Of a DNA stretch of 64,000 nucleotides, positions 1 to 64,000 are shown piece after piece. The stretch is from assembly GCA_029351405.1 (NCBI GenBank), contig GCA_029351405.1_4841.1, one strand, 5' to 3'. Each line of letters opens with the position of its first letter. Positions within the stretch are counted from its first letter, which is position 1. Under the pieces are notes generated by a model. It was not told the DNA's origin. It saw only the letters and a program-made list of their open reading frames with translations, and did no database searches. A program made the translations under genes and the position numbers. The stretch is from Escherichia coli (GTDB taxonomy: Bacteria > Pseudomonadota > Gammaproteobacteria > Enterobacterales > Enterobacteriaceae).

Positions 1-96
1 ACCAAAACGGGCGCGTCGCCGTCCGCATCTATGGCGTACACACCGACGATCCCGTCCTCCTGCCTACGGACAAACTCCCATGGGCGAAGGTACTGA
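1..96 (+). CDS. 3' end of an upstream gene (5'-partial at window edge)
   Basis: Frame open from window start; stop TGA at 94-96 overlaps the ATG at 96 (TGATG coupling). Confidence 0.3.
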   Translation, partial: TKTGASPSASMAYTPTIPSSCLRTNSHGRRY

Positions 97-1556
97 TGCC
101 TGCTTCAAACGCCTCCTCTGCTGGTTTAGGTTGGTCTCCAACGGGTATCATTCCTGGTACTGAGGTTATGGGGTTCGCCCTTGACGAAGCATACCAGAAT
201 TTACGCATCACCTGGACTTGGACTGGTTCAAGTCCTACTGATGGTGCCGACACAAACCCACTGGCTCTCGGGCAGGTCGTTCAATCTGTGGAACGTCAGG
301 CGTACAACGCCGTCACTGACGTTCCTGTGAAACAAGAAGACGAACCACAACCAGATCCACAACCACCTGTTGGCGGGTATGATCCAGAGAAGTGGATGAC
401 AATCGCGCGTGGTGAATTGGGTATCAAGGAGTACGCCGGAAAGTTCAACAACAACCCGCGCATTATAGAATATCACAAGACAACCTCCCTTGGTGCTTCT
501 GAAGATGAAGTGTCGTGGTGTGCGGCGTTCGTGGGTTGGGTTATGATACAGGCTGGATACACGTCTACGCGCTCCGCTCTTGCCCGATCTTACCTTACAT
601 GGGGTACTGCACTGTCAGCACCACAATATGGCGCTATCGTAGTCTTCCGGCGTGGTAACAACCCCACATTTGGACACGTAGCGTTTGTGCAGAAGTTCGA
701 TGCAAACTATGTCTGGTGTATTGGTGGCAACCAATCCGATTCAGTGAAGGTTAGTCGTTTCAGACGTTCTTCGGTCTTGGGATATCGTTGGCCTGGTCCT
801 GCTAACACAGCCACAGCCGCGCCTGCGCAGCAGAATGGTAAATGGTCAGAACCTATCCCAGATCGTACTCCAAAGGAACAACCGACTCCGGCTCCTACTG
901 GGCGAGTACAGGATATTGACAACACTGGAGAAACCATGGTTCCGGCTGCGGGTGGATCTAAATACCCGTACAATAACGTCATGGTGTCCCGAGCTGGGCA
1001 TATTATGGAAGTGGATGACACCCCTGGCGGTGAACGTCTTCACTGGATGCATAAGTCTGGGTCTTACAAGCAAATGTTGCCGGATGGTGATGTGGTCAAC
1101 AAGTCCGTCAAAGACCACTATGACCTGACGATGTTCAACAAGCGTTATTATGTCGGCGGGGACCACAACCTGACGGTCAAAGGAACTGAAGTTCAGCGCA
1201 AGACAGGTGAGGTCTATCATTTGCATTCCAACAATTACTCCAACGTGGTTGCGGGCACAGCGCTGATGAAATTCAGTGACCTAGCTGAGTTTCAAGCACA
1301 GAATATTCTGCGCATTATCTGCGAGACTCTGGAGGTCGGCGGGACATTGAAGGTTCCTAAGATTCTAACGACTGAGATCATCGCTGACAAACTGACTGTC
1401 GCTCAGACGATCAATGGTAACATCATATATGCCGAAGGTGCTGGTCGCGCTTCTTCTCTGTCGGGTGCAACCCCTGCATCCCCTACGGGTCCGGGTGAGA
1501 TTGACATCAAGGCAGAATTAAAAGACAATGGTGGTAATTTCGGCACCAAAGAGTAA
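96..1556 (+). CDS. virion (baseplate/tail)-associated peptidoglycan hydrolase, NlpC/P60 or TIGR02594-like domain
   Basis: 486 aa; RBS GAAGG; WCAAFVGW...GHVAFV Cys/His signature; Pro-rich linker; directly upstream of the gp25 homolog. Confidence 0.6.
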   Translation: MPASNASSAGLGWSPTGIIPGTEVMGFALDEAYQNLRITWTWTGSSPTDGADTNPLALGQVVQSVERQAYNAVTDVPVKQEDEPQPDPQPPVGGYDPEKWMTIARGELGIKEYAGKFNNNPRIIEYHKTTSLGASEDEVSWCAAFVGWVMIQAGYTSTRSALARSYLTWGTALSAPQYGAIVVFRRGNNPTFGHVAFVQKFDANYVWCIGGNQSDSVKVSRFRRSSVLGYRWPGPANTATAAPAQQNGKWSEPIPDRTPKEQPTPAPTGRVQDIDNTGETMVPAAGGSKYPYNNVMVSRAGHIMEVDDTPGGERLHWMHKSGSYKQMLPDGDVVNKSVKDHYDLTMFNKRYYVGGDHNLTVKGTEVQRKTGEVYHLHSNNYSNVVAGTALMKFSDLAEFQAQNILRIICETLEVGGTLKVPKILTTEIIADKLTVAQTINGNIIYAEGAGRASSLSGATPASPTGPGEIDIKAELKDNGGNFGTKE

Positions 1557-1628
1557 GTTGGTATAAGTTTAGTGGCAGAGGGCAGCACGTCTCTCTGCTC
1601 CTTATAGGCATCCTGAGAGGATCGCGAA

Positions 1629-2009
1629 ATGAAAGAGTACAAAGATGTCGATCTGAAGTTCGGCATGCATCCGGTGACCAAAGATGTCACCATGAAATCA
1701 GGTGTATATGCTGTCTTACAATCCGTGCGGAATATCGTCATGTCTTCAGTCGGGGACTGGCCCACTTATCCTGGGATCGGCGCAGGGTTGTATAATCTCC
1801 TCGGAGAGAACACCACCCCAACGATTCAGGTAGATGTGAAGAACAAAGTAGAGGACGCTATCGCCCTGTATGAACCCAGAGCAGAGGTAGAAGAAGTCAC
1901 GGTGAGTCTGTCAGAGGATTACCATTCTCTGGGCGTGACCATCACATTCTATGTGGTCAACAATCCAGATCCAATAACAGACACCGTGTGGTTGAAAAGG
2001 ACGAATTAG
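1629..2009 (+). CDS. gp25: baseplate wedge subunit, T4 gp25-like
   Basis: 126 aa; YEPR and NNPDPI regions align with T4 gp25; SD GAGAGGA upstream. Confidence 0.85.
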   Translation: MKEYKDVDLKFGMHPVTKDVTMKSGVYAVLQSVRNIVMSSVGDWPTYPGIGAGLYNLLGENTTPTIQVDVKNKVEDAIALYEPRAEVEEVTVSLSEDYHSLGVTITFYVVNNPDPITDTVWLKRTN

Positions 2010-2356
2010 AGTTTCGTCCTGAATGCCGGAGCCACGACTAACATGAAGTGGCTCAATAACCTGAACATTTCTTTGCCGTTGAAGTGGTAGAGGATAATCA
2101 TCGGCCTGACGTCAACCACTGATCCCTCCAGCTTCTTGTTCAACATAAATCTGGAACCGACACTGACCTTCCCGCGCTCTTCGTCTCCTGGTTTGTCGTA
2201 GACCACGCAACTGGTGGCATAACCGATCTGAGATCCATCCTCAGACCGCAAGGGCAGCATATGCCCTTCAGACATCAGATGATGCAGGTTTTGGTATAAA
2301 CCTTTGTCTGGTATGGGGACTGCCAGCTGCATTCTCAACTCTTTGTAATCTTGCAT
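2006..2356 (-). CDS. hypothetical protein
   Basis: 116-aa ORF, ATG start, GGAG upstream; convergent with gp25. Confidence 0.5.
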   Translation of the reverse strand: MQDYKELRMQLAVPIPDKGLYQNLHHLMSEGHMLPLRSEDGSQIGYATSCVVYDKPGDEERGKVSVGSRFMLNKKLEGSVVDVRPMIILYHFNGKEMFRLLSHFMLVVAPAFRTKL

Positions 2357-2361
2357 GAGGA

Positions 2362-2823
2362 CTACTCCGCCAGGGTGATCACAACCATATTTAAGACTGT
2401 GTCGATAGCTCGGCCTGTTTCCTCTTCATGGAGGGTTTCGGCGCGGAGGTGCACGTCGGTGATGAAATTGTCGATGTGCATTGACGTCAGGTACGGGCGG
2501 TGCTGGCTGACCGGACGGTTGATCAGTACATAGTTACGCAGTGTGTTGAAGTCCTGCTGAGAGCACCCGGTGGTGTCAATGCGCAGGAAGCGTTCATTGT
2601 GGCTTGTCTTCAACTCAGTTACTTTGCCGAGGTAGACCAGAGGTCCATTGCGACCGATACGGAACATAACATCAACAACAGACTTGAAGATTTCGCGTTC
2701 AATCAGTGCGGTGGGTGACCAGCAGATCTCTTCTTTGTCGTCGGCGTACAGGGTGTCGATCACCAGAGGGAGTTGAATGTAACCGAAGTTGTGCAGTGGG
2801 TTGGTGAGTACCTTGTTTGTCAT
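2362..2823 (-). CDS. hypothetical early protein
   Basis: ATG at 2823 preceded by conserved leader TTGAAAGCAGGAACTATATC; the ORF-track N-terminal extension is the in-frame leader. Confidence 0.6.
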   Translation of the reverse strand: MTNKVLTNPLHNFGYIQLPLVIDTLYADDKEEICWSPTALIEREIFKSVVDVMFRIGRNGPLVYLGKVTELKTSHNERFLRIDTTGCSQQDFNTLRNYVLINRPVSQHRPYLTSMHIDNFITDVHLRAETLHEEETGRAIDTVLNMVVITLAE

Positions 2824-2873
2824 GATATAGTTCCTGCTTTCAATTTGTGGCGAATGCCAATGAATTACTGGGA

Positions 2874-2902
2874 AGTATAGGGGAGGGCGTTTCAAAAGTA
2901 AA
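2874..2902 (-). promoter_or_regulatory. early sigma70-like promoter (TTTACT-17-TATACT), PeSL-type cassette
   Basis: -35 and -10 hexamers with 17-nt spacer read on the minus strand; the same architecture recurs at 16126, 50399, 59009, 9190 and 31546. Confidence 0.5.
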
Positions 2903-2920
2903 GCCCCTCAATGAGGGGCT
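2902..2920 (-). terminator. stem-loop (gcccctc / gaggggc) abutting the early promoter
   Basis: 7-bp GC stem followed on the minus strand by a U-rich tract that overlaps the -35; lies after the glutaredoxin gene stop. Confidence 0.45.
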
Positions 2921-2928
2921 TTGACAGA

Positions 2929-3153
2929 TCAGCGTTTGAGGCTGGCGGCGAGTCCATTAACGTCGGTCACGGTCTGGTCAGCGAGGACGATTACAGGCAT
3001 CGACACGCGCGGCTTACCCGTCAACTGCTGAAGTTCTTCCAGCCGGTAATCTTTGTCCAGCTTGAGGATCTTGTGTTCCAGCCCTTTCATTTTGCACAGA
3101 TTTTCGGCTGTTACACACTGAGCGCAACCTTGTTTGGAATAGATCGTAATCAT
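2929..3153 (-). CDS. nrdH: glutaredoxin-like protein (NrdH/NrdC type)
   Basis: 74 aa; CAQC redox motif near N-terminus; immediately downstream of nrdB; SD AAAGGTGAG. Confidence 0.8.
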   Translation of the reverse strand: MITIYSKQGCAQCVTAENLCKMKGLEHKILKLDKDYRLEELQQLTGKPRVSMPVIVLADQTVTDVNGLAASLKR

Positions 3154-3162
3154 TTCTCACCT

Positions 3163-4266
3163 TTAAGCGAATTTGAGGCCATCGGATACCGAACCAGTCA
3201 GTACACCCATCAGATAATCAGGAGCTTCCGCTTCCTGCAACGCGTACTGCATTGCCTTATTATCTAGCCAGTCATTAATCCATGGAACTGGGTTCTCCTT
3301 GCGAGGTTCACCGGGATATGGGTGCCCGATAGCGCCCATCCGGTGGGTTGCCAGCCAGTCTACCATCTGATGAAGGATCTTGGCGTTCAGCCCCAGGATG
3401 GAACCGTCTTTGAACAGGTAGTTCGCCCACTCCTTCTCTTGATGAACCACGTCCAGGAACATCTGGGTCATCTCACCACGCAGTTCCTCACGGATGATTG
3501 CAAAGTCGGGGTCCATACCAGGCAGGCGGTTTAGTAGCGTCTGGGTCAGTATCAGGTGATCCTGCTCATCACGGGCGATCTGTCGAATGATTTTGGCATT
3601 GCCTTCCATCTTCTTCTGGAACTGTGTGAATGCCCAAGAGCACGCAAAGGACACGTAGAAGCGGATGCCTTCCAGTGTGTTGGCAGCAAACAGAGCACGC
3701 CAGAATGCGCGTTTGGCATTCATCAGATCTTCTCGGGTGAAGATGCGTCCGGCCATACGCATGCCACTGTACTGTACCATGTCATCGTAGTACACACTGA
3801 TCTGGTGAGCACAGTCCACGATCTCTGCAACATCCAGTACATGGTCAAACACGATACCTGGATCGTTCACAGTGTTGCGCAAAATGTGGGTGTACGATAA
3901 AGAGTGAATGGCTTCCTGGCGCGTCCATTCAAGGACAGCAAACTGCATTTCAGGGGTAGACGCCCATGGACCAAACGCCTCGAAAGGAGCCGCACCCTGG
4001 ATAGAGTCCAGCATGGTCTGGCGCTTCAGGTTGCTGAAGTAGACATGTTTCTCTGCTTCGTTCAGAGTAGCGAAGTCTGCCTTGTCCTTGGTGATGTCCA
4101 CCTCTTCAGGACGCCAGAATTGACTGAGACCTTTCTCATACCACTTCTGTACGAATGGCCAGGCCACGACATCGTAACGCTGGATGCTCACTGGGTCGCC
4201 GAAGAACGGTAGACCAGTGTTGTCCGAGCTTGGGTCGAATACGGAGAATTGTTTCTGTTCGCTCAT
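3163..4266 (-). CDS. nrdB: ribonucleotide reductase class Ia beta subunit
   Basis: 367 aa with R2-type di-iron sequence features; uninterrupted reading frame (no intron). Confidence 0.95.
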   Translation of the reverse strand: MSEQKQFSVFDPSSDNTGLPFFGDPVSIQRYDVVAWPFVQKWYEKGLSQFWRPEEVDITKDKADFATLNEAEKHVYFSNLKRQTMLDSIQGAAPFEAFGPWASTPEMQFAVLEWTRQEAIHSLSYTHILRNTVNDPGIVFDHVLDVAEIVDCAHQISVYYDDMVQYSGMRMAGRIFTREDLMNAKRAFWRALFAANTLEGIRFYVSFACSWAFTQFQKKMEGNAKIIRQIARDEQDHLILTQTLLNRLPGMDPDFAIIREELRGEMTQMFLDVVHQEKEWANYLFKDGSILGLNAKILHQMVDWLATHRMGAIGHPYPGEPRKENPVPWINDWLDNKAMQYALQEAEAPDYLMGVLTGSVSDGLKFA

Positions 4267-4283
4267 GTTTCTTTCCTGATTAA

Positions 4284-4306
4284 TAAGGGGTGATCGCTCA
4301 CCCCTG
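4284..4306 (-). promoter_or_regulatory. intercistronic stem-loop between nrdA and nrdB
   Basis: ggggtga-tcgc-tcacccc hairpin 20 nt upstream of the nrdB RBS; weak U-tract; possible attenuator or processing site. Confidence 0.3.
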
Positions 4307-4336
4307 ATGATATAACGGTAGTAGGTTTAGACCAAT

Positions 4337-6619
4337 TTATACAACACAGCTATCGCACTGAGTTTCCTCAGCCTGTTTCAACTCTTCGTCTTCCTTGGCG
4401 TCCTTGTTTGTGTTGTAATACAGAGTCTTGCCACCCCACATATAGAATGACAGGATATCCTGCATCATCTTGGCACGAGGGATCTTGCTGTCAGGGTACT
4501 TCTCTGGGTCATACCACGTGTTGGTACTGATGGACTGGTCAACCCAGCGCTGGATGACAGCAGCGGTCTTCAGGTACTCAATACAGTCCAGATCCCACTT
4601 GAGGTCATACATCGGTCCAAGGGTCTCAACGTCCGGGACGACCTGCTTATAAGTGCCGTCCTTGCTACCCTTGATGCTCACCAAGCCCTTCGGTGGCTCA
4701 ATGCCGTTCGTTGCGTTGAGGACCTGTGAGGAGCTTTCGGTAGGGGCTACTGCCAGCAGGGTAGCGTTGCGGATACCATAGGTCTTCAGATTATCCTTCA
4801 ACTCATCCCAATCCAGCCCATATGCCATGCCTTCCGGCTTCTTGCCATTTGGTAGGATATCAAGTGGAAGAGGCTGAAGGTCGGCGGTGACCTGCCCATT
4901 ATTGTGGATGGTTCCGCGTTTACACGCCCCGAACTTCATAGCCAGACGGTTGGATGCCTTGACCAGATAGAAGTGCAGGTGTGCCATCCACGTATCCAGC
5001 ATTTCAAGACCAGCTGGTGAGCCATAGCCCGTGAAGTTCTTGGCCAAGAAGTGAGCCACGTTCACGATACCAACACCCAGAGGACGATAGTCTTCAACAG
5101 CTTTACGAGCCTGAATCGCTGGATAGTCCTGATATTCCAACAGCATGTCCAGCGCAGACACCAACACGAACGCAACGTCTTCCATTTCCGTAGGATCTTC
5201 GAACGCCGTCAGGTTAAAGGAAGCTAGGGTGCACAGAGCCACGCGCCCGTTTTCATCGTTGTACTGCTCAAACTCACGGGTCGGCAGGGCGATTTCTAAA
5301 CAAAGATTTGAAGAATAAATCGTGTCTAGGTTGAATGGACTGTATTCATTCATGTGATCGACAAATGCGATGTAGATGCGGCCTGTGTCTGAACGCTGGT
5401 CTAACAGCATCTGGAACACCTCTTCTGCCTGCAACTTTTTAGCACGAACCAAACCAGCATCAGCGGCCTTGATCATGTTCTCATACAGAGTACGGAACTT
5501 GTCAACGTCAGCGAAGTATGCTTCATACATTTCGCGGTTGTCTTTCGGGTCGAACAGATACAGAGGCTGCTTGGCAACAAGGCGCTCAAACATCACGCGG
5601 TTGATCTGAATGCCATAGTCGATACGGCGTTCGCGGTTTTCTTCAGTACCACGGTTGTTCTTCAGAACAACGACGTCATCGAACTGGTAATGCCACAGAG
5701 GGATGTATGCTGTTGCTGCACCACCACGAATGCCGCCCTGAGAGCACGATTTGAGTGCCCCAGTGAGATACTTGATGAACGGGATCAGGCCTGTGTGAAC
5801 CATCTCTCCGCCGCGAATAGGACTACCAATCCCACGGATTGCCCCGACGTCGAAGCCGATACCCGCACGTTTGGAGACATAGTCAACGATGGTCTTGGCT
5901 GTTGCGTTGATAGAGTTCAGGGTGTCATCAGTCTTGATTAACACACAGGAACTGAACTGACGAGTAGGAGTACGAACACCTGCCATAATCGGGGTGGGAA
6001 GACTGAACTTGCCTGTGCTGGCATATTCATAGAACTTTTTCACCATCTCCAGGCGGCTGTCTTTGTCCCAGTTAGAGAACAACGCCATGGCTATGCCCAT
6101 GTACATGACCTGTGGGGTTTCGTAGAAGATCTTGCTGTCTTTCTTGGAACGGTCGCGCAACAGGTACTTCTCAGTCAGCTGACCCATGGCCGCCCACGTG
6201 AAGTTCTTATCGCGTTTGTGATTGATGACATCGTTCAGCTCGTTGAACTCTTCGGTCGTGTAGAGATCAAGGAACTCACGATCATACACGCGCTGTTTGA
6301 TGTTCTTGACGAAGATGTCCAGCAGGTGAGGCGGCTTGTACTGACCGTAGACAGCCTTGCGCAGATCATACGACTTCAGACGAGCAGCCACATACTGGTA
6401 ATTGGGTTTGTCTACAGAGATCAGTGAAGCTGCAGCCTGGATGAGGATATCCTGAATGCGATCTGTTCTCATGTTGTCGGTGAACTGAATCTTCGATGCA
6501 GCGATCACCTCTGACATTGACACACCAGACAGGCCATCACATGCGCGGTCTACGACTGCGTGTAGTTTCTCAATATCAAATGGGACAGAAGATCCGTCAC
6601 GTTTTATAACGTTAATCAT
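4337..6619 (-). CDS. nrdA: ribonucleotide reductase class Ia alpha subunit
   Basis: 760 aa; N-terminal ATP-cone-like region and R1 length; SD GAGGAA. Confidence 0.95.
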   Translation of the reverse strand: MINVIKRDGSSVPFDIEKLHAVVDRACDGLSGVSMSEVIAASKIQFTDNMRTDRIQDILIQAAASLISVDKPNYQYVAARLKSYDLRKAVYGQYKPPHLLDIFVKNIKQRVYDREFLDLYTTEEFNELNDVINHKRDKNFTWAAMGQLTEKYLLRDRSKKDSKIFYETPQVMYMGIAMALFSNWDKDSRLEMVKKFYEYASTGKFSLPTPIMAGVRTPTRQFSSCVLIKTDDTLNSINATAKTIVDYVSKRAGIGFDVGAIRGIGSPIRGGEMVHTGLIPFIKYLTGALKSCSQGGIRGGAATAYIPLWHYQFDDVVVLKNNRGTEENRERRIDYGIQINRVMFERLVAKQPLYLFDPKDNREMYEAYFADVDKFRTLYENMIKAADAGLVRAKKLQAEEVFQMLLDQRSDTGRIYIAFVDHMNEYSPFNLDTIYSSNLCLEIALPTREFEQYNDENGRVALCTLASFNLTAFEDPTEMEDVAFVLVSALDMLLEYQDYPAIQARKAVEDYRPLGVGIVNVAHFLAKNFTGYGSPAGLEMLDTWMAHLHFYLVKASNRLAMKFGACKRGTIHNNGQVTADLQPLPLDILPNGKKPEGMAYGLDWDELKDNLKTYGIRNATLLAVAPTESSSQVLNATNGIEPPKGLVSIKGSKDGTYKQVVPDVETLGPMYDLKWDLDCIEYLKTAAVIQRWVDQSISTNTWYDPEKYPDSKIPRAKMMQDILSFYMWGGKTLYYNTNKDAKEDEELKQAEETQCDSCVV

Positions 6620-6702
6620 GGTGTTCCTCGGGTTTGTTTACGCAGGTTTTATTATACGCCGCCCTCATAGATTGAAGGCGGCAGGGAGGGTTGGCGGGTT
6701 AC

Positions 6703-7545
6703 TTAAATGTCGTACAGATCGTTGACTTCCAGCATCAGGCGGGTGAAGTCGCCGCGCCCGTTGCGGTCAGACTTGTCGAACTCGATGACACTGAAAGGCT
6801 GAACCCATTCAGGGTACTCATCGCCGACGCCAACACCATCGATCTTCAGGGTTCCGGCCTCCAGCTTGGCGTTGAAGTCGCGGAAGGAACTGACGTACTT
6901 TTCAAGGGCGCTGTCGCGCAGGCGCTTGTTAGACTGTTTGATGTCACCGTTGACGAAGATGTAAGTCGAGTCGGATGCGCGGGTCAGTAGGTTCTTCAGC
7001 TGCTCCATATCACATTCCTGCGCTTCTTCAATGATCAGGAAGGTGTCGTCGAAGGTCATCCCCTTGATGGTCTCCAGATCCTGGATCTCAATGATCCGCT
7101 TCTCCCACAGATAGTTGAAGAAACCGTCGCTACCTGTGTCAGTCTTCAGCACCTTCTTCAGCGTCTGAATCAGGGGCATCAGATATGGCATCAGCTTTTC
7201 GTATGTGTCGCCAGGGCGGAAGCCTGCAGTCTGGCCTGTTGGCAGCGGAGAGCGCGTGATGACGATCTTGCTGACCACTTTATCGATCAGGAGCTTGGCG
7301 GCGGCTGAGGCACCACAGTACGATTTACCTGTGCCTGCCGGACCGATTGCGATGGTGAGGTTTTCTTCAAGAGCAGATTGATACGCGAGGTTCTGATTTT
7401 CTGAGAGGCCATTGAACGGAGCGATTCTGAAGTCACCTTTAGAGAACTTCATCCAGTCATCTTCTTTCTGAATTGTCTCTTTCTTACGTGCTGACTTGGT
7501 CTTGCCCGCTGGCTTCTTACTTACAACTTTGGTGGCAGATTGCAT
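6703..7545 (-). CDS. phoH: PhoH-like ATPase
   Basis: 280 aa; Walker A GPAGTGKS; typical PhoH length. Confidence 0.9.
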   Translation of the reverse strand: MQSATKVVSKKPAGKTKSARKKETIQKEDDWMKFSKGDFRIAPFNGLSENQNLAYQSALEENLTIAIGPAGTGKSYCGASAAAKLLIDKVVSKIVITRSPLPTGQTAGFRPGDTYEKLMPYLMPLIQTLKKVLKTDTGSDGFFNYLWEKRIIEIQDLETIKGMTFDDTFLIIEEAQECDMEQLKNLLTRASDSTYIFVNGDIKQSNKRLRDSALEKYVSSFRDFNAKLEAGTLKIDGVGVGDEYPEWVQPFSVIEFDKSDRNGRGDFTRLMLEVNDLYDI

Positions 7546-7623
7546 GGGAACCTTCCTATATCTCAGGGTGTCATCACCTCTAATTAAGGTGACAACCCCA
7601 GCATACCTGAGGATTGGATAAAG

Positions 7624-7645
7624 AAAAGGCCGTTTCCGGCCTTTG
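7624..7645 (-). terminator. rho-independent terminator after the endolysin gene
   Basis: ggccg-tttc-cggcc hairpin followed by UUUUCUUU on the minus strand. Confidence 0.5.
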
Positions 7646-7647
7646 AG

Positions 7648-8442
7648 TTAACTGAAACTCTTGTATGCTGCTGCGAGCTTCGTGTCGTACTGGTTCTTGG
7701 CATACGCCGGACCATTATAGCGCCGCGCAAACTCAGCCCAGTTCTTGTCCTTCAGAGCCTGCCAGAGCTTGGCGTCAGCCTTGATGAACTTCACGAATGC
7801 CATCAAATGAGCACGTTCTCCTGTCAGGAAGTCGTTGAACATCTCCTTGGCGTTGGCATATCCACAGACCTGGCAGTTGAATCCCATGATCTGGAAGAGA
7901 CCGTAAGAGGCGCTCTCGTACGCACAATCCTCGTCGATGTTGATCGCTGCATGAAGTCGATCCAACTCCGCGTCGCCGCCCGTGTACCCGCCTGCGGAAG
8001 GGCTGACCAACGTCGGGTACATATGTCCCATGGCATTCGCCCGAGCCTGTCCGAACTTCGCCATCAGCTTCTTATACATGATGTGGCGCTCAAATAATGT
8101 CTTGATCTTACCTGATTTGGTGAAGCCCGTGCCGCGCGACTCAACCTGATTCACCGCCTTGACAGAGGCAAGGTCAACACCCAGATCGTTAGCAGCATCA
8201 ATCAGGTCTGACTCAGTTAGATGATCCTGATGGGCGTCTCCGGCGTTGCGAATAGCATAGGAGGTCTTTGGACCCACGATACCATCAATGACAAGTCCCG
8301 CACCCGCCTGAACCGTCTTGACGGCGTTCTCTGTTACCTTGCCAAAGATACCATCAGCGACGAGGGTGAAGCCGATTTTGTTGAGGCTATTCTGAAGTGC
8401 CTTCACTTCAGTGCCACGGTTGCCAAGTTTTAGAATGGCCAT
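7648..8442 (-). CDS. endolysin (peptidoglycan-binding domain plus muramidase-like domain)
   Basis: PG_binding-like N-terminus (LKLGNRGTEVKALQ...); C-terminal FARRYNGP region; ATG at 8442 with SD GGAGG (ORF-track start at 8457 is GTG). Confidence 0.8.
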   Translation of the reverse strand: MAILKLGNRGTEVKALQNSLNKIGFTLVADGIFGKVTENAVKTVQAGAGLVIDGIVGPKTSYAIRNAGDAHQDHLTESDLIDAANDLGVDLASVKAVNQVESRGTGFTKSGKIKTLFERHIMYKKLMAKFGQARANAMGHMYPTLVSPSAGGYTGGDAELDRLHAAINIDEDCAYESASYGLFQIMGFNCQVCGYANAKEMFNDFLTGERAHLMAFVKFIKADAKLWQALKDKNWAEFARRYNGPAYAKNQYDTKLAAAYKSFS

Positions 8443-8471
8443 AAGAAATACCTCCACAATGAATGCAGAGG

Positions 8472-8479
8472 TATTTAAA
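8472..8479 (-). promoter_or_regulatory. candidate late promoter box (TTTAAATA)
   Basis: 30 nt upstream of the endolysin ATG; one mismatch to TATAAATA. Confidence 0.3.
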
Positions 8480-8627
8480 GTGAAAGTGAACTACTCGAGA
8501 AACTGAGGGAAAACTTTGTTCGGAATGTGGTCAGCAACCCAGAGAGCGCCTAAAGATGATTGAATGACTGTGATCTCCTCCCAAGACCTGATAGGGGGAG
8601 TTGCCTCCCCTATGTTACACGTCGGGA

Positions 8628-9116
8628 TTAGGCCAGTTTGCTCACCAGAGCTTCAACTGCGTCGGCGCTCAGTTTACCCATTTTGACGTACTGAGCTTTT
8701 GCTTCGCCGCCAACTGCTTTCACGATGTCGGTGTTGTCGTACCCCTTCTTAGGGAAGACCATCACAGAGAAGGAACCGTTGTTCAGCGGGTTCAGCTGGA
8801 TGCGACCTTTACCGACTACGATGGTGCCGTAAGTTTCGGTGTTTGCTTCGACAATGTGGATGTCGTGACCCAGGTTTTTCAGCATACCAACTTTGTCGGC
8901 AGTCTTAGCAACCACAGCTTTGTCAACCACAACCTGCTCTACCAGGGTGAAGCCGTTAGTCGATTTCACTTTACCGTTCAGCAGGTTCATGAAGGAAGTT
9001 TTGCCACCAGTGAAGCCAGCCGCCTGAGCGATGCGGAACATTTCAACTTTAGCAACTTCGGTGTTCAGTTCGAAAGAGATGGTGCCGTTGGTGATCAGAG
9101 TTTTGGTAGTAGCCAT
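8628..9116 (-). CDS. hypothetical early protein
   Basis: 162 aa; SD GAGGAA; strong early promoter upstream. Confidence 0.65.
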   Translation of the reverse strand: MATTKTLITNGTISFELNTEVAKVEMFRIAQAAGFTGGKTSFMNLLNGKVKSTNGFTLVEQVVVDKAVVAKTADKVGMLKNLGHDIHIVEANTETYGTIVVGKGRIQLNPLNNGSFSVMVFPKKGYDNTDIVKAVGGEAKAQYVKMGKLSADAVEALVSKLA

Positions 9117-9189
9117 GATGTAATTCCTCATAATGTAGTTGGTTCATTTCACTTTTCATTCGGCGGTGTGTTGCCGCCCTATGTGAACT

Positions 9190-9218
9190 ATAATAGTGCA
9201 TCATTATTGAAGAGTAAA
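9190..9218 (-). promoter_or_regulatory. early sigma70-like promoter (CTTTACT-17-TATTAT)
   Basis: Hexamers with 17-nt spacer about 75 nt upstream of the 9116 start. Confidence 0.5.
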
Positions 9219-9256
9219 GTCTTTTTCAATAATTTTTTAAAATATTTTTGAAGTAT

Positions 9257-9283
9257 TTTAAAAGGCCTCATTCGACGAGGCCT
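9257..9283 (-). terminator. rho-independent terminator
   Basis: ggcctc / gaggcc hairpin followed by UUUUAAAAU on the minus strand. Confidence 0.45.
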
Positions 9284-9311
9284 GGAGGGAGGTGATGTGA
9301 AGTAAAAAGTT

Positions 9312-9518
9312 TTAGCTCGGGCGAAATCTTACAAACTCGCGAGCCAATTCGGCCTGCTCAGCACTGATAGGAACTCCATGGAAGTCCACCTGACCATTCT
9401 TCCAGCCGTGGATGAAACTCGGGGACTCTTCCCCAGATAGGACATACCCCTCACGAGATTTCAAGTACCCCCGCAGGATCTCTCCGTCGTCCAGTTTGTT
9501 CAGTTCTTCTAACGTCAT
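9312..9518 (-). CDS. hypothetical protein
   Basis: 68-aa ORF; SD GAGGAAAG; overlaps the primase stop. Confidence 0.55.
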   Translation of the reverse strand: MTLEELNKLDDGEILRGYLKSREGYVLSGEESPSFIHGWKNGQVDFHGVPISAEQAELAREFVRFRPS

Positions 9519-10573
9519 CGCACTTTCCTCAGTTCAGCGAATTGTAATGATGCGGCCATACCTTGGTAAACGTTCTTGGCGATCAGCTTCAGGAGGTCTT
9601 GTATGGACATGTTGCCCTTTGATGGCATGACCATGTCGTTGATATCCTTCCAAGGAACGTCTGGTGGGAACAGTACAACTTTGACACCTTTATCTATCAT
9701 CTTCTGAATACCGTCACACACCTGCGGGTTCCGGTACTGATTATCAGGGATATAAATGTCGCCCTTCACGCTCAGTAGATCAGCATCGGCCGATGCAAGA
9801 CAGTTGGGTAGGAACAGGCTGTCAATCGGACCTTCCACAACCAGCTTGGTCTTGTGAATGTTCACCCGGTCTTCACCATACACCTTAGTGTCTTCATCCT
9901 TGGGCTTGACTGTTGCGTAGCGCAGTGTCGCACTCTTGTCGAATGCACGCCCCTGAACGATCTTCATGCGACCATCCTGAGTCCAGAACGGAATCACCAG
10001 CCGCTCATCGTCGGGGATCTTCAGCTGCTTCTCAGGGTTCGTTTCGAACTGGAGTAGATCCTGGCGGAAGTGCTGTGTGTAATATAGGAGGGTCAAAGTG
10101 CTCTCCGGCAGTCCACGCCACTGTACGTACTGTCGAGCCTTATGGTCAGGCGGTAGCAGATCAAGCCGTAGCATATTGCCGAGGAGGCTCTCGTCGCGTT
10201 TCGCCGCCACTGAGCCAATACGGGCGGTCTGTGTCAGCTTTGGCAACGGCTTCAGGGAAGGAAGTGGTCTGCCCGACGTATCACCCAGCAGACGGAACTT
10301 CTCCATGTTGTACTCTGTTGAGAGGCGTTCGTCGAACTTCTTCAGCCAGAACTCAAATGACCAGCCATTCATCTGGTTGCAGTTGTGGCACTTGAACCGG
10401 AAGCAGTCATTATCTCGATCGAAGAAAAAATAACCGCGTCGCTTATTAGCACTTTTGAGAGAATCTCCACAAAGCGGGCATCTAAAATTTGCGACAGACC
10501 CAACGCGTTCCCACTTGAATTTATCGAGTCTGGGAGCAACGTAATTTATGAATTGTTCATCAAGAAATTTCAT
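9515..10573 (-). CDS. gp61: DNA primase, T4 gp61-like
   Basis: Zinc ribbon CPLCG...CHNC plus TOPRIM (VVEGPIDSLF); ATG at 10573 overlaps the upstream stop (TAATG). Confidence 0.85.
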   Translation of the reverse strand: MKFLDEQFINYVAPRLDKFKWERVGSVANFRCPLCGDSLKSANKRRGYFFFDRDNDCFRFKCHNCNQMNGWSFEFWLKKFDERLSTEYNMEKFRLLGDTSGRPLPSLKPLPKLTQTARIGSVAAKRDESLLGNMLRLDLLPPDHKARQYVQWRGLPESTLTLLYYTQHFRQDLLQFETNPEKQLKIPDDERLVIPFWTQDGRMKIVQGRAFDKSATLRYATVKPKDEDTKVYGEDRVNIHKTKLVVEGPIDSLFLPNCLASADADLLSVKGDIYIPDNQYRNPQVCDGIQKMIDKGVKVVLFPPDVPWKDINDMVMPSKGNMSIQDLLKLIAKNVYQGMAASLQFAELRKVR

Positions 10574-11184
10574 TAGATCTTCGGCCTCTGGAACACTTCG
10601 GTCACAGTATAGTCTACACCACGACTTTGAGCTATACACAGTTGTCGCCAAGCCCCATACAGGATATTCTGCTCCCCGGCAGTGTTGCGCTCAAAGTGGG
10701 CGAAGCCGTCGAGGAGTTTCATGTAGCTGCGCATAAGCTGGGTAACGGTTCTTCCTCTCTTGATCTGTTCATCAAGGTACTTCTGATAATGCTCTGGTGA
10801 TGACAATGAAGAGTACTTCATGTCTGGCACATGAACTGGCATCAGGGACTTGCGGGGTGTGAAGTAGAACAACCCCCACTTTGGTGGCAGGTCTTCAACC
10901 CTGATCACGTCCTGAGGGCAGACATAAAAGCGGTATGCGCCCATGCCCGTCGTCGGATCCATGCGATGAGGCTTCTTCTTGTCGGTAAGGAAATCAGAGC
11001 GAGACACCTTCACTTCCATCAGGATAGAGCAACCGCCGGAACGGAACCCGATGGCATCAGGTGATTCTTTGTTGTCAAACGAATTTGGCTCGATGAAGAC
11101 AGCGCCGCAGTTCATGCGACCGCGCAGGTAGTTGGCCGCGATTTCACATCCTTCGCGGTGTGACGGGATAAAGATTTTGCTCAT
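10573..11184 (-). CDS. PD-(D/E)xK nuclease-like protein
   Basis: 203 aa; PDAIGF...ILMEVK motif; SD AAGGAAAGGA. Confidence 0.55.
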   Translation of the reverse strand: MSKIFIPSHREGCEIAANYLRGRMNCGAVFIEPNSFDNKESPDAIGFRSGGCSILMEVKVSRSDFLTDKKKPHRMDPTTGMGAYRFYVCPQDVIRVEDLPPKWGLFYFTPRKSLMPVHVPDMKYSSLSSPEHYQKYLDEQIKRGRTVTQLMRSYMKLLDGFAHFERNTAGEQNILYGAWRQLCIAQSRGVDYTVTEVFQRPKI

Positions 11185-11241
11185 TGTCCTTTCCTTTTGG
11201 TGAATAATGAGCAAAATTATATGCCTTTATTTCGTATTGAC

Positions 11242-11595
11242 TTACGACAGCTGCTTCAGTTTGTAGATCGTCTGATAGCACAGTGTCTTGATTTCATCAA
11301 GCGTGTTCTGAAGGTGGGAGTCACACTGCTTGTAGATGCCATCGACGTCTATCACCACACTGTTAATATAGGAGATAGGGTCTGGGTTGTAGAGCTTGAT
11401 GTTCTCGAATGATGGAACATACTGACCACCCGCACCGATGTATGCTTCGGTAAACGTGTCCAGCAAGCCCTCCAGTTCCCCGTAGAACTCCCCGAGTGCC
11501 TTGTGCTTGGCATAGGATGTTGTAACGAAGTGCAAGGCATGAGAGTGGGCTATAGCAAGCAGTCCACGGTTGATGAAAATACTCGCATTGACCAT
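11242..11595 (-). CDS. hypothetical protein
   Basis: 117 aa; SD GAGGA. Confidence 0.6.
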   Translation of the reverse strand: MVNASIFINRGLLAIAHSHALHFVTTSYAKHKALGEFYGELEGLLDTFTEAYIGAGGQYVPSFENIKLYNPDPISYINSVVIDVDGIYKQCDSHLQNTLDEIKTLCYQTIYKLKQLS

Positions 11596-11617
11596 GATGT
11601 TGTCCTCAGAAAAAGAA

Positions 11618-11639
11618 ATCCCCCTGTATTTAGGGGGAT
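11618..11639 (-). terminator. stem-loop with U-tract carrying a CTAAATA box in its loop
   Basis: 7-bp stem (tcccccT / Aggggga) followed by UUUCUUUUUCU on the minus strand. Confidence 0.45.
11627..11633 (-). promoter_or_regulatory. candidate late promoter box CTAAATA
   Basis: 32 nt upstream of the 11595 start; same heptamer precedes gp18, gp19 and gp22. Confidence 0.4.
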
Positions 11640-11688
11640 CCAGTTACAGACCAAGTTCTTTCGTCGTGGCGTCGTCTAGTGCAACCTC

Positions 11689-12258
11689 CTAGACAGGCTT
11701 AACACCGAGGAACTTGGCAATGTCAGCAGCCAGGTTTTTACCCTTGCTGATATCATGCTCCTTGCCGTTGCAGGTGACGATCACATACGGGTCATCTTCA
11801 CCACCGAAGTTCACGGTGATCGCCTTGCCGATGCCAGGGATGCCAGAGTATTCGAACTCAGTACGACCACTCTTGCGAGACTTGCCAGCACCCAGTGCTT
11901 TACCGATCATCTTGTCCATGTTCGCCAGTTCCTGAGCATAGGATTCGGTCACCTGGCCTTTGTCGGCAGACTTGCCAAAGAAGAATTCGAAGCCGTCATG
12001 GACAGCAACGACTTCCTGACCTTGGGAAATACCGTGAGTCTGATCCGGAGTCAGCTTCACCTTGATGGTGTTGCCGTTGGTTAACTCCAGGTTGTAGACA
12101 TCCGCCTGATTGTCAGGAGTGATCTGGGTCACGGTAGCGCCGGAACACCACTGGGTGCCGTCAGCTTGCTTGGTGATGGATACGGTCTTACCCTGGACAC
12201 CAGCATGGGTCTGAGGTTTAGCGGCTTGTTCTTTAAAATATTCGATAAACGGTTTCAT
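11689..12258 (-). CDS. hypothetical late protein
   Basis: 189 aa; SD GAGGAG; perfect TATAAATA 24 nt upstream. Confidence 0.65.
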   Translation of the reverse strand: MKPFIEYFKEQAAKPQTHAGVQGKTVSITKQADGTQWCSGATVTQITPDNQADVYNLELTNGNTIKVKLTPDQTHGISQGQEVVAVHDGFEFFFGKSADKGQVTESYAQELANMDKMIGKALGAGKSRKSGRTEFEYSGIPGIGKAITVNFGGEDDPYVIVTCNGKEHDISKGKNLAADIAKFLGVKPV

Positions 12259-12282
12259 CTTAATCTCCTCGGGGATTTCAGT

Positions 12283-12290
12283 TATTTATA
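12283..12290 (-). promoter_or_regulatory. T4-type late promoter TATAAATA
   Basis: Exact octamer on the minus strand upstream of the 12258 start. Confidence 0.5.
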
Positions 12291-12306
12291 AGCCCCCGAA
12301 GGGGCT
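12291..12306 (-). terminator. stem-loop (gcccc-cgaa-ggggc) after the large-protein gene
   Basis: Hairpin directly after the 12315 stop and abutting the late promoter box; weak U-tract. Confidence 0.35.
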
Positions 12307-12314
12307 TTCGATGA

Positions 12315-15300
12315 TCAGATCTTAATCTGCATGTTGCCACCCAGGGACTGCTCGTACTCGCTGTATGCGCCTTCCCCGTAGTCTCGTGCCCACTGGTCAG
12401 ACTGCTGGGCGCTATCCAGAGTCATCAGGTTTGGTTCAGTCGGGTTGTAACCCTTGGACTTCGCATCCCGGTACAGAGTCTGCAGGTACTGGTTGGCGCG
12501 GTCAATCTGAGCTTTGAACTCGCGATATGCCCCTTCAGTTGTGTTGCGGCGGAAGGTGATATCCCAGTCCACGTTCAGAGTCTGGCCATCACGGCTTGCA
12601 TAGATCTGCCAATCCAGGTCGCGACCTTTTGGTGCGTTGTCGCGGATGGAGTCGGCGTATGCCGCAAGGTCGACACCAGTCTTCTTCGCAGTACTCGACT
12701 CTTTCTCCAGTCTCTCGGTTTCTTTGGACAGGATACCCAACATAAATTCATTAGTGCGGCGATCCGCCATGTCGTACCCGCGCCAAAGGACTGAACCGTT
12801 GTTGTCAACAGAAATGTCGTCCAAAAATACTTGTTTCGGATTATGCGACGTGCTTTTCAGAGTTTGCATATTCCGAGATATCATTTCCATATTAGAAGAA
12901 ATTTCATCGATCAATGCCTGAACAATGTCTTTCTTCAAAGGAAGTTCATATGTCTTCGGATTGTTCAGCAGCCGCCCTTTCTGGGAGATCATCGGTGTGA
13001 ACGCGACTTTTCCTTTGTCGTAGTAATAGGTCACATTCGTGGTCAATACAGCACCATCATACTTCCCAGTTTTCGGGAAATTGACGCCAGACCAAGTGAT
13101 GGACATACCGTTGACAGTCTCACCAAACACCATGGCGTTGCTTGGCATCTTCAGGGTTCCAGAGTTGACCAGATCAGCGCCTTGGGCATTCAGGTCGATA
13201 GAACCATAGATGGCCCCGGTAATACGATCTTTCAGCATCAGGGTCTTGTCGCCCTTCTCTGGGATGATTTCCAGCGGGTGCTTGCCACGCGGAGGCTCTT
13301 TGATGAGTTCCAGCAGAGCAGTGTTCCCAGGCTTCACACGATTCAGGACAGCGTCGGACACTGTCAGAGTCCAGTTTGCGGTTTCCACATAACCCCAGCC
13401 CCGAGAACGGCGAATGGCTTTGATAGGATATGGAGCGCTTGTTGGAACTGCGCTAATTTCCCATTTGCCAGTGTACTGGGTCTTGGCAACCTCAAAGATG
13501 GACGCAATTACCGCATTGGCGACGTCACGGGCGCTACCTTTGGCCACGCTCTCCTCTTCAGCAATTTCGCTGAAAACTGAGTATTGAACGAAACCAGCGA
13601 GGACGTTTGTGAAGTTGACAACGATAACCAACCCGCCTGCCGTCGTGTAACGACCAGCGCCCACGCGACGGATGTTTTCACCAGGAAGAATAGAAGTGTC
13701 CAGCCCAACGTTGGTATCAATGATACCCAGAACACGAGCGATGAAACCGCTGTCACGTAATTGATCAACACTGGTTGCACCCTCGGTCGAATCCGATGCG
13801 GATTTAGACACTTTGTTCAACTTGATAGAGACAAGAGTTTCCCCGTTGACACCGATGATATCCCATTCAGTACCCTGCTCGTTCGAGATGCGGGCAATCT
13901 TGCGCTTTGAATTGATGGCACCTTCGTAACGCCCGTTTTTGACCACAACAGAGGCAGTAGCAGCATCAGTAGCACTTGCTGCATTTGAAAAGTCTGGGTC
14001 AGAAATACTGATGTCGACGTCACCGTTTTGAGAACGCATGCGAACACCGTTTTTGAATCGTTCCACGTTTACTTCTCGAGCACCAAGTCGTTTGGCATCA
14101 ATAACAGCAGTTCCAGAACCGATAATGTTGGCTGGGTTATTTCTGTCTGAACTGTTTTGAGAACCTTTCCAAAATTTTGTGGACGCTGTGGTGAAATCAT
14201 TCAGGATACTGATAGGGACTTGTGGTAATTTCAACTGACGAGCAATGAAATCAGCACTTTGCCCACGCACAGGTTTCTCATTCATGTATGCGCCAACATA
14301 CACGCCCGGCTCATTGTAGTGGGGAGCGATATTTGCCGTGACTAAGCGACCTTTTTCTTTCCCCGCCCACACTAACATTGGTTGAGTGGCATCGGCTTTT
14401 GTGAGTTTCCAACCGTTGTCATTGCTGGTGTCATTGCTGGTGTCATTGCTGGTGTCAACGTCCACCACCAGAATTATCTGAGCACCTTTCTTGAAAGTGT
14501 ACTGATCGTACATGCCTTTCTTCTGTTTGGTCATGGACGCACCGACCAAGTCTTGGTTGGTGAAGCCGCGCTTCATATTCCAAGATACCTCAGTCCCGTC
14601 TGGATATTTGTCAAAATCATAACCATAGAATGCGGCTACTTCTTTCGAACCGCTTATCAGGCGGACGTAGTTTCCACGAATCGGGTCTCGCCCGCTCTTC
14701 AACTCCAGACCAGTGTCCGAGCTGTTGTACCACTCGCGGTTGACTTCGATTTCAGAAGAACCAGCCCCAACTCCCACATCCGAAGTATTATTCTGAACCG
14801 GAACGTCGCCGACCTTGTCTGGATCATCCCAGGTGATACCCTGCATCTTCGGACCGTCGAATACCTGAGCCGGATCTTTACCCTTGCGGACCAGCCACAC
14901 ATAACCACGGTCAGGGACAGGCGCGTAGGTCAGGTCCATGACATTCAGTTTCTGTTTCAGACCGGACTGGCGGATAATCTTAGGAATCAGGGTCATACCG
15001 CGATCCAGTGCTTTCTTGGAGAAGTTGACAGCAAAGCCATCGATGGTCTTGCCCAGAGGAGTCGCCATGAATTGTTTGGTCGCTTCGATCATGCTGGCAA
15101 TAACGCGCATTGGGTTCTTGAAGCGAGCGATGGCGTCAGGATAGACGGAGCCGCGCTTCTGGCCGATGAAAACCTGACGAACGCTCTTGCCCAGCCCCTG
15201 AGGGGTATAGAACTGAATACGGTATTCCTTTTCATCTTCGTCGACGAAGGTGAAGAACACATCGCCTGCGTTCTTCTTACCCATGGTCAGCTCATACGGA

Positions 15301-15368
15301 GCGGAGTTGAACGCTTCGTCCAACTGATCTCTTTCCTGCATGAACTGGAGGAAACTTAGCTTTGACAT
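12315..15368 (-). CDS. large hypothetical protein (1017 aa)
   Basis: Long ORF; SD AGGAGA; contains a DTSN x3 tandem repeat. Confidence 0.75.
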   Translation of the reverse strand: MSKLSFLQFMQERDQLDEAFNSAPYELTMGKKNAGDVFFTFVDEDEKEYRIQFYTPQGLGKSVRQVFIGQKRGSVYPDAIARFKNPMRVIASMIEATKQFMATPLGKTIDGFAVNFSKKALDRGMTLIPKIIRQSGLKQKLNVMDLTYAPVPDRGYVWLVRKGKDPAQVFDGPKMQGITWDDPDKVGDVPVQNNTSDVGVGAGSSEIEVNREWYNSSDTGLELKSGRDPIRGNYVRLISGSKEVAAFYGYDFDKYPDGTEVSWNMKRGFTNQDLVGASMTKQKKGMYDQYTFKKGAQIILVVDVDTSNDTSNDTSNDNGWKLTKADATQPMLVWAGKEKGRLVTANIAPHYNEPGVYVGAYMNEKPVRGQSADFIARQLKLPQVPISILNDFTTASTKFWKGSQNSSDRNNPANIIGSGTAVIDAKRLGAREVNVERFKNGVRMRSQNGDVDISISDPDFSNAASATDAATASVVVKNGRYEGAINSKRKIARISNEQGTEWDIIGVNGETLVSIKLNKVSKSASDSTEGATSVDQLRDSGFIARVLGIIDTNVGLDTSILPGENIRRVGAGRYTTAGGLVIVVNFTNVLAGFVQYSVFSEIAEEESVAKGSARDVANAVIASIFEVAKTQYTGKWEISAVPTSAPYPIKAIRRSRGWGYVETANWTLTVSDAVLNRVKPGNTALLELIKEPPRGKHPLEIIPEKGDKTLMLKDRITGAIYGSIDLNAQGADLVNSGTLKMPSNAMVFGETVNGMSITWSGVNFPKTGKYDGAVLTTNVTYYYDKGKVAFTPMISQKGRLLNNPKTYELPLKKDIVQALIDEISSNMEMISRNMQTLKSTSHNPKQVFLDDISVDNNGSVLWRGYDMADRRTNEFMLGILSKETERLEKESSTAKKTGVDLAAYADSIRDNAPKGRDLDWQIYASRDGQTLNVDWDITFRRNTTEGAYREFKAQIDRANQYLQTLYRDAKSKGYNPTEPNLMTLDSAQQSDQWARDYGEGAYSEYEQSLGGNMQIKI
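14417..14456 (-). repeat. 12-bp tandem repeat (gtcattgctggt) x3.3 inside the 1017-aa gene
   Basis: Three perfect units plus a partial; encodes DTSNDTSNDTSN. Confidence 0.8.
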
Positions 15369-15443
15369 TTTATATCTCCTGATTGAATTAACGGCGATTT
15401 CTTCTAATTAGCGAAACCAAAAGGGAGCGTCAGCCCCCTTATC

Positions 15444-15779
15444 TTATTTTTGAACTTGGGCTACAGACATCGCCCAGAGCGGGAGGGTGTGGGGGTCCAG
15501 GGCTTCCAGTAGATATTCGACGCGCTCTGACATGATACCTTCAGGGAAGTTTACTTCTTCTGGTTCGTTGTTGGCCGTCCAACCCAAGGTCAGTCCTTCA
15601 GCGTGATGGATGATATAAACGAAGTCGCCCGATTCGTAGTCCTTTTCCATCAGGTCGAAGAACGCTTCCATTTCTTCGTCGGAGAAGTAGTAGATGCGAG
15701 GTACGGAGCCGTCAGCAAAGTGTTCAGCACCCTGGAAGGCAAACATGTCATCGGCGGTGAAGTTCTTGAGTTGTGTCAT
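15444..15779 (-). CDS. hypothetical early protein
   Basis: 111 aa; conserved leader GAAGGAACTATATC-ATG. Confidence 0.6.
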   Translation of the reverse strand: MTQLKNFTADDMFAFQGAEHFADGSVPRIYYFSDEEMEAFFDLMEKDYESGDFVYIIHHAEGLTLGWTANNEPEEVNFPEGIMSERVEYLLEALDPHTLPLWAMSVAQVQK

Positions 15780-15801
15780 GATATAGTTCCTTCGGTTCAA
15801 A

Positions 15802-16077
15802 TTAACGGCGGAAAGGGCGGTTTGCGTTTTCGCGGTTAGACCAATTCTTTTCAGCCCGAGCGATAGCCGCTGGACTCCATTCGCGCTCCCACTCTTTGTC
15901 TACTTCAGCCTGGTTGGCAGGCTCTACCATTTCAACGCCAGGGAAGTCGCATGACATGATTTCGCGCAGCTGGGCAGCTGGGGCGGTCTGGGCGTGGATC
16001 AATTCTTCGCCGTCGTAAACCTTGGCCATCAGGTATTTCTGACCGTGGCGGATATATGCGTCGAGGATAATTTTCAT
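15802..16077 (-). CDS. hypothetical early protein
   Basis: 91 aa; conserved leader TTGAAAAGCAGGAACTACACC-ATG; PeSL promoter upstream. Confidence 0.6.
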   Translation of the reverse strand: MKIILDAYIRHGQKYLMAKVYDGEELIHAQTAPAAQLREIMSCDFPGVEMVEPANQAEVDKEWEREWSPAAIARAEKNWSNRENANRPFRR

Positions 16078-16125
16078 GGTGTAGTTCCTGCTTTTCAAGT
16101 TGGTGTTGTACTGCTTATGGAATGA

Positions 16126-16154
16126 AGTATAGGGAAGGATATTGAAGAAGTAAA
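16126..16154 (-). promoter_or_regulatory. early sigma70-like promoter (TTTACT-17-TATACT), PeSL-type cassette
   Basis: Hexamers with 17-nt spacer; near-identical to the cassettes at 2874 and 50399. Confidence 0.5.
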
Positions 16155-16171
16155 GGGGCGAAAGCCCCTTT
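16152..16171 (-). terminator. stem-loop with GAAA tetraloop abutting the early promoter
   Basis: aaaggggc-gaaa-gccccttt; T-rich on both sides. Confidence 0.45.
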
Positions 16172-16192
16172 TATTGAATTATTTTTACGGCG

Positions 16193-16822
16193 TCAGCTCA
16201 CAACCGGAATGTGGGATCGAATACCTGCGATGATGTCCTTCAGCTGAGGCTTCCATCCACCCACCAAACGGGGTAGAGCGATAGCACCAGGCTGGACCAA
16301 AATGATGTCGCTGCCTGTGATATTGTGCTGAGGGAACTGGGCGAGGTACTGCTCCATTGTGACACCCTCATCAATCAGAACCGCACCGACGTCAGACGAT
16401 GCGTAGGTTGCACCCAGACCGTCAACGCCCCATGCCAAGATGCCCCAGTCAGGGATGTTGGCTTCAGATGTGATGGTGAATCCAAACACGGTGTTCAGCG
16501 ATGTAAAGGAGTAGACATCGTGGGTGAGGTCATGCACCAGATACCCCTTGGCCAGCATATCGGCAAAGATCGCGTCTGTATCGCCAGCAGCCGGAGTCGG
16601 CACAGTAAACAACAGCTCACCCTCAGGAGGAGCAGGGTATGTTCTGAGGGCATAGAGGCACCATGCGTCAATACACTTCTTGATAAATGCCTCTGGTGCG
16701 ACATAATCGGCAAGGCGAACCGTGCCTGAGTACTCGGATACGATGATGCCTTCCTTCGCGCCCTGTAGAGCGATGAAGACCAAGATATGTTCATATCCGG
16801 TCTGAGATGGAGTGATGTTCAT
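16193..16822 (-). CDS. hypothetical protein
   Basis: 209 aa; ATG overlaps the upstream stop (TAATG). Confidence 0.6.
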   Translation of the reverse strand: MNITPSQTGYEHILVFIALQGAKEGIIVSEYSGTVRLADYVAPEAFIKKCIDAWCLYALRTYPAPPEGELLFTVPTPAAGDTDAIFADMLAKGYLVHDLTHDVYSFTSLNTVFGFTITSEANIPDWGILAWGVDGLGATYASSDVGAVLIDEGVTMEQYLAQFPQHNITGSDIILVQPGAIALPRLVGGWKPQLKDIIAGIRSHIPVVS

Positions 16823-17436
16823 TATCTTGTCCTCTTCAGTTTCTCTATCGTGTGCTTGTTCATGGCGATCACCCGAGGATCTACCTCGGAGATGGTCCGG
16901 CCTTTGAAGGACACACATTTCTGAAGATATTTAGCTTTCTTCACGACGTCAGCGGCATAAGCGTTCGATGCAGGATTACGGGCAAAGCCAGCATTGTAAG
17001 AGGAGAGGGATTTGCGGATATTCTGATTGTGATAGGTCAGCCAGAACTGCATCTCATCGAGGGCGGCTTGCGCGGCATATTCTTGGTCGGTCAGCAACTT
17101 TATGGCGACATTGGCATAGCACTTGCGATTCTTACAACCTTCGCGATCACCAACTGTCTTCACCTTGTTCTGAAAGGCTCCCATGTTGGCCGCCTTGAGG
17201 CCGTATCGCATTGACACTACATCTTCGCCAGCGCGGCTCTCACGCCAAGATATGGCGGCCAGAGTGTAGCCAAGATCTTGTGTCTTGCCCACGTGATAGG
17301 CGGTTGCCATCGTATTAAGTTGTTGCTCGGAGAAATTATAAACACATTGGCTTGTATTTTGGGAAGCGTGCACATTCCCGCTGGCAATGGTAAAGGTCAC
17401 GGACAAGGCCATGGCCTTCAACGTTGTCATCGTCAT
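16822..17436 (-). CDS. secreted protein with signal peptide, possibly lytic-transglycosylase-like
   Basis: N-terminal signal peptide (MTMTTLKAMALSVTFTIASGNVHA); WRESRAGED resembles the SLT catalytic region; SD AAGGAA. Confidence 0.55.
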   Translation of the reverse strand: MTMTTLKAMALSVTFTIASGNVHASQNTSQCVYNFSEQQLNTMATAYHVGKTQDLGYTLAAISWRESRAGEDVVSMRYGLKAANMGAFQNKVKTVGDREGCKNRKCYANVAIKLLTDQEYAAQAALDEMQFWLTYHNQNIRKSLSSYNAGFARNPASNAYAADVVKKAKYLQKCVSFKGRTISEVDPRVIAMNKHTIEKLKRTR

Positions 17437-17503
17437 GATGGCGTTCCTTATGTTTTGTCGACTTGCAGCTCGCTTGAGCCTCCTGACAGGGGGTTAAAAG
17501 ATA

Positions 17504-17529
17504 AAGGGCACGTGATATTTAGTGCCCTT
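17504..17529 (-). terminator. rho-independent terminator
   Basis: 8-bp stem (aagggcac / gtgccctt) followed by UUUAUCUUUU on the minus strand. Confidence 0.5.
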
Positions 17530-17534
17530 CAGCC

Positions 17535-17819
17535 TCATTCGTAGATGAGGTGGTAGGATTCCTCGATACACTCCAGCCAGCCGTAGACGAACTGTAGAGG
17601 GTCATCCCATGCCGTCTTGGTCGCGACGGTAAAGTTGCCGTCCAGGATCTGCATATCTTGGTACTTGTTGAAAGCGAGTACAGCATCAACCACAATCAGA
17701 CCGCCCTGCTCAAGATAACGATTCGGAGTGACGGTCACTTGGTAATGAGGATTCCTGCGATTCCATATCTCCACAGCAATGTCACAGGATTCCTGAATTT
17801 CATCTTTGTTTTCTGACAT
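17535..17819 (-). CDS. hypothetical protein
   Basis: 94-aa ORF with ATG start. Confidence 0.55.
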   Translation of the reverse strand: MSENKDEIQESCDIAVEIWNRRNPHYQVTVTPNRYLEQGGLIVVDAVLAFNKYQDMQILDGNFTVATKTAWDDPLQFVYGWLECIEESYHLIYE

Positions 17820-18129
17820 ACGTTTGTCTCAGATGTTCGGTAAAGGATTTACCCAGCTTGCGGAATAGTTTAATACGACCAATGACTTTGACGTAAACAT
17901 CTCCGTGGCAGGGGCGCGGCTTACACCAGCACCCCAATACCTTCCCGTCAAGATCAAGGAGTTCATCCTCAGTGATATCCCCTTCAATCAGGCGCACATA
18001 CAGGTCGTCCTCAAACAGTTCGATACAGACGCCTCGTCCATGGTCTTTGACCTCAAACGGGTTTCCCCATTTACCAGGCCGACCAATGTAGACGTCATAT
18101 GGCTCCTTCTTGAAGTGGACGACTTTCAT
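17800..18129 (-). CDS. DUF4326-like protein
   Basis: 109 aa; GNPF and C-terminal HGD motifs; ATG overlaps the upstream stop. Confidence 0.6.
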   Translation of the reverse strand: MKVVHFKKEPYDVYIGRPGKWGNPFEVKDHGRGVCIELFEDDLYVRLIEGDITEDELLDLDGKVLGCWCKPRPCHGDVYVKVIGRIKLFRKLGKSFTEHLRQTYVRKQR

Positions 18130-18290
18130 TTCAGGATTTGACCTGCAAGTAGATAACAGAACCAGACAGAGAACCCGAGATACCCCAGTGCTTTCAGGTA
18201 GTTTTTCCTTTCGACTTCACGAGAAAACGCAACGATGTCAATGATGCATGCAAAGACCAGGATTGCGAGTTTAATTTGTTCGTAGTTCAT
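18126..18290 (-). CDS. small membrane protein (54 aa), not in the ORF track
   Basis: ATG 2 nt after the gp46 stop; SD AAGGAT; two hydrophobic segments; stop overlaps the next ATG. Confidence 0.4.
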   Translation of the reverse strand: MNYEQIKLAILVFACIIDIVAFSREVERKNYLKALGYLGFSVWFCYLLAGQILK

Positions 18291-18292
18291 GA

Positions 18293-20638
18293 TCAATCCT
18301 TATTGATAACTTCGGTCAGGCCGTTGCGCAGGCCATAGCGAATATTGTGTTGGAAGTATTCCTGGAACTCCTGCTCACGCTGGCTGATGACAAACAGGTT
18401 GTTCCCGCCGAACTTATGCTTCAACATCTCAACCGATTCCTGCACCCCGCGCTCGCTCATGTTCTCAAGGATCTCGTCCAGCACGAACAGGTTACATTGT
18501 ACAGACGCCTTGAGGTTAGCCACATCGCGCAGGGCTAATGTCACAGCCAGGTTCAGACGACTGCGCTGACCAGTAGACAGGGAGAAGATACTCTGTCCTT
18601 TGCGGCCTGCTGCGCTCATGGTGATCTCAAAGGTATCGTCAACAACGATGTCCAAGAACATGTTGAGGGCTTCAAGATACTCGTTGATCTTGCTATTGAG
18701 GAATGGCAGATACAGGGCGATGATACGCGCCTTGGTCTGGTCATCTTTCAAGAAGAACAGCAGGTGCTGTAAGTCCTGGAGTTCCTGGTCGGCATCCTCG
18801 CGGCGCTGGTATAGATCCTCCAGTTCACCCTCCAACGCAGCGATAGAGTTCTCTAGGTCGGTGGTAGGTGTTGGCTGTACAGCCAGTTTACGCTCCAGAT
18901 CGGCAATAGACGCCACGAGAGGAGCACGACGGGCTTTCAGCTCGGCGATCTTATCATCGACGGCTTTAATCCCGCTGACGGCATTCTCTCGCGTTTGTTG
19001 TAGTGACGCAGTGATGTCTTCAAAACGAACGTTCAGTGCCTTGCGGATGTCAAGGATCTTCTGTTGGCATTCACGGTTCAGCGAATTACACTCAATCGTG
19101 GCGGCATCATGAAAACCTTGAATATCACGGCGCAGCTGCTTGATGTTGTCAACGATTTCGTCGGCCTGCTTGCGCATTGCATCCAGTTCAGCATCCAACA
19201 CAGCAATGTCAGCAACCAGCTTGTCGTCCTGGGCTTTGTGGTCATCGATCAGGACATTGATATCGGCGGTAACTTTGTCCAGTTGATCTAACTTCGACTG
19301 CAGTTCCTGGATCTGAGGATTGTACTCGCTTTCAATACGCGCCTTGGTGTCATCAGACACTAGTTGGGTACATGTTGGGCAAGTCCCCATGTCGTGGAAG
19401 CGCTTGATGGCCGACTGATGCCCATCCATTTCGGTCTGGAACTTGATACGGAAGTTTTCACCCTGTTGACGGCGCTGGATAGCAGCGTTCAGGGCGTCCA
19501 GGTTTGTGTTGCGCTCGGTGAGCAGAGTGTTCTTGCGTTCGGCCACTGTAAAGGCGCGGTCACGCAAGACCTGAAGATCATGCTCCGCAGTAGACACTTC
19601 GATGCGCTCATAATCGTCAGCCTTGTCCTGCGCGGCGTCCTTCACCGCCTGGATCTTGGTATCAAAGTCTTTCTTGACAGCCTCGATCTCCACCATGGAT
19701 TCATCATGCAGGCGGCTTTCTACCGTCTTCATTTCCTGGCTGGCTTCGAACTCAACCGCAGCGAGACGGGTGCGCTCTTCATTCTGGGAAGCGATGTCAG
19801 CATCCAGGGCATTCAGGGCTTCCTGTTGCTGTACAAGGATATCGGCCGACTGCTGTTGGATCAGGGCGTTGGATTGCTCGATCTGCTGAAGCTGCGTCTT
19901 CTTGTTGGTGTGGTCAACAACCTTCAGTGCGCATTCGTTAGATATAGAGTCCAGAGTTGCATTTGTCCTTTTGATGGCGGCCTTGACATCTTCGTTCATC
20001 AGGCTGAAGAAGCCCAAGTCCCAGATAGTCTCCACCATCGCGCGGCGGTCGGCTGTGTACATCTCCGTGAACGGAATGAACTTCTCTTTACCCAGCACCA
20101 GAGAGTTCTCAAACATCTTCTGGTCCACGCCGATGAGATTCACGATGTACTTGTTCATGTCGGCTTTGGCTGCTTCGTTATCGATCTGCAACCACTTGCC
20201 GTCCACCATCTGGTAGACTTCAACAAAGTCAGGTTTAATGCCACGGCGAACCTTCCATTCGCTACCACGGCAGGCAAACTCCACCTCACCCACACATTCC
20301 TTGCGGCTTTGTGAGTTAACCAGGCCTGCCTTCTTCTCCTTCTTGCTGTATGTGTCGTTGTACAGTACGAAAAACAGCAGCCATACCAACATCGTGGATT
20401 TACCCGCGCCGTTGTCATCAGACGTGACAAGGGTGGCCGGGTTGCGCTGATAATCAATCTCCATGAACTGATTGCCGATGGAGCGGAAGTTCTTGGCGCG
20501 GCCTTTGCGGAAGGTCAGTTTGTGTGTAACAACGTTACGCACTTCAAATGGGACTTCAACCTCGACCGGGGCGTCGGCTTCCTTCAAAAGATTACCAAAT
20601 TTGGTCAAGATATCTGTGCTCTGAGTCATGTTATGCAT
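18293..20638 (-). CDS. gp46: recombination endonuclease subunit, T4 gp46-like (Rad50/SbcC family)
   Basis: 781 aa; Walker A NGAGKST; long coiled-coil with CPTC zinc hook; C-terminal signature/Walker B region. Confidence 0.9.
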   Translation of the reverse strand: MHNMTQSTDILTKFGNLLKEADAPVEVEVPFEVRNVVTHKLTFRKGRAKNFRSIGNQFMEIDYQRNPATLVTSDDNGAGKSTMLVWLLFFVLYNDTYSKKEKKAGLVNSQSRKECVGEVEFACRGSEWKVRRGIKPDFVEVYQMVDGKWLQIDNEAAKADMNKYIVNLIGVDQKMFENSLVLGKEKFIPFTEMYTADRRAMVETIWDLGFFSLMNEDVKAAIKRTNATLDSISNECALKVVDHTNKKTQLQQIEQSNALIQQQSADILVQQQEALNALDADIASQNEERTRLAAVEFEASQEMKTVESRLHDESMVEIEAVKKDFDTKIQAVKDAAQDKADDYERIEVSTAEHDLQVLRDRAFTVAERKNTLLTERNTNLDALNAAIQRRQQGENFRIKFQTEMDGHQSAIKRFHDMGTCPTCTQLVSDDTKARIESEYNPQIQELQSKLDQLDKVTADINVLIDDHKAQDDKLVADIAVLDAELDAMRKQADEIVDNIKQLRRDIQGFHDAATIECNSLNRECQQKILDIRKALNVRFEDITASLQQTRENAVSGIKAVDDKIAELKARRAPLVASIADLERKLAVQPTPTTDLENSIAALEGELEDLYQRREDADQELQDLQHLLFFLKDDQTKARIIALYLPFLNSKINEYLEALNMFLDIVVDDTFEITMSAAGRKGQSIFSLSTGQRSRLNLAVTLALRDVANLKASVQCNLFVLDEILENMSERGVQESVEMLKHKFGGNNLFVISQREQEFQEYFQHNIRYGLRNGLTEVINKD

Positions 20639-21746
20639 CCAGTTTGTTCAGGCGTTGTTGGGCAGCATTATAGAAGTGCTCTGCCAGTTTACAGACGTTG
20701 TCGGGGCGCTGAATGTTGTTCCCGGCGCGGATATCCTTCTTCAGGACTTCCACCGCATCGGTCGCCACCATCTCTTCGGTGACCTCAACCTTCTCGGCAG
20801 CAACAGTAATCGTCCGGTCGATGAAGTTGTAGTCAATACACTTGCATCGCTTCATGGCATCACAGAACTTTTCATAATGCTTAGCATTGTCACGGTTCTG
20901 TACAATAACCTTAACGATTTGCCCTTCAATACCCAAGCCTGTGTTCAACCATTCCGGGTCGATCCAATTACCTTCTTCATCAGAGGACAACTTGGTGTAA
21001 TCATATTCCACATAGCGGAACAGCGTCTGGTGCTCGGCGTTCGGGATAAAGATCTCACCACCACGCATGTCGTCTACATAGAAGCCACGATTGGTCCCGT
21101 CTTTGTAGTCTTCCCAGTTCAGGTGATACGGAGTCCCAATATATTGAATGTTACCTTCCATCGAACGGGTATGGAAATGCCCCGTGTCGACCCTGGTAAA
21201 CTTGGAAAGCAGCGCAACGTCGATCTGACCGTGATCACAAGTAGAAGACTGGTACATTTTGAACCCCGCCAGCTCCAGATGCGCAAAACAGTACTCGGCG
21301 TCTGTATCCTGTATCGCTTTAATAGACGCATCATAGTTCTCCTTGTTGATCCAAGGCAGCAGCAGAGTCTTGACACCCTCGATCATCACTTCGGTCGGTT
21401 CGCTGTAATAGCAGTACACATCCGGGTCGAGTTCGTTCAGGTAGGATGGCCAGTTGATGCGGTTGGACTCTTCCAGGGTGATGTCATGGTTGCCCACGAT
21501 GCCATTCCACTTGATACCAGCCGCTTTCAACGCAGGGGTGAGTTCATCCTTCAGCCAGTCTTTGTCGCGCCCGTACATGAATTTGCGGACATCAAACGTA
21601 TCACCGAACTGCCAGACCTCTTTGATATCAGAGTCGGCAAGTTCAGGAATGAAATAATTGATGAGATAGTTCTTGATGAAGTCGCGAACGTATCGAGAAC
21701 CATTACGGCTCCCGATATGCAGATCGCCAATTTTAGCAATCGCCAT
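20631..21746 (-). CDS. gp47: recombination endonuclease subunit, T4 gp47-like (Mre11/SbcD family)
   Basis: 371 aa; phosphoesterase motifs GDLHIG, GNHD, GHFH. Confidence 0.9.
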   Translation of the reverse strand: MAIAKIGDLHIGSRNGSRYVRDFIKNYLINYFIPELADSDIKEVWQFGDTFDVRKFMYGRDKDWLKDELTPALKAAGIKWNGIVGNHDITLEESNRINWPSYLNELDPDVYCYYSEPTEVMIEGVKTLLLPWINKENYDASIKAIQDTDAEYCFAHLELAGFKMYQSSTCDHGQIDVALLSKFTRVDTGHFHTRSMEGNIQYIGTPYHLNWEDYKDGTNRGFYVDDMRGGEIFIPNAEHQTLFRYVEYDYTKLSSDEEGNWIDPEWLNTGLGIEGQIVKVIVQNRDNAKHYEKFCDAMKRCKCIDYNFIDRTITVAAEKVEVTEEMVATDAVEVLKKDIRAGNNIQRPDNVCKLAEHFYNAAQQRLNKLDA

Positions 21747-22524
21747 TGTTCTTTTTCTCCCGTTCTTCTAATCTTTGTTTGAGGGCTTCCCAATCTGGTT
21801 CCATCGCACAGATATCATCTTCCAGATTGAATTGGGTTTTGCCAAAGTCCTGATCTGAATTGTCTTCGGCCTGCGCTGTTACCGTATTCTTAGCCTGCGC
21901 CATGTATTGAAGTATGCCTTTCGCAATCTTTTTATTCGATTCTGCGAGACGAGCCGCCTCCACCTTCTCTCGTTCCTTTTGCCTTTGAGCGTCCTTTTTG
22001 TTCTCAAAGTTGCCGATACGTTCACGGAAGTCCATGCCAATTCCTGTAGCATCAACAAAGACCTCTTGTTGGAAGTCGGGATCGTCTGCCAGGCCTGCGA
22101 ACCCACCCGCCTCTTCAAATGAGCGCAATTTAATGTACGTGTGCTCTTCTTCGATGTTCAGTTTACGAGCAAATGATCGATCAGCACACATGGTCACCCA
22201 AGAGAAGAAGTTGATCTTCCCTTTCTTTCCAATGTGTTCGACGTCAAATGTGTGGAGGTAGCGCAAGATGTTGACTATTGCTTCAGAGACCATGTCTTCA
22301 CGGAAGGGATAGTCGCGATAGTTGTAGCGGGTGCTCATCTTGGTGATGATGCGCTGGACCTGTAGAGCAACATAGTTGGGGATCTTTGGAAGCCTGGTGC
22401 CTTCAGCTAGAGCCTTCTTACGAGCAGGGATCCAATCACGCAGGATGCTGATGACACGCTCGTTATCTTCGTCTGTGAAATATTTGACGACATTCTCCCC
22501 TCTGTCCACGAAGTTCATTCCCAT
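21733..22524 (-). CDS. gp55: late-transcription sigma factor, T4 gp55-like
   Basis: 263 aa; aligns with T4 gp55 (DW...HTFD region); T4 synteny 55-47-46. Confidence 0.8.
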   Translation of the reverse strand: MGMNFVDRGENVVKYFTDEDNERVISILRDWIPARKKALAEGTRLPKIPNYVALQVQRIITKMSTRYNYRDYPFREDMVSEAIVNILRYLHTFDVEHIGKKGKINFFSWVTMCADRSFARKLNIEEEHTYIKLRSFEEAGGFAGLADDPDFQQEVFVDATGIGMDFRERIGNFENKKDAQRQKEREKVEAARLAESNKKIAKGILQYMAQAKNTVTAQAEDNSDQDFGKTQFNLEDDICAMEPDWEALKQRLEEREKKNNGDC

Positions 22525-22535
22525 TATGATAGCCC

Positions 22536-23063
22536 TCAGATACCGATAAATTCATCAAAAGATCCAACAACCTTCTTCACCGAGATATTGTCATTCTCAA
22601 TCAGGAAGTTGCTGTCGTTTTTGGCTGCTGTGGCCCAGTCATCGGCAAGTTCGTTGCCTTCGTGCCCCGCATGACCCTTAACCCATTTTAGTTCAACATC
22701 ACAAATTGAACAAACGAGATCATAGATTCTGAACAGATCTTTGATGAGTTCAACGTTCTTTTCTGGAAACCCCTGATACTCCCACTTCGCTCGCCATTCG
22801 GTGACGCTCTTGATGGCATATTGGCTGTCAGACCAAATTGTTGCCTTTGGTATTCTGCGCTCACCCTTTCCTGAGAATGCCCACAGTAGCTTCAATGCGT
22901 TGGTCACACCCAACAACTCGGCGATATTGTTAGTGGACGGGGGAGGTAGATGACCGAAGAACACCTTCCATTGCATACCCGTTATTGGCCTGATGACAAA
23001 TGCCCATCCTGCGGCCTGGTTGGTCTTCGGGTTAGAACCCCCGTCAGAATAAATTTCTATCAT
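22536..23063 (-). CDS. rnhA: ribonuclease HI (host rnhA type)
   Basis: MIEIYSDGG N-terminus and WVKGHAGHEGNELAD signature; ATG at 23063. Confidence 0.85.
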   Translation of the reverse strand: MIEIYSDGGSNPKTNQAAGWAFVIRPITGMQWKVFFGHLPPPSTNNIAELLGVTNALKLLWAFSGKGERRIPKATIWSDSQYAIKSVTEWRAKWEYQGFPEKNVELIKDLFRIYDLVCSICDVELKWVKGHAGHEGNELADDWATAAKNDSNFLIENDNISVKKVVGSFDEFIGI

Positions 23064-23065
23064 GA

Positions 23066-23073
23066 TATAAATA
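23066..23073 (+). promoter_or_regulatory. T4-type late promoter TATAAATA on the plus strand
   Basis: Exact octamer 35 nt upstream of the plus-strand ATG at 23109; overlaps the rnhA start on the other strand. Confidence 0.45.
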
Positions 23074-23108
23074 TCCCAAACTGGTTTTATAGAAAGAGGA
23101 ATGAAACT

Positions 23109-23876
23109 ATGGCACCCCGCGCATATCGTTTCAGTCTCACCGCCCCGCAGATTGAGCAATTGCTCCTCTCTATCTATGATGCTATCAAGTCAGAAGATAT
23201 CATCTATGATTATGCTGCAGGTGGGACTGCTGGACAAGTCGCAGCAGCGTCTGCTGTCAAGAACATGTGGTTGAAGCTCAACGAGATGGTGACAGGCCAA
23301 GGTCTCAAAGATGCCATCAACGATGCAGAAGACAGCAACGTGTTCACCGACTATTATAAGTCTTTACTGGATCGCGAAGGCTGGAAATTTATTGGATCTC
23401 CAGCAGATGAACTTCAGCGAGGCGACATCGATACCTCGAACTTCAAAGGTGGTGAGGTCATTCTACTTCAGAAGAACGCTTCGGGCAACCCAGAATTCCA
23501 ATACTGGAAGCGAACCCCTGTTGCTGGGGGTGATCCTACCTTTGCATGGGCTTCGGTCTATGAAGGGAACTCCAATGATTCCAGCATAGAGATTCCCGTG
23601 GTTGGCACCAGCGTACTCAAGGACATCCCCAAGGCACTCTTCCATATGATCGAGTTCAGAGTGCATGTCTACGATGAGACACTGGGTCATTGGCAAGACA
23701 CCGATGGGAAGGTAGGGTATCGTGGCGAGGATCTGATCTACAGTGTCTATAACCATATTCAGACCAAACCTCTCGCCACCATTGACTTCAGCCAAGATAC
23801 GGACAATATGACGGTTTCTGTGACGTCGTTGGAACCGAATGTCAAATGTCATCTGTCCTTCGTTGCGGGTTACTAA
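23109..23876 (+). CDS. hypothetical late protein (plus strand)
   Basis: 255 aa; SD AGGAA; convergent 4-nt overlap with the helicase gene. Confidence 0.6.
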   Translation: MAPRAYRFSLTAPQIEQLLLSIYDAIKSEDIIYDYAAGGTAGQVAAASAVKNMWLKLNEMVTGQGLKDAINDAEDSNVFTDYYKSLLDREGWKFIGSPADELQRGDIDTSNFKGGEVILLQKNASGNPEFQYWKRTPVAGGDPTFAWASVYEGNSNDSSIEIPVVGTSVLKDIPKALFHMIEFRVHVYDETLGHWQDTDGKVGYRGEDLIYSVYNHIQTKPLATIDFSQDTDNMTVSVTSLEPNVKCHLSFVAGY

Positions 23877-25591
23877 ACCTCAAACACGGCATCAGTGAAC
23901 CAAGCGGGGAAGAACTCTGGGTTGCGCATCATCAGTGATTCAAAAGAAGAATCAAGGATGTACGTCGCAGCCCAGTCATTCACGCCCCTGACCGAACGCC
24001 CACACATCTGAACGATACGCAGTACCGCCATCCTGAAGTACGCCGATGGGTCCACACTGTTGACGTGGGCCACCAGAGGATCACCAAGGTAATCGTATGG
24101 CACCTTGATCAAGATCTGAAATCGACTATAATCGCCTTTGAAGTCATACCCCTCTTCCATGGCCGGACTGGCGATGACACAAGGCGTCTTCGTCCTGAAC
24201 GCGTGTTCCATGATGTCCATCAGAGCCTTACGGGTACGAGGAACGTGAATCATATTCCGGTACTTACTGAACTTTTGTAGAGCCAGGGCGCGGTCATAAC
24301 TCACGGTGTGGATGATACCAGACTGCCCAGGGTGGAATGCGATGATTTCATCCACGTATTCGGCCAGCTTCTTCATCTCATAGTCACCCATGTTCGCCGT
24401 CATCTTCATGATGGGCATGTAGTTGACTTTCCGGTTCTCAATCGGGATAGGATTGCCGATCTGTATCTTGTGGTACTCACCCTCACGGATACCCAGTGAC
24501 CGGGCGTACGAGTCAATCCCACAAATGGTCGCCGACATGTGAACGTGGTAGTCACCCTTGCGGAACAGACCGAACTGGGATACATCAGAGGCGATGACAG
24601 GCTTGAACTGAATCATACCCTTGTCCTTCTCCTGTACGATGAAAGTGCTGGCGTTGGTCTGCCCCATGATACCACAGTAGTCGCTGAGGTTGTGAAGAGT
24701 ATCAATAATATCAGACAGCTTCATCACCTGGGCTTCAGTCAGGCGCTCGTCTTCTACCAGTTCCTCAAGAGTTTCCAGCAGGGATTCAACCTTGCCGTGT
24801 AGTTCATCAAATATCGCATGCATCTCACCAGACAGGGAATACAGCTTGCCCAATTCATAGTTCTCTGTGCGCCTGATGATATCCTTGATGGTCTCCACGA
24901 TAGGCACTCCCTCGGGGATCGTAAGCAGCCCTTCCACAGCCTTTGTGCTGTATTCCATGATAGTATGCTCTAGGAGCGTAGAGGGCATTTTATGACACTC
25001 GTCAAGGATCAGCATATCGGCGCGGTTTTCCGGCTTCATACAGATCGTCGTGCACATCTCCACCATCATGGCGGCGTTGGTGCAGCGCAAGGAGGAGACG
25101 TCGGTCCACTGTCGACGCGCCTGAACATATGGGCAACGATTCTTACTACAGTGGCCATCACGGCATGCCATACGACACTGAATGGCGTTGTAGTATAGGT
25201 CGGGACTGATGTGGCAACGATAGTTCTTCTTGCCCTTCAGGATGTCTATCGCCACGGCTTTCTCTGCTGCATACTGATCCTGTAAACCTTTGGTCGGCGT
25301 CGTGATAGACGTGCGAAACTGACCATACGGGTTGTGCTCAAGAACCAAATGGCGAAGCACGTTATGGATGGTAGTGCCGATGAGGGATTTACCCACACCA
25401 GTCGGAGCCTCGATGATCACGTGTTTGAATTTCTTATTCACAAGGGCATCAATGGCTTCAACGATGCACTCCATCTGGCCGGGGTTGGCGGTGTCATACG
25501 GGAAGAACTCAGTGGCAAGAGACTTGATGCGGTCTATGCTGACTGGTCCGACGCCGTCAAGCGCCTTGGTATATTGGTTGAATGCTGTCAC
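23873..25591 (-). CDS. ATP-dependent helicase, XPD/DinG family with Fe-S cluster cysteines
   Basis: Walker A PTGVGKS, DECH box, four-Cys cluster; GTG start with SD AGGAGGAAG. Confidence 0.8.
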   Translation of the reverse strand: MTAFNQYTKALDGVGPVSIDRIKSLATEFFPYDTANPGQMECIVEAIDALVNKKFKHVIIEAPTGVGKSLIGTTIHNVLRHLVLEHNPYGQFRTSITTPTKGLQDQYAAEKAVAIDILKGKKNYRCHISPDLYYNAIQCRMACRDGHCSKNRCPYVQARRQWTDVSSLRCTNAAMMVEMCTTICMKPENRADMLILDECHKMPSTLLEHTIMEYSTKAVEGLLTIPEGVPIVETIKDIIRRTENYELGKLYSLSGEMHAIFDELHGKVESLLETLEELVEDERLTEAQVMKLSDIIDTLHNLSDYCGIMGQTNASTFIVQEKDKGMIQFKPVIASDVSQFGLFRKGDYHVHMSATICGIDSYARSLGIREGEYHKIQIGNPIPIENRKVNYMPIMKMTANMGDYEMKKLAEYVDEIIAFHPGQSGIIHTVSYDRALALQKFSKYRNMIHVPRTRKALMDIMEHAFRTKTPCVIASPAMEEGYDFKGDYSRFQILIKVPYDYLGDPLVAHVNSVDPSAYFRMAVLRIVQMCGRSVRGVNDWAATYILDSSFESLMMRNPEFFPAWFTDAVFEV

Positions 25592-25641
25592 TTTCTTCCT
25601 CCTATGGGATTCGCCTATAGTTTACCCGATCCCCAAGAACG

Positions 25642-25670
25642 AAAAAGCCGGAGTACAATGCTCCGGCTTT
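25642..25670 (-). terminator. rho-independent terminator after the HU gene
   Basis: gccggag / ctccggc stem followed by UUUUUCGUU on the minus strand. Confidence 0.5.
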
Positions 25671-25719
25671 CTCTTTTGCCATGCCCTGATTACAGAGCCT
25701 GGCCGCGCGTCAGATAGAA

Positions 25720-25998
25720 TTACTTGCCGTTGGCAGCGTTCTTCAGACCTTCGCCCACTTTGAATTTCACAACGTTTTTCGCCGCGATCTGAATGGTCTG
25801 GCCGTTCAGAGGGTTGCGACCTTCACGCGCTTCTTGGTGTTTCACTTCGAACGCACCGAAGCCGACCAGCTGTACAGATGCGCCTGCAGCAACTGCAGTC
25901 TTAACACCGTCGATAAAGGATGCCACTACTTTCTCCGCTTCGCCTTTGGTGATATTCTGGGTCGAAGCAATGTGGGCAACAAATTCAGTACGATTCAT
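25720..25998 (-). CDS. hup: HU/IHF-family DNA-binding protein
   Basis: 92 aa; GFGAFEV...REGRNPLNGQ signature arm; SD GGAGAAA. Confidence 0.9.
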   Translation of the reverse strand: MNRTEFVAHIASTQNITKGEAEKVVASFIDGVKTAVAAGASVQLVGFGAFEVKHQEAREGRNPLNGQTIQIAAKNVVKFKVGEGLKNAANGK

Positions 25999-26091
25999 CT
26001 AGATTTCTCCGTTGGGTTAATGTTTACTTTCATGTTCACTACAAGAGGACTACAGCTTACCTAACAAAACATATTGAATAAAGCGAAATTA

Positions 26092-26340
26092 TTAGCCTTT
26101 CACCACGTCTTCAGTCGTTATCGTGCCATAACATCCACAGCGTTCACAAATCACTCTGACGCAAGGCTTAAAAGTCTGAATATTAGACACAGGAACGTTC
26201 ACCGCCTTTGAAGAAACCTGCATTTCGCGGACTTTAACCCGTTGTTCGGCCAGGCGCTCATCGTCCAAGAAGGTGATCGTCTTGTGAGGACAACGCATTG
26301 ACGATTCACCAACCCAGATTATTGCCATGTTGGGACTCAT
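26092..26340 (-). CDS. small zinc-ribbon protein
   Basis: 82 aa; Cys pairs near both ends; ATGA overlap with the upstream gene. Confidence 0.55.
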   Translation of the reverse strand: MSPNMAIIWVGESSMRCPHKTITFLDDERLAEQRVKVREMQVSSKAVNVPVSNIQTFKPCVRVICERCGCYGTITTEDVVKG

Positions 26341-26615
26341 GATTTGACCTCCGATTTGGAGATTAACGATTCCATCTCCTGACGACCAATGACAGTCTCA
26401 ACTTTGTCTTCTTCAACCATCATTTCATTCAGAAGATCGTACCCCAGGACTTGTACACCAAAAGACTTTTTGTTCAGTTCTGCCTCAATATTGAGAACTC
26501 GCTGAACCGTCAGGCCACCGGAAGAGGACGGTACTGGATAGAAGGCGGAACGCACTTGAACACACCCATTTACGCTGTAACGAACCAGCAAGACATCACA
26601 CCATACACCAGCCAT
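26337..26615 (-). CDS. hypothetical protein
   Basis: 92 aa; SD GGAGGTG. Confidence 0.55.
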   Translation of the reverse strand: MAGVWCDVLLVRYSVNGCVQVRSAFYPVPSSSGGLTVQRVLNIEAELNKKSFGVQVLGYDLLNEMMVEEDKVETVIGRQEMESLISKSEVKS

Positions 26616-26616
26616 G

Positions 26617-27279
26617 TTACACCTCCACCGCGTGAGACTTCAGGAGTTCATCAATCTCTTTCTGTCCCATGTATGAGAACGGGGTGCGCTGGTAGAACGC
26701 CCAGAGTACTAACTGGACAACAGCACGGGAACGGGTTTCGGCCGTCATCACCAGGCCACTGAAATGAGGAGACTCAGCTGTCCATTGTATCTCTTCGCCC
26801 AGGTCTTGATTACAGGTCACCGAGATGCGGAACTTGTTGCACAGATTGTCGACTTCTTTGTACGCATCGGTAGACACACGAAGTTGTTCCGCATGTGCCC
26901 ACGGAGTTGTGACGATTCTTTCACCCATCACTTTATCAGAGATAAACCAATCAATACATTCGGTAAACTCACTAAAATGGTCGATACGATAAATGCAGTC
27001 TCCCCCTTCCATAGAACGCATGGCATGATAGCGAGCGTCGATTTCGTTGTTGTGCATCGCGTTGAAGTCGATGAACACGCGACGCGCCAGCACAACATCT
27101 TCTGGTTGAAGTGCCAGGAAATCGTTCAGGCGGCTATAATGGAGGACATTGGAACCGTCGTGGCCACGTGTGCAATATGCGTAATGGCTACCGATACGGG
27201 CGTGGGCAATATAAGACAACGGGGCGAAGAATAATCCGTCAGGATCAGGACCGACGATAATAGAATAAAGTTTTTCCAT
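26617..27279 (-). CDS. hypothetical early protein
   Basis: 220 aa; leader GACTATATC-ATG variant. Confidence 0.6.
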   Translation of the reverse strand: MEKLYSIIVGPDPDGLFFAPLSYIAHARIGSHYAYCTRGHDGSNVLHYSRLNDFLALQPEDVVLARRVFIDFNAMHNNEIDARYHAMRSMEGGDCIYRIDHFSEFTECIDWFISDKVMGERIVTTPWAHAEQLRVSTDAYKEVDNLCNKFRISVTCNQDLGEEIQWTAESPHFSGLVMTAETRSRAVVQLVLWAFYQRTPFSYMGQKEIDELLKSHAVEV

Positions 27280-27335
27280 GATATAGTCACTCAAATGAAA
27301 GGGCAGCTTTATGATAAGCCGCCCGAGGTTATTGA

Positions 27336-28202
27336 TTATTGGAAATCGCCAACATACATGTTCAGCTTGTCGTCCCAATTCAGAACGACACGGATCGTTC
27401 CGGTATCTTCTGGGAAGGTCAGTTTGTCACACATGGCGCGATTAACATAAGTCCCGCTCTGGTTGACGTTGTAGTCCTTGCCTTGCATGATACCAAAACG
27501 CTTGAAGTCGCGAGTGACCATCATGTTCAACGTGGTCCACGGAATGATGTCACGCAAGGCTTTGCACAGGACGATCTTGCCATCCGACCTGAACGACACA
27601 AACAGCTCGTTGGCGATACGACGGCGAGTAGGCGGTTCAAGTTCACGCAGGGAAATGAATTGTGAATTCTTTACCTTTTCTGCCAGCGCCTGTACTTCTG
27701 CTGGATCCGGCTTGAACGGCTCCACTGAAGAGTCAGACTTCATCACAACATCACCCTTGCGCTTCTCAACCAATTGCTTCACAGCCTTTTGACTCACGGG
27801 CGGGAGGTATTTGGACTTAGGAACAACCGCTGGCTTGATGACAGGGCTTGCATCTGGTTTCGCCTTTGGGGTACTCCGAGCCGCACGCAGCTTTTCCTGG
27901 GCTTGTAGAATGCGCTCTTGACGAGAAAGCGGAGCCTTTGGGGTGATCTTCGTACTGAAGTCAGAAACTCCGACCCAGTCACCCTGGTCGTTGCGCTTGG
28001 CGACCAGAGTCAGTTTGTGGATGATACCCTGAAGTTTGCTCTCACGTAAGTTGTCGGCATACCAGAACTTCGCGCCCATCTCGAACTTCTCGGCGAAGAT
28101 CACGCGAGCGTCTTCGTGTACCAACATAACTTTGGCTGCGTTGGGGGCAAAAGCCTTATTCTTTTCGATAATCGCCGCAGCGATTGTTTTGGTCAGGAGC
28201 AT
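27336..28202 (-). CDS. hypothetical protein
   Basis: 288 aa; ATG at 28202 with SD GAAGGAA. Confidence 0.6.
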   Translation of the reverse strand: MLLTKTIAAAIIEKNKAFAPNAAKVMLVHEDARVIFAEKFEMGAKFWYADNLRESKLQGIIHKLTLVAKRNDQGDWVGVSDFSTKITPKAPLSRQERILQAQEKLRAARSTPKAKPDASPVIKPAVVPKSKYLPPVSQKAVKQLVEKRKGDVVMKSDSSVEPFKPDPAEVQALAEKVKNSQFISLRELEPPTRRRIANELFVSFRSDGKIVLCKALRDIIPWTTLNMMVTRDFKRFGIMQGKDYNVNQSGTYVNRAMCDKLTFPEDTGTIRVVLNWDDKLNMYVGDFQ

Positions 28203-28241
28203 CACAGTGTATTCCTTCAGTTCACAATGTAGGGCTAAATT

Positions 28242-28568
28242 TTAACCCGAAACTTTATTTTGAAATCCGACAAAGTCCTGGGCAATTCCCCGGCAATACA
28301 TCAGGTCTTTCTTCGTTTGTGCACTGTTGTCAGCCGCAGTCAGCATCATGGGAAGGTCCAGCGCATTCTCTATCTGATCAACACTGAACAGATCAAGGCG
28401 CTTCAGCTCTCCCTCGAAGTCAGACAGTAGGATAGATGTGTCTTTGTCATCTGGGTGGAACTGCTGATACGTCTCCATCCATGCCACACATGTGTTCAGT
28501 TTGGACGGTGGCGCAGCGTTTACACACCCGGCTATCAGTACCAACAAGAGCAGGATTTTACATTTCAT
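28242..28568 (-). CDS. putative lipoprotein
   Basis: MKCKILLLLVLIAGC signal with lipobox LIAGC; SD AAGGAGAA; start overlaps the upstream stop. Confidence 0.6.
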   Translation of the reverse strand: MKCKILLLLVLIAGCVNAAPPSKLNTCVAWMETYQQFHPDDKDTSILLSDFEGELKRLDLFSVDQIENALDLPMMLTAADNSAQTKKDLMYCRGIAQDFVGFQNKVSG

Positions 28569-29254
28569 CACTCGTTCTCCTTCATCATATTGTCGCAGTC
28601 AACGCGAGTCTGCTGGAGTTCGCGTGACATGCGAGGATCATCAAGGTTCACGCTCAGATTCGTGGCCAGGTCTTTCAGACCGTTCTGAACCCTGTCTTCA
28701 AAGTAATAATCGTTCTCAACCAACCAGGCTCTGAGACCGAGAGCGCGAGTGCGCCATTCCTTCTTCAGGACGCGATCAGAGGTCTGCGTAGCGCTGTATT
28801 CGAATACTTTGATGCACTGGTTGCCATCGTTGATAAGGTTCAGGTGGCGGCGACCAACCTGCACACCCTTCTGTAATGCCGGAGAAGGGAGCGAACGACA
28901 CTGTCTTACGGTCATTCGGCCTTGGGTGCCCATACGCCCAGTCATGATTAAATCGCCAGCCTCCATGCCTCCACGGTTAAATTCGTCGTCATTGAGGTAG
29001 CCCTTGAGGTTATAGGCTCCCTGTTTGTAACGGTTGAACTCAATTCCGGCATTGACGACAGCAGTGGAGACGTTGCCTGTGTTCCAGAGTTCAGCGAAGT
29101 TCTCTATGGAACCAGACTTGTCGATGGCAACCGCCTGGGAGAACCCAGCACAATAGGAAAGGTCGGACCACAGTTTATCACCTGTGGAGTTCAGATTGGC
29201 AGCGGCGGGTAATGCCAGACCAGCCAGCACAACCCCGAGGATTAAACGTTTCAT
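28568..29254 (-). CDS. secreted or membrane-anchored protein (signal peptide)
   Basis: ATG at 29254 with SD AAGGAGAA; N-terminus MKRLILGVVLAGLALPAAA. Confidence 0.6.
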   Translation of the reverse strand: MKRLILGVVLAGLALPAAANLNSTGDKLWSDLSYCAGFSQAVAIDKSGSIENFAELWNTGNVSTAVVNAGIEFNRYKQGAYNLKGYLNDDEFNRGGMEAGDLIMTGRMGTQGRMTVRQCRSLPSPALQKGVQVGRRHLNLINDGNQCIKVFEYSATQTSDRVLKKEWRTRALGLRAWLVENDYYFEDRVQNGLKDLATNLSVNLDDPRMSRELQQTRVDCDNMMKENE

Positions 29255-29282
29255 GGTGATTCTCCTTATTTCATTGGATGAA

Positions 29283-29311
29283 ATGATAGGCGGCTCACCA
29301 TGTTGAGTAAA
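29283..29311 (-). promoter_or_regulatory. candidate early promoter (TTTACT-17-TATCAT)
   Basis: Hexamers with 17-nt spacer upstream of the 29254 start. Confidence 0.35.
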
Positions 29312-29333
29312 GGGTTTCAATAAACTATCGTAT

Positions 29334-29783
29334 TCAGAAACGGGTATCGCTGACCGTTCTGTATCGCACACCCTGAAACTGTTTAGCGAGTTTAACAAAT
29401 TCCATCGCTGGTAAATCAACTTTGTAGACCTTCATGCGCTGTTTGCCGTCCATGTTCAACGCAGCGACAAATCGGTGTGAGCCGTCAACAACGTAATTGT
29501 CAGAAGACACCCAAACCCGACCCATAGGTTTCTTATTTCTGATGTTCTTCATGATCTTCCAGACCTTCATCTTGTTGATTTCGTTCTGGGTAAGACGAAG
29601 CATTTTGATGGGCACTTGCGCAGCATCTATGGACACGCCGTTGTCTTCAAGATATTTGTGAAAATCTTCTTGTTTGTCGGCATCGATTTGCGGCATAGAA
29701 GAACGAGAAAGCCCGAGGTTCCCAACAGGAATCCTCAGGCCGTTAATGATGTTCAACCAGTCAATAAAAGATGTAAGGAACAT
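29334..29783 (-). CDS. ParB-like nuclease domain protein
   Basis: 149 aa; VVDGSHRFVAAL resembles the ParB/Srx N-domain motif; SD GAGGTG. Confidence 0.55.
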   Translation of the reverse strand: MFLTSFIDWLNIINGLRIPVGNLGLSRSSMPQIDADKQEDFHKYLEDNGVSIDAAQVPIKMLRLTQNEINKMKVWKIMKNIRNKKPMGRVWVSSDNYVVDGSHRFVAALNMDGKQRMKVYKVDLPAMEFVKLAKQFQGVRYRTVSDTRF

Positions 29784-29815
29784 GACACACCTCGGGATAT
29801 AGGGTTATCCCTTAG

Positions 29816-30007
29816 TTAGCGCATCCATCGATCCTTTCTCTCTTTCTCCTTGCGTTCGCGACGTTTCTGGTCGGATCGGAATAACCAATAGAAGAAGTTC
29901 CCACCCAAGATGAAAACCACCGCGATTATTACTAGGACACCCTTCACAATTTCCCAAACCAATTCTTTATCCAAATTACACCTCGTCTTCTTCAGGTCCA
30001 CCGTCAA
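29816..30007 (-). CDS. possible small membrane protein (start uncertain, non-ATG)
   Basis: Hydrophobic core VLVIIAVVFILGGNFFYWLF; only TTG/GTG starts available; overlaps the neighbouring ORF. Confidence 0.25.
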   Translation of the reverse strand: MTVDLKKTRCNLDKELVWEIVKGVLVIIAVVFILGGNFFYWLFRSDQKRRERKEKERKDRWMR

Positions 30008-30263
30008 TCAGGATACGAGCGGTGTCGAAAGTTTCCCCACCCGTGTTCAACAGCTTGGTTAGATCATCAAGAGTACCGACAGGACCAAGATCAGCCTGGC
30101 GGAGAACGAACTCTAGAAGCCCGTAGAGCGCTGATTGGAAACGGGAGTTGTCGATATCGTTCTTGACTTCCATCAGGCGGACAACATTGGCAGACTGGAC
30201 ATAACTCAGCTGAGTCTTACCTTTTGCCATGTCTTTCACGGAACGGCGTTGTTCAGGCGTCAT
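29976..30263 (-). CDS. hypothetical protein
   Basis: 95 aa; ATGA overlap with the upstream gene. Confidence 0.55.
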   Translation of the reverse strand: MTPEQRRSVKDMAKGKTQLSYVQSANVVRLMEVKNDIDNSRFQSALYGLLEFVLRQADLGPVGTLDDLTKLLNTGGETFDTARILIDGGPEEDEV

Positions 30264-30637
30264 AATGTTCCACCCCCGACAGAGATCAAGAACTCTTCTT
30301 GCATGGTCTTGACCGGGTGGTGGTTTCGGATTTCGATCATGAAGCCCCAGCCGCCGTCGGCGACGTTGCCAAAGGTCTTGACGCCAAAGGACTTCGTCCC
30401 GTTGGAGCAGGAATAGATGTCCAGGACGTATGGGCTACCCTGATTGTCGATCCCACGATTCACGTCTTCTGATACGCAGCGCTCAATCATCTTCCCGTTC
30501 TTATACAGAACGAGGTCTTGGCCATACGCCTTGAAAGCATAAACACCGTTGGTAGACACTCCGGTGATGACAGGAGGGGCGGAAACAGCAGCAAAGGAAG
30601 CGCCTAGCAGGGCAACAGCGAGGATTAACTTTTTCAT
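30260..30637 (-). CDS. secreted protein (signal peptide)
   Basis: MKKLILAVALLGASFAAVSA signal peptide; conserved leader ...GACTATATC-ATG. Confidence 0.6.
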   Translation of the reverse strand: MKKLILAVALLGASFAAVSAPPVITGVSTNGVYAFKAYGQDLVLYKNGKMIERCVSEDVNRGIDNQGSPYVLDIYSCSNGTKSFGVKTFGNVADGGWGFMIEIRNHHPVKTMQEEFLISVGGGTL

Positions 30638-30661
30638 GATATAGTCTCTTGGTTTCAAATG

Positions 30662-30683
30662 GGCGGGGTATGATTACCCCGCC
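30662..30683 (-). repeat. GC-rich leader stem-loop (ggcggggta-tgat-taccccgcc), family member
   Basis: 9-bp stem; related copies at 31223, 43148 and 31960; loop is the reverse complement of the 31223 copy. Confidence 0.5.
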
Positions 30684-30689
30684 GTGGGT

Positions 30690-31196
30690 TTATAGAGTAA
30701 CAAGTGATACGGTAAAAACCATCGTCCCGTCTGTTGCCATTTTTCTTGAAACTGGTATGACGCGAGGCTGGCAGAATATCCATTCTTTCTCCATGGACGC
30801 CAAGTCCAGCATATCCATTTCTGATTCATCGCCTTTGTTCACAAATTTTTCTAGAGAACCATAGACATTAAGCCCCTCCGGGAGTCCGTTTCGATGTTTG
30901 TAACAAATGCGGGCAACAGCTTTGGTTCCGTACGATTTAGAAAATTGTTTGGCCACATGCTTCAGTTCACTGAAGCTAAGACAAGAATCCCATGTCTGGA
31001 ACATGTCGCCTCGTTCAAACATCATCTCTAAACGCGCAACGTCCTCTTTAGGCAGCCCGCGATAAAGTGTGGTCGTCTGTGGTTCGCGTAATTCTTGCAC
31101 CAGATCACGGACGGCAGGGGAAACAGTACCGGGGCGCATTATGTGGGACTTATCATGGACGAGGTAAAATAAATCTTGAATTTGTTGATCGGTCAT
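30690..31196 (-). CDS. putative ADP-ribosyltransferase (R-S-E type, ModA/ModB-like)
   Basis: 168 aa; YRG ... SFS ... EKEWIF spacing matches the R / S-x-S / E-x-E triad; conserved early leader. Confidence 0.45.
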   Translation of the reverse strand: MTDQQIQDLFYLVHDKSHIMRPGTVSPAVRDLVQELREPQTTTLYRGLPKEDVARLEMMFERGDMFQTWDSCLSFSELKHVAKQFSKSYGTKAVARICYKHRNGLPEGLNVYGSLEKFVNKGDESEMDMLDLASMEKEWIFCQPRVIPVSRKMATDGTMVFTVSLVTL

Positions 31197-31222
31197 GGTA
31201 TAGTTCCTGCATTTCAAATAGA

Positions 31223-31240
31223 CGGGGTAATCATACCCCG
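31223..31240 (-). repeat. GC-rich leader stem-loop (cggggta-atca-taccccg), family member
   Basis: Same stem as the 30662 copy with inverted loop. Confidence 0.5.
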
Positions 31241-31302
31241 CCCAAAGTTATAGAATTAACTGATGTGCTTCAGAAGAGCGAAGAGGATCGCGGCCTTGGC
31301 CT

Positions 31303-31494
31303 TTACCTTTCCCACGATACCTGTCTCGACATCAACTTCTTCAGCAACCCACTCTTTCCCTTCTTGCTGATGATAACGTCACGACGCTGTGCGTAGACTT
31401 CTTTGGTCGCATACACACGACGGAACCCTTTAGCGCGGAGCAAGCCCCAATTGCGATCAATTTCTACTGAGGTTTCTACCATTTTGTTCTTCAT
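31303..31494 (-). CDS. small basic protein
   Basis: 63 aa; leader TTGAAAGGTAAGATTATAAC-ATG. Confidence 0.5.
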   Translation of the reverse strand: MKNKMVETSVEIDRNWGLLRAKGFRRVYATKEVYAQRRDVIISKKGKSGLLKKLMSRQVSWER

Positions 31495-31545
31495 GTTATA
31501 ATCTTACCTTTCAACCCGGTGAACCCATCGTTCGCCAGTTATTGA

Positions 31546-31574
31546 ATAATAGGACATTCCTTAGAGGAAGTAAA
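31546..31574 (-). promoter_or_regulatory. early sigma70-like promoter (GTTTACT-17-TATTAT)
   Basis: Hexamers with 17-nt spacer immediately 3' of the terminator hairpin (PeSL architecture). Confidence 0.5.
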
Positions 31575-31590
31575 CCCCTAAAAGTAAAAA

Positions 31591-31610
31591 TCCCCAACGT
31601 TTGTTGGGGA
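31591..31610 (-). terminator. rho-independent terminator ending the vWA / ACP-like operon
   Basis: tccccaac / gttgggga 8-bp stem followed by UUUUUACUUUU on the minus strand. Confidence 0.55.
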
Positions 31611-31616
31611 CTTCTG

Positions 31617-31940
31617 TTATTTGCGCAGGGCAACTACGAGTTCAGCGAGTTCACCCATGGTCGGGTCATCACCTTTACTGCCCAGCCAACCATCGTCGAT
31701 TTCGACCTGAAACTCTTCTTCGAGGTCCATTACAATTTCGATAGCGTCCAGTTCATCACCGCCGAGGTCTTTCTTGGTACGGAGGCCAGCCAGCTTGTCC
31801 AGGGCGTCCTCGTTCTGAGATGCCACGTCGTCCAGCAATTTGCGCTTGTCATCGTCACGCCACAGATCCAAGTTCAGATTGTCAGTGGCGTACTGAGCCA
31901 GATGACGCATGACTTCAACATATGTTGGTTTGCTGCTCAT
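31617..31940 (-). CDS. acyl-carrier-protein-like protein lacking the phosphopantetheine serine (DSL replaced by DEL)
   Basis: 107 aa; DLGGDELDAIEIVMDLEEEFQVEI aligns with the E. coli ACP core [34 protein letters not shown]. Confidence 0.65.
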   Translation of the reverse strand: MSSKPTYVEVMRHLAQYATDNLNLDLWRDDDKRKLLDDVASQNEDALDKLAGLRTKKDLGGDELDAIEIVMDLEEEFQVEIDDGWLGSKGDDPTMGELAELVVALRK

Positions 31941-31982
31941 GCTACTTCTCCCAAAGAATGGCGGGTTGCCCCGCCCGTTGGA

Positions 31983-34184
31983 TTAGATTTTGATTTCTTT
32001 CTCTGTCAGTTCGGCAGTGACCTTGTACTTCACCCCATCCACTTCAACTTCCATGGTGGACTCTTCCAGGTCGAGGTCGGTGAACCAGCCATGACCAGCA
32101 ACGATACCATACACCACTTTAGACAGCGTCTTGTTCAGGGCGCGGACTTCGGTGATGGCCGCCTTGGTAGCAGCGTCGATCCAGTTTTCGATCAGCTGTT
32201 TCTGTAGGGCTTCAGGCACGGCAGTGATCATAGGAGACTTCACAAATGCTTCGTACTCTTTCAGAGCATTGGCGATGAACAAGTCACCAGCATTGAGTTT
32301 CTTGTTCTCGGCGATCTTCTTCTGTACTGCCGCGATGCTCGGTAGTGAAGATGCCCCGGCGATCTTAACGTTCAGCTCACGGCTCATGTAGACGTCCGTG
32401 GAGTCCTTCAGTTCGGTCTTCGGTGAGAAGCCGTAATCGCGGATGCCGTAGGAGGACAGGAACTCGGCCGCCTCAGCGCCGTACTGTACTGCCAGGCCTT
32501 TGGCGTTACCCTTACCAACCAGGGCGTCTCGATAGAACTTCAGTACCTTCTGCTTGCCTTTCAGGGCTTCCAGGCGGACATTATCCGCAAAGAACTGAGC
32601 AGCACTGATGTTCTTGACCATGGCGCGGTTGACCAGCGGTACGCTTTCCAGGTTCAGGATGAACACTTCCGGACCACCAAACACGTGGACGCCCATTTCG
32701 ATCAGCTTCTGTACAACTTCGATATCAGCCTTGAACGGCAGAGTCTTCACGTTAATGATACCGTCTTTGACGATGGTGTAGTTGCGCCACTGGAAAGTAT
32801 CCAGTTCTTCAGGCAGGCCAAACTTCTTCTGTGCGAATTCAGGCACAGCCACAGTACCGTGTTGAATTGTACGCACACTGATGTTCGGGCGCTCGGAGTT
32901 ATAGACCAAATCGCTGATTGGCACAACACCCAGGTCGTTGGTAGGTTCGAACGTCGGGTTCCACTCTTCGTGTTCTGCCAGCTTGAGAGCCAGGGCTTTA
33001 CGCTCTTCTTTGGACTGAGCATTCGCGATCTGTTCTGCCAGCTTGTCTTCGGTGTCGTCGGTTTTCTGCACAGTACCGCGCCCGATACTCTTATAGGAGA
33101 ACATCGGATGCTTGGTAGCAACAGGCACACCAGCTTCAGCCAGGTACGTCAGCACATCAACGACGGTTGTCGCATCTTCAGCCGGAACCATGTCATAGTC
33201 AATACCGTCAACGCCGCGCAGCTGGTCATCAACAATCGCCTGAACCAGATCGTTCTTGATGTTGGAGTAGTCCTGCTTGGTGAAGCAGTTGCTGTACTGT
33301 TTGATGAAGCGAACGTCGCCCGTCTTCTTCAGCGCAGCCCAAACCAGATCTGCGTCCATAGTGTGTACGCCGTAGAACGCCAGCACGTATGCCGCCTGGA
33401 TGTCCGTCAGGCTATCCATCTGGTCGATCATGTTAGGGTTTACAACCCACAGCTTGGTGACGCTCTCAGGGATGCTCACATAGCCGACCGGGTGAGAGTC
33501 ATCGTCCTGTACCGCCAGCACTGTTGCCACACCGTTTTCGACGTAGATTGCATGGGTGTAGATGACTGGGACATCAACTTTCACCTTCGGCACTGATGAC
33601 TTCAGCACGTTTTCCAGTTCGTTCTGGTATTCGGTCTGACCTTCGGCAAACACGTGAGTAGCACCGGAGCGTTCGGCCATCTGCGCCAGCAGTTCGCGGT
33701 TACAGTACCAGCCGTATTCGATAAATGTAATGTTATCGAAAGCAAATGGCAGGGTCTCAGCAACCAGTAAGATTTCGTTGGTACGCCAGCAGTTGTCATA
33801 ACCATCGGTCATGAATGCCAGGTTGTTGACGTAGCCAGGTTTCTTCAGGTCACGCGCAGTATCCATCGCCAGTTTCAATGGCTCAACGAAACCAGTACAG
33901 CCGGATGGTTGCAGGAAACGGTCGATCAGTTTGTTCAGCTCGCTCAGGTCAGATGCGACACCGATCTGACGCCCGGCAAATACCGTTCCGAAATCACCGC
34001 GAGATGAAAAGTAAAGGATGCTCACAGTATCTTCGGGTTTCACCAGGGAAGGTAGGTTCTCCTTCAGATGCTTACGGACTTCTGGAAGTGAACGATACAT
34101 GGAACCGGAGATATCCACAACGATTACATGGTTAGACGGCGCGACGGTCGCAACCGCATTCTTAAATGTTAATGATTCAATCAT
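31983..34184 (-). CDS. von Willebrand factor A domain protein
   Basis: 733 aa from the ATG at 34184; MIDAS-like VVDISGSM ... FMTDGYDN. Confidence 0.7.
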   Translation of the reverse strand: MIESLTFKNAVATVAPSNHVIVVDISGSMYRSLPEVRKHLKENLPSLVKPEDTVSILYFSSRGDFGTVFAGRQIGVASDLSELNKLIDRFLQPSGCTGFVEPLKLAMDTARDLKKPGYVNNLAFMTDGYDNCWRTNEILLVAETLPFAFDNITFIEYGWYCNRELLAQMAERSGATHVFAEGQTEYQNELENVLKSSVPKVKVDVPVIYTHAIYVENGVATVLAVQDDDSHPVGYVSIPESVTKLWVVNPNMIDQMDSLTDIQAAYVLAFYGVHTMDADLVWAALKKTGDVRFIKQYSNCFTKQDYSNIKNDLVQAIVDDQLRGVDGIDYDMVPAEDATTVVDVLTYLAEAGVPVATKHPMFSYKSIGRGTVQKTDDTEDKLAEQIANAQSKEERKALALKLAEHEEWNPTFEPTNDLGVVPISDLVYNSERPNISVRTIQHGTVAVPEFAQKKFGLPEELDTFQWRNYTIVKDGIINVKTLPFKADIEVVQKLIEMGVHVFGGPEVFILNLESVPLVNRAMVKNISAAQFFADNVRLEALKGKQKVLKFYRDALVGKGNAKGLAVQYGAEAAEFLSSYGIRDYGFSPKTELKDSTDVYMSRELNVKIAGASSLPSIAAVQKKIAENKKLNAGDLFIANALKEYEAFVKSPMITAVPEALQKQLIENWIDAATKAAITEVRALNKTLSKVVYGIVAGHGWFTDLDLEESTMEVEVDGVKYKVTAELTEKEIKI

Positions 34185-34353
34185 CGTTTTGACCTTTTTG
34201 GGCTTTGGAGTGTTTGGAGTTCGCGTCGGCGTTCTCCAGCATAGTTTCAATGAAATCCCGGTTGTTTTCCATTTGGGCGACCAGAACATCACTGGGGCGG
34301 AATGATTTGTCAAGACAATCAAGTCCGGCGCGTTTTAATTTGTTGTCGGTCAT
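34177..34353 (-). CDS. small hypothetical protein
   Basis: 58 aa from the ATG at 34353; overlaps the vWA start; first gene after the promoter at 34402-34429. Confidence 0.4.
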   Translation of the reverse strand: MTDNKLKRAGLDCLDKSFRPSDVLVAQMENNRDFIETMLENADANSKHSKAQKGQNDD

Positions 34354-34401
34354 CAGGCTCTCGTGAGTTATATTTCCCAACTATTTCAACATGGAACTAT
34401 T

Positions 34402-34429
34402 ATATTACGACAGGCGGTATTGATGTCAA
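34402..34429 (-). promoter_or_regulatory. sigma70-type promoter (TTGACA-16-TAATAT)
   Basis: Consensus -35 on the minus strand in a 150-bp AT-rich intergenic region upstream of the vWA / ACP-like operon. Confidence 0.45.
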
Positions 34430-34503
34430 TTAATATAATAAAAATACCCGATTGAATATAACCGGGCATTATATTATTGACAGGTTGAAATATTATTCAG
34501 AGC

Positions 34504-35376
34504 TTATTTAAAGGAGTCTACAATGGATTTGAAAATATAATCTTTGGAGCGCTGTTGTACCGGGAGTTCTCCATACGGAACCATGCAAGGGTGTTGTTTG
34601 GTCTGAGGGTCTTTGACTGGGCCATACACCCAACCCTCAGACTCCTTCTCCGCCATCCATCTCTCATGCGATTCGCTGGGCTTACGATCACCAGTGAGGT
34701 GGAAGATAACACCTTTGCAAGCGCTCTCACGTTGCCAGGCCGGAGATTGTTCCCAAGGCAGTTGAGAGTCGTCACCAACAGACTTACAGTATGCGCGGTT
34801 GGCTTCATGACAAATCTTGGCGATGCGCAGAACCAATGGCGAATAAGTGAGATCGAGTTTGGAGTTGGCGCGCAGGAAATCACTAACAGTCTTACGAGAT
34901 TTGGCGTTATGAGATTCAACAACAAGTTCCATGTCATCCGGCCCACAAACGAAAGACGCCAAGAAGCGCTCACCATTTTCCGCTCTGAACGTCACGTCCT
35001 GAATCATCACATTGAAGCCGAGGTGATAGGCCGGATAGAGGGCGCTACGTTCAACAGCGTATTGATCGATCCGGATCTCTGCCGTTTCCGTGGCTTTGGC
35101 CAACAGATCTTGTTCAACAAGCGCCCGGTACGTCTCGAGCTGCCACAGCTGGTCGAAGGTATTATTGTAGGAAATCTCTTTGCCCAGGGCTTCATCGAAG
35201 TTGGCAGGGTCTATGGATGTGCTGGGCTTGGTGCCGTGAACGACGAAGCCGTTATCCATCTTGAAATGACAAGTGATAGCCCGGTGACCGCCGACTTCGC
35301 GGTCTTCGTAAATCACCTCAGCGATATGTGACTTCAGGACTTCAGGAGTGAGTTTTATGCCAGTACGAGTTGTCAT
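34504..35376 (-). CDS. RyR-domain protein
   Basis: 290 aa; C-terminal ...HERWMAEKESEGWVYGPVKDPQTKQHPCMVPYGELP matches the RyR-domain consensus; SD AGGATAA. Confidence 0.65.
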   Translation of the reverse strand: MTTRTGIKLTPEVLKSHIAEVIYEDREVGGHRAITCHFKMDNGFVVHGTKPSTSIDPANFDEALGKEISYNNTFDQLWQLETYRALVEQDLLAKATETAEIRIDQYAVERSALYPAYHLGFNVMIQDVTFRAENGERFLASFVCGPDDMELVVESHNAKSRKTVSDFLRANSKLDLTYSPLVLRIAKICHEANRAYCKSVGDDSQLPWEQSPAWQRESACKGVIFHLTGDRKPSESHERWMAEKESEGWVYGPVKDPQTKQHPCMVPYGELPVQQRSKDYIFKSIVDSFK

Positions 35377-35384
35377 GTGTTATC

Positions 35385-35759
35385 CTATGATAGTTGTTTA
35401 CAGACCTCCACTACTTTACGACACATATCGATATTGAACAACCCAATATGACAATCGCGCTTCTTGATCCCCAGCTTATGCGCCAGCCAACTGTAAGCGT
35501 CGCTCCTGCTCAACTCTCCGCTTTTCCACAGTGGGTCAAACGATCTATGGGCTTCCTGCTTAGCAGCACGGAGAGCGGCATTCGCCATCCTTCCCAAAGG
35601 TTGTCTGCCGTCGCCATGGGCATGGCAACCGACACGGGCATCACATGGGGTACATACCCAGAACTTCAGATTGCGGAGGTCAGGACGATGAGGGTAGAGA
35701 ACATCACCACCGACGAATTCGGCTGGGAGGCCACAGTAATCACATATAACAGGTTCCAT
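35385..35759 (-). CDS. zinc-ribbon protein (CDYCG ... CTPCD)
   Basis: 124 aa from the ATG at 35759; two CxxC pairs; terminator hairpin immediately upstream. Confidence 0.55.
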   Translation of the reverse strand: MEPVICDYCGLPAEFVGGDVLYPHRPDLRNLKFWVCTPCDARVGCHAHGDGRQPLGRMANAALRAAKQEAHRSFDPLWKSGELSRSDAYSWLAHKLGIKKRDCHIGLFNIDMCRKVVEVCKQLS

Positions 35760-35777
35760 ATTCTTTGTCCAAAAGAA

Positions 35778-35796
35778 ACCCCGCACATGGCGGGGT
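35778..35796 (-). terminator. rho-independent terminator
   Basis: aaccccgc / gcggggtt stem followed by UUUCUUUUGG on the minus strand. Confidence 0.5.
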
Positions 35797-35819
35797 TGCT
35801 CAGGCCGAGGCCAACAGGG

Positions 35820-36191
35820 TTATTTCAGCAGCGCTTCCAGTTCTTCAATAGATTTGCCTTCCAGCTCCTGCTGTTTCTTACGCTGGATCAGCTCCAGGAT
35901 AACCTGGTTGTTCGCCTTACGCTCTGCCGCGTCTTTGATGTCGTCGCGTTCTTTCAGCTTAACACCGATGATGTGCTTGACAACGTCGAAGCGCAGCTGC
36001 AATTCGGAATCAACGTTGCTTTTGGTGCCAATGAAATCTTCTTCATCGGTTTCTGCTGCTTTCACCTGACGGCTCAGACCTTTCGCCATTTCGTTCAGGG
36101 CGGTCAGGCTCAGATCCCAAACCTGCTCAACAGACAGCAGACCTTTGTTAGACTCGAAGCGCAGTTTCAGACGGGTTACTTTATCAAACAT
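35820..36191 (-). CDS. hypothetical coiled-coil protein
   Basis: 123 aa; SD GAGGATAG. Confidence 0.6.
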   Translation of the reverse strand: MFDKVTRLKLRFESNKGLLSVEQVWDLSLTALNEMAKGLSRQVKAAETDEEDFIGTKSNVDSELQLRFDVVKHIIGVKLKERDDIKDAAERKANNQVILELIQRKKQQELEGKSIEELEALLK

Positions 36192-36235
36192 TTTACTATC
36201 CTCAATGATGAATGGGTCACAATTTCAAATCAGGT

Positions 36236-38254
36236 TTAGAACACAACTTTCACAGTGCGGTTGAACGAGCCGCTCACCTTCACGAACACGTGGTTGCGTT
36301 GGGTGGTAGAGAAGCCCAGACCGGACAGCTGCTCAGTGCTTGGCTGTACTTTAATCTTACCACCTAACATTTCAAAAACCTTGCGGTGTTTATCAAGTTC
36401 CGGCTTCAGATATTCGTTATAGAAGCCACGGGTGCCGACAGGGTTAGCACAACCTTCCAGGATGAAGAACACGTGCTTGTTGCCAGTCTGCTCACCGTCC
36501 CAATGGTTTGGTGAGTTCAGAACCAGCTGTACCTTCTGGAAGACCGAGGTCTTGATGCCCCAGATTTCCTGAGAGCGAGCGTCGTCCTTCAGGGTAGAAC
36601 GGATGTCTACCACCTGACCAGCGCGGACATCAATCACAACAGCCAGAGTGCGATCTTTGTGCTTCAGACCAGGATGCGAAAAACGCTTGGTCTGGCCTTT
36701 GTATTCAACTTCGATTTCGAAGCCCATATCACAGGTTTCACGCTGGCTGAAGTTAGTGACATAGAACTCGTACAGACCATCACGCAGCTTGCGTTCATCG
36801 CTGAAGAAGATGTTCTCCACCGGGCGGCGGTTGGGATCAATGCCGTCCATACCGTTCATGTCGATATCCAGGGTTGCGCCAGTTGCCGAACGACGGTTGT
36901 GATAATACACGTGGTTGTGAAGAGGATCGTTCAGGCTCAGATCCAGGTCGTCGTTGTTATGCCAAGCCAGTGACACGCGGAGGAAGCTGTCGACATTGCC
37001 GCCTGCGGTCTTCACGCGCTCTTTGATAGAGTCGGCCACTTCGCCATTGTACGACCAGCTGAAGCCGTTGTTCCACTTGAACAGGTTAGGAGCGCCTGCG
37101 GTAGCCGGAGCGATCAGGGACATCAGGTTGCCAATGTGAGAGTTTTCGACCAGCACTTCCAGGGAATGCGCCTTTGGCAACACGTTGGTCAGGAAGTCGT
37201 CGATCGTGATCTCTTCAACCTTGTCCAGGGACTTGGTCGGAGTCTTCACTTCAGACGCCAGCTGAGCAAACGGGTCCATCTTCTTCTGAGCTGCCAGATC
37301 GGCGAACAGAACGTTGTTGATGGTCAGATCGTCATACACGGCATAACGGCGACCCAGTGAATCAGTCAGACCCAGCGCTTCGACTTCTTTCTGCGCGTTT
37401 TCAATCATAGACTTCGTGACCAGCGCGGTTGGGCGCTTGTAGTTCGTCGGAGCGACTTTGGTTTCAAAGGACTTCACGGCGGTTTCCAGATCCCGGCCTT
37501 CATTGAGGTCTACCAGCAGAGAGCCAATCACGGTATTACGAATGCCGTGAGGGGTATGACCGTTTGCACGGTAGCCAGTGCGCCAAGCCCACAGAGCGCG
37601 TTTCTCTTCTGCAGTTTGTTCGTACAGGGTCTTGTTCACCACAAACGCCTGCACTGCCGCTTTGTGCTCTTCACCGCGATACAGAGAATTCTGGTCGATC
37701 AATTCCAGAACGATTTCAGCCGATTCCAGAGACAGTTCACGCAGGCCGCGCTCAAACACTTCAATCGCCTGGCGGATTTCACCCTTCTTAGAAGCGATGG
37801 CATCTGCCCGCAGAACATAGCTGCCCAGCAGGTCGGTGTGGAAGTGGTTGTAGGTGCGGACAATACCGTCTTTCATTTCGTGATTCGACCCAACACCAAC
37901 TTTCTTGGTGTCGTTGAAGTACACGTCGACGATTGCGTGCTGCTTAACATACGCTGACAGCGCCGCAGCGACAACGTCATATTCGTTACCCAGCTGAATG
38001 TTATCCCAGATAGAGATCACGTTCAGGTCGGAGTCGATGGTGACCACACCGCCGATGTTACGGATGAATTGTTTACAGCAGGTGCAGTCGTGCTCGGTAC
38101 GCTCACGGTAGAGCGGGTTGGTACCAGCAGGGAAAGAAGACAGATACAGATCCCACAGAGCATCTTTATCGATGTTGGTCATGAACAGACCAGTTGCTGA
38201 CATGGCCAGCACGTTATTGTTGACAGCTACTGCGAAGGGCTTAAAATCTGACAT
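36236..38254 (-). CDS. large hypothetical protein (672 aa)
   Basis: SD AGGAAGA with ACATC-ATG leader; no motif I can assign. Confidence 0.7.
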   Translation of the reverse strand: MSDFKPFAVAVNNNVLAMSATGLFMTNIDKDALWDLYLSSFPAGTNPLYRERTEHDCTCCKQFIRNIGGVVTIDSDLNVISIWDNIQLGNEYDVVAAALSAYVKQHAIVDVYFNDTKKVGVGSNHEMKDGIVRTYNHFHTDLLGSYVLRADAIASKKGEIRQAIEVFERGLRELSLESAEIVLELIDQNSLYRGEEHKAAVQAFVVNKTLYEQTAEEKRALWAWRTGYRANGHTPHGIRNTVIGSLLVDLNEGRDLETAVKSFETKVAPTNYKRPTALVTKSMIENAQKEVEALGLTDSLGRRYAVYDDLTINNVLFADLAAQKKMDPFAQLASEVKTPTKSLDKVEEITIDDFLTNVLPKAHSLEVLVENSHIGNLMSLIAPATAGAPNLFKWNNGFSWSYNGEVADSIKERVKTAGGNVDSFLRVSLAWHNNDDLDLSLNDPLHNHVYYHNRRSATGATLDIDMNGMDGIDPNRRPVENIFFSDERKLRDGLYEFYVTNFSQRETCDMGFEIEVEYKGQTKRFSHPGLKHKDRTLAVVIDVRAGQVVDIRSTLKDDARSQEIWGIKTSVFQKVQLVLNSPNHWDGEQTGNKHVFFILEGCANPVGTRGFYNEYLKPELDKHRKVFEMLGGKIKVQPSTEQLSGLGFSTTQRNHVFVKVSGSFNRTVKVVF

Positions 38255-38368
38255 GATGTAATCTTCCTGTTTCAGTTCAAATGTGCGCCCCGTTTGCCAG
38301 GGCGCTTCGTTTAAGTGAGGTCAATATACGCTGGATTGAGTTATTGAAGAACGAAGTAAAGGGAATCT

Positions 38369-39592
38369 TTATTCAGGTTTCTTCAAACGGTCCAGCAAAT
38401 TGACGGAACCACGTTTGAGCACGACTTCATCACAGCGCTTTTTGTATTCCCCACCGCCGTCATAGCTGACCTTGCCCCGAGGTTTTTCACCGCGCCCAAC
38501 CGCCTCAACACAGCGGGTGTACTTGCTCAGTTCACAGAACATGTTCTCCAGCTGCATAACGTTCATGCACTGATCTACAGGCTCTTCAGCCGACCAGAAT
38601 TGCTCACGAACATACCCATATTGGGAATACACCGCGTCCTGATTGTCCCGCAACCAGAAGATGCATTCTTCATGCGTCATGCCATCTTTGTCCTGGAACA
38701 TCAGATCAATCCCTGCGCGACAGCCTGGTCCAGCAACCGTGAAGTGGTTCTCACTGAAAGGATATCCAGGAATGTACGTGAAATCAACCCAGATCTGATA
38801 GGCCAGGAATGGACCAAGCCCTTCGATGTCGTCATACATGCGCTGGTATACTTCCAGAGGAGTACCAAGGCGCAGCAAGTCATGGAAATAGTTTGGATAC
38901 TTGTTGACGAATGCCTTCAGAGAACGGATAACACGCATCGGCATGTATGGTTCCCATCCCTCGATGGTATATTCACCAGGATTCTCTTCGACCAGCTTTT
39001 TGGCGACCTTGTAGTCCATCTCGTCCACAATACCCTGGCCAACGCGATACACTTTCACCATCATCCCACCGAAGCGCTGCTCCTTGTGGTTGACAACCAG
39101 CTCAGGGAAAGCCAGGCATTGCTTCAGGCCGCCCGTGTTGAAGGCATTGGTGAATACCTTACCGCCGTCGGCCTCGAACTTCTGAAGTCGTTCGCGGGTT
39201 GCATCAAGGTTGATCTTGGCGAATTCTTTGATCGTCATCGCGCCGCCGATAGCCTGGATTGGATCCCAGAGGTTGAACATGCGGAACAACACGCAGTTGA
39301 ACATCTTGTCGGCCATACCCAGAGCATCGTTGTTGACGATGTTGTTGATCAGGTTGAGAGACTGCCTGTCGTGCTCTCTCCGGACATTACAGAACTTGAC
39401 CTGCCGTAATATGGGATTATCAGTCCAAGGAGCAGGAAGGCGCTGGACATCCTTCTTGACGTGGATCTGATAACGATCGCGCATCCATTCGTAAGACAGG
39501 CGGGTATGGGTCGGACTGAGAACCGGTTTGGCCGACTTTATCTTTTCTTCACGGACACCGCAGTACGGGACGTCTAGGGCTTTATCTTTCAT
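38369..39592 (-). CDS. hypothetical protein (407 aa)
   Basis: SD AAGAGGATA; function not recognisable from sequence. Confidence 0.7.
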   Translation of the reverse strand: MKDKALDVPYCGVREEKIKSAKPVLSPTHTRLSYEWMRDRYQIHVKKDVQRLPAPWTDNPILRQVKFCNVRREHDRQSLNLINNIVNNDALGMADKMFNCVLFRMFNLWDPIQAIGGAMTIKEFAKINLDATRERLQKFEADGGKVFTNAFNTGGLKQCLAFPELVVNHKEQRFGGMMVKVYRVGQGIVDEMDYKVAKKLVEENPGEYTIEGWEPYMPMRVIRSLKAFVNKYPNYFHDLLRLGTPLEVYQRMYDDIEGLGPFLAYQIWVDFTYIPGYPFSENHFTVAGPGCRAGIDLMFQDKDGMTHEECIFWLRDNQDAVYSQYGYVREQFWSAEEPVDQCMNVMQLENMFCELSKYTRCVEAVGRGEKPRGKVSYDGGGEYKKRCDEVVLKRGSVNLLDRLKKPE

Positions 39593-39610
39593 GGTATCCT
39601 CTTAGAATAC

Positions 39611-39636
39611 GAAAACAGAGGCCATTATAGCCTCTG
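39611..39636 (-). terminator. stem-loop with U-tract
   Basis: cagaggc / gcctctg stem followed by UUUUCGUAUUC on the minus strand; loop contains TATAAT. Confidence 0.4.
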
Positions 39637-39660
39637 TTGTTTAGTGAATAACTGTATATC

Positions 39661-40533
39661 TTAATCGATACGGGTCAGTTGGGTGATAGATGATTGCACT
39701 GGGCTGGCCACATAGATACGGACGTTGGCTTTCCATTCACCCCAGATCAACGGTAGAGTTGGAAAGTTGTCTTCATTGAAAACAAACACGGGAATGTAGC
39801 TCTCGACTGTTTCGCCAGAGAACGCCTGGAAGCCCATCTTGGTGTATCCCACGATCTCGTCAATAAAATCGAACGGCGCGTAGGCAACACCAGCATGTTC
39901 GTTGCATCCGAGTCGACCTGGGGTAGCCGTGCCCGTCAGAATGATTTCGGTGATCTGGCGCTTAGGCTCGGTGGTCAACATATCAGAGAAGTCAGGCTCT
40001 TTGAAGGTTGCCATGTTCTTCAGGAACTTGCCAGCCGGGTATTCTTTGCCGTCGACGGTGATGGTGTTCACCACTTTGATACACGCCTGAGGGAATTCCC
40101 CTTCGATGCGCAGACTTTCGCGTGGGAAGCCTTTGTTGTAGTAGTAATCCAGTGCTGGCACAACTTCACCTTCATTACGGATGAACTTGCTCATGTTAGA
40201 GGCATACACGCGTTGTAGGCATTCGTCACCGTCGAAACCAGCAATATGAGCCACACCGTCGTTGACTGTTGTGATGTCGCCCTGAGCATCCATGATCTGG
40301 CGCATAATGCCTTTGATGTCGACAACAACGGGTTCTTTCAGGACTCGCGGAGATGCAGTGAACTCAATTTTCACCTCATGGTCGAAATACGCCGCTTCCA
40401 GCAGTTCACGGGTTTCTTCCAGCACCAGTTTCGCCTGATTGCGGATCTTGTCAAAATTGGGCGACGTGACATCGCCCTTTGCATTACCGAAAGCCAGATT
40501 CAGATTCACGTTCTTAGAAAATGTAGTTGTCAT
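39661..40533 (-). CDS. hypothetical protein (290 aa), possibly MazG-like NTP pyrophosphohydrolase
   Basis: SD GGAG; N-terminal LVLEETRELLEAAYFDHE resembles the MazG EExxE helix (weak). Confidence 0.6.
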   Translation of the reverse strand: MTTTFSKNVNLNLAFGNAKGDVTSPNFDKIRNQAKLVLEETRELLEAAYFDHEVKIEFTASPRVLKEPVVVDIKGIMRQIMDAQGDITTVNDGVAHIAGFDGDECLQRVYASNMSKFIRNEGEVVPALDYYYNKGFPRESLRIEGEFPQACIKVVNTITVDGKEYPAGKFLKNMATFKEPDFSDMLTTEPKRQITEIILTGTATPGRLGCNEHAGVAYAPFDFIDEIVGYTKMGFQAFSGETVESYIPVFVFNEDNFPTLPLIWGEWKANVRIYVASPVQSSITQLTRID

Positions 40534-40549
40534 GATTTAGCGACTCCAG

Positions 40550-41014
40550 TTATTCGCTTTTGGCCTTTGTAGGCCGGATAATGTATTTTGGGACCAGCTT
40601 CCATTCAGGAACCTGATCGTGTTTAACCACTTTAATGCGTGACATATCAGCGGCTTCGGTGACCTGCTCAGGATGAATGACCTTCACCATGTTCCACTGC
40701 TCCAGCAGCTTGATGATTCGGTTCATCCTCAGGACATCTTCGCGGTTAAATCCGTTGTAATGCCCGTCCAGCATAAATAGATGCTTAAAGTGGACGATAT
40801 AATACTTACCACACTTATGAAGAATATGGCAAGTCTGATACAGAGTATTCGGCTCTTGGCGCGTGTTTACCCCAATTCGACTCAGTGTTTCCTTGATCCC
40901 CAGGAATATACCTGGCCGATCTTGGTTCAATTGAACTTCAACCATACAATCAACGATGCTGGCCTCATCGTTGACTGCTGAAATATTCAATATGTCTAGC
41001 GTATTACGCGCCAT
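40550..41014 (-). CDS. regA: translational repressor RegA
   Basis: Core aligns with T4 RegA (GIKETLSRIG ... LYQTCHILHKCGKYYIVHFK ... EWKLVPKYII); T4 synteny after 44/62; an alternative start at 40945 is possible. Confidence 0.85.
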   Translation of the reverse strand: MARNTLDILNISAVNDEASIVDCMVEVQLNQDRPGIFLGIKETLSRIGVNTRQEPNTLYQTCHILHKCGKYYIVHFKHLFMLDGHYNGFNREDVLRMNRIIKLLEQWNMVKVIHPEQVTEAADMSRIKVVKHDQVPEWKLVPKYIIRPTKAKSE

Positions 41015-41042
41015 GACTCATTCCCCTTTACAATAGTTTGAA

Positions 41043-41465
41043 CTACTTAGCCTTGCGCGGTTTCGCTTTGGCGTTCAGCTCAGTGCGTCTCATCTTCTCG
41101 CGTATCTCGGCCAGGACTTCCTTCGGCAAGAAACGGACGTACTCCGATGCCTTCTCCATGCTGATGTAGAAGTACTCTGAGAGTAACTTCACGTCAGGAT
41201 CAATCGGACCTTTCTTAGACCATTTGTCGTAGCGTTTCCGAGCCGGAATGGTGTAAAAGGCATATGACCATTGCATCCATGGAGTGATAGCATGTAGCTT
41301 ATTCATCTGTTGCGCAGCCACTAGAGTGTCTTTGCTCTGAGCTAAACCACGCCGCGTCATAAACGGGTCGAATCCTTTCAACACTTCTGGGTCATCAGAC
41401 CGCAAAAGGTTTTCTTTGCTGCTGTTCAGAGCAGCCAGGTAATCGAACAATCCAAGGGCGGCCAT
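41043..41465 (-). CDS. gp62: clamp loader small subunit, T4 gp62-like
   Basis: ARKRYDKWSK region aligns with T4 gp62 RGKRYGKWAK; ATG at 41465 just after the gp44 stop. Confidence 0.7.
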   Translation of the reverse strand: MAALGLFDYLAALNSSKENLLRSDDPEVLKGFDPFMTRRGLAQSKDTLVAAQQMNKLHAITPWMQWSYAFYTIPARKRYDKWSKKGPIDPDVKLLSEYFYISMEKASEYVRFLPKEVLAEIREKMRRTELNAKAKPRKAK

Positions 41466-41469
41466 AATA

Positions 41470-42459
41470 TCACTTCCACTTGATGTTGAGCATGACATTG
41501 GTCAGGAAAAACACAGCATGCAACCAGACATCGCCGACTTGGCGGTGTTCAATCTGAGACTGACCACATACGCACACCAGATCAGGGATAGACTCATTCT
41601 GAACCAACATTTGCTTCTCTTTATCCTGTGGCACACAGAACTGGAAGAAGCGGGAATAGAAGTCTTCAGTGATATAGTTCTGGTTGTCGGTCACCCACTG
41701 CTTCATCCCAGCCCAGTCATTATCCTTCAACATATTCACCAACATGCCCATATCGGCCGATTTTAACACAGCCAGTGCACGTTCGTCGATCTTGCCGTAA
41801 GTGGTGACGTTATCCTGTAGAACACCCATGATGCGGCGGTTATCAGGGAAATGGCGCTTGACAATAGCAGCCAACACAGGAGGGTCATACTCAACACCTT
41901 CGCTGCGAAGGATTTCAGCACAGCGGCGCATGAACTGAAGTTTGACCTCATCAGCCTCAGTCTCATTCCAGATAAAGTCGATTTCACGGCAACGAGAGCG
42001 CAGAGGTTCGTTCACACGTTGCTTGGCGTTGGTGGTCAGGATGAATGAACAGTTCTTGGAGACCTTCTCCACAATACCCTTCAGCGACTCCTGCGCCGCC
42101 ATAGACAGACGCTCTACTTCGTCGAGGATAACGACTTTGCGACCACCGAATACACTCACACCAGTAGAGTACTGAATCACGCGGTCACGGATAACGTCGA
42201 TACTGTTGTCCAGGGATGCGTTGATCATCAGTGGTTGCTTACAACCGATCTCGTTACACACAGCCAGGGCGGAGGTAGTCTTGCCAGTACCAGGCTGAGG
42301 GGAGTAGAACAGCATAGACGGGATGTTACCGTTGCCGCTGGTGATGTAGCCATGGATTTTAGCGCGGACGTCTTGAGGGATGATAATCTCGTCCAGGTTG
42401 TCAGGGCGGAAACGGTTCTCCCAGGCGTACTGGTCTTTTACAATCGTGATATTAGACAT
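41470..42459 (-). CDS. gp44: clamp loader large subunit, T4 gp44-like (AAA+ RFC family)
   Basis: 329 aa; Walker A SPQPGTGKTT; SRC-like motif; aligns with T4 gp44. Confidence 0.9.
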   Translation of the reverse strand: MSNITIVKDQYAWENRFRPDNLDEIIIPQDVRAKIHGYITSGNGNIPSMLFYSPQPGTGKTTSALAVCNEIGCKQPLMINASLDNSIDVIRDRVIQYSTGVSVFGGRKVVILDEVERLSMAAQESLKGIVEKVSKNCSFILTTNAKQRVNEPLRSRCREIDFIWNETEADEVKLQFMRRCAEILRSEGVEYDPPVLAAIVKRHFPDNRRIMGVLQDNVTTYGKIDERALAVLKSADMGMLVNMLKDNDWAGMKQWVTDNQNYITEDFYSRFFQFCVPQDKEKQMLVQNESIPDLVCVCGQSQIEHRQVGDVWLHAVFFLTNVMLNIKWK

Positions 42460-43115
42460 TATGTATTTCCATGATATAGTTTACAGAACAGAACCCAAGC
42501 GTCGTCATCATACGGGTTCCAGCCCTCTTTGAATTTGTTTAACATACTCGTTGCGGTGTTCTCTTTAATAGAGAACAAACGGGCAATTCTATGGCACCCA
42601 TCACCAGTAGAAACCCAGTGATCATACACTACCCCAGCCTTTAACCACATCGGTCTGGTGTTGTGTAGCAGCGCAGCCCCGGTGTCCCAGGGTTTTATTC
42701 CTGCGGCGGGGTGGCTTTTACCAGTTCTTCCGTGCATGGGATGAAGATTCCCAGACTTGCCCTTCAACCAACTCGAGACACCAACTCGGTGATGTTTAGG
42801 TCCCGCTGACCTACCGTTGGCGATACCACAACCCCGTGGCTGAAATGATTTGTTTAAACATTTTGGGTGATCAATGTTCTCACTAATCAACTGCTGCTCT
42901 CTCCAATATGCTTCTTCTGGGGAGTCAAACAGTTCTACGAATTCTACATCAAAGAAATCAGAACCTTTCTTAGATATGATTTCCTTGACTGTTTGTGAAG
43001 AAGTGAAATATGAAGTGAACAATTGTAAAGGATGTGCACCCAATTTCGTTCTAGAACCAAAATAGAAAGAACCATCCTTCCCTAACAAATGATATACAAA
43101 CGGTTGGTTCCTCAT
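42459..43115 (-). CDS. GIY-YIG homing endonuclease (seg-like) with NUMOD3-type repeats
   Basis: VYHLL ... FYFGSR GIY-YIG motifs, 10-aa spacing; C-terminal KGKSGNLHPMHGRTGKSHP repeats; inserted between gp45 and gp44; start at 43115 or 43139. Confidence 0.7.
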   Translation of the reverse strand: MRNQPFVYHLLGKDGSFYFGSRTKLGAHPLQLFTSYFTSSQTVKEIISKKGSDFFDVEFVELFDSPEEAYWREQQLISENIDHPKCLNKSFQPRGCGIANGRSAGPKHHRVGVSSWLKGKSGNLHPMHGRTGKSHPAAGIKPWDTGAALLHNTRPMWLKAGVVYDHWVSTGDGCHRIARLFSIKENTATSMLNKFKEGWNPYDDDAWVLFCKLYHGNT

Positions 43116-43147
43116 TTCAGCCTCGTGTAGAAGAATCATTTCAAATA

Positions 43148-43166
43148 GGCGGGGAACTCCCCCGCC
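43148..43166 (-). repeat. GC-rich leader stem-loop (ggcgggg-aactc-ccccgcc), family member
   Basis: 7-bp stem followed by TATTTGAAATG, as in the 30662 and 31223 copies. Confidence 0.4.
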
Positions 43167-43196
43167 CACACATTATAGCATCAGGCTGGAGATTGA

Positions 43197-43865
43197 TTAC
43201 TCAATCTGTGCGCCGACGAAGTAATTGATCGTCGCGTCGGATGATTGGAAGTTCACCATCTGTAGATCAGCACATGCACGCAGAGTGTAGTTGCCTTCGA
43301 TCATTTTCAGGTTGGCAACATCCAGCGGCATTACGAAGTCCGGCAGCGCGGTTTCGCCCAGCTCAACAGTGTAATTGTTGGAGTTGTCCAGGGTAGTGGT
43401 GGTTGCAACCAGGCGTGTTTTGCCACCCTGAGCAACCAGACGCACAGTCTTATGTCCTAGGGTAGAGCAGGCGCGGGTCAGTTCTTTCATCTTCTCTGGA
43501 GTGATGATCGCTTCAAAATCGACAGACGGCAGTTCAATGGTGTCAGCCGGAACAACAGTGAGTTCTTTAGCAGAACGCCAGAATTGCAGCTGAGAGCTTT
43601 CGCCTTTCAACAGGATGTAGTCCTGATGGAATTCGGCTTTGGCACCTTTGAAGGAAGGTAGGCGCTGGATGGCCAGAAGTTTGGTCAGGTCCAGAATCGG
43701 GAACTCAAACGGGAAGTCTTCTTCGATCTGCGCCACGGCGATCACAGTAGAAGAATCATTAATACTGCGCAGCATCTTGCCCGGTGTCAGAACGATAGAT
43801 GGGTTGATGGTCTCAAAGTTGGCCAGCAACTGAAGTGTACGTTCAGAGAGAGTGATCTCTTGCAT
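43197..43865 (-). CDS. gp45: sliding clamp, T4 gp45-like
   Basis: 222 aa; N-terminal region aligns with T4 gp45; SD GAGGA. Confidence 0.9.
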   Translation of the reverse strand: MQEITLSERTLQLLANFETINPSIVLTPGKMLRSINDSSTVIAVAQIEEDFPFEFPILDLTKLLAIQRLPSFKGAKAEFHQDYILLKGESSQLQFWRSAKELTVVPADTIELPSVDFEAIITPEKMKELTRACSTLGHKTVRLVAQGGKTRLVATTTTLDNSNNYTVELGETALPDFVMPLDVANLKMIEGNYTLRACADLQMVNFQSSDATINYFVGAQIE

Positions 43866-44207
43866 TTGTATGTATCCTCAAAATATAGTGGGGGTTCAAG
43901 TCATGTTTGACGCAATCTAGTATCGCTGTGTTTTGCTTATAGAACAAGTGGCAAATTGCGCTACGCGTTATTAATAAATGCCTTCGGCATTTATGGACTT
44001 TATTAAAGATAATAACCTTTATTAATCCTATTCGCTTCGCTCATAAAACAAATACTCGTTGTTCGCTAACGCTCACAACTCGTATAATACCACGCCGTTG
44101 TTCAACAAGAAAGCAGTTTTTATTCAACAGCAAAAATAATTTATTTGGTCTAAACATGCACGCGAAATAATATGTATGTCATGTTAACCAACACACGAGA
44201 GTAATAT

Positions 44208-44552
44208 ATGAAACAGTTCGTAGGATTATACGCAGTTGGGTGTAGTAAGCCAGACGCCAACACCCCAGTTTATCTGACACAGCTGGCGTCAGACAAGAAC
44301 TTACCATCGGAACCGCGATTTGTCCCCCTTGGCTTGATGACAGGCCTGAAAGTTGGTCTGTATGTCGGCGTTGTGACGTTTGAAAACGGCATCGAAGCGA
44401 AGGTTCTGCCATTCAAATTGGGTAGTGAACAAATGCTGAAGGATACGATCAGTGAACACCTGAACTCACAATGTCTGGCTTCTCTGGATAAATTGTTCGG
44501 CGTAGTATCTGATGAAGGCGAGGCCACCCCCGCCTATGTGAATCAAGATTAA
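44208..44552 (+). CDS. hypothetical protein (plus strand)
   Basis: 114-aa ORF after a 342-bp AT-rich intergenic region; SD GAGAG. Confidence 0.5.
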   Translation: MKQFVGLYAVGCSKPDANTPVYLTQLASDKNLPSEPRFVPLGLMTGLKVGLYVGVVTFENGIEAKVLPFKLGSEQMLKDTISEHLNSQCLASLDKLFGVVSDEGEATPAYVNQD

Positions 44553-46057
44553 TCGTGATTACCCAGCGCCACCTTCATGAACTCCACAGGGTGGCGCTCT
44601 GCCAGGTAAAACTTGTAACGCTCATGAGAGTGCCTAAGAGCGTGGTTCGTGCTGGCGTTATACGATGCATCATCAACTAAGTCCCATATCCACGCAACGT
44701 CCTTAGAGGAGTGCTGACGCATCAGACGACCCAATGTCTGTATGACGCGGATATATGACTTGCTCGGGTGTGCCAGTACAAGGTGGTGCAGCTTCTTGAT
44801 TGACACACCCTGCTGCATTGTTCCGTATGATGCTAACAGGGTGATGTCCTCTCCATCCTCCATCGCTTTCTGTATGCGACGGCGGTCTTCTATCTTCACT
44901 TCCCCGTTGATGACAAACACGTTGGGCTTGACTGCGCTCAGCATATCATACACGACCATCATGTGACCATCAATACGCTCGAACATGATGGCCACGTTTC
45001 CTTTCAGATTCAGTGCCATCTTGGCGATCAGTTCGTTGCGGGACTGGTGTGTAATAAGGTATTCTATTTCCTTGGAATAATCCCCGTCCAGACCAACGGC
45101 ATCCGCCGGAGTGTGCTTCAGCTGAATCATCTTCACTTTGATGTCAGTGGCGTACCCGAGATTGATAAGGTCGCGAGCCGTGATGATCTTATGGTACGCC
45201 CCGAAGTGAGCCACCACCTGAAGCCCGGCAACTTTGGTGTTCGCCAGCGTACCTGTAACCCCCAGGCGCTGGTCGGCATAGATGCAGTTGTTTAGGATGT
45301 AAGACAGTTTATCAGACTTGGAGGTGTGCACTTCGTCCACCACGATATCACCGAACTGGTGGAACCATTCCTTCGGCTGGTCTTGAATGCCTTGCCATGT
45401 ACTGATGACGATTGGTTTGCTGATCTCCTTTGTCGCGCCCTCAAAAATCAGCTGGGTGTTAGCAACGGGCTTCCAATCACTGCCATGAGCATACTCTTCG
45501 AAGTTGTCGTACAGCTGAGTGACTAGGTGGATTGACGGCACCACGATAAGCGTCTTCAGAGGACTTTCGAGAGCTTCTCTGCGCCGCCTGTAGTACCGCG
45601 CCATGACATACAGAATAAAGGACTTACCGGCACTCGTAGCCAGTTCACAGACGCATCTGGTTTGACGCATAGCCTTGGCGATGGTGTCGTACTGGTAGTC
45701 ACGAGTCTCGGCATCGATATATTCGTGATTTTCGGTGCGGATCTTTGGATGCAGACTGTCGATGAAGTCACGGATTTCTTCATCTGGGATTTCCTGAATG
45801 TACTTCAGTGTCGGATCCAGTTCAATTGTGTATCCGTTGTTCTTACAGAACTTAAATACCTCAAACAGCAGACCGATATCGATTAGACCAGATGACTTGG
45901 TAAATAGGCGGACAACCCCGTCCCATTTAGAGAAGGGGTTGGGAACGAAGTTCGGGTCTTCGAATTTGAAGTAATCATTAAGTTCTTCCCTGATAGAAAG
46001 ATCTGCGATGCAACGCATGCGGACTTCGTTAACCTTAACAATCTGAATGTCTGCCAT
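44549..46057 (-). CDS. uvsW: UvsW-like SF2 helicase
   Basis: N-terminus and NLHHLVLAH motif align with T4 UvsW; Walker A TSAGKS, DEVH box; ATG at 46057 with SD GGGAGA. Confidence 0.85.
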   Translation of the reverse strand: MADIQIVKVNEVRMRCIADLSIREELNDYFKFEDPNFVPNPFSKWDGVVRLFTKSSGLIDIGLLFEVFKFCKNNGYTIELDPTLKYIQEIPDEEIRDFIDSLHPKIRTENHEYIDAETRDYQYDTIAKAMRQTRCVCELATSAGKSFILYVMARYYRRRREALESPLKTLIVVPSIHLVTQLYDNFEEYAHGSDWKPVANTQLIFEGATKEISKPIVISTWQGIQDQPKEWFHQFGDIVVDEVHTSKSDKLSYILNNCIYADQRLGVTGTLANTKVAGLQVVAHFGAYHKIITARDLINLGYATDIKVKMIQLKHTPADAVGLDGDYSKEIEYLITHQSRNELIAKMALNLKGNVAIMFERIDGHMMVVYDMLSAVKPNVFVINGEVKIEDRRRIQKAMEDGEDITLLASYGTMQQGVSIKKLHHLVLAHPSKSYIRVIQTLGRLMRQHSSKDVAWIWDLVDDASYNASTNHALRHSHERYKFYLAERHPVEFMKVALGNHD

Positions 46058-46085
46058 ACAAAATCTCCCAAGGATTATGGGGTAT

Positions 46086-46832
46086 TTAGTGATCCGGCCA
46101 GACTCCGTTTTGTTCTTTATCCATGCGATGATACAGACGAACACGCTCAAACATCTTTGTCAGAATGTCATCACGGTTGAACTCAATGATGGTTGGTAGA
46201 GGGGAAGACTCGTTGGCAATCACGTTGATGAGGCGGGTGATCTTGACACCGAACATCTGCTGGAACATGACCGAATATAAACACAGCTGGATACTGTAAT
46301 CCTCGATCATGCCCCGCGTCTTCATAGTGTTCGATGTCTTGAAGTCGATGACAGCAGGTTTACCCTCATAAACCCCGATAAGGTCTACACGACCTGCAAG
46401 ACCAAGCACCTCGCTATATAATGGGATCTCCTGAGCATAGATCTTTGTCATCTTGTTCAGGTAAGGGAACAGCTGCTTGAACATGAACATGTATTCGCCA
46501 GCCGCTTCCAACACTTCTTTCATTGGGCGGTTCTTTAGATACAGTTCACACGCAAGGTGCAGCTTCTCCCCTCGGTCAGCACAGCGCATGGTCTCAAGAT
46601 CAGCGGCCTCTGCGCCCAGCTTCTTCCTCCAAGACTCAAGCCATTCATGATCTCCAGTGCGTCCCAGCATAGTCGTGACGGATGTCAGTTTAACACCAGA
46701 CGGTGAAACGTAATGACGACCATTCTCCGTCGTAACACACTCCAGTTCCTTGTAAGGAAGTTCGTATTGCTGGAATGTGTAATGACGGTTTTCGAAGTCA
46801 TTCAGCTTGCGTAGATCCTGGAGAGATGCCAT
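46086..46832 (-). CDS. PD-(D/E)xK nuclease-like protein
   Basis: 248 aa; GRVDLIGVYEGKPAVIDFK motif; SD GAGGAT. Confidence 0.55.
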   Translation of the reverse strand: MASLQDLRKLNDFENRHYTFQQYELPYKELECVTTENGRHYVSPSGVKLTSVTTMLGRTGDHEWLESWRKKLGAEAADLETMRCADRGEKLHLACELYLKNRPMKEVLEAAGEYMFMFKQLFPYLNKMTKIYAQEIPLYSEVLGLAGRVDLIGVYEGKPAVIDFKTSNTMKTRGMIEDYSIQLCLYSVMFQQMFGVKITRLINVIANESSPLPTIIEFNRDDILTKMFERVRLYHRMDKEQNGVWPDH

Positions 46833-46847
46833 TATGTGTGATCCTCG

Positions 46848-47300
46848 TTATACACCATCAATATATTTTCTCCACTCAATAGCATTTTTCACTTCGTATC
46901 CCAGTTTGTTCAGGCGATCCAAACAAGTCTCTATGAACTTGACTTTTGCTTTTTGTTCTTGTAACAGAACAGACAACTCCACATAGTCATCGTCTGCTTT
47001 GACCCATGTATCCAGGTCAGACTTCAGGGGGCGAACCTTCAGGGGGCGCTCTGCGTAGATGTTAGGGGGTAACTCCCCTGCATAGTAGCGGCGCAGATAG
47101 AGATCGATCTGGCGGAAGCGTCCGTTGAGAAATTCAAGATAACGCCCCTCGCGCAGATAATGCCGCTGTACAGCCATCCAAGAGCGCCCGATTTTCAGCG
47201 AGATCTGGTCAAGGTTCATGTCTTCTGGGTCCACTGTGATCAGCGGCTCCAGTTCGTTCATGATGTCCTCGGTAGCCATTGTCTGTAGTTGTTCTTTCAT
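46848..47300 (-). CDS. uvsY: probable recombination mediator UvsY
   Basis: 150 aa; regional similarity to T4 UvsY (LRRYYAGE vs LDYYSG; C-terminal amphipathic region) and uvsW neighbourhood. Confidence 0.5.
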   Translation of the reverse strand: MKEQLQTMATEDIMNELEPLITVDPEDMNLDQISLKIGRSWMAVQRHYLREGRYLEFLNGRFRQIDLYLRRYYAGELPPNIYAERPLKVRPLKSDLDTWVKADDDYVELSVLLQEQKAKVKFIETCLDRLNKLGYEVKNAIEWRKYIDGV

Positions 47301-47330
47301 AAAATATCCCAGCTTGTCAATGTCATAGAA

Positions 47331-47843
47331 TTATACCGCATTTCGTGGATTAGAATCAATCGCCTTCCCACCAGATAGTGGAACCAGCTGTTGGAACTTG
47401 AAGGTCACTGTCGTCACCAGCTGAGGTACAGCCGCGTCTACGTCCACCAGTACGTTGTCCAAAGCAGTCGGGCGGGCTTCCTCCAGCACGAGAGTGAGGC
47501 CAATCGGTCGGTTGAGGTTATCCAGCAATTCAATGGTAATGTCCTTGCTGACAGGCAAATCCTTGCCGACGTTGCTGGTAATCCATTGGTGGATCTGTAA
47601 CCATGATTTCCAGTCCTCGTCTATAACGAAAGTAAATACGACGGGATCATAGGTTAAACGCTCTGAAGGTATAGAAACCAACACGTCACCAGGAGACGGA
47701 CCATCGATGCCTTCGGAGTACACCCCTGGTATACTGAAGTCGTGGATGTTACGGGTTAGGAGTACAAGGTCTCCGATAGTCAGACGCCACTTATCGGACG
47801 CCGCGAAATTAGGGTTTTCGTTCTTAAATTGTACGTTGGACAT
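47331..47843 (-). CDS. hypothetical protein
   Basis: 171 aa from the ATG at 47843 with SD AAAGGTG; the ORF-track extension to 48146 would overlap the divergent plus-strand gene. Confidence 0.5.
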   Translation of the reverse strand: MSNVQFKNENPNFAASDKWRLTIGDLVLLTRNIHDFSIPGVYSEGIDGPSPGDVLVSIPSERLTYDPVVFTFVIDEDWKSWLQIHQWITSNVGKDLPVSKDITIELLDNLNRPIGLTLVLEEARPTALDNVLVDVDAAVPQLVTTVTFKFQQLVPLSGGKAIDSNPRNAV

Positions 47844-47880
47844 AATAGCACCTTTACTGTGGAGATATTTTGTGACCCTG

Positions 47881-48522
47881 ATGCGCGGGATCAGTAGATT
47901 GTTGTTGGCATGCTCGATGCTCTTGTTTACGAGCTGTCGCATCTTTGTCACGCCAATAATTTCTGTTTCCGAACTCTGGAACCCAGAAGTGCGCACTGTA
48001 CCTGTGACGTTGTCGGCCAGCGTTCCCACTTGTAACAAGGGTATGCTGGACATCATCGTGCAAGAGTTCCAGCCCTTCCAGAAGCTCGTACCTTTAGGTT
48101 GCTTTGATGAGAACACGAGCACCCTCAAGCCATACTGGAAGACCACAATTCCTCTCCTGCGGCGTGGCGATGAAGGGAAGATTCCATACCTATCAGCAAG
48201 TATTTATTACTCTCAGAACAACAGCATCATTATCACCTTTAATCCATCATTCCATGCCAAGCTGAAGCAACACATAGTTGGGCGACTGGATACAACATCA
48301 GATATAATCGTGACGTTCAAGATCATGAATGACTCAGATAAACCAGTACGAATCGCAACTCAGGGTGTGTTCGTTAACAACGACGCGGTTGGAAATGGGA
48401 TGAGTATCTTTGAAGTTAACCCAGGGGGAACGATCTTGATCAGACTGAGTAATGTGGGTGTGAACTCCCTGCTGTTGGATGGCATCGAACCAGTGGGAGT
48501 TCTTCCGGCGCGGGAGCACTGA
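47881..48522 (+). CDS. putative lipoprotein (plus strand)
   Basis: MRGISRLLLACSMLLFTSC signal/lipobox-like N-terminus; a GTG at 47872 with GGAG 7 nt upstream is an alternative start. Confidence 0.5.
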   Translation: MRGISRLLLACSMLLFTSCRIFVTPIISVSELWNPEVRTVPVTLSASVPTCNKGMLDIIVQEFQPFQKLVPLGCFDENTSTLKPYWKTTIPLLRRGDEGKIPYLSASIYYSQNNSIIITFNPSFHAKLKQHIVGRLDTTSDIIVTFKIMNDSDKPVRIATQGVFVNNDAVGNGMSIFEVNPGGTILIRLSNVGVNSLLLDGIEPVGVLPAREH

Positions 48523-49251
48523 TTACTTCAGCGCGTTCTTCAGATTATCGGAACCGATGCTGTTGATGACACCTCCGGCGCAGATATCTTTCGCCCACTC
48601 TGAGATCACGTTGGCGAAAGAGAAGTTAAGACACTTACCAACCATGTCTTGGATATGGGCTAACTCTGCTGCAATACCGTTCGTGATGTCCTGAGCAATA
48701 GAGGCTACTGATGCGACAGCAGTGTCGATGGCCTGAGTAACTTCAGCGGCCAGTGCCTGAATAGCATCAAGACCAGCACTGACACCCTGAGCTACCAACT
48801 CAGCCAGCTCATTCATCTTGTTTGTGATAGTTGTGAGAACACTTTGCATTGTGTTGATCCACTGTTTGCCGAGGTTCTGAATAACCCCAAATGCATTATT
48901 GATCAGATCACAGTTGTTCGGTTCTCGACCTATAGACTTCAGGGCGGACTTATACGACACAGATGTACCGATGCGGGAATATGCCTCGTTCACTGACTGG
49001 TAGCCATAGTTGTTCAAAGTAGTGATGCTGTCGTTGGCTGAGTTGAACATTGCTGTAGATTCGTTGAGTTTGGCTGTAGTCAACCCACCTGCCGTCAGCG
49101 CTTCCTGAATCTGCGTATTTCCGGTGTTAGCCAGTGACGCTGTAGTCGCCTTACCACTGGTGATTAACCCCTGTGAGGCGCTGCTGAGGGACGGGAGAGG
49201 ATTGGTAAAGGCGTTGCCCTGCGATAGGGCGTCATAGATCTGTGCGTTCAT
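48523..49251 (-). CDS. hypothetical late protein
   Basis: 242 aa, Ser/Thr/Ala/Asn-rich; no SD outside the upstream hairpin; CTAAATA box upstream. Confidence 0.6.
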   Translation of the reverse strand: MNAQIYDALSQGNAFTNPLPSLSSASQGLITSGKATTASLANTGNTQIQEALTAGGLTTAKLNESTAMFNSANDSITTLNNYGYQSVNEAYSRIGTSVSYKSALKSIGREPNNCDLINNAFGVIQNLGKQWINTMQSVLTTITNKMNELAELVAQGVSAGLDAIQALAAEVTQAIDTAVASVASIAQDITNGIAAELAHIQDMVGKCLNFSFANVISEWAKDICAGGVINSIGSDNLKNALK

Positions 49252-49260
49252 AAGAAAATA

Positions 49261-49279
49261 CCCCCATGGATGATGGGGG
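49261..49279 (-). promoter_or_regulatory. stem-loop that sequesters the probable SD of the 48523-49251 gene
   Basis: 7-bp stem cccccat / atggggg; the G-run is the only SD-like sequence, 9 nt from the ATG. Confidence 0.4.
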
Positions 49280-49280
49280 G

Positions 49281-49287
49281 TATTTAG
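49281..49287 (-). promoter_or_regulatory. candidate late promoter box CTAAATA
   Basis: Heptamer immediately 5' of the hairpin, 30 nt upstream of the ATG. Confidence 0.4.
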
Positions 49288-49290
49288 GGA

Positions 49291-49461
49291 TCATGGTAGT
49301 TTGTAAACGAAGTTGGACCAGAACTTACGAACAAACTTCTTGACATAAACCATTCGGTTGGCGTATTCCCCATCCTTCAGGTCATTGTAGGTCTCGATCC
49401 CTACCGCGCCCAAGAAGTACGCCGTGAAGATATAGCAGAACAGATTGATGACGACAAACAT
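49291..49461 (-). CDS. small membrane protein (56 aa), not in the ORF track
   Basis: ATG with SD GGAGATACATC; hydrophobic N-terminus MFVVINLFCYIFTAYFLGAV; translated by hand. Confidence 0.45.
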   Translation of the reverse strand: MFVVINLFCYIFTAYFLGAVGIETYNDLKDGEYANRMVYVKKFVRKFWSNFVYKLP

Positions 49462-49502
49462 GATGTATCTCCGCTGTGTGTACTCAAATTATTTATGATA
49501 TG

Positions 49503-49925
49503 TTACAAAAGACGCTTGGTCTTCGGCTTACCCATTAGAGTGATATCCACAGGGAGGCCAGCTTTCTTGCAACGGTTGATCATGTCCAGGGTGCCAGTGG
49601 ACGAACCATCCCACATCGCAATCGGATACACTTCCAGCTTGGTCTGCCTGACGAGATCCAATGCCTTGTCTAACATGTCCTGATTGCGTTTGTTGCCCAT
49701 CCCTTTCCCATACTTTTCATAATAGCTCGGAGGTATTGGCATAGGAGTGATATGAACATAATTGATTTCAGCCCAATCACGGCAAATCGTGTCGACACCC
49801 GTGGCCTCACCCTCAATCAGTGTATAGACCTCACGAGGATCCAAGAGTTCGTCCAGCTTGGCGAATACCTTATCCCGCTCGGTGATTGAGCGGGAACCCG
49901 TAATGAGAACGATATACTTCTTCAT
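49503..49925 (-). CDS. hypothetical protein, possibly SLOG/YspA-like fold
   Basis: 140 aa from the ATG at 49925; KKYIVLITGSRS N-terminus. Confidence 0.5.
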   Translation of the reverse strand: MKKYIVLITGSRSITERDKVFAKLDELLDPREVYTLIEGEATGVDTICRDWAEINYVHITPMPIPPSYYEKYGKGMGNKRNQDMLDKALDLVRQTKLEVYPIAMWDGSSTGTLDMINRCKKAGLPVDITLMGKPKTKRLL

Positions 49926-49929
49926 AGAA

Positions 49930-50250
49930 TCACAGCGCCCCAAGATTGCCGATTACGTACAGGGAGCACAGAGGAGTGCCTGACGAACGAGGTTCGATCG
50001 TCATCCCGCTCAGGCGGATCAGTTCCAGTAAGCCGTCAGTGGTCTGATACGCGCGTGTCGAACCGTTCGGTCGATATAGCTCCAGCTCAGTTCGCCCTTC
50101 CTTTATTGCATTGCGAATGCGAGTGAACACGCTGTGGTCGCCGAATTTCTGTTTCAGAATATCCAGTTTGGTGGTCAGGCGGCGACGCGATTTGCGCGCA
50201 CGAGGGTTCTCTTTTACGACCGCTTCTAAAATCGGGATGCTGTTAGTCAT
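49930..50250 (-). CDS. hypothetical protein
   Basis: 106 aa; SD AGAGGAC. Confidence 0.55.
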   Translation of the reverse strand: MTNSIPILEAVVKENPRARKSRRRLTTKLDILKQKFGDHSVFTRIRNAIKEGRTELELYRPNGSTRAYQTTDGLLELIRLSGMTIEPRSSGTPLCSLYVIGNLGAL

Positions 50251-50277
50251 GATAAAGTCCTCTATTTGTAGGGGATA

Positions 50278-50298
50278 GGGTATGCGGTTAACATACCC
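50278..50298 (-). repeat. leader stem-loop (gggtatg / cataccc), family member
   Basis: 7-bp stem inside the 200-bp intergenic region. Confidence 0.35.
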
Positions 50299-50398
50299 TG
50301 TTCAAAGGTTTAGAACAAATTGCTGCAATGTTACTTTGTAACGAGAGTGGTGATAGTTCCTTCATTTCAGAGTCAGTGTTGTGCTGCTTATGGAATGA

Positions 50399-50426
50399 AG
50401 TATATGGGGTTTATTGAAGAAGTAAA
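50399..50426 (-). promoter_or_regulatory. orphan PeSL-type early promoter (TTTACT-16-TATACT) whose downstream start codon is lost
   Basis: Promoter and leader nearly identical to the 16126 cassette, but the leader reads GGAACTATCACCAC instead of GGAACTATATCATG. Confidence 0.4.
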
Positions 50427-50451
50427 CCCCGTTTATTGAATAAATTTAAAT

Positions 50452-50688
50452 TTATTTGAAGCGATCAGGAAGGGTGTCGTGAACCTCGGCGCTCAGCACC
50501 AGAAACTTACCATCCGTCGTTGGGAAGCAATAGTCTTTCTTGATGTGACGCAAGTGTTCAGCTACAGCTGCCACGCAGTCATCTGTCACGTCGGTCTTCT
50601 CACCAACCCACATGCTGGTTTTAGTGTTCAACCTGCCCTGGAATATAGTACCAGTGAGAGGACTTGTGCCGATCTTTTTGATAATCAT
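50452..50688 (-). CDS. hypothetical protein
   Basis: 78 aa; SD TGAGGT. Confidence 0.55.
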   Translation of the reverse strand: MIIKKIGTSPLTGTIFQGRLNTKTSMWVGEKTDVTDDCVAAVAEHLRHIKKDYCFPTTDGKFLVLSAEVHDTLPDRFK

Positions 50689-50696
50689 GTTTGACC

Positions 50697-51140
50697 TCAG
50701 TTGTTAATGCGGAACAGTTGTGGATAACCACCTGGATGCCCTTCTCCGGTCACGAAGACCTCGTACCGGGCACCTTTAACCAAACCGGGCAAATTGCCTG
50801 AGTCGAGCAGATAGCGGATTTTATCCATAGTGTCCATCCAGGACTTAGCAGGTTCAGCTTCAGCCTCTCCACGATTGAGGACGAGTTCACCTTCAGAATA
50901 ATACTTCCCGCTGTCCTTCATGTAGTACAGCTTGATATGGATATACTGAGGGGATGGGACCAAACGCCAGCCGTCATCAATCAGATCCTGGCGATCATTA
51001 TCCAGGGACTGGTAATCGATCTCACCAGACGCCAGACCATAGCTGCGCATGTAGCGGAACTTCTCAACACGGTCTTTCACGTCAGAGATGAAGAACTCCT
51101 TCGCGGCTGGACTGATAAAAATGTATTTCTCTTTTGACAT
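50697..51140 (-). CDS. hypothetical early protein
   Basis: 147 aa; conserved leader TTTGAAAGGAAGGAACTATATC-ATG overlapping the upstream stop. Confidence 0.6.
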   Translation of the reverse strand: MSKEKYIFISPAAKEFFISDVKDRVEKFRYMRSYGLASGEIDYQSLDNDRQDLIDDGWRLVPSPQYIHIKLYYMKDSGKYYSEGELVLNRGEAEAEPAKSWMDTMDKIRYLLDSGNLPGLVKGARYEVFVTGEGHPGGYPQLFRINN

Positions 51141-51157
51141 GATATAGTTCCTTCCTT

Positions 51158-51382
51158 TCAAAGAATGATGTGTTTGTCGATATCGGACTGCGTTGCAATC
51201 TCCCAGCGGACGATGTTCTCGGTTGTGATGAAATCACGGTTCAGGTGAGAGGCTGGCACATACACCAATGTGTTGACCATGAAGTAGCGCTGCTCATTGT
51301 TCCAGGAGTCAACATAAGCCTCAATAAGGCACACTTCGATCACTTCGCCTTTCGGATTCTTCACAGTCTTTTTCAGATACAT
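51158..51382 (-). CDS. hypothetical protein (start uncertain)
   Basis: ATG at 51382 with SD GAGGG preferred; the ORF-track start at 51469 overlaps the upstream gene. Confidence 0.45.
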   Translation of the reverse strand: MYLKKTVKNPKGEVIEVCLIEAYVDSWNNEQRYFMVNTLVYVPASHLNRDFITTENIVRWEIATQSDIDKHIIL

Positions 51383-51441
51383 GACACAGCCCTCGGTAGT
51401 AGACGGGGCAATAATACCTCTCACCCCGTTATTGAAAACTG

Positions 51442-51642
51442 TTATCCTTCTTGTTCTTCCCAACCCCATTCATCTTCCCAAGACTGGCGAGGGGTCTTGC
51501 CCGCTTCGTAATCATCACGCCAGGCGTCGGCGTCGGCGGCTGAACCGCCCTGGCTTTTCGCGACTTTGCACAATACGTCGTGCCACTCACGGAAAGTGGA
51601 GTTGGCGACTGTGGTGTTTACAGAATCTTCTTTCAGGCTCAT
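51442..51642 (-). CDS. small acidic protein
   Basis: 66 aa from the ATG at 51642 with SD GAGGAAA; Trp/Glu-rich C-terminus. Confidence 0.5.
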   Translation of the reverse strand: MSLKEDSVNTTVANSTFREWHDVLCKVAKSQGGSAADADAWRDDYEAGKTPRQSWEDEWGWEEQEG

Positions 51643-51664
51643 TGTGATTTCCTCGATTAATAGA

Positions 51665-51682
51665 GAGGGTAATAATACCCTC
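51665..51682 (-). repeat. leader stem-loop (gagggta-ataa-taccctc), family member
   Basis: 7-bp stem upstream of the 51642 RBS. Confidence 0.35.
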
Positions 51683-51701
51683 ATGCAATCTTTGAAACTC
51701 T

Positions 51702-52034
51702 TTATCCAGCCAAAGTCATATTCTGGGAACCAACCCCATCTTCACATTCTGGATGACATGAAGTGCCCAGTTTTTCATGGATCACATCCAGATGGGTAAA
51801 GATAGCGTCGATGATATCGTCTTGGTCAGACTGGACGTCAATCACCAAGCCGACCAGACCAGGCGCGGCCATTTCTTTATCTTCACCTTTCTGAGCGGTT
51901 GGGTAATCACCGTCGAGTTGGATACGGATGTTTCTGATATTAGTAAGGAGGTTGCACAAACGCTCTTTATGAGAACGAGCATTGACCAAGATTTGGGACA
52001 CGGATTGTGTTGGTGATACGAGGTTGCTTGACAT
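51702..52034 (-). CDS. hypothetical protein
   Basis: 110 aa; SD ACAGGAG lies in the 3' arm of an 11-bp inverted repeat. Confidence 0.55.
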   Translation of the reverse strand: MSSNLVSPTQSVSQILVNARSHKERLCNLLTNIRNIRIQLDGDYPTAQKGEDKEMAAPGLVGLVIDVQSDQDDIIDAIFTHLDVIHEKLGTSCHPECEDGVGSQNMTLAG

Positions 52035-52044
52035 GATTTATACT

Positions 52045-52080
52045 CCTGTTGTATGGTTGACCGTACAAGCATACAACAGG
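52045..52080 (-). repeat. perfect 11-bp inverted repeat (cctgttgtatg / catacaacagg), 14-nt loop, overlapping the SD of the 51702-52034 gene
   Basis: Arms at 52045-52055 and 52070-52080; no U-tract, so not a simple terminator. Confidence 0.6.
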
Positions 52081-52126
52081 CAGGTGTATTGAACAACGCG
52101 GGTATTAAATCGACACGATAAAGGAA

Positions 52127-52354
52127 TTAACTCGGAATGTGTCTAGCGATCTTCTTGTTGATGTCGTCTAGCAGAATATTCATCGTATCTTTGCAGACCT
52201 CTACAGCCAATATCGATTTGGAATTCATGAATGAGCTGAAGATACCAGATTTCAAACGCCTCAACTCCTTTTCCGCTTCTTCAATCTGTCCCATGATGTA
52301 TTTCTTCGCGCCCTGTAGCTCTATAGCACGGATGTCTATTTCTTTATCGTTCAT
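52127..52354 (-). CDS. hypothetical protein
   Basis: 75 aa from the ATG at 52354 with SD GGAGGT. Confidence 0.5.
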   Translation of the reverse strand: MNDKEIDIRAIELQGAKKYIMGQIEEAEKELRRLKSGIFSSFMNSKSILAVEVCKDTMNILLDDINKKIARHIPS

Positions 52355-52404
52355 GATGACCTCCAATTAGTTTGGCACATCATATAGCGAATCCACATAA
52401 TGAA

Positions 52405-52427
52405 AAACCCCGCCGAAGCGGGGTTTT
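52405..52427 (-). terminator. rho-independent terminator after gp23 (ccccgc-cgaa-gcgggg + U-tract)
   Basis: 6-bp GC stem with flanking A/U extension and UUUUU; the same 22-mer occurs after gp18. Confidence 0.7.
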
Positions 52428-52446
52428 GTAGGACCAGCCTGTTAGA

Positions 52447-53778
52447 TTAGAACAAGCCTTTGATCAGCCCTTTACGGAAGTACACGTTGCTGTCCTGGGC
52501 GATACCGTCCGCAGTCACATAGACCTGTGGATCCTGGTTCGCTGGGATCTGAACGAATGGGTTAGCACAAATCCCGTAGCGGGTCTTGAACGCCATACGT
52601 GGCGCGAAGGTGGTTTCACCCTGGGTGCGGTACATTTCCAGCGGCACATACGGCGCGAAGAAGATACCAGCATCCAGCGCGGTCGCGCCTTTGTATGCCA
52701 GGGTGATGTACTCTGCTACTGCATACGGGTCGATGTAAACGCGCATGCCGTTAGACAGAACACCAGCGAAGGTCTGACCAGTTGGGTCAATCGCCAGCTT
52801 GGTGTTTTCCTGCAGCGCCGGAGCATAATCCAGCATGCCGGACATCGCCAGAGCGGATGCTACGTTCGGAGAGCACAGAACACGGTTGCCTTTACCACGA
52901 CGGGTGTCAACACCGATGCCGTTCGCTTCAACTTCCAGCATGAAAGTCATGTACTTCCATTTTTCCAGCGCCCAACGACCGGAGATGTCAGTGGAGATGT
53001 CTACGATACCGTTGGTGCCGAATTTTTTGAAGCGTACTGCGCTGAAGTTCATGGTGCGGATAAACTCACGGTTCATCTCTGCCTGAATTTCAGTTACCAT
53101 CACGTCGGACAGGATGCTGTCAACGTCTTCGCCGTGGATCGCCATCATGTCCTGGCGCAGTTCGTGGCTGTAGTCAGCGTACAGGCCGCGAGACTTCGCA
53201 GTCACGGTTGCTTTCTGAACGGTGATACCGACACGTGCCCATGGGTTGGTGGTGGTGCCCAGCAGTTCAGCGTCGGTAGATGGCATGCCTTTACCGATGG
53301 TGGTGGTAGCAGCGCCGGAACCTTCGATCTCAGTCTGGGTAAAGCCAGATGGGTCGCCAGCCTGAGCAGTGCCGTCACCAGAATAGCCAGAATCAGCTTC
53401 CTGCATGAACAGTTCTTTACGGGACTGTGCAGTGTTGGAACCGTCTGCAACACCTTGGCGAGCACGCAGTGCGAAGATCTGACCGTCAGGACCAGACAGC
53501 GGCTGAACGCCGAAGAAGTCCATCGCGATGTTGACCGGAGCCAGACGTTTGGCCATGTCGATCAGGACTGGCTGCCATTTGCCCACAGAGGCGTTCACGG
53601 AGCCAGGAGCGTCGGATTCGCCCAGGTTTTTGGCGTTCCACTCAGCCTGGTTTTGCAGCAGACGGACGGCAACGTTTTCGGCAGAAAGCGGCTGGATGCT
53701 TTCAGATTCTTTCTGAAGAACCGGCAGCCACTGCTCGCGCATTTGTTCGGTAACAAGTTTCTTAGCCATGATGGTCAT
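52447..53778 (-). CDS. gp23: major capsid protein, T4 gp23-like
   Basis: 443 aa; MTI N-terminus; NIAMDFFGVQPLSGPDGQIFALRA aligns with T4 gp23. Confidence 0.95.
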   Translation of the reverse strand: MTIMAKKLVTEQMREQWLPVLQKESESIQPLSAENVAVRLLQNQAEWNAKNLGESDAPGSVNASVGKWQPVLIDMAKRLAPVNIAMDFFGVQPLSGPDGQIFALRARQGVADGSNTAQSRKELFMQEADSGYSGDGTAQAGDPSGFTQTEIEGSGAATTTIGKGMPSTDAELLGTTTNPWARVGITVQKATVTAKSRGLYADYSHELRQDMMAIHGEDVDSILSDVMVTEIQAEMNREFIRTMNFSAVRFKKFGTNGIVDISTDISGRWALEKWKYMTFMLEVEANGIGVDTRRGKGNRVLCSPNVASALAMSGMLDYAPALQENTKLAIDPTGQTFAGVLSNGMRVYIDPYAVAEYITLAYKGATALDAGIFFAPYVPLEMYRTQGETTFAPRMAFKTRYGICANPFVQIPANQDPQVYVTADGIAQDSNVYFRKGLIKGLF

Positions 53779-53827
53779 TCCTTACATTGATATTCAGTTA
53801 AGTTGAAATTACTTAGTAGTTCAAAAT

Positions 53828-53850
53828 CAAGCCCCCTTTCGAGGGCTGTG
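53828..53850 (-). terminator. stem-loop with GAAA loop after gp22
   Basis: GCCCUC-GAAA-GGGGGC (one G-U pair) followed by UUGAUUUUG on the minus strand. Confidence 0.4.
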
Positions 53851-53860
53851 GCTGCTAAAA

Positions 53861-54715
53861 TTAGCCGTTGATGCCGAAGCGACGATTATAGTCGGCCAAC
53901 TGACGCTTGATAGATTCTTTCAGCTCTTTGTCTGTTTCGTCTTCATCGTCATTGTCATCGCCTTCTTTCTTAGGCTTTTTGCCTTCTTCGACTTTACCAT
54001 CTTTGTTGTCGTCATCGCCGTCTTTACCGCCGACTTTGTCCTGGAAGTCATCGTCATCGTCATCACCTTCTTTCTTCACGGACTTACCTTCTACCAGGTT
54101 GCGGAAGGTGTGTACGCGGGAAGCGAATTCGCTTTCGGTGGTGAACTGCACAGCTTCCAGCAGATTGACAACCGTTGCTTTCTTGGTGTCGACCATACCT
54201 TCACAGACACGGGCGATCACAGAGTCACGCAGAGTCGCATTCGCGGCTTCTTTGATTTGACGGTTTTCGCTTTCGGCAATCGCAGCACGTCGTTCTGCTT
54301 CGGTCAGGCGGGCAGTCAGCGCAGCGATCTGGCCGTTTTCGTCGGTGGCAAAGTTAATACCAGCTTCTTTCAGAACACCAGTCAGGCCAGTCAGCAGATT
54401 TTCAGCCGCTTCACGTTTGATCTGAGCATCGATTGCAGGAGCGTTCTTGTTAGCCCACTCTTCTACAACCGCGTTCAGGAAGCCATCGACTTTGGTCGCG
54501 ATTTCCATCAAGTGAGACTCTTTCAGCTGAGCAATCTCAGCCTGATGAGCTTCAACCAGACGCAGGCGCTCAATGTTGGCAGCGTTTTCGGTTTCTTGAA
54601 TAGCGGTCAGGCGAGCGGCTTCTACTTTAGATTCCAGCAGACCAGATACTTTATCCAGGAAGTCGGTGCTGAGGCCGTTAACACCCTCAAACAGTTTTTG
54701 CAATTCAGGTTTCAT
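53861..54715 (-). CDS. gp22: prohead scaffold/core protein, T4 gp22-like
   Basis: 284 aa, alpha-helical, highly acidic C-terminus; position between gp21 and gp23. Confidence 0.8.
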   Translation of the reverse strand: MKPELQKLFEGVNGLSTDFLDKVSGLLESKVEAARLTAIQETENAANIERLRLVEAHQAEIAQLKESHLMEIATKVDGFLNAVVEEWANKNAPAIDAQIKREAAENLLTGLTGVLKEAGINFATDENGQIAALTARLTEAERRAAIAESENRQIKEAANATLRDSVIARVCEGMVDTKKATVVNLLEAVQFTTESEFASRVHTFRNLVEGKSVKKEGDDDDDDFQDKVGGKDGDDDNKDGKVEEGKKPKKEGDDNDDEDETDKELKESIKRQLADYNRRFGING

Positions 54716-54742
54716 GATTGTTTCCTTCTGAACGATTTTCAG

Positions 54743-54749
54743 TATTTAG
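54743..54749 (-). promoter_or_regulatory. late promoter box CTAAATA upstream of gp22
   Basis: tcaCTAAATAc 28 nt upstream of the ATG, then SD AGAAGGAAA. Confidence 0.5.
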
Positions 54750-54752
54750 TGA

Positions 54753-54766
54753 GGCTGAATTCAGCC
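54753..54766 (-). terminator. palindromic stem-loop (ggctgaattcagcc) at the gp21 stop
   Basis: 14-bp palindrome directly 5' of the late promoter box. Confidence 0.35.
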
Positions 54767-55429
54767 CAGATGTTTCAATGCGATATCGAGGCGGCGCAGG
54801 AAGTCGTCTTCTAACTGAATATTGGTTTTCACCAATGAATCGACCACATGCCCCTTAATGTCCTTAGGAACCCAAATTCCTGAAGATTCATCAAGCTGCC
54901 ATTCCACAGATTCGCTCACAGCCTTTACATAACAAACTTGTCCAGAAGGACGGTCGACTGCATCAACAGCAGTGAGCATAAAGCCGGGTTGAACGTCATC
55001 ATAGCCGTTCACTGACTTGGTCTCACCAAGGCCACGTGTAGACACGGCCAGGTTGAAGTCTGCTTCAGCCAGAGCACGAATGATCTGACCTTTCGGTGTA
55101 TTCAGGATCCGCGCTCGACCGATAGCGTTGGTGCCTTCCCAGCGCAAAGATTCGGTTTTGAGTGCAGCGTGTTCGATATCGGGGAAAGGATAATCCGGAT
55201 GCTTGAGTTCACCGATTGCACGACGATCCTGGATATACTCTTTGTCGTATGCTTCGACAGCAGGGATACCCACCTTTTGGAGATCGTAGTTGCGACCATT
55301 ACGGTTCACCTGGTTACACATCACGAATGGACCTTCGATGTACATGGCTTTTCCGCCAGTAGCCGTGGCCGCTTCACCAATCTGAAGGTCTTTCCCTATC
55401 GCAGTGATCTCACGCAACAGTTTCATCAT
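54761..55429 (-). CDS. gp21: prohead core protease, T4 gp21-like
   Basis: 222 aa; position and sequence similarity to T4 gp21. Confidence 0.85.
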   Translation of the reverse strand: MMKLLREITAIGKDLQIGEAATATGGKAMYIEGPFVMCNQVNRNGRNYDLQKVGIPAVEAYDKEYIQDRRAIGELKHPDYPFPDIEHAALKTESLRWEGTNAIGRARILNTPKGQIIRALAEADFNLAVSTRGLGETKSVNGYDDVQPGFMLTAVDAVDRPSGQVCYVKAVSESVEWQLDESSGIWVPKDIKGHVVDSLVKTNIQLEDDFLRRLDIALKHLG

Positions 55430-55436
55430 TCGCTCC

Positions 55437-55742
55437 TTAACTCAGTCCCATCATACGACGGAACTTCATTGCTTTTTTCTTACGACGCTCGATTTTGCGC
55501 TGGTATCCCATACCCATGCGTTTCTTGGCTCGGATCGCCTTGCGGTTGCCCAGCTTGCGAGTACGGCGCTCACTGGCGACCATCACCTCACAACGGGAAC
55601 CATCCGCAGACAGTTTGAAACCAGGAGCACACTGCAGACGGCGACGGCGTTTGCCTTTTGCGTTCACCTTGTCAATGACTTTCTGCTCATCCATGCGGGA
55701 AGCCAGGAAATCAGCGAACGTTGCAACTTCTTCGATTTCCAT
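55437..55742 (-). CDS. gp68: prohead core protein, gp68-like (highly basic)
   Basis: 101 aa; Arg/Lys-rich; T4 synteny between gp67 and gp21; SD AAGAGGAA. Confidence 0.5.
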   Translation of the reverse strand: MEIEEVATFADFLASRMDEQKVIDKVNAKGKRRRRLQCAPGFKLSADGSRCEVMVASERRTRKLGNRKAIRAKKRMGMGYQRKIERRKKKAMKFRRMMGLS

Positions 55743-55754
55743 GATACATTCCTC

Positions 55755-55931
55755 TTACTGGTCGTCGCCGAAAGGACCCATGTCTTGGCTCAGGGAGTTC
55801 AAGACATATTCAGTGCCCTGCTGGACCAGTTCTTGGGCGCGAGCGGACAGTTCCATTTCGCATTCAGCAGTAGCGGCATCAGTATCACCAGCGATGATTG
55901 CTTTTACCAGATCGATAGCGGCCATGTTCAT
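55755..55931 (-). CDS. gp67: prohead core protein, gp67-like
   Basis: 58 aa from the ATG at 55931 with SD AGAGGA; small acidic protein after the portal gene. Confidence 0.5.
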   Translation of the reverse strand: MNMAAIDLVKAIIAGDTDAATAECEMELSARAQELVQQGTEYVLNSLSQDMGPFGDDQ

Positions 55932-55962
55932 ATCCTCTAAATGTTTTCTATACTTAGTCGAA

Positions 55963-57657
55963 TTATTCTTCACCACCAGGAGGGTTAGTCGCTGGGATGA
56001 CGTTAGGTCTGAATTTCAGTGGACTGACTTCCCCGCTGCCGAAGCCGCCGGACTCATCTGCCTGCACTTCAGGGTATTTGCCTTCTTTCTTCTCTTTCTC
56101 GATCTTCTCTTGCTGGTCTTTGATGTCTTCATCGGACATACGCAGCAAATTGCGTTGAGCAAAATCGATAGAGAAGAGAGTGCCGATATATGGTTCGATC
56201 TGACCGAGAGCCGCCATACGCTGTGACAAGATTTCGTTCTCTTGTTGTTCACGGATGAAGCTGTCAGAAGTGAATTCGAACTTGACGAACGGCTTGATCT
56301 TCTCATTCCAGTCAGCCTGATCTGTAATGCCTTTCAATATCAGCTGGCGGCGCAGAAGTTCCAGGAAGATACCAGAAGAATAACGACGGCGCAGGCTCGC
56401 ACAGAACTTGTTGAAGCGCAGTTCTTCCTGTGTGATTTCAGCAAGATTGGAACCACCGATGTTGATGGAACCTTCCTCTTGCAGGCGGCTCTTAGGGATC
56501 ATCAGAGCCTCGTAGAGCTTCTCGCGGAAGTATACCACATGATCCATTTGACCCAGTTGATCGCCACCGCCTACGTTGGAGATCTCGGTTGCGTTCTGCC
56601 CTTCGCGACGTGGTAGCCAGTAGTCCTCAGCGATACCCATCAAATGAGTGTTACCAGCCACCTTACCAGTGGTGCGATCATACGCCAGACGGTTCTTGAA
56701 TTTGCCCATCATGGCTTGCATGTATTCTTCGGCCGACTTCTTACCCAGCGTACCCACGTCGAGATAGAACGCTCGCTTCTCAGGAGCACGTGTGATCGCA
56801 TAGATTACCGTTGCATCTTCAGTTGTAACAAGGTTGTTCAGGGGACGGATAGCCGGGTTCAGCAGGCTTGGCACAACCCCATTCGCCAGAGGCTCTTCAC
56901 CACTGTCCAGATACACTATGCTCTCATCATCAAACACCAGCTCTTGCTGTGACGGTTGGAAGTTCTGAGACGTACCGGACTGGCCAGTGAATTGGTTGCG
57001 GTTGTAGTTCGGGTTGTAGTAGTATTGAAGTTTTACGTCATTGATGACTTCGATACCGTCGCGCATCGCTTTTTGAACGATGTATACAGGACGGATACAG
57101 CGTGAGTCCATCATGATGAGTTTGGCGATACCCGCTTTCTTGTTCTTCGGGTCCACTACAACGTGGAATGCCTGACGGCCTTCAATATACCATTTGCGGA
57201 TCTTCTGATACGCCGTGTTGTCAAAGTCAAGGAGATGCATGATCTCTTTGAATGCGTCAGTGATCTTCTCTTTGACTTCTTCTGTGATACCATCTACCTT
57301 TTCCAGGTTGATGGTTACAGGAGTCTCTTCCTCTTCACAAGTGACGACGTCGTTGACAATGATATCCACAGCCTTACGAATCTCAGGCTGCTGAGCCATA
57401 GACTGGTACTCTTCGACCAGCTGTTTGACGTTGAGCAACTCATTCTCAACACCAACGAAATTGAATGTGTTCGCGCCGCCCTGGAGGATGATGGAACCAT
57501 CCTGAGAATCGTCCAGCGCAACAACAGTCGCTTTTGAAAGCAACTTCTCTTCTTGGTTCGTGACCATCTTGTCGGTATCAATCGGCGCTTCTACTTTGCC
57601 GCCTCTACCGAACAGGCCGAAGAACCCATTTCCGAATGCACCATTACCGAATGCCAT
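55963..57657 (-). CDS. gp20: portal vertex protein, T4 gp20-like
   Basis: 564 aa; VIYAITRAPEKRAFYLDVG ... EDYWLPRREG align with T4 gp20. Confidence 0.95.
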   Translation of the reverse strand: MAFGNGAFGNGFFGLFGRGGKVEAPIDTDKMVTNQEEKLLSKATVVALDDSQDGSIILQGGANTFNFVGVENELLNVKQLVEEYQSMAQQPEIRKAVDIIVNDVVTCEEEETPVTINLEKVDGITEEVKEKITDAFKEIMHLLDFDNTAYQKIRKWYIEGRQAFHVVVDPKNKKAGIAKLIMMDSRCIRPVYIVQKAMRDGIEVINDVKLQYYYNPNYNRNQFTGQSGTSQNFQPSQQELVFDDESIVYLDSGEEPLANGVVPSLLNPAIRPLNNLVTTEDATVIYAITRAPEKRAFYLDVGTLGKKSAEEYMQAMMGKFKNRLAYDRTTGKVAGNTHLMGIAEDYWLPRREGQNATEISNVGGGDQLGQMDHVVYFREKLYEALMIPKSRLQEEGSINIGGSNLAEITQEELRFNKFCASLRRRYSSGIFLELLRRQLILKGITDQADWNEKIKPFVKFEFTSDSFIREQQENEILSQRMAALGQIEPYIGTLFSIDFAQRNLLRMSDEDIKDQQEKIEKEKKEGKYPEVQADESGGFGSGEVSPLKFRPNVIPATNPPGGEE

Positions 57658-57681
57658 GATTAAGTCCTCAACATTTTCTTG

Positions 57682-57688
57682 TAATTAG
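57682..57688 (-). promoter_or_regulatory. candidate late promoter box (CTAATTA variant) upstream of gp20
   Basis: ccctcaCTAATTAc 25 nt upstream of the ATG, adjacent to a terminator hairpin. Confidence 0.3.
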
Positions 57689-57691
57689 TGA

Positions 57692-57709
57692 GGGGGAATA
57701 AGATCCCCC
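57692..57709 (-). terminator. stem-loop after gp19 (ggggga / tccccc)
   Basis: 6-bp stem just downstream of the gp19 stop at 57723; weak U-tract. Confidence 0.4.
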
Positions 57710-57722
57710 AGCACTGAGGACA

Positions 57723-58256
57723 TTAGAGAGACTTGTCTGAGATGGCCTGGAAGTAACGCAGGTCAACAGTGAACTGAGTATAAGAGTCCATTGCAGACAT
57801 GTCCAGTTCCAGCTGACCGAGGTTCTGAGGCCAGGTGCCCTGAAGGGTCCAAGTCTTGGTGACGTTGTCATTCGCATCCAGCAGTTCCATGATTACATCA
57901 CGGAAATAATCATCTGGGTTAGCAGACGCACGGTTGTTGTTGCTGCCGTTGATATACTGCTGCCAGACTTCGAATGCGTTGTACGGGGCGTTGTCCACAA
58001 CGTTGATAAACGTTACAGGCAGAGCCTCGAAGCGGCGGTCACCTGGGAATGGAAGTTCACGACCACCCCATGGGACGAGTATTTCCCCGAGCTGGCCTGT
58101 TGGGGTATTTGTGGTCACCGCCAACAGCGAAACATCACGGATAGTATCGCTTCCAGCCACGAAGGAAGGGAAGTTAACAGTCACACGCCAACGGTGTTGG
58201 CGCTGAACGCCACCCCCGCGTGACATAGCTGCTCTGAATTCATTAACTGTAGCCAT
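57723..58256 (-). CDS. gp19: tail tube protein, T4 gp19-like
   Basis: 177 aa; position after gp18; SD AGAGGAGA. Confidence 0.85.
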   Translation of the reverse strand: MATVNEFRAAMSRGGGVQRQHRWRVTVNFPSFVAGSDTIRDVSLLAVTTNTPTGQLGEILVPWGGRELPFPGDRRFEALPVTFINVVDNAPYNAFEVWQQYINGSNNNRASANPDDYFRDVIMELLDANDNVTKTWTLQGTWPQNLGQLELDMSAMDSYTQFTVDLRYFQAISDKSL

Positions 58257-58282
58257 GGTCGTTCTCCTCTGAATAGTGTAAA

Positions 58283-58289
58283 TATTTAG
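58283..58289 (-). promoter_or_regulatory. late promoter box CTAAATA upstream of gp19
   Basis: aaaCTAAATAttt 27 nt upstream of the ATG. Confidence 0.5.
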
Positions 58290-58570
58290 TTTTGAAATAA
58301 ATGGGGGTTAAAATACTCCAAAGTGAAGATATTTATTATGTCATTCCCCGATAAAAATTATTCATGCTGGGAACGATGAAACGCAATCCGGGTTTGTTGG
58401 ATAACATCCGACGACCGAAACTGAATGCCGCTCTTGGGTTGATAGTAAACTCAGGAAAGAGAAATTCCTTAAACTTGGATACGATGTAGAAGGTAAAACA
58501 GAGGATATGCTGGCGATAGAAGCCGGGTTGGGGCGTATCTGGGGGTGTGGTCTTATCCGGTATGAACAGG

Positions 58571-58597
58571 AAAACTAAAACCCCGCCTCAGCGGGGT
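58571..58597 (-). terminator. rho-independent terminator
   Basis: ccccgc-ctca-gcgggg hairpin followed by UUUUAGUUUU on the minus strand. Confidence 0.55.
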
Positions 58598-58603
58598 AAA
58601 CTA

Positions 58604-58960
58604 CTATTTGCGAATGCCAACCTGAGCATAATACACATGATAATCACCGTGGGTACGGAAGCTGGTGAGGTGGAAGGTGACGAGGTGGCTCCCGAAAGCT
58701 ACAACTTTGGTATCTGGGGAGCATAAATCATTAGTTAGTTCACCCAGAACCTTACCACAAAACTCCCCAACAATAGCGTTAAATCTGTCAATGTGTGGAC
58801 TGGTCACCGTCATTGGACCAACATCTGCACAGTAGATCCCTTTTATCATCTTTCCCTGGCTGTCGCGTACTGGCTTTGCAGGCTGGTAAGGGTTGACGCG
58901 GCGTTTCAGGTTACAGAGGCCGATTTCTTTCAGGATAGCGTTAATTTCGGTCTTGGTCAT
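58604..58960 (-). CDS. hypothetical early protein inserted between gp18 and gp19
   Basis: 118 aa; conserved leader TTGAAACGAAGGATCTATATC-ATG; own early promoter. Confidence 0.6.
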   Translation of the reverse strand: MTKTEINAILKEIGLCNLKRRVNPYQPAKPVRDSQGKMIKGIYCADVGPMTVTSPHIDRFNAIVGEFCGKVLGELTNDLCSPDTKVVAFGSHLVTFHLTSFRTHGDYHVYYAQVGIRK

Positions 58961-59008
58961 GATATAGATCCTTCGTTTCAAGTTGGTGTCGTACTGCTTA
59001 TGTTTAGA

Positions 59009-59036
59009 ATTATACGTGAGTTATTGAAGAAGTAAA
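59009..59036 (-). promoter_or_regulatory. early sigma70-like promoter (TTTACT-16-TATAAT), PeSL-type
   Basis: Perfect -10; spacer tcttcaataactcacg shared with the other cassettes. Confidence 0.5.
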
Positions 59037-59065
59037 GTAATTCAATAAAATAATCTGGAAAATTT

Positions 59066-59088
59066 AAAACCCCGCCGAAGCGGGGTTT
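59066..59088 (-). terminator. rho-independent terminator after gp18 (same hairpin as after gp23)
   Basis: ccccgc-cgaa-gcgggg followed by UUUUAAAUU on the minus strand. Confidence 0.7.
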
Positions 59089-59093
59089 GTTTA

Positions 59094-60989
59094 TCAGGAA
59101 GCGGCTACGATACCACCGCCAGTTTCGATCTCGCTGAACTCCATGTCCGGACGTACCGCAGCAAAGTCCAGATACACCCAGTTGATGGAGTATTCTGGTT
59201 TCAGCCAGATACCCGCGACCATCTGGTTCGCAGCGATAACATCAGCGGTGTTATTGTCCTCGTCACACTTCACCATCCCGTCATAGATCGCGCCCATGTT
59301 GGCCAACTGGCGGATATATGGGCGGACAGCGTTGCTGAACAACCCACGAGTGAATGCATCGTTGTTCTCACCAAGGTAGTATTTGGCGATGGCTGCGATA
59401 TTCTGCTCTGCCATAATGAACAGACCACGAACGTTGATGCGGTCGAACGCAGATGGGCGGGTCAGGCCAGTCTTGTCGCCGTACAACACGATGCCTTCGT
59501 TGGAGAAGGTGACGATGCTGTTGATCTGGTTGCGATACAGCACAGCACGCTCATCAGAAGACGCAGACCACGCCATTCGATTATAGTTGTTGTATTTACC
59601 ACGGTTGTGGAACGCTGGAGATTTGTAGATACCCGCGATTTCAATGCTTCGCGCCCAAACACCTGCGGTGCCGCCACAAGCCGGAATCCAACGCATTTTG
59701 TCGTTGTACTTGTCGTACACATACGCCCAGTTGTCATCCATGAAGAAGTAGGAGGAGTCGCGAACAAGGCTTTCACGCCAGGCCACAACATCATCCATCT
59801 CACGGCCACGGTTTCCGACGACCGTATCGCGAAGAGGAGACACAAAGGACACTGTGTCTTTACGCTCAGTGGACAGGTCGATCAGTGCCTGCTGCTCAAT
59901 CAGTTCTTCACAGAAACCGAACACTGGCTTGGCATCATACGCTTCGGCGTTGTTCAGTGCCTGGATAGCCGCAACACGGTTCCCAGTGTAATCGTCTACA
60001 CCACCTTCGAGTTCAATGACACCAGCAGCCAGGGTAGTGGCGAAGGTGTACACCCAATTTGAGGTGCCGTTGATCACGTCTTTGAAGTACGCATTGGATC
60101 CATCAGATTTCTTAGAACCCTGAGCGGTCTGCACCAGTTCATACTTCTCGATGATCGTACCGGAAGCGCCAACAGTGGTGACGGCAGCGGTAGCAGTCAG
60201 ACCATTCGCGTCTGGAACAATCGCAGTCGCAGCCTGAGGACCGATTGCTTTGTGGGTGACGGTGACGGTGTTGGACTTCACGACAACAGAAGAATACACG
60301 TCAGACAGAGACGTCAGCGCGGTTCCGATCTTTGTCGCCAGAGTCGCCGGAGTATCAGCGTCAGTGTACGCCACGGCTTCCCCAGCAACAGAGATGGAAC
60401 CAGCAGCGGTGGCAGTACCGGATACAGAGATACGATCAACCTGGCTAACAGCGCCAGAAGAGTCTGTGATGCGACCTACTTTGTCAACGATGGCGATATG
60501 GTACTCGCCAGCCTGCGGAGCATATGCGAAGTTGTTACGGAATTCCCAGGTCGGGAACAGTGCAGCATCACAGATGTTCACAGCAATGTCGTTACCCAGA
60601 GAGCCAGCATAGCGGCCTGTCCAAGTAATAGACGCAGATGGGGACGCAGTTTCGAAGTCTAGTTTGTTGCGGATAAGGATTGCAGTCTGACCTTTGGTTA
60701 CAGCGTTGCGTGCCGCCGGACCGACCACACGGGTCACCCATGCAACAGAGCTGTAAGACAGGAAGTCAGCAATCACCAAGAAGTCGGTGGCAGTTGCATC
60801 GTTTGGCTTGAAGAATTTCTTTACCAGACCAGTTTCGCCACCAGTGACCAACACAGGGAGTTCTGCTTCACCCCATTGGAATTTGCCGACAGTCGCACCC
60901 TGAACAACAACGGATGGAGACGTCTGAAGCGTGGCATCACGCTCAGTCCACTGTACGGACGGCGCAACGCTGAAGCTTTGAGTTGCCAT
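59094..60989 (-). CDS. gp18: tail sheath protein, T4 gp18-like
   Basis: 631 aa from the ATG at 60989 (SD AGAAGGAA); GKFQWG and C-terminal FDRINVRGLF align with T4 gp18. Confidence 0.9.
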   Translation of the reverse strand: MATQSFSVAPSVQWTERDATLQTSPSVVVQGATVGKFQWGEAELPVLVTGGETGLVKKFFKPNDATATDFLVIADFLSYSSVAWVTRVVGPAARNAVTKGQTAILIRNKLDFETASPSASITWTGRYAGSLGNDIAVNICDAALFPTWEFRNNFAYAPQAGEYHIAIVDKVGRITDSSGAVSQVDRISVSGTATAAGSISVAGEAVAYTDADTPATLATKIGTALTSLSDVYSSVVVKSNTVTVTHKAIGPQAATAIVPDANGLTATAAVTTVGASGTIIEKYELVQTAQGSKKSDGSNAYFKDVINGTSNWVYTFATTLAAGVIELEGGVDDYTGNRVAAIQALNNAEAYDAKPVFGFCEELIEQQALIDLSTERKDTVSFVSPLRDTVVGNRGREMDDVVAWRESLVRDSSYFFMDDNWAYVYDKYNDKMRWIPACGGTAGVWARSIEIAGIYKSPAFHNRGKYNNYNRMAWSASSDERAVLYRNQINSIVTFSNEGIVLYGDKTGLTRPSAFDRINVRGLFIMAEQNIAAIAKYYLGENNDAFTRGLFSNAVRPYIRQLANMGAIYDGMVKCDEDNNTADVIAANQMVAGIWLKPEYSINWVYLDFAAVRPDMEFSEIETGGGIVAAS

Positions 60990-61031
60990 AATCTTATTCC
61001 TTCTCTGTAGAGTTTCGCTCAATTTGAAAGA

Positions 61032-61038
61032 TATTTAG
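61032..61038 (-). promoter_or_regulatory. late promoter box CTAAATA upstream of gp18
   Basis: tcaCTAAATAtc 43 nt upstream of the ATG. Confidence 0.5.
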
Positions 61039-61041
61039 TGA

Positions 61042-63252
61042 TCACCGTCTCAGCCATTCTTCCATAGACATACCAGAGTGTTCATCATAAACCTGAATTC
61101 CACCGAACCCTGGGATGTTCTCCACAGAGTGAGGATCTGGCGTCGACATCATACCCCCAAATGGTAGCATCTGTGATTCTTCCATCGCAGACAACCGTCC
61201 TCTCATGTCCGCAGAGATATTTGAATTGGTGAGATCACTAAACCATTCTTGTTTCACCGCCCATGCATACAACACGAGGGGCATTACACAGTCATCATGA
61301 CAACCATCATCGGCTTCATACCTTGTTCCAGTCCATACGAATGTACTGAGTTCATCTATCGTGTCCTGGTCATCTATCACCAGCATTTCACGTTCAATCA
61401 GGGCTTTCAGGTTGGCACAGCCGTTTGTGCGCACCTTCTTGTTGGTATTGATACCAGGTTCAGGGCGGCGACCACCGATTCTCTTGCCTGTGCCCTTGGT
61501 ATCTGTTGTGGTGAAGATGATCTCGGGATATTCAATTTCCTGGTATAGAATTGTGATTACCTGACCACCCACGTCGTTGTTGGTCTCGACTAGCATCGGG
61601 CACGTTCCATACTTCTCGCCCATATCGGCGATTGTGTACGCATACATCATTGGAGGTATCGTGTTATTTCGATACTTGGCTGCGATCTTGTGAGGATAGT
61701 CTGTGATGTCGATAATGGTCAGCACAGAATAATCCCCTTCGACACCCTTGCCTGTATCTGCGATACCCATATAGATGCGCTTAGGATCGTAGTCGTGATA
61801 AATCTTGGTGAACTCGTTCGGCTCCTGATACAGCTTCGAGGTCATCTTGTCCAGACACTTGGCAGGTATCAGTGATCCCACAGAACCACGGAACTTAATA
61901 CCAAATTCTTGATCGAAACGTGCATCACCCAGCTTCGCCCTTTGTTTGGATTCCCAGTCTGGATCTTTGGTGTACGTTGGAACACGATACCATGGGACCT
62001 CTGTGAGTTTGAAGTCGTTGTATTGTGGATGTTCTGGGTTCGCCTTGGTGACGATGTCGTAGAACAACCCGCGCTGACCTTTCGGCGTACTGGTCAGAAT
62101 ACAACGTGAAGTCTCTGCAGATGCAATCGCCGGGAATGTAGACTCCCAGAATTCAAAGTCGTTTTCAATGAACGCCACTTCGTCCACATACAGGAGCGAT
62201 ACAGATCGACCACGGATGGAGTCGGAAGATGTCGCATAGGCGTAGATCTTTGATCCGTTTTCGAACTCGATCAGCGTGGAACCGAACTTCTCACAACCCT
62301 GTTGGAGGAAGAATGGCAAATCTTGATATGCTTTGCGAATACGATCTAGGATTTCAATCGCCTGCTTCTCTTTGTTCGCCAGTACTGCGATCTCTTTGTC
62401 AGAGTGGAACATGGCATACCAGAGCAGGAACGCTGCCACGACAGTCGTGTTGTGGCTGAGGAAGCCGTTGGTGTAGTAGCGCTGATCACTAGATTTCACC
62501 TGTAGGTCATACATGTGATGCGTCTCACCAGTCTGCCAAACCTCACGGATTTCTTCTGGACCTTCTGATGTCATGATGTATGACCCAGCATTCAGGTCTT
62601 TGGCAAATATCTCCTTCATTTCCGGGGTGAAGAATATGTGTTCGTCGGCCACGTTAATTCGCCGCCCAGTAACAGTCACAATAACGAATTCCGCATATTT
62701 CTTCGTCTTATGCGCTGCGATAACCGGAACCCAGCCACTATCGGATTGCACAAAGTAACGTTTGCCGAAGCGGCTGTCCACAAACTTGTCATGGTTGCCA
62801 ATGGTATTCAGCGGCACAGCGTGATTGACGTCCTCGAAACGGCTGTGAAGCTCCCCTATGGTCAGGAGCAACTGCTCTTGGCTGAGAGTATCGTAAACTG
62901 TGACAAGCGTGTCACCTTTTACACATTTCCCAGACTGACGAGCCTGGACGACCGCATTGAATCGATAGTCCTGGAAGTCATGGAACAACTGCTTCTGATA
63001 ATCGTGCATGTCAAAGAGGATGAAGCCTTTATCGATGGTCGTGATCTTGTAGTAGTTGGCGGCGAAGTAATGGGCGTCCATCGCGCACTCGACGAACTCC
63101 GATTCCTGCTCATCTGTTAGCATCAACTCCACACGAGGAGCACGCACAGACGGCTTGCGCATGAACGTTTGGTCCATACGCAGTCTGACGTCTTCTGTCT
63201 TAAACCCCGTCTTGAGCGGGGCATATTCTACATCACGCTTCTGATACGCCAT
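61042..63252 (-). CDS. gp17: terminase large subunit, T4 gp17-like, interrupted by a mini-intein
   Basis: Walker A reads VVQARQSGK[intein]TTVVAAF; C-terminal nuclease region; ATG at 63252 with SD GGAAGAAGG, overlapping the gp16 end. Confidence 0.9.
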   Translation of the reverse strand: MAYQKRDVEYAPLKTGFKTEDVRLRMDQTFMRKPSVRAPRVELMLTDEQESEFVECAMDAHYFAANYYKITTIDKGFILFDMHDYQKQLFHDFQDYRFNAVVQARQSGKCVKGDTLVTVYDTLSQEQLLLTIGELHSRFEDVNHAVPLNTIGNHDKFVDSRFGKRYFVQSDSGWVPVIAAHKTKKYAEFVIVTVTGRRINVADEHIFFTPEMKEIFAKDLNAGSYIMTSEGPEEIREVWQTGETHHMYDLQVKSSDQRYYTNGFLSHNTTVVAAFLLWYAMFHSDKEIAVLANKEKQAIEILDRIRKAYQDLPFFLQQGCEKFGSTLIEFENGSKIYAYATSSDSIRGRSVSLLYVDEVAFIENDFEFWESTFPAIASAETSRCILTSTPKGQRGLFYDIVTKANPEHPQYNDFKLTEVPWYRVPTYTKDPDWESKQRAKLGDARFDQEFGIKFRGSVGSLIPAKCLDKMTSKLYQEPNEFTKIYHDYDPKRIYMGIADTGKGVEGDYSVLTIIDITDYPHKIAAKYRNNTIPPMMYAYTIADMGEKYGTCPMLVETNNDVGGQVITILYQEIEYPEIIFTTTDTKGTGKRIGGRRPEPGINTNKKVRTNGCANLKALIEREMLVIDDQDTIDELSTFVWTGTRYEADDGCHDDCVMPLVLYAWAVKQEWFSDLTNSNISADMRGRLSAMEESQMLPFGGMMSTPDPHSVENIPGFGGIQVYDEHSGMSMEEWLRR
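62449..62925 (-). mobile_element. mini-intein (159 aa) in the terminase P-loop
   Basis: Starts CVKGDTLVTV, ends GFLSHN, +1 residue Thr; boundary codons checked by hand; too short for a homing-endonuclease domain. Confidence 0.75.
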
Positions 63253-63949
63253 CGTCTTCACCTTCTTCCTTCGGCTCTGCCTGAACGTCGATTACATCTT
63301 CTTCGGGATCAGGTCCTTTGGATGCAGCTTTCGCTGCAGTACGTTCTTCAGCACGTTTACGGGCGTCTTCGATGGTCTTCAGTAGATCACGAGAAGACCT
63401 GGCCTGTTTACCGACGTTGACCGTGGTTGTGCCATCAGGGGACGTGGTGACCTCGACGGTTGTTTCGTCTCCAGGAGGTGGCTCTCTGTCGCCCGTGACC
63501 GCCTTGATAGTTTTCTGGTTCTCCATCAGGTCTTTGTTCAGACCGCGCATGAGTTCACCCAACTCTTTGAAGACTGTGAAAGCACGGGGTGCTTCAGTCG
63601 TCGTCGCAAGTTTGGCTGCCTGTCCCATCATGAACATCGTGGCTTCCTGCATGGCATAAGTCGTGTCACGGATGCGTTTGTAGTCGGTGGTGGCATCAGT
63701 GTCTTCGAAGTCTGGAACCTTAGATTCCTTGGGCTTCAGCTCTTCTGGGTCCAATGAAGGAGGAAACACCACAGGCTCATACCCCGCAGTCTCATACCCC
63801 GCAGGCTTTTCACCCAACCATTCGCCTGTATCCGGATCGTAATCTTTTCCGGCCATAGGCGAGGTCTTCTCCATGACTTCTTGAGCGACCTCATCCCGCG
63901 CTTGGATAGCACTGAGGGTGGATAATAGGCGTTCTGACATAGCACTCAT
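63233..63949 (-). CDS. gp16: terminase small subunit, T4 gp16-like
   Basis: About 238 aa; central region resembles T4 gp16; acidic C-terminus; overlaps the gp17 start; ATG at 63949 with SD GGAG. Confidence 0.6.
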   Translation of the reverse strand: MSAMSERLLSTLSAIQARDEVAQEVMEKTSPMAGKDYDPDTGEWLGEKPAGYETAGYEPVVFPPSLDPEELKPKESKVPDFEDTDATTDYKRIRDTTYAMQEATMFMMGQAAKLATTTEAPRAFTVFKELGELMRGLNKDLMENQKTIKAVTGDREPPPGDETTVEVTTSPDGTTTVNVGKQARSSRDLLKTIEDARKRAEERTAAKAASKGPDPEEDVIDVQAEPKEEGEDDGVSEA

Positions 63950-64000
63950 AATCAATCTCCAGGATGATGTACACCGTCTTTGTCAACACGGAACCACTCC

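What the first reader, a model, noticed from the sequence alone, without database searches (positions are those of the whole stretch)
30662..31240. Putative ADP-ribosyltransferase gene flanked by the same GC hairpin in opposite loop orientation
The 168-aa product (30690-31196) has an R-S-E arrangement (LYRG, then SCLSFS, then EKEWIF) with spacing typical of ModA/ModB-type ADP-ribosyltransferases. The gene is flanked by two copies of a ggcggggta ... taccccgcc stem whose 4-nt loops are reverse complements (tgat at 30671-30674, atca at 31230-31233). Related GC stems occur at 43148-43166 (before the homing endonuclease) and 31960-31975 (before the ACP-like gene).
Basis: partly seen in the sequence, partly recalled or inferred. 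Interest (0 to 1): 0.55.

Follow-up and report, generated by a model that had tools for sequence, protein, structure and literature searches.

The report
Swappable Mod-type ADP-ribosyltransferase gene cassette
A Vi1-like (Ackermannviridae) phage carries a small relative of the T4 ModA/ModB ADP-ribosyltransferases as an optional gene cassette bounded by two copies of an RNA hairpin module; the opposite loops come from a tiny inversion that recurs at perfect hairpins in this phage family, so the finding is real but mostly ordinary.

Summary
A 168-aa minus-strand gene (30690-31196) is flanked by two copies of a 9-bp GC stem whose 4-nt loops are reverse complements. The second copy has one mismatch on the + strand, which is a G.U wobble on the mRNA strand.

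The hairpins belong to a repeated intercistronic module: TATAAN box, GC stem-loop, YATTTGAAA, SD, ATG. Stem variants keep pairing on the mRNA strand. The module marks a three-state slot holding ART, denV or nothing, and the ART indel is exactly the 559-bp hairpin-to-hairpin unit.

The opposite loop is derived. The closest relatives AV101 and MK-13 have tgat at both copies. An unrelated terminator at 31591-31610 also flips (aaac in 80 records, gttt in 53). This points to recurrent micro-inversion by template switching, not a programmed switch.

Overall it is a new member of known kinds and of modest interest. Enzyme activity, targets and the hairpin's RNA role are untested.

The parts
30690..31196 (-). 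Mod-family (R-S-ExE) mono-ADP-ribosyltransferase gene, 168 aa; candidate catalytic residues R46, S74(-x-S76), E136-x-E138
31219..31244 (-). Upstream hairpin (leader of the ART gene): UGGGCGGGGUA-ugau-UACCCCGUCUA, 11 bp with 2 G.U pairs; core 31221-31242
   Evidence: sense RNA -19.3 kcal/mol, z -4.2; antisense -12.0 kcal/mol
30662..30683 (-). Downstream hairpin (leader of the next gene): GGCGGGGUA-auca-UACCCCGCC, perfect 9 bp; loop inverted relative to close relatives
   Evidence: -18.3 kcal/mol, z -4.6; loop state in relatives
31212..31220 (-). UAUUUGAAA box directly 3' of the upstream hairpin
   Evidence: conserved as YATTTGAA in four genera
30653..30661 (-). CAUUUGAAA box directly 3' of the downstream hairpin
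31194..31208 (-). Shared translation-initiation block AGGAACTATACCATG (SD, spacer, ART start codon)
   Evidence: 9 copies in the window, all on the minus strand, against 0.18 expected
30635..30649 (-). Same block, AGAGACTATATCATG, for the downstream gene
31247..31252 (-). -10-like TATAAC box 4-5 nt 5' of the upstream hairpin, in non-coding DNA after the stop codon of the 79-aa gene
   Evidence: TATAAC/A/T in Kuttervirus, Agtrevirus and Limestonevirus; AATAAC in Taipeivirus
30689..30694 (-). TATAAA box 5 nt 5' of the downstream hairpin; includes the ART stop codon TAA
30260..30637 (-). Downstream gene, 125 aa, with a signal-peptide-like N-terminus (MKKLILAVALLGASFAAVSA); replaced by other genes in many relatives
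   Evidence: no Pfam hit
31257..31494 (-). Conserved 79-aa gene upstream of the slot, frameshifted in the window by a 1-nt deletion (ORF truncated to 63 aa, 31303-31494)
31591..31610 (-). Canonical terminator after the ACP-like gene, UCCCCAAC-aaac-GUUGGGGA followed by UUUUU; its loop is also found inverted (gttt) in many relatives
31546..31574 (-). Predicted early promoter TTTACT-N17-TATTAT just 3' of that terminator (a PeSL-like arrangement)
   Evidence: annotated as a putative early promoter in LIMEstone1
43146..43168 (-). Same type of module (TGcTATAAT-N5-GGGCGGGGG-agt-UCCCCGCC-UAUUUGAAAUG) in the gp45-to-gp44 intergenic leader, now used by an inserted GIY-YIG gene
31960..31975 (-). GGCGGG-gcaa-CCCGCC hairpin followed by AUUCUUU, between the vWA gene and the ACP-like gene
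   Evidence: annotated as a terminator in Marshall, Menlow and LIMEstone1
38285..38305 (-). Further module member: GCGCCCUG-gcaaa-CGGGGCGC followed by ACAUUUGAA, SD and ATG

Best explanation
The window comes from a Vi1-like (Ackermannviridae, Agtrevirus-like) phage. Gene 30690-31196 (minus strand) encodes a minimal Mod-family mono-ADP-ribosyltransferase of the R-S-ExE clade. By analogy with T4 ModA/ModB, it most likely uses NAD+ to ADP-ribosylate arginines of host transcription or translation proteins after infection. That step is inferred and not shown. The gene is an accessory cassette. Each gene in this stretch is preceded by a roughly 45-60-bp module made of a -10-like TATAAN box, a 9-11-bp GC stem-loop, a YAUUUGAAA box, a Shine-Dalgarno sequence and the ATG. 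The stem-loop is selected at the RNA level on the mRNA strand. It most likely acts as intercistronic punctuation, meaning a leaky terminator or a barrier that stabilises the neighbouring mRNA ends, and it forms the 5' leader of the downstream cistron. The exact RNA role is inferred. Because the module is repeated in direct orientation on both sides of the ART gene, recombination between the copies removes or adds exactly one 559-bp unit. This gives the three states seen in nature: ART, denV or empty. The opposite loops are not functional. In one lineage (window, ZQ1, one IMG/VR contig) the 4-nt loop of the perfectly palindromic downstream copy was inverted in a single step. The most likely mechanism is intramolecular template switching during replication, a mutation that recurs at perfect hairpins in this phage family.
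Against: There are no biochemical data for this protein, and the model confidence is only moderate (pLDDT 73, with residues 15-24 below 50). Pfam, NCBIfam and the PDB sequence search give nothing. Formal covariation support for the stem is weak, because the stem barely varies: one compensatory pair, and 86 of 500 shuffles reach the observed score. The excess of wobbles could partly reflect a strand-biased C-to-T mutation spectrum. The tails CAUUUGAA and UAUUUGAA fail the terminator scan's T-run criterion, so terminator function is doubtful, and no transcript-end data were found in the held literature. The direction of the events (gain or loss of ART) and the recombination pathway are not determined. 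Template switching is inferred from the pattern and not observed. The balanced aaac/gttt polymorphism could be an old polymorphism spread by recombination rather than many independent flips.
Confidence: 0.7

Rival explanations
1. The hairpins are simply rho-independent terminators, one after each gene. Their similarity reflects common terminator design, and they have no role in the leader or in recombination.
For: They start 4-17 nt after stop codons, are GC-rich and stable, and pair on the mRNA strand. The LIMEstone1 record carries 'putative factor-independent terminator' features next to the orthologous hairpins, and Marshall and Menlow annotate the vWA-to-ACP one. Canonical terminators with true U-runs are common elsewhere in the window.
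Against: The tails have only 3-4 U and fail the scan criterion. In Ag3, the L003 contig and Menlow, the same hairpin type lies 3' of a -10-like box in the slot before the 79-aa gene, where the window and LIMEstone1 have a canonical terminator followed by a predicted early promoter. The two ART-flanking copies share not just a GC stem but an identical 9-bp stem plus conserved flanks, and the 559-bp indel is bounded inside them.
Confidence: 0.3
2. The TATAAN box together with the hairpin is a promoter whose transcripts start at the base of the hairpin. The stem-loop would then be a 5'-terminal stabiliser, as in the ompA leader, and the module would be the early-gene signal that could not be found in ViI-like phages.
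For: A -10-like hexamer lies 4-5 nt 5' of the hairpin at four slots in the window: TATAAC, TATAAA, TGcTATAAT and TCTAAT. In the gp45-to-gp44 slot the hexamer is kept (TATAAT in Agtrevirus, TATTAT in Kuttervirus S115) although the surrounding spacer has diverged. Kutter et al. 2011 reported that early promoters could not be identified in CBA120 (PMC3184105).
Against: No convincing -35 element is present: the scan did not call promoters at these sites, and promoter-like hits in the region equal the shuffle expectation (20 against 20.2). In two slots the TAA is simply the upstream stop codon. T6 of the hexamer is missing in most upstream-copy orthologues, and Taipeivirus has AATAAC. There are no 5'-end data.
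Confidence: 0.15
3. The loop is a programmed invertible element, a phase-variable switch that regulates the ART gene.
For: The two loops flanking the gene are exact reverse complements, and both states exist among close relatives.
Against: Most ART-carrying relatives have the same loop (tgat) on both sides. The flip also occurs at an unrelated terminator that does not flank the ART gene. A 4-nt segment between 9-bp arms is far below what known invertases act on (established knowledge). No recombinase domain was found among the 13 neighbouring window proteins scanned. The loop lies outside any promoter, SD or coding sequence.
Confidence: 0.03
4. The protein has an ART-like fold but is not a protein-modifying enzyme. 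It could be an NADase, an RNA/DNA ADP-ribosylating or RNAylating enzyme, or an inactive binding protein that counters NAD-dependent host defences.
For: It is shorter than ModA/ModB (168 aa against 200/207) and lacks a stretch of about 20 residues present in most relatives. The nearest characterised homologue, ModB, also transfers NAD-capped RNA (PMC10468400). The gene is dispensable and is exchanged with a DNA-repair gene at the same slot.
Against: All catalytic motif residues of the arginine-specific R-S-ExE class are invariant or nearly so across the family, which argues for an active transferase.
Confidence: 0.15

Closest known systems
T4 ModA and ModB (Mod family of R-S-E clade viral ADP-ribosyltransferases; Iyer et al. 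2022, PMC9503650)
   Same: Same PHROG family, aligned R / S-x-S(T) / E-x-E-W motifs, the same small single-domain ART fold, and encoded among small accessory genes of a large T4-related myovirus.
   Different: Only about 20% identity. It is 168 aa and lacks an internal segment of about 20 residues. It carries a conserved N-terminal LxHDKxH motif that is not conserved in ModA/ModB. It is a single gene, not a modA-modB tandem. Targets, timing and activity are unknown. It is present in only about a quarter of Ackermannviridae records.
PeSLs (promoter-early stem-loops) of T4-type phages, mobile regulatory cassettes that mediate modular shuffling (Arbiol et al. 2010, PMC2839356; Comeau et al. 2014, PMC4122927)
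   Same: Short conserved composite intergenic motifs that end in an SD and start codon, are repeated around small accessory ORFs, and coincide with insertion, deletion and replacement boundaries between close relatives.
   Different: In PeSLs the stem-loop lies just upstream of a full -35/-10 promoter. Here only about 27 nt separate the hairpin from the ATG, no promoter follows it, and the only promoter-like box lies in front of the hairpin. Mini-circle formation was not tested. A genuine terminator-then-promoter unit does exist one slot upstream (31546-31610).
Intrinsic (factor-independent) terminators, as annotated in LIMEstone1 (HE600015; Adriaenssens et al. 2012, PMC3296691)
   Same: A stable GC stem-loop on the mRNA strand just after a stop codon.
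   Different: A short, interrupted U tract, a conserved AUUUGAA box instead of a U-run, and the same hairpin type also found 3' of a -10-like box in the slot before the 79-aa gene in Ag3, the L003 contig and Menlow.
Hairpin-associated micro-inversions caused by template switching at (quasi-)palindromes, known from E. coli quasipalindrome mutagenesis and from 'minute inversions' in chloroplast non-coding DNA (own knowledge, not checked in the library)
   Same: The inverted segment is exactly the spacer between perfect inverted repeats. All loop bases change at once while stems and flanks stay identical. It recurs at independent hairpins.
   Different: To my knowledge it has not been described for these phages. 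The mechanism is inferred from comparative data only.

Membership tests
Mod family (T4 ModA/ModB) R-S-ExE ADP-ribosyltransferases | Catalytic Arg (ModB R73, ModA R72), Ser of the S-x-S/T motif and the E-x-E motif, in that order and aligned | tested here: met
   R46-G47, S74-F-S76 and E136-K-E138 align to ModB R73-G74, S99-F-T101 and E171-Q-E173 and to ModA R72. They are invariant or at least 90% conserved in 32 sequences. R73 is essential in ModB (PMC10468400).
Mod family (T4 ModA/ModB) R-S-ExE ADP-ribosyltransferases | ADP-ribosyltransferase fold | tested here: met
Mod family (T4 ModA/ModB) R-S-ExE ADP-ribosyltransferases | Significant sequence-profile match to the family that contains ModA and ModB | tested here: met
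   phrog_832 E=2.8e-15, profile positions 1270-1425. ModA and ModB hit positions 1241-1438 of the same profile. Pfam and NCBIfam have no hit, but NCBIfam also has none for ModA/ModB.
Mod family (T4 ModA/ModB) R-S-ExE ADP-ribosyltransferases | NAD+-dependent ADP-ribosylation of host proteins (RNAP alpha, S1, EF-Tu) early in infection | not testable with these tools
   No biochemical or expression data were found.
PeSL (promoter-early stem-loop) cassettes | Stem-loop immediately upstream of a sigma70-like -35/-10 promoter | tested here: not met
   Only about 27 nt lie between each ART-flanking hairpin and the ATG, and no promoter was called there. This feature is met at the neighbouring unit 31546-31610.
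PeSL (promoter-early stem-loop) cassettes | Element ends with the SD and start codon of the downstream ORF | tested here: met
   AGGAACTATAYCATG block, 9 copies against 0.18 expected.
PeSL (promoter-early stem-loop) cassettes | Copies flank variable ORFs, and indel or replacement boundaries fall in the element | tested here: met
   ART, denV and empty states. A 559-bp gap bounded inside the hairpin.
PeSL (promoter-early stem-loop) cassettes | Excision as mini-circles | not testable with these tools
   Needs outward-facing PCR on phage DNA.
Intrinsic terminator | Stable GC-rich RNA stem-loop downstream of a stop codon on the sense strand | tested here: met
   -18.3 and -19.3 kcal/mol, z -4.6 and -4.2. 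Sense-strand pairing 106/108.
Intrinsic terminator | U-rich tract (at least 5 of 8) directly after the stem | tested here: not met
   The tails are CAUUUGAA and UAUUUGAA. Neither hairpin is listed by the scan.
Programmed DNA inversion switch | Site-specific recombinase nearby, and an invertible segment carrying a regulatory or coding signal | tested here: not met
   No recombinase domain among the 13 neighbouring window proteins scanned. The segment is a 4-nt loop outside the SD and any promoter. Only the neighbourhood was scanned, not the whole genome.
Programmed DNA inversion switch | Both orientations coexist in one clonal population | not testable with these tools
   Needs read-level data.
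Template-switch micro-inversion at a perfect palindrome | Exactly the spacer between perfect inverted repeats is replaced by its reverse complement, with flanks unchanged | tested here: met
   Window, ZQ1 and L003 have atca, while MK-13, AV101, fGh-Ecl02 and ChubbyThor have tgat, with 100% identical 51-nt context otherwise.
Template-switch micro-inversion at a perfect palindrome | Recurrence at independent hairpins or lineages | tested here: met
   Terminator 31591-31610: aaac in 80 records, gttt in 53, with both states within each of three flank contexts. bering has atca at the ART-downstream copy in a different gene context.

The most novel reading that the evidence does not exclude
The TATAAN / GC stem-loop / YAUUUGAAA / SD module could be a family-specific expression signal of Ackermannviridae. 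It might be a promoter-proximal 5' hairpin or a processing or antitermination site that defines early transcription units, which Kutter et al. 2011 could not find by informatics. It would at the same time act as the portable junction that lets accessory genes such as the Mod-like ART, DenV or homing endonucleases plug into a ready-made leader. That would make it a PeSL analogue with reversed architecture in a different phage family. Separately, the 168-aa enzyme could be a minimal ModB-like RNAylating transferase.
Probability: 0.15. Interest if true: 0.55.

Novelty: new member of a known kind. Interest (0 to 1): 0.3.

Why it matters
The ART is a compact, uncharacterised relative of T4 ModA/ModB in a phage family widely used for biocontrol and therapy (Kuttervirus, Agtrevirus). 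It sits in CBA120 (orf140), for which the original paper reported no Alt/Mod homologues, so host-takeover chemistry in these phages may resemble T4 more than was thought. At 168 aa it would be one of the smallest Mod-type enzymes and a convenient target for structural and substrate work, including the question of RNAylation. The hairpin module gives a concrete, testable example of how accessory genes are swapped at a fixed slot (ART, DenV or empty) outside the T4-like phages where PeSLs were described. The recurrent loop flips provide a natural read-out of template-switch mutagenesis at perfect palindromes in phage genomes. They are also a warning that clustered 'substitutions' in hairpin loops are single events in phylogenetic or SNP analyses. 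None of this changes current concepts.

Tried and rejected
1. Pfam, NCBIfam and the PDB sequence search (only a chance citrate synthase hit at E=1) gave nothing for the protein. The precomputed PF26816 tag on two relatives could not be reproduced with the Pfam copy at hand.
2. The IMG/VR scan returned only 4 loci, so comparative work relied on the GenBank phage collection.
3. Rfam found no family at E up to 1 across 30000-32200.
4. A link to NAD salvage was rejected for this window. MK-13 has a NAMPT gene about 3.5 kb away, but the window has other genes there and no NAMPT or denV anywhere in its 64 kb.
5. Classic PeSL architecture was rejected for the two flanking copies.
6. A dsDNA operator for a dimeric repressor was considered and rejected. 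The half-site spacing differs between copies (8 nt against 5 nt between the GGCGGGG and CCCCGCC arms), and the variants preserve RNA pairing on one strand only.
7. An integron attC-like or MITE-like element was considered and rejected. The flanks show the two copies are in direct orientation, and no recombinase was found nearby.
8. Sequencing artefact as the cause of the flipped loop was rejected. The atca state occurs in three independent sequences and the aaac/gttt states in 80 and 53 records.
9. Literature searches for transcript maps of Ackermannviridae found none.
10. Tiemann et al. 2004 (PMC523198) is not held, so ModB residue numbers were taken from the alignment and from PMC10468400.
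Full report
**Source and observation**

The window belongs to a Vi1-like myovirus (Ackermannviridae). The 1.5 kb around the finding is 97-98% identical to Escherichia phage AV101, Enterobacter phage fGh-Ecl02 and Escherichia phage ZQ1, and 95% identical to Shigella phage MK-13, an Agtrevirus.

It runs from 30690 to 31196 and encodes 168 aa containing LYRG, SCLSFS and EKEWIF. The two stems are also real. GGCGGGGTA-tgat-TACCCCGCC at 30662-30683 is perfect. The copy at 31221-31242 reads GACGGGGTA-atca-TACCCCGCC on the + strand, so it has one mismatch. The pattern occurs twice against 0.01 expected.

**The protein**

- **Sequence searches.** Pfam, NCBIfam and a PDB sequence search find nothing. 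The protein does match PHROG 832, 'RNA polymerase ADP-ribosylase', at E=2.8e-15. T4 ModA and ModB match the same part of that profile, at E=1.7e-33 and 1.1e-41.
- **Family size.** The close family is small. The word-indexed search gave nine clusters. An exhaustive profile search gave 58 representatives at E<=1e-3, most of them single-domain proteins of 160-190 aa.
- **Catalytic motifs.** Among ten close relatives R46, G47, S74, E136 and E138 are invariant. In a 32-sequence alignment that includes ModA and ModB, G47 and E138 are invariant and R46, S74, E136 and W139 are at least 90% conserved. Profile alignment places LYRG on ModB L-Y-R73-G74, SFS on ModB S99-F-T, and EKEW on ModB E171-Q-E173-W. 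ModB R73A is catalytically dead (PMC10468400).

I therefore accept the ART reading and file the protein in the Mod family of the R-S-E clade, a family already recognised in viral surveys (PMC9503650). This is not new as an annotation. Many RefSeq and Pharokka-style records, including CBA120 orf140, Det7 gp48, PhaxI and MK-13, already call the orthologue 'RNA polymerase ADP-ribosylase'. The original CBA120 paper, however, stated that no homologues of the T4 early regulators were apparent (PMC3184105). Activity, substrates and timing remain untested. The name is a homology transfer.

**The hairpins act at the RNA level on the sense strand**

Read on the mRNA strand, the + strand mismatch of the upstream copy becomes a G.U wobble and the stem extends to 11 bp. 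The sense RNA folds at -19.3 kcal/mol, against -12.0 kcal/mol for the antisense strand.

I compared 17 loci from Agtrevirus, Kuttervirus, Limestonevirus and Taipeivirus, which gave 12 distinct hairpin haplotypes. Five different substitutions are wobbles on the sense strand. One pair in Ag3 changes compensatorily from G-C to A-U. Only two cells are unpaired. Overall 106 of 108 cells pair on the sense strand and 97 of 108 on the antisense strand.

Formal covariation is thin because the stem is so conserved: 86 of 500 shuffles reach the observed score. A strand-biased C-to-T mutation spectrum could also contribute to the wobble excess. I therefore treat the RNA reading as likely, not proven.

**The hairpin is part of a longer module**

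Both copies sit in the same longer module in direct orientation. It consists of a TATAAN box, 4-5 nt, the stem-loop, YATTTGAAA, a few nt, AGGAACTATAYCATG. The last block occurs nine times in the window, always on the minus strand, against 0.18 expected. GC hairpins followed by TTTGA or TTGAA occur about seven times on the minus strand and twice on the + strand, against 0.5 expected for both strands combined. About five of the minus-strand ones lead into an SD and start codon.

**What the module does**

The LIMEstone1 record places 'putative factor-independent terminator' features beside the orthologous hairpins. Three observations argue against a simple terminator:

- The tails CAUUUGAA and UAUUUGAA fail the scan's U-run criterion.
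- In the gp45-to-gp44 intergenic region the module stays with gp44 in MK-13, which lacks the inserted GIY-YIG gene. The endonuclease has simply inserted at the gp44 start codon and taken over the leader.
- In the slot before the 79-aa gene, the window, MK-13 and LIMEstone1 have a canonical terminator (31591-31610, with a real U-run), then a predicted early promoter, then only a degenerate hairpin followed by GTTGAAAGG and the SD. The promoter reads GTTTAC-N18-TATTAT in the LIMEstone1 annotation and TTTACT-N17-TATTAT in the window scan. In Ag3, the L003 contig and Menlow, a strong GGGCGGG-type hairpin occupies that leader position, 10-11 nt after a -10-like TATAAT/TATTAT box.

My best reading is an intercistronic RNA stem-loop that belongs to the leader of the downstream gene. 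It would act as a leaky terminator and/or a barrier that stabilises the adjacent mRNA ends. I also considered a reading in which the TATAAN box is a -10 element and transcripts start at the stem base. It cannot be excluded, but it lacks a -35 element, and promoter-like hits in the region equal the shuffle expectation. I found no transcript maps for this family, and Rfam has no match.

**The ART gene is an optional cassette**

By tblastn the gene is present in 67 Ackermannviridae records, plus 11 Erwinia jumbo phages at about 28-30% identity. About 271 Ackermannviridae records match some part of the slot. Downstream of the conserved 79-aa gene, the slot holds one of three things:

- **The ART gene:** the window, MK-13, CBA120, Det7, Chennai, bering, barely and CRW-SP2.
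- **denV, a pyrimidine-dimer glycosylase:** Vi01, phiD3 and LIMEstone1.
- **Nothing:** Ag3, Marshall, Menlow and IME250.

All three occur within the single genus Kuttervirus.

Empty sites carry a single hybrid module, with the left flank of copy 1 and the right flank of copy 2. Global alignment of Ag3 or Marshall with the window shows one gap of exactly 559 bp, which is the hairpin-to-hairpin distance, with its ends inside the hairpin. This is the signature of recombination between direct repeats.

Functionally this resembles the PeSL-mediated modular shuffling described for T4-type phages (PMC2839356, PMC4122927). The architecture differs, because a PeSL has its stem-loop upstream of a full promoter. 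I therefore say it works like a PeSL junction but is not one. Whether ART was gained or lost in a given lineage was not resolved.

**The loops**

At the upstream copy every orthologue has tgat, or ttat in Vi01 and CRW-SP2. At the downstream copy the states are:

- **atca:** the window, ZQ1 and IMG/VR contig L003.
- **tgat:** about 10 records, including AV101, fGh-Ecl02, MK-13 and ChubbyThor, with otherwise 100% identical 51-nt context.
- **tctt:** most Kutterviruses.
- **atca in a different gene context:** bering.

All four loop bases change to the exact reverse complement while 47 flanking bases stay identical. That pattern fits one inversion event, not four substitutions.

By chance I then found the same behaviour at an unrelated hairpin, the terminator after the ACP-like gene (31591-31610, TCCCCAAC-aaac-GTTGGGGA). 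Its loop is aaac in 80 records and gttt in 53, and both states occur within each of three flank contexts.

Loop inversion is therefore a general, recurrent mutation of perfect palindromes in these genomes. It is best explained by intramolecular template switching during replication, which is an inference based on established knowledge of quasipalindrome mutagenesis. Nothing supports a programmed switch. Most ART carriers have identical loops on both sides. The segment is only 4 nt and lies outside any expression signal. No recombinase domain was found among the neighbouring proteins scanned.

**Verdict**

The ART interpretation is supported, but the gene is already auto-annotated. The 'inverting loop' idea holds only as an evolutionary micro-inversion. 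The additions from this work are the three-state cassette slot with its 559-bp unit, the sense-strand RNA constraint on the module, and the recurrent loop flips at two independent hairpins. These are new instances of known kinds of things. Interest is about 0.3.

Noticed in passing
window 31257-31494 (minus strand): The conserved 79-aa gene upstream of the ART slot has a 1-nt deletion in the window (aaggg-aaag, near 31347) compared with MK-13, Ag3 and Chennai. The ORF is truncated to 63 aa. It is either a pseudogene or a sequencing error.
   Followed up: partly
window 31591-31610 (minus strand) and orthologues: The canonical terminator after the ACP-like gene has a 4-nt loop in two reverse-complement states across the family: aaac in 80 phage records and gttt in 53. 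Both states occur within closely related phages.
   Followed up: yes
window 42459-43115 (minus strand): A 218-aa gene with a weak SegE-type GIY-YIG signal lies between the gp45 sliding clamp and the gp44-like clamp loader. It is inserted exactly at the gp44 start codon and uses gp44's leader. It is present in about 16 records and precisely absent in MK-13, A221 and Gloob.
   Followed up: partly
window 34504-36191 compared with L002 (MK-13) 7910-9430: Gene content beyond the vWA gene differs between close relatives. MK-13 has two small genes and a nicotinamide phosphoribosyltransferase. The window has a gp49/RyR-domain protein, a DUF3268 zinc-finger protein and a 123-aa ORF, and it has no NAMPT anywhere in its 64 kb.
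   Followed up: partly
window 2821-2835, 9114-9128, 15777-15791, 16075-16089, 27277-27291, 51138-51152, 58958-58972 (all minus strand): A near-identical translation-initiation block, AGGAACTATAYCATG, is reused by at least nine genes in the window (0.18 expected). In several relatives the repeat extends into the first codons (ATGACNGATCAA, giving MTDQ) of two different genes.
   Followed up: partly
L020 (LIMEstone1, HE600015) 970-993, 1337-1361, 1709-1735: The three 'putative factor-independent terminator' features in this record lie about 25 nt 3' of the actual stem-loops, whereas the promoter features are placed correctly. This looks like a coordinate offset in the deposited annotation.
   Followed up: no
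proteins P0003 and P0006: Two close relatives carry a precomputed Pfam tag, PF26816, that the Pfam copy available here does not reproduce for any family member. A newer Pfam release may contain a model for this family.
   Followed up: partly
alignment A2, N-terminal region (residues 9-18 of the window protein): An N-terminal LxYLxHDKxH motif (K16 invariant, H14 at least 90% conserved) is conserved across the small Mod-like proteins, but apart from the Lys it is not conserved in T4 ModA/ModB. Its role is unknown, and this region has low model confidence (pLDDT below 50 for residues 15-24).
   Followed up: no

Follow-up and report, generated by a model that had tools for sequence, protein, structure and literature searches.

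A family of phage acyl carrier protein look-alikes with a carboxylate in place of the phosphopantetheine serine and a possible role in mimicking the ACP docking surface

In Escherichia coli, the acyl carrier protein (ACP) AcpP holds its phosphopantetheine arm on Ser36. From established ACP biochemistry, the holo-ACP synthase AcpS and the apo-ACP-sensitive glycerol-3-phosphate acyltransferase step would be expected to recognize ACP without this arm, and the structural roles of the mitochondrial ACP require the arm in its acylated form. AcpP has more than 35 partners, and variants of it that cannot be modified are toxic to E. coli through the accumulation of apo-ACP (PMC10607373). For one partner, IscS, a 2026 study has shown that AcpP residues D35 and D38 are needed for binding and that binding is lost in the S36T variant (PMC13343975). 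Phages carry genes annotated as ACPs as well, and the gene described here belongs to such a family, which is already known and named in the databases, under a name that is misleading.

The gene is located in a stretch of 64,000 nucleotides (the window) from an assembly filed under E. coli (GCA_029351405.1), which is the DNA of an Ackermannviridae phage of the Vi01/CBA120/Det7 group. The region is approximately 95% identical to Salmonella phage vB_CECAV_050 and the Escherichia phages PC3 and PH4, and it is syntenic with Det7, Marshall, CBA120, Vi01 and the Dickeya phage LIMEstone1. The coding sequence of the Ser-less ACP-fold protein occupies positions 31617-31940 of the complementary strand (ATG at 31940, TAA at 31617-31619), with a ribosome-binding site, GGGAGAAG, at 31945-31952 on the same strand, 5 nt upstream of the ATG. 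The product is 107 amino acids long, contains no cysteine, and has a pI of 4.2, compared to 4.05 for AcpP. Its stretch DLGGDELDAIEIVMDLEEEFQVEI could be aligned to E. coli AcpP without gaps, with 16 of 24 residues identical, and this alignment places Glu63 (codon GAA at 31752-31754, complementary strand), at the N-terminus of helix II, opposite the phosphopantetheine serine Ser36. The original prediction had read from the sequence a likeness to the ACP helix II core in which the invariant serine is replaced by glutamate, and the alignment bears this out.

A profile search and a structure prediction had been proposed with the original prediction as ways to check it; the curated profiles were divided, and the model pointed to an ACP. 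The Pfam PP-binding domain (PF00550) scored 24.8 bits, which passes the gathering cut-off of 20.8, and PHROG 4154, named 'acyl carrier protein', matched with an E value of 6.8e-57, residues 1-107 lying on profile positions 1-108 of 108. PF14573 stayed below its cut-off (27.4 versus 32), and the NCBIfam ACP equivalog model TIGR00517 far below (33.7 versus 70.45 bits). The best sequence matches in the PDB were all ACPs, with a lowest E value of 1.6e-5, and when 1.84 billion representative proteins were searched with the family profile, ordinary ACPs came up by the hundreds. An AlphaFold2 model, for which 24 homologues served as input (mean pLDDT 78.8), contains helices at residues 63-77, 83-88 and 95-105, the first of which begins exactly at Glu63. 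The best 50 Foldseek matches of this model in the PDB were nearly all ACPs, with target-normalized TM-scores of at most 0.82, and two type II polyketide synthase ACP chains and one type II peptidyl carrier protein were among them; a non-ACP fold was not seen in this comparison. The likeness of the protein to ACPs is not due to chance. The position of helix I can be read in two ways. By sequence alignment, the canonical helix I falls on a variable segment, at around residues 26-45, which makes a helix at residues 7-21 an N-terminal addition. In the Foldseek alignments, targets of 75-80 residues are spread over 94-103 columns, and this is compatible, too, with helix 7-21 itself as helix I, in which case the variable segment in the model would fit a loop insertion between helices I and II.

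The exchange of the serine is found throughout the family. Of the 24 aligned cluster representatives, 22 have Glu and 2 have Asp at the position of AcpP Ser36; Asp is also the residue in orf142 of CBA120, and the most divergent relatives, with 33-48% identity, all have one or the other. No Ser occurs at position 63 among the family members read, down to 33% identity, so that the predicted Ser-to-Glu change withstood the comparison with homologues, and the family alignment shows no other conserved Ser anywhere in the protein. In the same search, the serine of the D-S-L motif was kept in 44 of the 46 ACP-like genes of other viral contigs in which the motif was readable. Judged from the aligned sequences, the replacement of the serine by a carboxylate, Glu or, in some phages, Asp, is permanent and family-wide. 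The original prediction had further claimed that the protein cannot be charged with phosphopantetheine, and this stands as well, since there is no Ser at the attachment site, which makes phosphopantetheinylation and acyl carriage impossible, and no other conserved Ser. The protein is best described as a pseudo-ACP, with an ACP fold and a docking helix preserved under strong selection, in which the cofactor site has become a fixed negative charge. Because the attachment serine was looked for and is absent, acyl carrier protein is not an appropriate classification for it.

The enzymes that normally accompany an ACP were not found either. In the complete genome of CBA120, no phosphopantetheinyl transferase (PPTase), ketosynthase, acyltransferase or other ACP-using enzyme is annotated, a count in which hypothetical proteins could hide one, and no ACP-dependent enzyme or PPTase was detected among the window neighbours scanned with Pfam. 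With the serine lost, partner enzymes lacking from the CBA120 annotation and a highly variable central segment, the gene might be taken for the decaying remnant of a once-functional phage ACP that has no present function. However, every one of the 271 phage records with the gene has an intact, full-length copy, the dN/dS of 0.03-0.24 shows that the gene is under purifying selection, ten residues remain invariant down to 33% identity, and the replacement residue is itself conserved as Glu or Asp. In addition, one peptide of the look-alike has been detected by mass spectrometry in a preparation of a Vi01-like phage (PMC10892097). A functionless relic is contradicted by the conservation data and is strongly disfavored; we consider it the least probable of all readings discussed here.

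The conserved carboxylate could also mean that the protein is still a carrier, with its cargo on the Glu/Asp side chain or on another residue. There is precedent for this in LysW, an amino-group carrier protein that holds its substrate on a glutamate side chain, and Ackermannviridae-type phages are known for an unusual metabolism that includes hypermodified DNA bases. In the family, the attachment position is strictly a carboxylate and never a neutral residue. However, Glu and Asp interchange freely, which would be unusual for a site of covalent attachment, the CBA120 annotation contains neither an ATP-grasp ligase nor another enzyme that might load the protein, and there is no conserved enzyme neighbour common to the different genomic contexts. 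We therefore regard a carrier function as very improbable.

Conservation in the family is strongest on the helix with which ACPs dock onto their partners. Down to 33% identity, ten residues are invariant (Y7, D62, L64, I67, E68, M71, E74, D83, D91 and P93), and in the same divergent set V10, D58, D65, E76, I81 and W85 are nearly so; E75 is nearly invariant among 24 closer homologues. D62, L64, D65, E68, M71, E74-E76 and D83 are the counterparts of D35, L37, D38, E41, M44, E47-E49 and D56 of AcpP. Asp62 together with helix II (residues 63-77), the acidic recognition helix, is encoded at 31710-31757 on the complementary strand, helix limits that follow from the model. That the acidic helix recognized by ACP partners has been kept, as originally predicted, is thus supported by helix II contact residues that are invariant or nearly invariant.

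Other conserved parts are peculiar to the family. Compared to canonical ACPs, there are approximately 30 extra residues at the N-terminus, which include the conserved helix 7-21, and the alignment shows a motif, G..DDPT, in an insertion of 3-4 residues before the last helix (DDPT, residues 91-94, at 31659-31670 on the complementary strand, ahead of helix IV). This insertion is common to both Ser-less subclades, that of the window and a second one found in metagenome contigs, and is absent from canonical ACPs. Given such elements, the protein could serve a phage or host complex as structural adaptor or chaperone-like subunit and bind through helix 7-21, W85 and G..DDPT, not by ACP-type docking. 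The family-specific invariant residues outside helix II (Y7, V10, W85, D91 and P93) and the shared DDPT insertion speak for this, and many of the matching ACPs of solved structure belong, as structural subunits, to complex I or the cysteine desulfurase complex. On the other hand, it is still the ACP docking helix that is conserved most strongly, the different genomic contexts have no conserved partner gene in common, and in roles of this kind the mitochondrial ACP needs its acyl-phosphopantetheine arm. An adaptor function is for these reasons unlikely, although not to be dismissed as readily as a carrier function.

The central part of the protein is hypervariable. In residues 24-47 (31800-31871, complementary strand), the amino-acid identity between the window and two related loci (L009 and L010) is only 26-35%, whereas the flanks are 95-100% identical, and the synonymous divergence is also higher in this segment than in the flanks. 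This pattern of allele differences points to recombinational replacement, with residues 24-47 probably being swapped as a cassette.

Directly upstream of the look-alike, at 31983-34184 on the complementary strand, lies the gene for a vWA protein of 733 amino acids (PHROG 2426) with the MIDAS residues D24-x-S26-x-S28, T97 and D127, all of which are invariant in 60 diverse vWA homologues. Its model (pLDDT 88) resembles in the first ~290 residues proteins composed of a vWA domain and a beta-sandwich, such as 4fx5, archaeal ArnB and ITIH, and the conserved C-terminal ~440 residues gave no informative match for the model. The modeled vWA and beta-sandwich head also resembles the Sec23/24 trunk. In all 22 Ackermannviridae-type loci, the vWA gene ends approximately 40-45 nt before the start of the ACP-like gene (42 nt in the window). 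A vWA-sized gene is directly upstream in the further contigs L097-L100 as well; the contigs carrying the divergent family members P0041, P0044, P0045 and P0047 have this arrangement.

According to the original prediction, the look-alike is the last gene of an operon with the vWA protein and has its own terminator. The second part is correct for the window: an intrinsic terminator, TCCCCAAC-AAAC-GTTGGGGA followed by TTTTTACTTTT, is located at 31580-31610 on the complementary strand (stem at 31591-31610 plus the T-run). A terminator is present at this 3' end in most of the 22 loci and absent from five Klebsiella/Serratia-type loci (L016 and L018-L021); it is annotated in the LIMEstone1 record, and terminators are annotated in the region of Marshall and Maynard. 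The first part, a common operon, is called into question by a terminator-like hairpin between the two genes and by their incongruent histories. The hairpin, GGCGGG-GCAA-CCCGCC followed by ATTCTTT, came up in a terminator scan at 31960-31975 on the complementary strand, in the gap between the vWA stop and the ACP-like start. It is GC-rich and kept in 22 of 22 loci with different stems (GGCGGG/CCCGCC, GCCGGG/CCCGGC or GGGGGCG/CGCCCCC), and may attenuate transcription into the ACP-like gene or stabilize the vWA transcript. In a T4-like phage that lacks the ACP look-alike, the vWA gene is also directly followed by an annotated terminator. As for the histories, identities to the window for the vWA and the ACP-like protein are 83% versus 93% in L008, 94% versus 78% in L010, and 80% versus 36% in L002, which indicates that the two genes have been exchanged independently. 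In contig L097, the ACP-like protein is ~33% identical to that of the window and the vWA protein 72%, and from such comparisons the ACP-like protein appears to diverge much faster than its neighbour.

The surroundings of the two genes contain further signals. A small ORF at 34177-34380 on the complementary strand overlaps the vWA start codon by 8 nt, which suggests that it is translationally coupled with the vWA gene. An overlap of this kind, with a small ORF of ~58-67 amino acids, is also present in CBA120 (orf145/orf143) and in divergent contigs. Upstream of the small ORF and the vWA gene, at 34402-34429 on the complementary strand, there is a sigma-70-like promoter match (TTGACA, 16 nt, TAATAT), called by its agreement with the consensus only. 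Another promoter-like sequence, TTTACT, 17 nt, TATTAT, follows directly after the terminator of the ACP-like gene at 31546-31574 on the complementary strand, and its part 'GGTTTACTTC' is kept in nearly all loci, including those without the terminator. This second sequence suggests that the region is divided into a series of short transcription units of the early type. At 34504-35376 on the complementary strand, a protein of 290 amino acids is encoded with an N4 gp49/Sf6 gp66-family domain and a RyR domain, and its alleles in related phages fall into two sharp classes, with either ~97% or ~40-47% identity to the window. None of the PADLOC defense models matched the look-alike, the vWA protein or three neighbours.

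The constant vWA neighbour raises the possibility of a partner encoded by the phage itself. In integrin ligands, an Asp or Glu completes the metal coordination of the MIDAS, and by analogy the look-alike could be a ligand or regulatory partner of the vWA protein, with the exposed carboxylate at position 63 completing the MIDAS and helix II docking onto the vWA domain. The position of the vWA gene directly upstream in 22 of 22 loci and in contigs L097-L100, and the invariance of the MIDAS residues in the 60 homologues, are in line with this, and so is the tolerance of both Glu and Asp at position 63, as expected of a metal ligand. Moreover, the mass spectrometry data set with the one detection of the look-alike (PMC10892097) also has a single detection of the vWA protein. 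However, 504 phage records hold a member of the vWA family, compared to 271 for the look-alike, and the family extends to Straboviridae and to Bacillus and Rhizobium phages, where no ACP-like ORF was found near the vWA gene in the four loci inspected. Conversely, Ser-less look-alikes of the same clade occur in contigs without a called vWA gene. The incongruent identities of both genes in L008, L010 and L002 and the conserved hairpin between them also argue against a joint function, and since all cases of adjacency come from one syntenic phage family, the adjacency itself is weak evidence. We consider a vWA partner about as doubtful as the adaptor function.

The Ser-less look-alikes outside this phage group form a second subclade, which was found in GC-rich, phage-like metagenome contigs (L090 at 6001-6297, L091, L004 at 936-1223, L089 at 1825-2085 and L092 at 310-576). 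These proteins have DEL or DDL at the attachment motif, a G..DDP-type motif in four of the five cases, and no N-terminal extension. Their neighbours are ThyX, HNH and unknown proteins, with no vWA protein among the called genes, and each of the genes overlaps the gene downstream of it, which is conserved inside the respective subgroup and encodes either a 198-aa 'VWLVWSNEHTAWWR' protein or a 116-aa protein. Among the neighbours in these other phage contigs, no partner gene was shared across the Ser-less subgroups or with the window. Six metagenome representatives (P0097, P0105, P0108, P0125, P0150 and P0163) are ACP-domain proteins that likewise have DEL or DDL for DSL, and at their N-termini are what appear to be signal peptides or lipoprotein boxes; if so, they would be exported ACP-fold proteins beyond the reach of phosphopantetheinylation. 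Since Ser-less forms turn up in unrelated phage contigs and, as predicted lipoproteins, in metagenomes, there may be a wider class of ACP-fold proteins that are not carriers, of which the literature searched gave no description.

Among phages with the gene, nearly all of the 271 records are filed under Salmonella, Klebsiella, Escherichia, Dickeya, Shigella, Serratia or Enterobacter, and in most of them the annotation reads 'acyl carrier protein'. A lead that seemed to connect phage infection with the host acpP gene, a point mutation in Klebsiella acpP in bacteria that escaped a cocktail of phages cp34 and mtp5 (PMC10433977), was dropped as evidence because cp34 is absent from all 44 Klebsiella phage records with the gene; cp16, cp18, cp19 and cp21 are among these 44.

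A function that would make use of the docking helix, and needs no cofactor, is the imitation of an ACP. We tentatively propose that the look-alike, working as a stand-alone protein, imitates the ACP docking surface and is directed at an ACP-binding protein of the host, a reading that we find quite possible, short of calling it probable. The pseudo-ACP would act by protein-protein binding: taken for host AcpP, it would fill the basic site at which a host protein docks ACP, trapping this protein in a dead-end complex. Since the S36T variant of AcpP has lost IscS binding, the likeliest targets would be ACP binders that do not need the phosphopantetheine arm, for example AcpS or the apo-ACP-sensitive glycerol-3-phosphate acyltransferase step, and the negative charge at position 63 might imitate the phosphodiester of holo-ACP. 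We infer these two targets, and the role of the carboxylate, from what is known of ACP. The outcome would be a slower synthesis of host lipids and envelope during infection. We likewise infer the binding to a host target, the identity of this target and the consequence for the cell.

Several observations support the proposed mimicry. The sequence comparison shows a docking surface that is kept while Ser36 is lost, and hence surface without activity, as a mimic should have; the Ser-less clade recurs in unrelated phages with different neighbours; and unmodifiable AcpP is toxic. The presence of such look-alikes in unrelated contigs with different neighbours fits a target that is common to many bacteria. 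In favour of the mimicry we also count the need for D35 and D38 when AcpP binds IscS, the purifying selection on the gene and the peptide detected, the CBA120 annotation with its lack of a PPTase or ACP-dependent enzyme, and the faster divergence of the look-alike compared to the vWA protein, together with its swapped segment. The toxicity of unmodifiable AcpP variants through apo-ACP accumulation also makes plausible the original suggestion of a decoy for host enzymes of fatty-acid or lipid A synthesis, within limits, since IscS is a partner that loses its binding upon the S36T exchange and many host partners may thus not bind the look-alike. There are points against mimicry as well. The best sequence matches are ACPs of Bacillus and other organisms and not specifically enterobacterial AcpP, so that there is no sign of a mimic tailored to the host. 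The constant adjacency to the vWA gene in Ackermannviridae leaves a phage-internal partner open, and the N-terminal extension and the DDPT insertion, which are absent from real ACPs, may define a different binding surface.

In the full-text literature on Ackermannviridae/Kuttervirus ACP, phage ACP and apo-ACP, we came across no publication in which the missing serine is noted or the protein is tested; this literature, together with Ackermannviridae transcriptomes, yielded annotation-level mentions and no data on expression timing. Since the protein cannot be a carrier, the label 'acyl carrier protein' on most of the 271 records is functionally wrong. Should the protein prove to imitate host ACP, phages would possess in it a small natural inhibitor of a bacterial hub that is both essential and universally conserved and that serves the synthesis of lipids, lipid A, biotin and lipoate. 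It would then also be a new type of phage host-takeover factor, and its binding partner would show which ACP interaction is the most vulnerable. Biocontrol and therapy already make use of such phages, against Salmonella, E. coli O157, Klebsiella and Dickeya. A more far-reaching idea is that the ACP fold has been converted either to a carboxylate-based carrier, with an amine cargo as in LysW, or to a module that plugs a metal site, be it the MIDAS of the neighbouring vWA protein or the site for Mg2+ in host AcpS; in both cases, the invariant Glu or Asp where the serine used to be would do the work. We give this very little chance, and if true it would establish a new class, by function, of carrier-protein derivatives that is distributed across phages. 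The mechanism put forward here is a proposal, and it offers a clear hypothesis that should be cheap to test.

Compared to AcpP and other type II ACPs, the phage protein has the same helical bundle fold and the same D-x-L-D...E...M...EEEF arrangement in the helix II region, and is likewise small and acidic. It differs in being ~30 residues longer, in its variable segment and G..DDPT insertion, and in having Glu or Asp for Ser, and no PPTase or fatty-acid synthesis genes are annotated in the related CBA120 genome. Canonical phage ACPs, for example PHROG 5934 and those of Olleya phage Harreka_1 and Caulobacter phage phiCbK, are also small phage-encoded ACP-fold proteins, but most other ACP-like genes of viral contigs keep D-S-L (the 44 of 46 mentioned above), which the family described here never does. 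The mitochondrial ACP (NDUFAB1/ACPM), which functions in complex I and with ISD11-NFS1, shows that an ACP fold can be used in assembly, and it is among both the sequence and the fold matches of the phage protein; however, it has retained the serine, and the acyl-phosphopantetheine arm takes part in the interface, whereas the phage protein has no arm. LysW resembles the phage protein as a small acidic protein in which a carboxylate side chain is the functional group, but its fold is unrelated and the glutamate that it uses is C-terminal, and for the phage protein no loading enzyme was seen. The closest functional analogues of the proposed mechanism are apo-ACP and the Ser36 mutants of AcpP, in which helix II is kept and cofactor carriage is lost. 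These are laboratory variants of a host protein, whereas the phage protein is a natural and diverged one, with a charged residue at the cofactor site and with extra elements of its own.

What the first reader, a model, noticed from the sequence alone, without database searches (positions are those of the whole stretch)
42459..43166. GIY-YIG homing endonuclease gene inserted between sliding clamp and clamp loader genes
T4 has gene 45 adjacent to 44. Here a 218-226-aa ORF with GIY-YIG motifs (VYHLL ... FYFGSR) and NUMOD3-like repeats lies between them, preceded by a member of the GC stem-loop family. Free-standing seg-like endonucleases typically cleave the same locus in a related phage lacking the insertion.
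Basis: partly seen in the sequence, partly recalled or inferred. Interest (0 to 1): 0.45.

Follow-up and report, generated by a model that had tools for sequence, protein, structure and literature searches.

The report
Homing endonuclease gene at clamp-loader start
A selfish, mobile nuclease gene of a well-known type (a SegE-like GIY-YIG homing endonuclease) sits exactly at the start codon of the clamp-loader gene of this Ackermannviridae phage; it is an ordinary member of its kind, but related genomes point to where it probably cuts.

Summary
A 218-aa ORF on the minus strand (42459-43115) lies between the sliding clamp gene gp45 (43197-43865) and the clamp loader gene gp44 (41470-42459) of an Ackermannviridae phage, 98% identical to Escherichia phage YX22.

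It falls below Pfam's GIY-YIG cut-offs. Profile comparison with T4 SegE, an AlphaFold model whose best structural match is I-TevI, and conserved Y8, Y18, G20, R22, E73 and N88 still place it among SegE-like GIY-YIG endonucleases. It has a C-terminal helix-turn-helix domain.

- **Distribution:** it is present in 16 of 273 phage records that carry this locus, always at the same nucleotide.
- **Horizontal transfer:** it is far less diverged between subfamilies than its flanks (dS 0.20 against 1.4-1.6).
- **Selection:** dN/dS is 0.09-0.18.
- **Insertion:** the 656-bp insert follows gp44's native ribosome-binding site and ATG. The gene uses these, and gp44 restarts at a TAATG overlap.
- **Hairpin:** the GC hairpin upstream is native and also present in empty sites.
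- **Decay:** Dickeya phage LIMEstone1 keeps only the last 45 nt of the gene.
- **Likely target:** one flank position, gp44 nt 42, separates carriers (G) from non-carriers (A). It lies in a short converted patch, nt 36-54, which is the likely target.

NUMOD3 is not detectable. This is a new member of a known kind.

The parts
42459..43115 (-). Homing endonuclease gene: 218 codons plus the TAA stop at 42459-42461.
   Evidence: ORF. The same 657-nt CDS is annotated in YX22, allotria, SNUABM02, CAU_YEP3 and SP-9-14. It is intact in all 15 copies examined. dN/dS is 0.09-0.18.
42457..43112 (-). The 656-bp insertion relative to empty sites. The junction is ambiguous by 4 nt because AATG is present at both ends.
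   Evidence: Alignment of occupied and empty junctions (alignment A1) and the junction printout for 32 loci.
42831..43115 (-). N-terminal SegE-like GIY-YIG catalytic domain (aa 1-95), with Y8, Y18, G20, R22, Y36, E73 and N88.
42684..42830 (-). Linker (aa 96-144), low-confidence and extended, with two degenerate G-x-x-x-H-P-x-x-G repeats. No NUMOD3 hit.
   Evidence: pLDDT 50-73; no Pfam hit at E<=10; relatives carry NUMOD3 here.
42462..42683 (-). C-terminal helical, helix-turn-helix-like DNA-binding domain (aa 145-218). It is found independently in other phage endonucleases.
43113..43124 (-). Native gp44 translation start (GAGG CTGAA ATG), now used by the endonuclease gene.
   Evidence: The identical sequence directly precedes gp44 in the empty sites of A221, AV101, Ag3 and others.
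42457..42470 (-). New gp44 start region supplied by the 3' end of the endonuclease gene: GGAA (42467-42470), 7 nt, then the TAATG stop/start overlap (42457-42461).
   Evidence: Sequence. The Mansal record annotates an RBS here. The same piece is the only sequence in front of gp44 in LIMEstone1.
42406..42424 (-). Candidate recognition, cleavage or immunity patch in gp44 (nt 36-54). Nt 42 is coordinate 42418: G in carriers, A in non-carriers.
   Evidence: It is the only one of 1659 flank columns with disjoint alleles. Seven of the 10 SNPs between allotria and its nearest gene-free relative fall at nt 36-51.
43148..43166 (-). GC-rich hairpin of the native gp45-gp44 spacer. It is context, not part of the mobile element.
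   Evidence: It is present in empty sites and conserved with stem covariation across genera.
43197..43865 (-). gp45 sliding clamp (upstream flank).
   Evidence: PHROG 223, 1.1e-64.
41470..42459 (-). gp44 clamp-loader ATPase (downstream flank and probable target gene).
   Evidence: PHROG 168, 1.5e-104; Pfam AAA and Gp44_lid.

Best explanation
The ORF is a free-standing homing endonuclease gene of the SegE-like branch of the GIY-YIG superfamily. It has three parts: an N-terminal catalytic domain, a flexible linker and a C-terminal helix-turn-helix DNA-binding domain.

**Shown.** It is a 656-bp insertion placed exactly after the native ribosome-binding site and ATG of the clamp-loader gene gp44. 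It is therefore translated from gp44's own initiation signals on the gp45-gp44-gp62 message. gp44 now starts at a TAATG stop/start overlap behind a weak GGAA supplied by the endonuclease gene's 3' end. The element is sporadic, has moved between Ackermannviridae subfamilies, is under purifying selection, and has decayed to a 45-nt stub in LIMEstone1.

**Inferred.** In a mixed infection the enzyme cuts the gene-free gp45/gp44 locus of a related phage. The break is repaired from the carrier genome, which copies the gene together with the first ~55-65 nt of gp44. The most likely target is within gp44 nt ~36-60, which would lie unusually close to the insertion point for a free-standing enzyme. Carriers would be protected there by substitutions, above all the synonymous GAA to GAG change at nt 42.
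For: **Family**
- PHROG 314 'homing endonuclease', 2e-17.
- 32 of 42 homologues hit Pfam SegE_GIY-YIG.
- hhalign of the family profile against T4 SegE gives 97.2% probability, E 3.9e-11.
- AlphaFold pLDDT is 83.9 with a beta-beta-alpha-beta-alpha N-domain.
- Y8, Y18, G20, R22, E73 and N88 are conserved.
- SegE is an experimentally active endonuclease (PMC2988022, Table 1).

**Mobility**
- 16 of 273 records are occupied. About 150 Kuttervirus records with flanks 95-99% identical to allotria's are empty.
- The insertion point is identical in Aglimvirinae and Cvivirinae, each with the recipient genus's own spacer upstream.
- Window against allotria: dS is 0.195 for the gene, 1.63 for gp44 and 1.42 for gp45. 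Window against SNUABM02: 0.056, against 0.92 and 0.51.
- dN/dS is 0.09-0.18, and all copies are intact.
- LIMEstone1 carries a remnant.

**Target**
- Allotria differs from its nearest gene-free relative at only 10 of 1659 flank positions, and 7 of these are at gp44 nt 36-51.
- SNUABM02 has CAU_YEP3-like flanks but the window-type gene plus gp44 nt 1-54.
- Both exchanges end between nt ~54 and 66.
- Nt 42 is the only flank column with disjoint alleles: G in 15 carriers, A in about 30 non-carriers.
Against: - No biochemical evidence exists for this protein.
- It does not reach Pfam's curated cut-offs for either GIY-YIG model.
- The conserved arginine (R22) sits two residues after the YIG glycine, not eight as for R27 of I-TevI, and its equivalence was not shown.
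- Nt 42 is only 42 bp from the gene, so its perfect association could be plain linkage.
- In Kuttervirus carriers, gp44 nt 9-30, between the gene and the converted patch, are recipient-type. A single continuous repair tract from a break at nt 40-60 does not predict this.
- LIMEstone1, which once carried the gene, has A at nt 42.
Confidence: 0.85

Rival explanations
1. Same enzyme, different target. It recognises the sequence spanning the insertion point itself (the gp44 ribosome-binding site and start region), as intron-encoded enzymes do. The insertion alone would then protect carriers, and the nt 36-54 patch and G42 would be hitchhiking co-converted markers from the original donor.
For: The sequence around the insertion point (GAGGCTGNAATGTCYAAYATCAC) is highly conserved in all lineages, and the insert splits it. 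I-TevI binds at the insertion site and cuts 23-25 nt away (PMC2988022). Co-conversion alone can link a site 42 bp away.
Against: Markers closer to the gene (gp44 nt 9-30) have been uncoupled from it in Kuttervirus carriers, while nt 36-51 has not. G42 persists in at least five different flank backgrounds. Two independent exchanges share a downstream boundary at nt ~54-66.
Confidence: 0.3
2. The protein is a domesticated GIY-YIG nuclease that serves the phage and no longer promotes its own spread, for example by excluding competitors, degrading host DNA or countering defence systems.
For: dN/dS of 0.09-0.18 shows selection on the protein. The GIY-YIG fold also matches T4 EndoII and a restriction enzyme. 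T4 SegB has been reported to aid immune evasion (PMC13096335 abstract).
Against: It is absent from over 90% of relatives, including near-identical genomes. It has been exchanged recently between subfamilies together with a short flank patch. It was lost in LIMEstone1. This is the pattern of a selfish element, not of a core function.
Confidence: 0.08
3. The gene is an old, vertically inherited gene that was lost many times, not a recently mobile one. It may be catalytically dead.
For: The CAU_YEP3 allele is as diverged from the window allele as its flanks are (dS 1.08 against 1.06 for gp44). Loss by deletion is documented in LIMEstone1.
Against: Between the window and the Kuttervirus or SNUABM02 copies, the gene's dS is 7-16 times lower than that of gp44 and gp45. 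Empty sites are clean, with the native start region and no scars. The catalytic residues are intact.
Confidence: 0.05

Closest known systems
T4 SegE, a free-standing GIY-YIG homing endonuclease (Pfam PF19835, SegE_GIY-YIG)
   Same: The catalytic-domain subfamily is the same: hhalign 97.2% over 83 columns, with the shared pattern VY...Y-x-G...Y-[FL]-x-S...E...N. Both are free-standing genes in a T4-like replication and repair gene cluster, and both sit directly upstream of the gene they presumably target. SegE lies upstream of uvsW and targets uvsW (PMC2988022).
   Different: Pairwise identity is only about 22%. The C-terminal DNA-binding part differs. The location and presumed target differ (gp44 rather than uvsW). 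According to PMC2988022, SegE has its own upstream promoter, whereas this gene begins at gp44's own start codon.
I-TevI, the intron-encoded GIY-YIG endonuclease of the T4 td intron
   Different: This gene is not in an intron: there is no Rfam hit and the flanking genes are intact. The sequence profile aligns only over the GIY...YIG motifs. There is no zinc finger, and the arginine position differs.
Paralogous free-standing GIY-YIG genes of Ackermannviridae, such as F-LimVI of Dickeya phage LIMEstone1 and the genes next to RNase H and uvsY in Kuttervirus
   Same: They share 34-40% identity over nearly the full length, including the C-terminal domain. They come from the same phage family, which is known to carry many such genes: 14 in LIMEstone1 (PMC3296691).
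   Different: They occupy different insertion sites and so presumably have different targets. The gp45/gp44 copy is not described in that paper, and LIMEstone1 retains only its 45-nt stub.
mobE and other T-even free-standing endonuclease genes with stop/start overlaps or embedded signals for the downstream gene
   Same: The gene overlaps its neighbour in a UAAUG arrangement that suggests translational coupling. Expression signals for an essential downstream gene lie inside the endonuclease gene, which favours its retention (PMC2988022).
   Different: mobE is an HNH enzyme and overlaps the upstream gene. Here the overlap is with the downstream essential gene, and the endonuclease gene has also taken over that gene's original ribosome-binding site and ATG.

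Membership tests
GIY-YIG nuclease superfamily | GIY motif tyrosine in strand 1 | tested here: met
   Y8 (VYH) aligns with Y6 of I-TevI. Conserved in 41/42.
GIY-YIG nuclease superfamily | YIG motif tyrosine and glycine in strand 2 | tested here: met
   Y18 and G20 (FYFG) align with Y17 and G19 of I-TevI. Each is conserved in 41/42.
GIY-YIG nuclease superfamily | Conserved arginine after the YIG motif (R27 in I-TevI) | tested here: inconclusive
   R22 is conserved (36 R, 4 K, 1 H of 42), but it lies 2 residues after the glycine rather than 8. T4 SegE has K-H there. Spatial equivalence could not be checked because no model coordinates were available.
GIY-YIG nuclease superfamily | Catalytic glutamate (E75 in I-TevI) and asparagine (N90) | tested here: met
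   E73 and N88 are invariant, 42/42. E73 lies in the helix after strand 3. The PDB entry 1mk0 carries the E75A change, which confirms the numbering. Equivalence is by position in the fold and by the SegE alignment, not by a residue-level superposition.
GIY-YIG nuclease superfamily | Three-stranded sheet with flanking helices (beta-beta-alpha-beta-alpha fold) | tested here: met
GIY-YIG nuclease superfamily | Score above the Pfam gathering threshold (PF01541, 22.6 bits) | tested here: not met
   14.3 bits for the whole protein and 17.3 bits for the N-domain alone.
SegE-like GIY-YIG subfamily (PF19835) | Profile match to SegE and to the family model | tested here: inconclusive
   The query alone scores 18-20.7 bits against a cut-off of 25. 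However, 32 of 42 homologues hit the model at E<=0.01, and the family profile matches T4 SegE at 97.2%, E 3.9e-11.
NUMOD3-containing endonucleases | NUMOD3 motif (PF07460) in the linker | tested here: not met
   There is no hit in residues 91-151 at E<=10. 26 of 42 relatives do carry it.
Free-standing homing endonuclease gene (functional class) | Sporadic presence at one conserved locus among close relatives | tested here: met
   16 of 273 records are occupied. Empty sites occur in genomes with flanks 97-99% identical to those of carriers.
Free-standing homing endonuclease gene (functional class) | Horizontal movement with co-conversion of flanking sequence | tested here: met
   The gene's dS is 7-16 times lower than that of its flanks. 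Short donor-type patches occur in gp44 nt 1-54 or 36-51.
Free-standing homing endonuclease gene (functional class) | Site-specific double-strand cleavage of the gene-free allele and super-Mendelian inheritance | not testable with these tools
   This needs in vitro cleavage assays and phage crosses.
Intron-encoded homing endonuclease | Gene lies inside a self-splicing intron that interrupts a host gene | tested here: not met
   No Rfam family matches 41000-44500 at E<=1. gp44 and gp45 are complete, uninterrupted ORFs.

The most novel reading that the evidence does not exclude
The element has made itself part of the expression machinery of an essential replication gene. By inserting exactly at the gp44 start codon it takes over gp44's ribosome-binding site and ATG, and any RegA operator there. 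gp44 then depends on the last ~15-45 nt of the endonuclease gene: a GGAA, a TAATG restart, and possibly a promoter. LIMEstone1 shows the end state. The nuclease is deleted, but its 45-nt tail is kept as the only sequence in front of gp44. The enzyme would also cut only ~40-60 bp from its insertion point, which is intron-endonuclease-like geometry rather than the hundreds to thousands of bp reported for T4 free-standing enzymes.
Probability: 0.4. Interest if true: 0.5.

Novelty: new member of a known kind. Interest (0 to 1): 0.3.

Why it matters
Free-standing GIY-YIG homing endonuclease genes are well known in T4-like phages, and several database records already label this one 'homing endonuclease'. 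The class assignment is therefore not news.

What is useful is the natural experiment in the relatives:
- Occupied, empty and decayed versions of one site are all available.
- Two independent cross-lineage transfers have mapped boundaries.
- A single synonymous nucleotide tracks the gene perfectly.

Together these give a specific, cheap hypothesis for the recognition site of an uncharacterised SegE-like enzyme. They also illustrate how such a gene can tie itself to an essential gene's start signals. For annotation, the ORF is still labelled 'hypothetical protein' in most of the records that carry it and can be named.

Tried and rejected
- **Word-indexed protein search:** found only two near-identical proteins. 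The full HMMER scan was needed to reach the family.
- **Sequence search of the PDB:** the single protein gave only a spurious 19-residue match. The family profile gave a weak 1zg2 GIY-YIG hit, E 0.095. Fold comparison was needed.
- **hhalign of the family profile against I-TevI:** aligned only 22 columns, so the equivalence of E73 to E75 and N88 to N90 rests on the SegE alignment and the fold.
- **NCBIfam:** no hit.
- **Pfam on the linker and the C-terminal domain separately:** no NUMOD3, and only a non-significant HTH_SB hit.
- **Paralogues in the window:** tblastn found none.
- **Promoter and terminator scan:** no promoter specific to the gene. The hairpin is not called a terminator by that rule. 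One promoter-like hit at 42453 is on the wrong strand and within chance expectation.
- **Rfam:** nothing, so the intron idea was rejected.
- **IMG/VR and metagenome scans for more junctions:** these mostly returned genomes already in GenBank. Only one extra occupied contig (L013/L048) and two metagenome contigs were found, so the census rests mainly on the phage collection.
- **A RegA operator in the captured start region:** considered, but I could not test it and make no claim.
Full report
**What is there**

The finding's coordinates contain a minus-strand ORF at 42459-43169. Its functional start is the ATG at 43115, which gives 218 aa. This ATG is preceded by GAGG at a 5-nt spacing, and it is the start annotated in most of the related records examined (PC3 is annotated from the 226-aa ATG). 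The in-frame ATG at 43139 (226 aa) lies in native spacer DNA and is replaced by ACG in Kuttervirus.

All neighbours are on the same strand:
- gp45 sliding clamp, 43197-43865 (PHROG 223, 1e-64)
- gp44 clamp loader, 41470-42459 (PHROG 168, 1.5e-104)
- gp62, 41043-41498
- regA, 40550-41014

This is the T4 order 45-44-62-regA. In T4, genes 45 and 44 are separated by 50 nt.

The window is an Ackermannviridae (Aglimvirinae) phage. Over this locus it is 98.3% identical to Escherichia phage YX22.

**What the protein is**

Against Pfam the protein falls below the curated cut-offs: SegE_GIY-YIG 18-20.7 bits against 25, and GIY-YIG 14.3-17.3 bits against 22.6. NCBIfam gives nothing. PHROG 314, 'homing endonuclease', matches at 2e-17 over residues 9-226 of the 236-aa ORF.

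A full HMMER scan of 1.84 billion representative proteins finds 782 relatives at E<=1e-3. The N-terminal part (about residues 1-100) and the C-terminal part (about 110-215) are hit independently, so the protein is modular.

In a 42-sequence alignment, 32 members hit SegE_GIY-YIG and 26 hit NUMOD3. Column counts:

| Residue | Count (of 42) |
|---|---|
| Y8 | 41 |
| Y18 | 41 |
| G20 | 41 |
| R22 | 36 R, 4 K |
| Y36 | 42 |
| E73 | 42 |
| N88 | 42 |

The alignment profile matches T4 SegE at 97.2% probability, E 3.9e-11, over 83 columns (SegE taken from NC_000866). Against I-TevI it aligns only the GIY...YIG stretch: Y8 with Y6, Y18 with Y17 and G20 with G19. I recalled the I-TevI sequence from memory and verified it against PDB entries 1mk0, 1ln0 and 1i3j.

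An AlphaFold model built on the alignment has mean pLDDT 83.9. It shows:
- a beta-beta-alpha-beta-alpha N-domain, residues 1-95
- a low-confidence linker, residues 96-144
- a confident helical C-domain, residues 145-215

SegE is listed as an experimentally active endonuclease that targets uvsW (PMC2988022).

Two weak points remain. The conserved arginine is two residues after the YIG glycine, not eight as in I-TevI. NUMOD3 cannot be detected in this protein's linker even at E<=10. The linker has only two degenerate G-x-x-x-H-P-x-x-G repeats.

No Rfam family matches the region, so the gene is free-standing and not intron-encoded.

**Anatomy of the insertion**

I aligned occupied and empty sites and printed the junctions of 32 loci. 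In gene-free genomes (A221, AV101, Ag3, RPN242 and others), gp44's ATG is directly preceded by ...GGCGGGGGCGTTCCCCGCC TATTTGAAATGATTCTTCTACAC GAGG CTGAA ATG. In carriers the same upstream sequence and ATG open the endonuclease ORF. After 656 bp, the sequence ...CATGGAAATACATA ATG runs into gp44. The junction is ambiguous by 4 nt (AATG).

Three things follow:
It is present in empty sites and conserved in position across genera, with a different stem sequence in Klebsiella and Serratia relatives. It is not part of the element.
- The insert carries no promoter or ribosome-binding site of its own. It uses gp44's.
- gp44 now starts at a TAATG stop/start overlap, behind a weak GGAA 7 nt upstream. 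This suggests translational coupling. It resembles the arrangements described for T4 mobE, and the embedded downstream signals described for segG, segA and segE (PMC2988022).

**Evidence that it is mobile**

In the 50,697-record phage collection, 273 records carry the locus. Only 16 of them (14 distinct phages) have the gene at 80% amino-acid identity or more, and always at this site. Weaker hits (below 60% identity) are paralogues at other sites, for example next to RNase H or uvsY, or F-LimVI of LIMEstone1. LIMEstone1 was reported to carry 14 endonuclease genes (PMC3296691).

About 150 Kuttervirus records with flanks 95-99% identical to allotria's are empty.

The insertion point is the same nucleotide in Aglimvirinae and in Kuttervirus (Cvivirinae). 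In each case the spacer upstream is that of the recipient genus.

Synonymous divergence:

| Comparison | Gene dS | gp44 dS | gp45 dS |
|---|---|---|---|
| Window vs allotria | 0.195 | 1.63 | 1.42 |
| Window vs SNUABM02 | 0.056 | 0.92 | 0.51 |

The CAU_YEP3 allele is old: its dS of 1.08 equals that of its gp44.

dN/dS of the gene is 0.09-0.18, and all 15 copies examined are intact at 218 codons. GC content dips to 0.39-0.42 over the gene's 5' half, against 0.50-0.53 in the flanks.

Decay is also visible. Dickeya phage LIMEstone1 (L012, L034, L054) and a metagenome contig (L052) have a 104-nt spacer in which the native ribosome-binding site is gone. The 45 nt in front of gp44 are identical to the 3' end of the CAU_YEP3 allele. 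The deletion lies between two GAAATGA / TAATGA repeats. The near-identical match lengths of two other Dickeya records (Coodle, RC-2014) suggest they share this arrangement, but I did not read their sequences. The LIMEstone1 authors annotated a putative middle promoter inside this stub.

**Where it probably cuts (inference)**

Among 1659 aligned flank positions (gp44 plus gp45) in 11 carriers and 21 non-carriers, exactly one column has disjoint alleles. It is gp44 nt 42: G (GAG) in carriers and A (GAA) in non-carriers. Four more carriers and about ten more distinct non-carriers, from further genera, fit the same rule.

Allotria differs from its nearest gene-free relative (L020) at only 10 flank positions. 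Seven of them are at gp44 nt 36-51, where allotria carries the window-type sequence. This changes gp44 residues K16 and Y17 to R and F.

SNUABM02 has CAU_YEP3-like flanks but the window-type gene plus gp44 nt 1-54.

Both exchanges end between nt ~54 and 66 downstream, and within 3-12 nt of the gene's ATG upstream.

The simplest reading is a break in gp44 nt ~36-60 of the gene-free allele. Repair would copy everything from there through the gene. Carriers would be protected by the patch, with G42 as the key change. That would be much closer to the insertion point than the hundreds to thousands of bp reported for T4 free-standing enzymes (PMC2988022), and more like I-TevI.

Caveats:
- Nt 42 is tightly linked to the gene in any case.
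- Kuttervirus carriers keep recipient-type bases at nt 9-30, between the gene and the patch. This needs patchy heteroduplex repair or later recombination to explain.
- LIMEstone1 has A42.

The rival that the enzyme recognises the start region split by the insert is not excluded. I give it about 0.3.

**Verdict**

The ORF is a SegE-like GIY-YIG free-standing homing endonuclease gene, a new member of a known kind. It is already labelled 'homing endonuclease' in a few records and 'hypothetical protein' in most.

The added value is in three points:
- the exact anatomy, with capture of gp44's start signals
- the documented gain, exchange and decay of the element across Ackermannviridae
- a specific, testable target-site hypothesis

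Interest is modest.

Noticed in passing
L054:1762-1806 (LIMEstone1; also L012, L034, L052): Dickeya phage LIMEstone1 and a metagenome contig carry only the last 45 nt of this endonuclease gene in front of gp44. The native ribosome-binding site has been deleted between two short repeats. The LIMEstone1 record annotates a putative middle promoter inside the stub.
   Followed up: yes
window 43148-43166; also 30662-30683, 35778-35796, 52407-52424, 58580-58597, 59069-59086: The window has a small family of GC-rich hairpins with a CCCCGC/GCGGGG core. The one in the gp45-gp44 spacer is conserved in position in all lineages, including gene-free ones. In Klebsiella and Serratia relatives its stem sequence differs (GCAGGGGC...GCCCCTGC). 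It is always followed by a T-rich run, so it is probably a partial terminator or an mRNA-stability element.
   Followed up: partly
L025 (S115) and L059 (rabagast), gene 3' end and gp44 nt 18-30: These Kuttervirus copies are mosaics. The 3' end of the gene (GGGAATTCATA, C-terminus HGNS) is CAU_YEP3-type, and gp44 nt 18-30 is Aglimvirinae-type. This indicates further recombination between alleles.
   Followed up: partly
gp44 nt 9-30 in allotria, SilasIsHot, KE31, Mansal, UTK0004 (L003, L024, L026, L027, L058): The conversion is discontinuous. Recipient-type bases lie between the inserted gene and the donor-type patch at nt 36-51. A single continuous repair tract does not explain this.
   Followed up: partly
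window 42409-42414 (gp44 codons 16-17): The patch that travels with the gene changes the gp44 protein in Kuttervirus carriers, from K-Y to R-F. Both versions also occur among gene-free Aglimvirinae.
   Followed up: partly
window 42462-42683 (aa 145-218): The confident helical C-terminal domain has no Pfam family. It recurs, sometimes in several copies, in other phage endonuclease-like proteins (for example P0007 and P0010) and in PHROGs 25551, 26163 and 7504.
   Followed up: partly
L002:1051-1227 (Escherichia phage A221): regA is annotated as only 177 nt in A221, against 465 nt in relatives. This may be a frameshift or a sequencing error in that record.
   Followed up: no
window 43137-43139: An ATG in the native spacer is in frame with the downstream start. 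It is in frame with gp44 in gene-free Aglimvirinae and with the endonuclease gene here. It has no ribosome-binding site and is ACG in Kuttervirus, so it is probably not used. It explains the 226-aa alternative, and the PC3 record annotates it.
   Followed up: yes
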